Source of the DNA: a virus
Taxonomy: Duplodnaviria > Heunggongvirae > Uroviricota > Caudoviricetes
Virus record (IMG/VR): IMGVR_UViG_3300042430_003153
DNA length: 12,271 nt
Reading direction: 5' to 3' (one strand)
The stretch's first letter is position 1; each line of letters starts with the position of its first letter. The position numbers and the translations under genes are program-made. Of this stretch, positions 1-12,271 are shown in pieces. Below the pieces are notes generated by a model. It had not been told where the DNA came from. It saw only the letters and a program-made list of their open reading frames with translations, and did not search any database.

Positions 1-1
1 A

Positions 2-271
2 AAAGGAGCTGAAGACAGACTTAATACTAATAAAGTATTTGTTGATTTTCCAGATATTGATAAACAAGCTTATCAAGAAGCTTGTCAATTTGTTAGCTAC
101 TATGGTGGGTCTTTCGACTTTTTTGATGAAAATATAGAAAAGGGTGGTGAAATGCCACTAACATCTGCAATTGAAATTGCGGGTAAATGGTATATAGTTG
201 GTGGTAATCGTAGAATGACTTATTATGTTTTAAGTGGAATAAATCCTACAATTTGGTTGATTAAACTATGA
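2..271 (+). CDS. 3' end of a ParB/sulfiredoxin-like domain protein (partial, runs in from the window edge)
   Basis: Not in the ORF track. Open frame from base 2 to TGA at 269-271, overlapping the next ATG (ATGA). Translation ends ...EMPLTSAIEIAGKWYIVGGNRRMTYYVLSGINPTIWLIKL, resembling the ParB/Srx P-x-x-x...G-x-Y-x-h-h-x-G-N/H-R-R motif. Confidence 0.55.
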   Translation, partial: KGAEDRLNTNKVFVDFPDIDKQAYQEACQFVSYYGGSFDFFDENIEKGGEMPLTSAIEIAGKWYIVGGNRRMTYYVLSGINPTIWLIKL

Positions 272-954
272 AAGTAATAAATCTAATTGACGAAATTAAT
301 AGAAGTGAGTGGTTGGTTAGATTTTATGATGAATTGCTTGTTCCTAATTTTTCACAATTTCCAGAAGAGCTTGATACTTTAGATACTTTTTATTACGCTC
401 TCAACAGTAAATCAGTTTACCCTTATACTTTACACATTACTTTATTAATAGAAGATGATAAAATCTTAGCAGGTTGTTCTTATGAATATTATCCTAAAAG
501 TCAATCTGCATTATTAACTTACATAGTTGTGAGTGAATTGGCTAAAGGTAGAGGATTGTCAAAGATACTTATGTCGGAAATTCAAAGTCAATTAAAAATT
601 AACCATGAAAACATAAAGGCACTATTTGCTGAATCAAATTCAGATAAAGTTGATGAGTCTAAAGATGTTATGAATCCAAAATTAAGAAGACAGATTTTAA
701 ATAGATTAGGATTTTTTTATTTAGATTTCGATTATATACAACCTCCTTTATCAAAAGAATCTGATAAATGTAAAGATTTATTATTATCAGTTCATAAAGA
801 TTATTTAATATCAGATAAAATAAAAAGTCATATTTTGATAGATTGGTTAGAAGAATTCTGGGAAACTCTTTCTGACTTAAAAGATTTAGATTGGATAAAG
901 ACTAAAGAAAAGTTAGAATTATCAAAATTTGTCAATGTTATAAATAATATATAA
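268..954 (+). CDS. GNAT-family N-acetyltransferase
   Basis: Beta-strand YEYY followed by LLTYIVVSELAKGRGLSKIL (acetyl-CoA-binding motif A, x-x-G-x-G), then LNRLGF and YIQPPL, typical of GNAT C-terminal halves. ATGA-coupled to the upstream gene. Confidence 0.8.
   Translation: MKVINLIDEINRSEWLVRFYDELLVPNFSQFPEELDTLDTFYYALNSKSVYPYTLHITLLIEDDKILAGCSYEYYPKSQSALLTYIVVSELAKGRGLSKILMSEIQSQLKINHENIKALFAESNSDKVDESKDVMNPKLRRQILNRLGFFYLDFDYIQPPLSKESDKCKDLLLSVHKDYLISDKIKSHILIDWLEEFWETLSDLKDLDWIKTKEKLELSKFVNVINNI
945..953 (+). promoter_or_regulatory. TAATATATA motif (putative phage late promoter or initiation signal)
   Basis: Exact 9-mer ending 4 nt before the ATG at 958; recurs at four other gene starts. 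Confidence 0.65.
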
Positions 955-957
955 CAT

Positions 958-1722
958 ATGAAATATTTAAAACTATTTGAGGCATTTGTTAATGATGTTA
1001 AATTTTATAGATTTTCTAAAGAAGATTTTTTAGACGGACAAGATGAATCTACTTATCAACCAAAGTCAAGACAGACTTGGGGTTATCCTCAGTTTAATGA
1101 GTATCTTGTTAATTTAGGATTTCCTGATAGAACTAAATGTATTCATTTTATGGATAACATGGCTTTCAATAGCGGAGAGTTAGATAATTACAAAAACCTA
1201 TATGGTCGATGGATATATGAAATAGAAGTTGATGAGAACTCAAATTTAGGTTGGTCATTTTGTCTTGTAGTAAATGATTGGTATTTTCATTATTATCTTC
1301 ATAAGTTGGATGGGAATCCAGTAGTCGAAGATGTTAGAAATTACGTTAGTTCTTTAGAAACACAAGATGAGCAAGAAATTACTAATCTAAGAATTGATTA
1401 TGTTATTGAAAGAGGTATAATTGGAACTGGAACTTTACAAGATTTAAAGAACTCACCGTTTTATGGAAAACAACCGGTCTTTGTTTGGACTACGGATGAT
1501 GTAAAAATGAAAGTTATTGATAGTCCAAAAAAGATATCTAAAGATCCTAAATCTTATAAAAATGAACCAGTAATTAATAGTGAAGATTTTTTAAGTAGAG
1601 GTATTCAAAGTAAAGAAATTGGACAGTTTTATCAATCTGAATTTGGTAAAACTTTAAAAAGAGAACAACTTGGAAGAGAAGAAGCTCTTAGACTATTAGA
1701 TGAATGGGTAAAAACAAGATGA
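958..1722 (+). CDS. Hypothetical phage protein with MKYLKLFE leader
   Basis: 254-aa ORF with a clean start and stop overlapping the next ATG; no recognisable family beyond the shared leader. Confidence 0.8.
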   Translation: MKYLKLFEAFVNDVKFYRFSKEDFLDGQDESTYQPKSRQTWGYPQFNEYLVNLGFPDRTKCIHFMDNMAFNSGELDNYKNLYGRWIYEIEVDENSNLGWSFCLVVNDWYFHYYLHKLDGNPVVEDVRNYVSSLETQDEQEITNLRIDYVIERGIIGTGTLQDLKNSPFYGKQPVFVWTTDDVKMKVIDSPKKISKDPKSYKNEPVINSEDFLSRGIQSKEIGQFYQSEFGKTLKREQLGREEALRLLDEWVKTR

Positions 1723-2495
1723 GATATTTAAAAAAATATAAATTATTTGAAGCCAGTTGGTATGATATAAAAGATCATATCGATGTGCTTTCAGATATGT
1801 CTATGTATTTATGGGATAAAGAGTTTAATGTTCAAGTTGCTGATGAGATTATAAGTAGAGAGCATCAGTGTATCGTTGTTAATATAGTTAAAAAAGGTTC
1901 TAATAAATTTACTTATACAGAGATAAAACAAGAGTTATTAGAAATGGTCGGGTATATGGATAGAGAAGGTTGGGAAATTTTAAATATGGAATTTACTCAT
2001 ATTGCAGCCGGTCCTCTTTATTGTAAATTAGATGGTGATAAATTAGTAACTATATCGGGAGAAGAAATCGACTATCAATTTGACCAACTGCTAGTTAAGT
2101 TTGTTGAAAAAGATATTACTCAGTTTGAAGAAGACAAGGCTTTTATTTCTGACACACTTTTAGAATTGCAGGATAGAGGATTTAAAATTAGAATTGGACA
2201 TGATGGAATTGCTCGTAGTTTTTCAATAACTGAACCGATGCCTATCTTTATAATTGATAGTTTTAAATTTCGTGTTGGTGGTCGAGTATATTTCAAATTT
2301 TCAGATGTAAAAGATGAGCTTCTTCAGATTAAATCTTACTTAGGTGATAGATGGTTCAAATGTGGTGTTCTTTTTGAAGGTGATCCTAATAGAATAGAAG
2401 TTTATATAGATGAAAAAGATTATGATAATTTAGACGATTGGTTTCAAACTTCAACAACAGCAATCGTAAATTTGGCTGTATTTTTTAATATATAG
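1719..2495 (+). CDS. Hypothetical phage protein with two tandem copies of a ~60-70-aa domain; leader MRYLKKYKLFE
   Basis: Start moved from 1704 to 1719 because ATG 1719-1721 overlaps the upstream TGA (ATGA) and begins the shared leader. Internal repeats: VLSDMSMYLWDKEFNVQV / FISDTLLELQDRGFKIRI and FTYTEIKQELLEMVGYM / FKFSDVKDELLQIKSYL. Confidence 0.8.
   Translation: MRYLKKYKLFEASWYDIKDHIDVLSDMSMYLWDKEFNVQVADEIISREHQCIVVNIVKKGSNKFTYTEIKQELLEMVGYMDREGWEILNMEFTHIAAGPLYCKLDGDKLVTISGEEIDYQFDQLLVKFVEKDITQFEEDKAFISDTLLELQDRGFKIRIGHDGIARSFSITEPMPIFIIDSFKFRVGGRVYFKFSDVKDELLQIKSYLGDRWFKCGVLFEGDPNRIEVYIDEKDYDNLDDWFQTSTTAIVNLAVFFNI
2486..2494 (+). promoter_or_regulatory. TAATATATA motif (putative phage late promoter or initiation signal)
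   Basis: Exact 9-mer, preceded by a T-run, 4 nt before the ATG at 2499. Confidence 0.65.
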
Positions 2496-2498
2496 TTA

Positions 2499-3131
2499 AT
2501 GAAACATTTAAAATCATACAAATTATTTGAATCTCAAAATTTAGATTCTTTAGCAAATCAGTTCTTAGATGAATATTCTCATCAATATGATTTGAGATTA
2601 GGTAAACCTTTTGATAAAGAAAAGGCAAATTGTTCTTGGTTTACAAAAGAATTTTATAACTGGGCTAAATCAAAATCAATAGATGTTAAGATAGTTTATT
2701 TTGATTCAGATGTAGAAGCTCATATTGTTCCTATGATTGATGGACAAACTATTGACTTTTCAGTGAAACAATTTACAAAAAACCCCGATGATGATTATTT
2801 AATTCTAGCACCAGATGATTATTCTAAATGGGGATATTCAGAATATGAAATACTAGATGAATTCCCAGACTGGGCTACAGTGATGAGTGCTTCTAAATCA
2901 AAATGGTCAGAAATTGATAACAAACTTCAAAGAGAGTTTGAATTTGATGATTTTCAACAGGCTTTACAATTCATAAATGAAATTGCAGTAATATGTGAAT
3001 CTGAAAATCATCACCCTGAAATCAACTGGGTATATAATAAAATAATAATTAAATTATCGACTCATGATGCTGGAGATGTTATTACCGAGAAAGATATAAA
3101 ATTAGCAGAACTAATAGATGAAGTGGCTTAA
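2499..3131 (+). CDS. Fusion: N-terminal transglutaminase/papain-like Cys-His-Asp domain + C-terminal pterin-4a-carbinolamine dehydratase (PCD/PhhB-like) domain
   Basis: The C-terminal ~75 aa carry the PCD signature W..x..KLQREFEFDDF..A..F.N.IA...E..NHHPEI...YN.....LSTHDAG..T.KDI.LA..ID. The N-terminal part has NC45, H75 (EAHIVP) and D86 (IDFSVKQF) in triad order. PCD is well supported; the triad call is weaker. Confidence 0.75.
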   Translation: MKHLKSYKLFESQNLDSLANQFLDEYSHQYDLRLGKPFDKEKANCSWFTKEFYNWAKSKSIDVKIVYFDSDVEAHIVPMIDGQTIDFSVKQFTKNPDDDYLILAPDDYSKWGYSEYEILDEFPDWATVMSASKSKWSEIDNKLQREFEFDDFQQALQFINEIAVICESENHHPEINWVYNKIIIKLSTHDAGDVITEKDIKLAELIDEVA

Positions 3132-3882
3132 GACATATAAAATATTTGAAAATTATAATAAGTTTGGTTCTAAAACCATTACTGAATCTGAGTTTGATAA
3201 AATCAGAAAAGAGAATTGTAAAAACTGGACTAAAGTTGAAACTGAACTTTTTAGAGGTATGCCGGATTTAGGAGACTATGTTTTTGTAGATCCAAAATTA
3301 GGAGATTTTAGAAGTTCAATTGAAGACACAAATATACACTTAGAATTGATGTCTAATCTTCCAAGTTGGAAAGATTATCCAAGATATGATAGATGTGTTA
3401 TAGGTGGATCCCCTGGAGCTGTTGGATCTTATGGTGATGTTATTTATGAGATGATTCCATTTGATGGTGTTCAAATCAGTGTTTGTCCTTTTTCAACCAT
3501 CTGGGAATCATTTGGAAGTGACTTTGATGAATGGGGTGGTGATATTTATTTAGTTGAGTATTTTTTAGATGCTGTTGGATTAAATTCTGGTTGGATTCAA
3601 AGTGGTGGTGAAACACTTGAAACTAAATTAAAATCAATTGAATTTTTTGATTTAGAAAAAGAAGAAATTGATAATTTTATTATTGACTGTGCTTTATTTA
3701 CTAAAAAGAAAAAAGAAGAAATAACTGGTGAAGATTGTTATAACTTTATAAATGACTACATTTTTAACCCTGAAAAAAGAGGGTTTGAGTTAAAGACATA
3801 TGATGAAAATTTCAAAATAGAAAATAAAAAACAAATCTGGACAGAAGGTCCAGTTCTTTTAATTAAAGGAAAATTATCTTAA
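3118..3882 (+). CDS. Hypothetical phage protein, possible ADP-ribosyltransferase-like fold; leader MKWLKTYKIFE
   Basis: The ORF is solid. The fold guess rests on LFRG (first ART strand Arg) followed by CVIGGS...A..YG..IY, loosely matching R-S-E-clade ART order with a degenerate S-x-S. Confidence 0.45.
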   Translation: MKWLKTYKIFENYNKFGSKTITESEFDKIRKENCKNWTKVETELFRGMPDLGDYVFVDPKLGDFRSSIEDTNIHLELMSNLPSWKDYPRYDRCVIGGSPGAVGSYGDVIYEMIPFDGVQISVCPFSTIWESFGSDFDEWGGDIYLVEYFLDAVGLNSGWIQSGGETLETKLKSIEFFDLEKEEIDNFIIDCALFTKKKKEEITGEDCYNFINDYIFNPEKRGFELKTYDENFKIENKKQIWTEGPVLLIKGKLS

Positions 3883-4163
3883 AAGCTTCTGAAGTCTTTT
3901 ACACTACCGATATTTTGTAGAATAGGTGCCGTGTTTCTAAGACCAAATTTTGAATTAGGAATTGATATCTTAGTAAAGTCAATTTTATCATCCATTAATT
4001 CAGGGAACTCTCTAAAATAGTTTGTTAAAAAATCCATGTTTTCTTCTTCAGATTTATCTTTATTCCATAAATGAATTAGTCTAGTTTTATTCTTTTCAAT
4101 AAAATCTACAACATCTTTATTTACTACTGGATTCCAATTTTCAAATTGTTTTAAAAATTTCAT
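3879..4163 (-). CDS. Small hypothetical protein with MKFLKQFE leader
   Basis: 94 aa; its ATG overlaps the upstream TGA (4160-4163); carries the shared leader. Confidence 0.75.
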   Translation of the reverse strand: MKFLKQFENWNPVVNKDVVDFIEKNKTRLIHLWNKDKSEEENMDFLTNYFREFPELMDDKIDFTKISIPNSKFGLRNTAPILQNIGSVKDFRSF

Positions 4164-4699
4164 ATATAATTTAAAAGATTTAAGAGATAAGATATGTTTT
4201 TTGCATCATCAATTCCTCTATGATTAAATCCTGAAAACTCATAACCTAATTCAATTAGGGCATCTTTAGGATTCTTTGGGGCTTGTTTTGGATTATCTGT
4301 CTTTAATAATTTTTGAGCAAATAATTTTCTAACATTAATATGATTTACTGGAAGATTTATCTTTATATCGTATAACTCAGACATCTTTTCAAACATTTCT
4401 TTATCATAATCACCATAAGAAGCCCAAGTTGTATATCTAAGACTCGTCTTATTTAACTTATTATAAGCTAAATTATAATCATCTCCATTTTGTTCAATAT
4501 ATTCAGTAGTAAGTGATGTTAATTTAGTGCAAAAGTCATTGATTTTGGAATATACTGGTTTAATTAAAATACATTCATTAAACGTATTTTTTGTATCAGA
4601 AAGTCCAATTTCTATTATCTCACTTACTTTTTCAAGACAAGTAGACTCAACATCTATTACTAATATATTTTCAGAAAAATTTTTAAATCTTTGTATCAT
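4160..4699 (-). CDS. DEDDh 3'-5' exonuclease (RNase T / ERI1 / KapD-like)
   Basis: ExoI VIDVESTC, ExoII WASYGDYD, ExoIII HRGIDDAKNI. Start moved from 4723 to 4699 (MIQRFKNFSE), which lies 1 nt after the upstream TAA and gives the shared leader. Confidence 0.85.
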   Translation of the reverse strand: MIQRFKNFSENILVIDVESTCLEKVSEIIEIGLSDTKNTFNECILIKPVYSKINDFCTKLTSLTTEYIEQNGDDYNLAYNKLNKTSLRYTTWASYGDYDKEMFEKMSELYDIKINLPVNHINVRKLFAQKLLKTDNPKQAPKNPKDALIELGYEFSGFNHRGIDDAKNISYLLNLLNYI

Positions 4700-4700
4700 A

Positions 4701-5615
4701 TTATATTTTAAATCCAATTTCATCTACGGTCACTTTTTCAAGTGCGGTTTTTAGGTCTTGTCTTAGTTTCTCATCACCATAAGCCTTATTTTTAATAATA
4801 TCTTTTAATATGGTAAATACTTGAATGTAACCTTCTTTATCAAACATCTTATAGATAACATTTCCTTTACCCCAGTTCTGACTAACATATCCCGGTTCAA
4901 TCTCTGTTGAGTAAGCAGAGGATCTAAACTTTTTAATGAATCCTTCTTGATTATCAGCAGTCAATTTTTCAGAGTCTATCTTACTAATTTCGGCATATTT
5001 TGAATAAGCTAATTTCATATTTCTAACAATATCATTTTCGCTCTTATTATCTATTAATGATTGTTGTAATTTCTTTAAAGACACTTGAACAAACTTCTCA
5101 AATCCATAATATATTTTATTTTCCTCTGATTTTGTATCACCAATCTTCTTGTTATACATATACATAGTTTTTTCATAATCAGGTTTTTTGATCCAAGTAT
5201 CTGTTTTAACATCATATGCTGAGTCAGCACTATCTAGATTATCTCTTGTTTTAAAATTTAATTTAAATTGATAAGGTCTCTTATTGTGGTAGAATTTAGC
5301 ATCTAAGTTTTTCTCAATCCATTTATCAACTTGATGTAGATAGCTCTTTTCTGTATCTGGACTTACTACAACAGTTGTATCAATATCAGAATCATCACCA
5401 TATTGGAAAGTCACAGCGGCACCAACTAAATAATAATCATCTATCTTTAGGTTAAGAAAGTTTTTTTTGATGATTGCGATTCCTTCTTCAATTTTAGATT
5501 TAACTTCTTTCTTTATTTTACCATTTGGTTCAAAGATATCAGAATATGATTTAGAAGGAACATCTGTTATTGCTTCTTTTAATGATATATCAGAAAATTT
5601 TTTAATATACTTCAT
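4701..5615 (-). CDS. Pol-beta-superfamily nucleotidyltransferase-like phage protein
   Basis: YYLVGAAVTFQYGDDSDIDTTVVV fits hG[GS]-x10-D-h-D-h, with Ala in place of G/S. Later AYDVKTDTWIKKP and GNVIYKMFDKEGY segments are, from recall, typical of phage NTase-like proteins. Confidence 0.7.
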   Translation of the reverse strand: MKYIKKFSDISLKEAITDVPSKSYSDIFEPNGKIKKEVKSKIEEGIAIIKKNFLNLKIDDYYLVGAAVTFQYGDDSDIDTTVVVSPDTEKSYLHQVDKWIEKNLDAKFYHNKRPYQFKLNFKTRDNLDSADSAYDVKTDTWIKKPDYEKTMYMYNKKIGDTKSEENKIYYGFEKFVQVSLKKLQQSLIDNKSENDIVRNMKLAYSKYAEISKIDSEKLTADNQEGFIKKFRSSAYSTEIEPGYVSQNWGKGNVIYKMFDKEGYIQVFTILKDIIKNKAYGDEKLRQDLKTALEKVTVDEIGFKI

Positions 5616-5619
5616 ATCT

Positions 5620-5628
5620 TATATATTA
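5620..5628 (-). promoter_or_regulatory. TAATATATA motif (putative phage late promoter or initiation signal)
   Basis: The + strand TATATATTA is the exact motif on the - strand, 4 nt before the ATG at 5615. Confidence 0.65.
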
Positions 5629-5663
5629 AACTTTTTTTAATTAAATACTATAAAATAAGTGTT

Positions 5664-5688
5664 TGTCATTAAGACTGTCATTCTGTCA
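5664..5688 (+). repeat. Three TGTCA direct repeats upstream of dnaK (with an inverted TGACA at 5713-5717)
   Basis: TGTCA at 5664-5668, 5676-5680 and 5684-5688, read directly from the sequence. Confidence 0.55.
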
Positions 5689-5700
5689 GTAAAAACCCAA

Positions 5701-5716
5701 TGGCACAACATTTGAC
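5701..5716 (+). promoter_or_regulatory. Sigma54-like -24/-12 element upstream of dnaK
   Basis: TGGCACAACATTTGAC vs consensus TGGCACGNNNNTTGCW: TGGCAC and TTG are correctly spaced, but the conserved -12 C is replaced by A. It lies 27 nt before the ATG. Confidence 0.45.
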
Positions 5717-5743
5717 AATGTATAACTAAAAAATAAATAAAAT

Positions 5744-7624
5744 ATGGCAAAAGATGTAATTATCGGAATTGACTTGGGAACTACAAATTCGTGTGTTGCT
5801 GTGGTAGAAGGTGGCGAACCAATCGTTATCACAAACTCCGAAGGTAGAAGAACAACCCCGTCTGTAGTTGGTTTTACCGACAAAGACAGAAAAATTGGAG
5901 ATCCTGCTAAAAGACAAGCAGTAACAAATCCAACTAAAACAGTTTATTCTATTAAACGATTTATCGGAAAAGACTTTTCAGTTTGTAAAGACGAAGTAGG
6001 GAGAGTTCCTTATGTAGTAACCAATACTGGAACTAATGTCCCTGGTGTAAAAATCGATGATAGAGTTTACACACCACAAGAAATTTCAGCTATGATTCTT
6101 CAAAAGATGAAGAAAACCGCTGAAGACTATTTAGGATACGAAGTAAAAAGAGCGGTTATCACTGTTCCTGCTTACTTCGGAGATGCTGAAAGAACTGCTA
6201 CTATTGAAGCAGGTGAAATTGCTGGTCTTAAAGTAGAAAGAATTATCAACGAACCAACAGCTGCGGCACTGGCTTATGGTTTAGATAAGAAAAACACAGA
6301 TGCTAAAATCTTAGTATTTGACTGTGGTGGTGGAACACATGACGTTTCTGTTCTTGAAATTGGTGATGGTGTATTTGAAGTTAAATCTACTGATGGTGAT
6401 ACTCACTTAGGTGGTGACGACTTCGATAACGCAATCATCGAGTGGATGGTTAGTGAGTTTAAATCTGAAAATGATATTGATCTTTCTAAAGATCCAATGT
6501 CTCTTCAACGTTTGAAAGATGCAGCTGAGAAAGCAAAGATTGAATTATCTTCTACTTCTCAATCTGAAATCAACCTTCCTTACATTACAGCAAGAGATAA
6601 CATGCCTCTTCACTTTGTTAAATCTTTAACAAAGTCTCAGTTTGACCAAATGACGGTTAAACTTGTAGATAGAGCTGTGGCTTGTGCAAAAAGTGCCCTT
6701 AAAAATGCTGGTCTTAAACCATCTGACATTGATGAAGTAATCTTAGTCGGTGGTTCAACAAGAATTCCAGCAATTCAGGAGGCAGTAGAAAAGTATATTG
6801 GTAAGAAACCAAACAAATCAGTAAATCCTGATGAAGTAGTTGCTTTAGGAGCCGCTATTCAAGGAGCTGTTTTGACTGGTGGAATCACTGATGTTCTTCT
6901 TTTAGATGTAACTCCTCTTTCACTTGGTATTGAAACAATGGGTTCAGTTATGACTAAGTTGATTGAAGCTAATACAACAATTCCGACCCGTAAGTCTGAA
7001 ACGTTCTCAACAGCTTCTGATAATCAACCGTCTGTTGAAATTCACGTTTTACAAGGTGAAAGACCGATGGCTCGTGACAACCGATCACTTGGTCGTTTCC
7101 ACTTAGACGGAATCATGCCAGCTCCGAGAGGTGTCCCTCAAGTTGAAGTAACATTAGACATTGATGCCAACGGTATACTTTCAGTATCTGCTAAAGATAA
7201 AGCTACTGGTAAAGAAAATCAAATTCGTATTGAAGGTGGTTCTCAATTATCTAAAGAAGAAATTGAAAGAATGAAAGCAGAAGCTGAAGAAAACGCAGAA
7301 GCTGATGCTAAAGAAAGAGAAATGGTTGATAAGTTAAATACAGCAGACTCAATGATTTTCCAAACGGAAAAACAAATCAAAGAGTTTGATGAGAAATTAA
7401 CACCAGAAGATAAGACAACTTTAAATGAGAAGTTGGCTGATTTGAAATCTGCTCATTCTGAAAAGAATTTAGAAAAGATTGATGAATCAACAGCAAGTTT
7501 AAATGAAGCTTGGTCAGCTATCTCTACTAAGTTGTATCAACAAACTGAACAACCAACCGAATCAACTGATTCTGAATCCGGAACTGATGAAGTTCAAGAT
7601 GCAGACTTTGAAGAAGTTAAGTAA
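5744..7624 (+). CDS. dnaK: Molecular chaperone DnaK (Hsp70)
   Basis: [69 protein letters not shown], the [16 protein letters not shown] linker and a C-terminal DADFEEVK; 626 aa, full length. Confidence 0.99.
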
Positions 7625-7733
7625 TATCCACGTTTAGGTTGTAAGTCAGGAAGAGGAACGGAGCAGAAACCTCTTAGAAAGGAAACGAAGCATGAATACC
7701 CTGATGTTTTGACCCCGTTCACGTTAAGGATAT
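7624..7733 (+). ncRNA. Candidate structured RNA between the dnaK stop and the terminator (family unassigned; strand uncertain)
   Basis: About 43% GC by hand count (47/109) in an AT-rich window. Nested pairings: 7624-7629/7728-7733, 7630-7633/7721-7724, 7637-7641/7710-7714, 7645-7650/7700-7705, 7651-7656/7670-7675. Possible pseudoknot 7657-7661/7715-7719. Confidence 0.45.
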
Positions 7734-7740
7734 GAAAACC

Positions 7741-7770
7741 AAAAAACCCAGTCTTAGACTGGGTTTTTTT
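7741..7770. terminator. Bidirectional intrinsic terminator
   Basis: Perfect 13-bp inverted repeat AAAAAACCCAGTC-TTA-GACTGGGTTTTTT between converging dnaK and the 7773-7985 gene, with U-tails available on both strands. Confidence 0.9.
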
Positions 7771-7772
7771 AT

Positions 7773-7985
7773 TTATTTTATTGAATCTAAAAATTTATCG
7801 TAGTCAAATTTAATATCTTCTCTTTTAAATTGAGAAATCATATCTTTTGCTATTTCCATTCTATTTTCTTTATCTTTTACTTTTTTAAGTATATCTATAA
7901 TACCAGAGACCATTTGGTAGTCATTACCTTTTATCTCTGATTTTATTTCTTTCTTTGATTCGTTTATTTGACTAAATTTTCTCAT
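7773..7985 (-). CDS. Small hypothetical protein with MRKFSQINES leader
   Basis: 70 aa from ATG 7985 (the track start at 7988 is a GTG). Ends just before the terminator. Confidence 0.7.
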   Translation of the reverse strand: MRKFSQINESKKEIKSEIKGNDYQMVSGIIDILKKVKDKENRMEIAKDMISQFKREDIKFDYDKFLDSIK

Positions 7986-8016
7986 CACTCTTTATTTTTT
8001 TAGTGGATACGACGCA

Positions 8017-8493
8017 CTAATCCATCAGCCATTCATCAATTCCTCTTGGTTCTTCATCGTGTAATCTTTCCTGATTACCCATTCTACCATTTTTTTCAAT
8101 AGTATCATTGTGTTGAATATGACAGGAAATAAAAAACTGACTTTGGTCATTAAAGTTGAATTCGATTTCATAACCAACTGTGTATTCCATACTCATTAAT
8201 GTTTCTTTAGCATCTTGTAAAATATCTAAAACTTTAGTAATATCTAATTTCATTGGTTCTAAATTAGTGATACCATATGAAGAATCATTCTCTATATAGT
8301 CATATTTACTTTCAACTTTTTTGATAATATCAATATACCATTTTCCATTTTGTTTAGAAGTAATGTTGTTGCTTAACGGACGGAAACTAAAGTCCATATC
8401 AATTAAATCAATGAAAACTTCTTTAATAGTTTTTTCATCAATAAACTCTGAACTTTCTTTAATGAATTCTGTATATGTCTTTTTTATTTTCAT
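8017..8493 (-). CDS. Hypothetical phage protein; leader MKIKKTYTEFIKES
   Basis: 158 aa, starting 2 nt after the upstream stop. IKEVFIDLIDMDFSF resembles the repeat unit of the 1719-2495 protein. Confidence 0.8.
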   Translation of the reverse strand: MKIKKTYTEFIKESSEFIDEKTIKEVFIDLIDMDFSFRPLSNNITSKQNGKWYIDIIKKVESKYDYIENDSSYGITNLEPMKLDITKVLDILQDAKETLMSMEYTVGYEIEFNFNDQSQFFISCHIQHNDTIEKNGRMGNQERLHDEEPRGIDEWLMD

Positions 8494-8495
8494 AA

Positions 8496-9734
8496 TTAAT
8501 ATTCACTATACCATTCTCCTTCAGTCGAACGGAGAACTCTCATATCTTTATCTTCGTCTTGTTCGTTAGACAATAGGTTTTCTTCAGGGTAACAGAAACA
8601 AAGAGTATCAACATATGGATAGTAACTCCAATCTGCATCATTTAGCTGAACACTTAAAGACCATCTTCCAGAACTTGTTCCATCAGTGATGGTTTCTCTC
8701 GGCGTCATACTTTGAGAATCTTTATAATACCAACCATTCTTTTGTGCAAATTGTTTGAATAACTCTACATCTGAATCAAAAGTTGTATATATTCGATCCA
8801 TAAACATTGATTTTTGACCATTTACTACACACTCCCAAAGAATAGCTCTTCCTTTAATTCTATTAGCTTTATATTTATCACCGGTAATTTGACCATCATC
8901 ACCATAAAGAATGACAAGTTGAACCTGTGGATTTTTTGAGTAGATATAAAGATATTCTTCATCTACTTCTGCCATACAAGAGTTGTTCAATGTTCCACCA
9001 CCATCTACATAATTATCATAGTGATACCAATGTATAATATCGTTTTCTTTTACAACATCAAATTGTTTTAAACCATCAGCTGCAAAGTCATAAGTTGCTT
9101 TAAACTGGTTGATAAATTCTTCAAGTTCTGGATCAGTAATTTCAACACCAGCACTTCTCAATAGTGGTCTTACTAGTCTACCAACTTTGATAGGATTTCT
9201 TGAAGTTTTCCAAATAACTGAATCATCCATTTCAGAGAGTGTTAAACAATCTCTATTAAGAACTGCATATCTTTTTTCATCTGAGTCTGTTAATTCTTCA
9301 AAAAGAACAAATACTTTACCAGAAGTCGAACTAACAGTTTCGGCTTTTATTAAACCTTTTTGACCATCATCTGGTGTCCAATAGTCTTTATATCTATCAT
9401 ACCCAAGTGTATCAAAAATACTATCATTGGATTGATTATGTGTTAATTGTCTACGAGTTCCTACTTTATATACTTCTGGTTTATCTTGAAGGAGTTCCTT
9501 AACCTTTCTATCTGGTGTAAAACTTAATGAGTCTTTTTTATCAGTTATATCTACATAGTTATACTGAACATCAAAATCTTTTGAATAAATATTTAGTAGG
9601 TCTGATGCAACTTTATTAGTTCGCATTCTGTTAAGAAGATTAATAAACTTCTTTGAAAAAACAACTTTGGATTCCATTAAAAGTTCTATTAGGACGTTTT
9701 CGGTTAAAAAATCTGAATAATTAAATAGTTTCAT
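8496..9734 (-). CDS. Hypothetical phage protein (412 aa) with SCM / GRAILW / MDRIY / YPYVDT motifs
   Basis: Start moved from the TTG at 9764 to the ATG at 9734 (MKLFNYSDFLTEN), which carries the shared leader and the upstream TAATATATA. Long ORF; function not assigned. Confidence 0.8.
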   Translation of the reverse strand: MKLFNYSDFLTENVLIELLMESKVVFSKKFINLLNRMRTNKVASDLLNIYSKDFDVQYNYVDITDKKDSLSFTPDRKVKELLQDKPEVYKVGTRRQLTHNQSNDSIFDTLGYDRYKDYWTPDDGQKGLIKAETVSSTSGKVFVLFEELTDSDEKRYAVLNRDCLTLSEMDDSVIWKTSRNPIKVGRLVRPLLRSAGVEITDPELEEFINQFKATYDFAADGLKQFDVVKENDIIHWYHYDNYVDGGGTLNNSCMAEVDEEYLYIYSKNPQVQLVILYGDDGQITGDKYKANRIKGRAILWECVVNGQKSMFMDRIYTTFDSDVELFKQFAQKNGWYYKDSQSMTPRETITDGTSSGRWSLSVQLNDADWSYYPYVDTLCFCYPEENLLSNEQDEDKDMRVLRSTEGEWYSEY

Positions 9735-9739
9735 AAAAG

Positions 9740-9748
9740 TATATATTA
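9740..9748 (-). promoter_or_regulatory. TAATATATA motif (putative phage late promoter or initiation signal)
   Basis: Exact motif on the - strand, 5 nt before the ATG at 9734. Confidence 0.65.
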
Positions 9749-9808
9749 TTTTCGAAAAATCCAATTTCGAATTTTAATCTATTTTGAATTAAAAATATAT
9801 ATCTTGCT

Positions 9809-10063
9809 ATGGATGTTATACTTAACAAAGTAATTAAAAAAAAGATTATCAAACTAATCAAAGATTATACTATTGATGGTATCAATGAGTTAGTTTTAGA
9901 TTTTCCTCTTTCTGAGAGCACATTCCATTCTATTGAATTAGTAGAAATTGATAATGACATTCTACTACACAGTTTTGATACAGACTTTGATTATTCTTAT
10001 TTGTTTGAAGACTTTTGTGAAGACGATAAATTAAGAATCTATCAAATATTAAAGGGAATTTAA
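9809..10063 (+). CDS. Small acidic hypothetical protein
   Basis: 84 aa; fills the gap between two - strand genes. Preceded by the motif variant AAATATATA (9793-9801). Overlaps the endolysin 3' end by 15 nt. Confidence 0.6.
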   Translation: MDVILNKVIKKKIIKLIKDYTIDGINELVLDFPLSESTFHSIELVEIDNDILLHSFDTDFDYSYLFEDFCEDDKLRIYQILKGI

Positions 10064-11056
10064 CATTTGTAAAAGTTCTGGCTGTGGAAATAAATCAAAT
10101 TTATCTTTTCTAACTTGAGTATGTGTTCTTAATCCACCTAAACTAAACCACTTTTCATCATACTCAAACCAATCTTCATTATAAATTCCAGATTCAATTT
10201 CAATATTCCATCTATTTTTTAAATAAAGTATTAATTTTCTAGTAGACTCTAATTGAACATCTGTATATTTCTCCCAATATTTATAACCTTTAAATGGTTT
10301 ACTTAATTCAACTACATCTTCGTTATTTATCGGTTTATTTACATAGTTATAAAACTTACCATCTCTACCAGGTGTCAGTTGGCCATAATTACATATTTCA
10401 ATCGATACTGATTTAGAGTTTAATTCTTTACTATTCTCTGTGATACCTAAGTGATAAGCCCAGTATCTATCATCAAATGCTTTTAATACTTTACCATCCC
10501 ATAAACTAATATCAGATGATGATGATTTTCTACCAATTACAAAATGAGCGGCTACTTTAAGTGGTTTGAAATTTCCATTTGAATCTAAAATAGGTTGACC
10601 ATTTTTGTCTAATTGATATCCTTTTTCCCAACCATCAATAGTCCAGTCTGGTCTTGATCCACCAGCTGTGTGGTGTAACCAAATTGTATTTTTACTTACT
10701 TCCTGTTTGATGAACTCTTCATCAGTTAAAAAGTTTTCATAAATGATTAGACCATCAGATCCTACATAAGAAATATTCTGAGGTATATCTGACTTTCTAT
10801 TACTTAATTTTGTAATTTCTACAACTTTATCTTTTTCTTCACCAAACATTTCAATTTGACTCCAAGTTTGAAAACCTATAATTCCATCAACTCTAACTCC
10901 AACTTGTCTTTGAAAATTAGTTACTGCTATAAGTAAATTTTGCCCAAAATAACCATCAATTCTATCTGTAAAGAAACCAAATTCTTTCAATTTTAGTTGA
11001 GCATGTTTGATGTCTTCACCATACATCTTCAGCGTTAGGACTCTTCTTAGTTTCAT
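10049..11056 (-). CDS. Modular endolysin-like protein: N-terminal peptidoglycan-binding domain + N-acetylmuramoyl-L-alanine amidase (Amidase_2)
   Basis: PGBD pattern DGYFG....AV..FQ...G...DGIIG..TW. Amidase motifs IWLHHTAG, AHFVIG, AYHLG, NSKSVSIEIC and THTQVRKDKFD (His/His/Asp Zn ligands as in AmpD-type enzymes). Confidence 0.9.
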   Translation of the reverse strand: MKLRRVLTLKMYGEDIKHAQLKLKEFGFFTDRIDGYFGQNLLIAVTNFQRQVGVRVDGIIGFQTWSQIEMFGEEKDKVVEITKLSNRKSDIPQNISYVGSDGLIIYENFLTDEEFIKQEVSKNTIWLHHTAGGSRPDWTIDGWEKGYQLDKNGQPILDSNGNFKPLKVAAHFVIGRKSSSSDISLWDGKVLKAFDDRYWAYHLGITENSKELNSKSVSIEICNYGQLTPGRDGKFYNYVNKPINNEDVVELSKPFKGYKYWEKYTDVQLESTRKLILYLKNRWNIEIESGIYNEDWFEYDEKWFSLGGLRTHTQVRKDKFDLFPQPELLQMLNSL

Positions 11057-11568
11057 TTCATCATGTTATTTTTATATCTCTCAGCTTGTTTCTTTTCCAT
11101 GTAAGCCTTAACATCTTCATAAGTTACACCACCTGGATTTTGAATAAGTTTATCTGCGGAACCTTCTTCTCTTTCAATTTTCTTGAGTTCGTCATTTTTC
11201 TTTTTCTCTTCGTAGGCTTCATCTGCATTTTTCAATAAATGACCTAAATAAAAGTCAACTCCTTTTTCGCCTACTATTTGATAATCAAATGAATTAACAA
11301 ACTCTTCAAAAGTTTCACCAACATAAACACCAAAGTTTAAATCATGTATCATATGGTCGACATAAAAACGAATGTCACCAACATTACCCTGTGCGTAAAT
11401 TGTAGTTCTATAACTTTGGTTGTAAAATTTACCAAACTTATCCCGATCATTAAAAACTCTTTGACCATTTTTTTCAATTGTTGCAACAACACCTAAGCTT
11501 TGTCTAAAATATTTACTCTTTTTAAACTCTTGTGCAATTTTAACTCCACAAACTATATTTACCGCCAT
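11053..11568 (-). CDS. Hypothetical protein, translationally coupled to the endolysin
   Basis: 171 aa; its TGA overlaps the endolysin ATG (ATGA 11053-11056). No long hydrophobic segment. Confidence 0.8.
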   Translation of the reverse strand: MAVNIVCGVKIAQEFKKSKYFRQSLGVVATIEKNGQRVFNDRDKFGKFYNQSYRTTIYAQGNVGDIRFYVDHMIHDLNFGVYVGETFEEFVNSFDYQIVGEKGVDFYLGHLLKNADEAYEEKKKNDELKKIEREEGSADKLIQNPGGVTYEDVKAYMEKKQAERYKNNMMK

Positions 11569-11575
11569 AATAACT

Positions 11576-11584
11576 TATTTATTA
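11576..11584 (-). promoter_or_regulatory. TAATAAATA, one-mismatch variant of the late-promoter-like motif
   Basis: Lies just downstream of a terminator and 7 nt before the ATG at 11568, where a new promoter is needed. Confidence 0.45.
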
Positions 11585-11606
11585 AAAATTTAAATCTTCC
11601 TTAAAC

Positions 11607-11640
11607 AAAAAACCCTATAGATAATTCTATAGGGCTTTTT
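11607..11640. terminator. Intrinsic terminator (mainly for the - strand 11656-12225 gene; possibly bidirectional)
   Basis: Stem CCCTATAGA (11613-11621) / TCTATAGGG (11626-11634) with a 4-nt loop, flanked by A6 on the left and T5 on the right. Confidence 0.85.
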
Positions 11641-11655
11641 AAATTATTAAAAAAC

Positions 11656-12225
11656 TTATTCAGTTTCTATCTCAAATTCTTCTTCATCTCCGGATTTTTC
11701 ATCAATATCAATTTTAAGGTCAACAAGATAGTCTTCATCTATTTTATTTATTTCTATTTTTAAATACTCTGGCTTATCACCATCAATTGGACTTGGTAAC
11801 TGACCGATAACCTCAAATGTATCTAAATCATACTTCTTTAATTTGATATCACACATCATTGGTTTCTCTTCTGTTTTAGGAAGACCTTCTTTAATATCAA
11901 TTGTTATTATTAATGTATATAAATAATTATCATCTGTGAATTTTACAGTCAGGTTATCATATAGTTTTGAGTATTTAGAAACTTCAGAACTTTGTAACAT
12001 AACTCCTAAATCTTTGAAAGACATTTTATTTTTTTTCTTTGAATCTATTTTGGCTTTTTCAATTGATTTTTCTTTAGGTAGATCCATATCGTCAATATCA
12101 CCTTCTTGATACTCAAATATTTTGTCTATTTTCTTTTTCAATTGAGCTAAAGCGGTTTCGACATAGTTCTCAGGAGTATCATTTAACTCTTCGGTAATGA
12201 ATTGATAAAATTTTCTAATTTTCAT
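11656..12225 (-). CDS. Hypothetical acidic phage protein with MKIRKFYQFITEE leader
   Basis: 189-aa ORF between a TAATATATA motif and a terminator; no recognisable family. Confidence 0.8.
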   Translation of the reverse strand: MKIRKFYQFITEELNDTPENYVETALAQLKKKIDKIFEYQEGDIDDMDLPKEKSIEKAKIDSKKKNKMSFKDLGVMLQSSEVSKYSKLYDNLTVKFTDDNYLYTLIITIDIKEGLPKTEEKPMMCDIKLKKYDLDTFEVIGQLPSPIDGDKPEYLKIEINKIDEDYLVDLKIDIDEKSGDEEEFEIETE

Positions 12226-12229
12226 AAAG

Positions 12230-12238
12230 TATATATTA
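12230..12238 (-). promoter_or_regulatory. TAATATATA motif (putative phage late promoter or initiation signal)
   Basis: Exact motif on the - strand, 4 nt before the ATG at 12225. Confidence 0.65.
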
Positions 12239-12271
12239 ATTTTTCATTTTCATATTATTTTTATTATATTT

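Follow-up and report, generated by a model that had tools for sequence, protein, structure and literature searches.

The window analysed here, a single stretch of 12,271 nucleotides, is a fragment of a giant uncultured phage in which 9-11 unrelated genes open with a short peptide resembling the capsid targeting sequence (CTS) of phage T4. The leaders are 8-14 residues long, start at Met1 and end in Glu. In the majority form, type A, MK[YH][LI]K-x-[FY] is followed by 1-4 residues and then E; type B reads aromatic-x-x-aromatic-[IL]-x-E. The eleven N-termini quoted in the original prediction were all read as given. Genes are named below by the position of the first letter of the start codon, and scores are those of two profile HMMs, leadA and leadB.

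2-271, plus strand: C-terminal end of a 274-aa protein; its start, with the type B leader MKIKRYLEFITEE, lies outside the window (L001 19464-20288, minus strand there)
945-953, plus strand: TAATATATA, promoter-like, 4 nt 5' of ATG 958
958-1722, plus strand: leader gene, 254 aa; type A MKYLKLFE at 958-981, leadA 18.2 bits
1719-2495, plus strand: leader gene, 258 aa; type A long form MRYLKKYKLFE at 1719-1751, leadA 22.4 bits
2486-2494, plus strand: TAATATATA, 4 nt 5' of ATG 2499
2499-3131, plus strand: leader gene, 210 aa; MKHLKSYKLFE at 2499-2531, leadA 24.7 bits
3118-3882, plus strand: leader gene, 254 aa; MKWLKTYKIFE at 3118-3150, leadA 22.7 bits
3879-4163, minus strand: leader gene, 94 aa; short type A MKFLKQFE at 4140-4163, leadA 11.3 bits
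4160-4699, minus strand: DEDD (RNase T-type) exonuclease, 179 aa; weak MIQRFKNFSE at 4670-4699, 1.5 bits
4701-5615, minus strand: leader gene, 304 aa; MKYIKKFSDISLKE at 5574-5615, leadA 13.1 bits
5620-5628, minus strand: TAATATATA, 4 nt 5' of ATG 5615
7773-7985, minus strand: 70-aa protein, possible member; weak MRKFSQINE at 7959-7985, 4.7 bits
8017-8493, minus strand: leader gene, 158 aa; type B MKIKKTYTEFIKE at 8455-8493 (Y-x-x-F-I-x-E as in T4), leadB 17.3 bits
8496-9734, minus strand: leader gene, 412 aa; type B MKLFNYSDFLTE at 9699-9734, leadB 15.1 bits
9740-9748, minus strand: TAATATATA, 5 nt 5' of ATG 9734
11656-12225, minus strand: leader gene, 189 aa; type B MKIRKFYQFITE at 12190-12225, leadB 23.4 bits
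12230-12238, minus strand: TAATATATA, 4 nt 5' of ATG 12225

The start of the 1719 gene overlaps the 3' end of the 958 gene; JGI places it at an earlier ATG at 1704, and the leader begins at the second Met. For the 4699 gene the JGI start is at 4723. The bodies behind the leaders are unrelated: with the leaders removed, no pair among the 11 window bodies matched at BLASTP E<0.05. The 958 body gave no Pfam or PHROG match and the 5615 body no family match. The 9734 protein belongs to a large family (739 homologues) whose function is not assigned, and its AF2 model (pLDDT 80) gave no clear fold match. The orthologue of the 12225 protein in the related phage LR745206 begins MKIRKYIEFITE. Two of the enzyme labels first given to these bodies are upheld by Pfam, with a pterin-4a-carbinolamine dehydratase (PCD) domain in the C-terminal 80 aa of the 2499 protein (PF01329, E 3.6e-26, residues 131-209) and an exonuclease domain from residue 13 of the 4699 protein (PF00929, E 1.1e-11); the NTase label corresponds to a visible G-x(n)-D-x-D motif only. 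The AF2 model of the 3118 protein, which matches phrog_12810 (E 4e-20), has a pLDDT of 88.7 and a compact body, and its sole disordered stretch, residues 1-11 at <50 pLDDT, is exactly the leader. With VIA-align, chains of ADP-ribosyltransferase (ART) fold recur at Z 2.7-5.8, all below 6 (Arr 5.8, diphtheria toxin 4.0, PARPs, DarT, OspC3), and Foldseek against the PDB returned no match at E<=0.001, so that the suggested ART-like fold is a weak lead.

The leader profiles, leadA for MK[YH][LI]K-x-[FY]...E and leadB for aromatic-x-x-aromatic-[IL]-x-E, were trained on N-termini of LR745206 only. This complete phage (635 kb, 892 ORFs) was the closest relative used; its dnaK has 82% nucleotide identity to that of the window phage. 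At the pass threshold of at least 10 bits, where internal-Met controls gave 2 hits in 2785, the starts at 958, 1719, 2499, 3118, 4163, 5615, 8493, 9734 and 12225 scored 10.9-24.7 bits. A blind six-frame scan of all 420 window ATGs recovered the same nine gene starts and one spurious 12-codon ORF. Nine of the eleven proteins originally said to share the leader are therefore well supported, and those at 4699 and 7985 score weakly and are kept as possible members only. The 7985 start suggests a possible third form, M[RK]KF[ST]x[IL]xE, and similar starts occur in LR745206 (e.g. MRKFSQIVES, MKKFSKLNES). DnaK, the GNAT-like gene and the 11568 protein, all described at the outset as leaderless, each scored below 4 bits, as did the amidase and an 84-aa ORF.

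Across LR745206, the leader is found on 127 of 892 ORFs (14%) compared with 2 of the 2785 internal-Met controls (0.07%), an enrichment at true starts of ~200-fold. Scanning all N-termini against shuffles, as proposed with the original prediction, gave the same picture: the pattern M[KR][YHWF][LI][KR] opens 68 of the 892 ORFs versus 0.57 +/- 0.68 in shuffles that keep N-terminal composition. Internal copies were almost absent in full-length scans, indicating that the leader is strictly N-terminal. The bodies are likewise diverse, with 80 strict leader proteins falling into 72 BLASTP clusters. Leader and body can also be separated within a family, as one paralogue of the 9734 family (44% identical), with a stop 10 codons 5' of its ATG, has no leader. 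These results confirm that the shared N-terminal leader is real. Our literature search found no paper describing the leader of these phages.

The window leader genes fall into four transcription units, and TAATATATA stands at the head of each. In LR745206, 54 of the 127 leader genes have this motif within 60 nt upstream, compared with 90 of the 765 others (p 5e-15); depletion was seen for the host-type TAnnTTTG box. The motif or a one-base variant also precedes the LR745206 genes for portal, protease, capsid, sheath and gp4. It was found before five of eight late T4 orthologues and also before uvsX and gp46, which are replication/recombination genes; a link to late timing is suggested by this handful of T4 orthologues.

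Reading of the T4 record AF158101 bore out the statement that IPII and IPIII begin MKTYQEFIAE; IPI begins MKTFKEFTS...ITE. In T4, these three internal proteins carry the CTS, which the prohead protease gp21 cuts off (Mullaney and Black 1996; PMC9026906, PMC3012670), and mutagenesis assigned CTS residues 4 and 7 to targeting and residues 8 and 10 to processing (PMC9026906). When the megaphage-trained models were run on 150 T4 N-termini, the top four were gp61.1, IPI, IPIII and IPII; the chance of all three internal proteins ranking in the top 4 of 150 is 7e-6. The fixed leader positions among orthologues of the 9734 protein (Y, F/Y, L/I, E) correspond to T4 CTS residues 4, 7, 8 and 10. The window leaders at 8493, 9734 and 12225 fit the T4 Y4/F7/I8/E10 pattern, and 24 of 32 type B leaders in LR745206 read aromatic-x-x-aromatic-[ILVM]-x-E. 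Type A agrees with the CTS positions in part, sharing the final E and having a hydrophobic P2 or P3 residue; the exact T4 spacing occurs in type B only, and the majority type A is without it.

The gp21-like protease and scaffold that the original prediction called for were found in relatives, from which all of the head-machinery evidence comes. In LR745206, a gp21-like protease (PF03420, 20 bits) adjoins gp23-like and gp20-like genes. His85 and Ser140, the catalytic residues of gp21 (PMC12991175), are aligned and kept in it. The gp20-like portal of LR745206 was matched at 4.8e-23 and the gp23-like capsid protein of the relatives at 88.7 bits. In the relatives, the gp21-type protease and a scaffold carrying 11-14 Y[LIV]AE repeats form one fusion protein, an arrangement also seen in four of five long leader-bearing IMG/VR contigs, and the capsid propeptide has an I-N-E-N motif conserved in 47 orthologues. 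The scaffold repeats go unrecognised by the leader models, so mimicry between leader and scaffold is not supported.

Three other explanations for the leader were weighed. Similarity by chance, from AT-rich codons and the common Met-Lys start, might be expected in a genome of 27-30% GC where K, I, L, F, N, Y and E are abundant. It is refuted by the shuffles and internal-Met controls given above and by the scan of 420 window ATGs, and we give it a negligible probability. A second explanation holds that a mobile 5' cassette (promoter, start region and first codons) moves between genes by recombination and that the leader is mainly its by-product, a peptide with little function of its own. Exact copies of TAATATATA do stand 4-5 nt before five window leader genes and at -13/-14 in many LR745206 genes, and leader genes turn over fast, with an LR745206 homologue for 3 of 11 as opposed to 4 of 5 non-leader neighbours. 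However, 6 of the 11 window leader genes are internal to operons and keep the leader although TAATATATA does not directly precede them. At synonymous sites the leader varies like background (K as AAA 0.69 vs 0.74, E as GAA 0.70 vs 0.72) while its residues are fixed, which argues for selection at the peptide level. Among 117 orthologues of the 9734 protein (54-93% identity), only Y6, F/Y9, L/I10 and E12 are invariant or conservatively replaced, and the intervening residues differ. We therefore regard the cassette as improbable.

The leader could also be a genuine N-terminal signal for something other than head packaging. It might serve as a handle for DnaK/DnaJ, mark proteins as a degron for degradation at a set time, or sort them to another phage-made compartment or assembly. 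The phage encodes DnaK (window 5744-7624), a relative encodes a DnaJ-like protein nearby (start MAKDYYDILGV), and the leader is basic and hydrophobic, as DnaK-binding peptides generally are. The tagged share of genes (14%) and the acidic bodies are also unusual for capsid cargo. Against this, the conserved leader residues match the mapped T4 CTS determinants, the T4 internal proteins are picked out by models trained on megaphage leaders, the Glu that invariably ends the leader suits the Glu-specific gp21-type protease of relatives, and leader genes share the upstream motif TAATATATA with head genes. A signal of this kind is unlikely, in our judgement, yet carries more weight than the cassette.

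On balance we favour the view that the leaders are T4-type capsid-targeting propeptides, forming a much enlarged version of the T4 CTS system, and, by the same analogy, that the phage probably packs and injects a large and varied set of proteins. The original interpretation is supported in part, as the sequence-level predictions that could be tested were all favourable; packaging, cleavage and injection are drawn by analogy. By analogy with T4, leader genes would be transcribed together with head genes. The leader would then bind the prohead core, here a single protein in which a gp21-type serine protease is fused to the repeat scaffold, and this binding would place the cargo inside the assembling head. 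The protease would subsequently cut after the leader Glu. The 11-14 Y[LIV]AE repeats of the scaffold would probably be further cutting sites, as would the conserved I-N-E of the major capsid protein, behind which it is cleaved. Mature cargo would remain in the DNA-filled head and enter the host with the DNA.

Such cargo would include nucleases, enzymes of RNA repair and nucleotide-signal degradation, cell-wall hydrolases and many proteins of unassigned function. Pfam families on LR745206 leader proteins include NUDIX, Sa_NUDIX, T4 RNA ligase 1, a 2H-exonuclease fusion and the wall hydrolases GH108 and M15, with no polymerase or structural family among the carriers. Membrane-like proteins are depleted (3 of 127 leader proteins vs 65 of 765 others). 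Leader bodies are on average acidic, at -0.057 charge per residue vs -0.017 for other proteins, unlike T4 IPII and IPIII, which are basic.

More broadly, the huge freshwater phages of this clade may use a CTS code that is readable from sequence, with two or three leader dialects, to load and inject well over 100 different proteins, among them enzymes of nucleotide signalling and RNA repair, wall hydrolases, ART-like enzymes and numerous function-unassigned proteins; we rate this wider proposal at slightly under an even chance. If it holds, the genome of an uncultured virus would by itself give a full list of the proteins that it injects. Should the leaders work as in T4, the injected set can be read from the genomes of phages that cannot be cultivated. 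Injected proteins would then account for about one-seventh of what the largest known phages encode, and much of the genome size would represent a pre-loaded toolkit acting before phage gene expression. The leaders would also single out hundreds of candidate proteins for anti-defence and host takeover, and foreign proteins could be loaded into phage heads with them as new short tags.

Among other giant phages, phiKZ, 201phi2-1 and SPN3US have ejection or inner-body proteins that are processed by a gp21-related protease (PMC5694885, PMC7411985). These phages pack dozens of different head proteins (~50 in SPN3US, of which only 8 are processed), and here too the protease cleaves behind Glu (A-x-E or S-x-E). 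Unlike the leaders described here, however, most of their propeptides are long (>100 residues) and they do not follow one pattern, and the group is without a short shared leader from which cargo could be predicted.

The closest likeness is to T4. Similar to the leaders, the T4 CTS is a tag of 10-20 residues at the extreme N-terminus that ends in [IL]-x-E and is borne by unrelated, fast-evolving proteins; type B leaders also have aromatics at the equivalents of residues 4 and 7. A gp21-type protease together with head genes of gp20/gp23 type is common to T4 and these phages, the latter as seen in relatives. One enzyme that T4 delivers with its DNA is the ADP-ribosyltransferase Alt, which is packed in the head and trimmed by gp21. 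The 3118 protein, with its weak ART-like signal behind a leader, may be likened to it, although the ART assignment is no more than a lead, with a best Z of 5.8 and nothing matched by Foldseek. The systems differ in that the leader here takes two or three forms, the commonest of which, MKYLKxFNES, is absent from T4, in that the protease of the relatives is fused to its own scaffold, and in that the cargo includes ordinary enzymes, unlike the T4 internal proteins; the system here is known from genes alone. They differ above all in scale, with ~127 tagged genes per genome (LR745206) compared with three in the T4 record. To our knowledge, ~127 cargo species, or 14% of genes, would be far beyond all proven use of a CTS.

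The dnaK gene of the window shares 82% nucleotide identity with that of LR745206, the complete 634,780-bp genome of a related uncultured huge phage, and 78% with that of a 642-kb huge phage. The window itself belongs to a JGI metagenome contig of 88 kb. The gene order around dnaK is common to the window and LR745206, and the GC content of the window outside dnaK is 27-30%. We used the whole LR745206 record as the reference genome, in which greedy ORF calling gave 892 ORFs of at least 60 aa at 92% coding density. Instead of judging the window starts by eye, we trained two profile HMMs on LR745206 N-termini only. The leaders, N-terminal peptides of 8-14 residues ending in Glu, take two forms: type A reads MK[YH][LI]K-x-[FY] with Glu following after 1-4 residues, and type B reads aromatic-x-x-aromatic-[IL]-x-E.

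At a threshold of 10 bits or more, 127 of 892 LR745206 N-termini (14.2%) scored as leaders, compared with 2 of the 2785 internal-Met windows that served as a control. A stricter regular expression matched 68 LR745206 ORFs, whereas shuffled starts of the same N-terminal composition gave 0.57 ± 0.68 matches. Internal copies were nearly absent in a search of full-length proteins, and the lone strong one most probably reflects a wrongly called start. All eleven window N-termini listed in the original prediction read as written. Nine of these starts scored 10.9-24.7 bits with the LR745206-trained models, whereas those at 4699 and 7985 were weak (1.5 and 4.7 bits), and the five proteins predicted to lack a leader all fell below 4 bits. 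A blind six-frame scan of all 420 window ATGs returned the same nine gene starts and one 12-codon artefact. A clear leader is thus present on 9 of ~17 window genes and two further genes may have one; the ORF truncated by the window start is also leader-bearing, with its leader outside the window. Chance or composition as the source of the motif is ruled out by the shuffles, the internal-Met control, and the blind ATG scan.

The shared start could instead reflect common ancestry of the proteins or a signal in the DNA. With the leaders stripped, no pair of window proteins reached BLASTP E<0.05, which bears out the claim that the bodies behind the leaders are mostly unrelated, and the 80 strict leader proteins of LR745206 fell into 72 clusters. 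Together these results rule out recent paralogy. Synonymous codon usage within the leaders equals background for Lys, Glu, Tyr, Phe, and Asn, with a moderate TTA excess for Leu, and this rules out a signal carried by the nucleotides of the first codons. Because synonymous codon choice matches background, conservation of the leader is at the residue level. The leader genes themselves turn over fast, with LR745206 homologues for only 3 of 11 compared with 4 of 5 complete non-leader neighbours. The internal proteins of T4 are poorly conserved among T4 relatives too (PMC9026906).

Residue-level conservation can be followed in the family of the 9734 protein (window 8496-9734, 412 aa), which has 739 homologues. 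Across 117 orthologues with 54-93% identity, the leader Tyr is present in 115 and the Glu in all 117, and the F/Y and L/I positions are kept, while the residues that separate the kept positions are variable, as is the number of residues ahead of the Tyr. A 44%-identical paralogue in LR745206 (603271-604746) starts ~20 residues later and has no leader. An in-frame stop lies 10 codons upstream of its ATG; therefore, the family exists with and without the leader, and the two proteins form a natural pair for probing the role of the leader. Fold searches with the 9734 protein gave only weak partial SH3-like and GNAT-like matches, all at PDB E>0.01, and no clear fold. Its C-terminal half is shared, at 28-30% identity, with a hypothetical protein found in cultured Cellulophaga podoviruses of 72 kb, represented in phage phi38:1 by gp037 (phi38:1 locus L050:1261-2589), the N-terminus of which (MSIDKKYIARDF...) carries no clear leader. 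For this domain, the match suggests a Bacteroidota host range.

The leader genes are also associated with a promoter-like motif. The window has five exact copies of TAATATATA, each placed 4-5 nt ahead of the ATG of a leader gene; together they head four transcription units, and a variant belongs to the endolysin unit.

Copies of the promoter-like motif in the window
945-953, TAATATATA
2486-2494, TAATATATA
5620-5628, TAATATATA
9740-9748, TAATATATA
12230-12238, TAATATATA
11576-11584, variant TAATAAATA, endolysin unit

In LR745206, 54 of 127 leader genes have TAATATATA in the 60 nt before them, versus 90 of 765 other genes (p 5e-15), and its frequency in random 60-mers is 0.7%. Of its 191 copies across the genome, 144 fall no more than 60 nt before an ORF, most often at -13/-14. 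Before leader genes, the Bacteroidota-type TAnnTTTG box is under-represented (5 of 127 versus 98 of 765). The motif or a one-base variant is found at -27 to -40 of the portal, protease-scaffold, capsid, sheath, and gp4 genes of LR745206; most replication orthologues there are without it, with uvsX and gp46 carrying it. This distribution, in a small sample of marker genes, fits co-expression of the leader genes with head genes. If TAATATATA were a -10-type late promoter like the TATAAATA of T4, the mRNAs would be nearly leaderless.

The proteins behind the leaders are varied. Pfam confirms the predicted RNase T-type exonuclease and PCD domain in the window, and of the 10 window leader proteins searched against Pfam and PHROGs, 7 had no match. 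The AF2 model of the 3118 protein (window 3118-3882) has a pLDDT of 88.7, and its sole stretch below pLDDT 50, residues 1-11, coincides exactly with the leader. The model gives a weak ART-fold signal: ART-fold chains recur at low Z in the VIA-align list (Arr 5.8, diphtheria toxin 4.0, PARPs, DarT, and OspC3). Foldseek found no match in the PDB at E<=0.001. Atlas leads were DUF2441 and DUF3841, and an HMM search against the PDB gave one marginal match (E 8e-4), 5x55, a chain that its entry names as a probable uracil-DNA glycosylase. From this weak fold signal, the 3118 protein may be a divergent ART-like enzyme. Among 126 LR745206 leader proteins, Pfam identified Sa_NUDIX, NUDIX, T4 RNA ligase 1, NFACT-R, a 2H-phosphoesterase/DEDD-exonuclease fusion (a weak Acb1 match), a DnaJ-type zinc domain, and the wall hydrolases GH108 and Peptidase_M15_4; the remaining matches were weak (DHH, Toprim, and MazE-like), and none was to a polymerase or structural family. 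Membrane-like proteins are depleted among the leader proteins of LR745206. The window also encodes a full-length DnaK (5744-7624), and a DnaJ-like protein lies ~12 kb from DnaK in a relative (L006:7215-8297), which suggests a phage-borne Hsp70 system.

T4-like head machinery, as the original prediction anticipated, was found in relatives. In LR745206, the portal is gp20-like (phmmer 4.8e-23) and the capsid protein gp23-like (PF07068, 88.7 bits). The capsid gene is directly preceded by a 707-aa ORF (198546-200669), the first 200 residues of which align to the T4 protease gp21 at 20 bits, below the Pfam cut-off for PF03420. His85 and Ser140 of gp21, the residues mutated for a catalytically dead enzyme (PMC12991175), are conserved. 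The rest of the ORF is scaffold-like and contains 11-14 tandem copies of a 14-residue repeat, then an acidic tail; the repeat reads x-Y-S-E-Y-[LIV]-A-E-x-[LV]-D-K-N-I, with [LIV]-A-E in every copy. By eye, SEY[LI]AEN looks like the last residues of the T4 capsid targeting sequence (CTS), but the leader models give the repeat no score, and we therefore do not propose mimicry between leader and scaffold. The protease domain of this fusion is 66-87% identical across relatives (LR745206 and loci L051-L054), and the fusion occurs in four of five long IMG/VR contigs picked by leader DNA pattern and in 407 metagenome contigs. No contig from the window's own sample is among the best 80 of these 407 matches. 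The N-terminal 52 residues of the gp23-like capsid protein are highly conserved and include the T4-like KW-x-PVLE as well as HSINEN; a hypervariable stretch of ~30 residues comes next, ahead of a conserved core (loci L056-L135). I-N-E-N is conserved in 47 distinct capsid orthologues and is a plausible maturation site.

The T4 record (AF158101) allows a direct comparison. IPII and IPIII start MKTYQEFIAE-A, as predicted, and IPI starts MKTFKEFTS...ITE-A. Near its N-terminus gp23 reads ...SFLTE-AEIGG, the Glu of which is residue 65, after which gp23 is cleaved. The start of gp24 is MAKINELLRE-S, and gp24 is listed among T4 head proteins with a propeptide of 10-20 residues (PMC5694885). When the megaphage-trained models were applied to 150 T4 ORF N-termini (101 kb of the T4 genome), gp61.1 (MKTFKEFIKE), IPI, IPIII, and IPII took the first four ranks; the probability of all three internal proteins falling within the top four by chance is 7e-6. 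Gene 61.1 (L027:18966-19130 in the T4 record), a 165-nt gene annotated as hypothetical, scored 15.6 bits, above the known internal proteins. From its N-terminus, gp61.1 may be an unrecognised CTS-bearing protein.

The first 10 residues of IPIII are enough for packaging; residues 4 and 7 are the main determinants of targeting, and residues 8 and 10 those of processing (PMC9026906, review). The residues at these positions, Y, F, I, and E, are those fixed in type B leaders, whereas the likeness of type A to the T4 CTS is limited to the terminal Glu and, 2-3 places before it, a hydrophobic residue. A T4-type CTS fits the evidence, which is entirely sequence-based, better than any rival, with the head machinery seen in relatives only. 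Caution is due mainly to how many genes are tagged, to the acidic bodies, and to the non-T4 form of type A. In the literature searched, we found no publication on such leaders in huge phages. Giant phages of the SPN3US type have ~50 head proteins, with propeptides that are long and non-uniform (PMC5694885), in contrast to the short uniform tag described here. Because giant phages are already known to package proteins, the new element is a short uniform tag on about one-seventh of the genes, and the novelty lies in this tag rather than in protein packaging as such.
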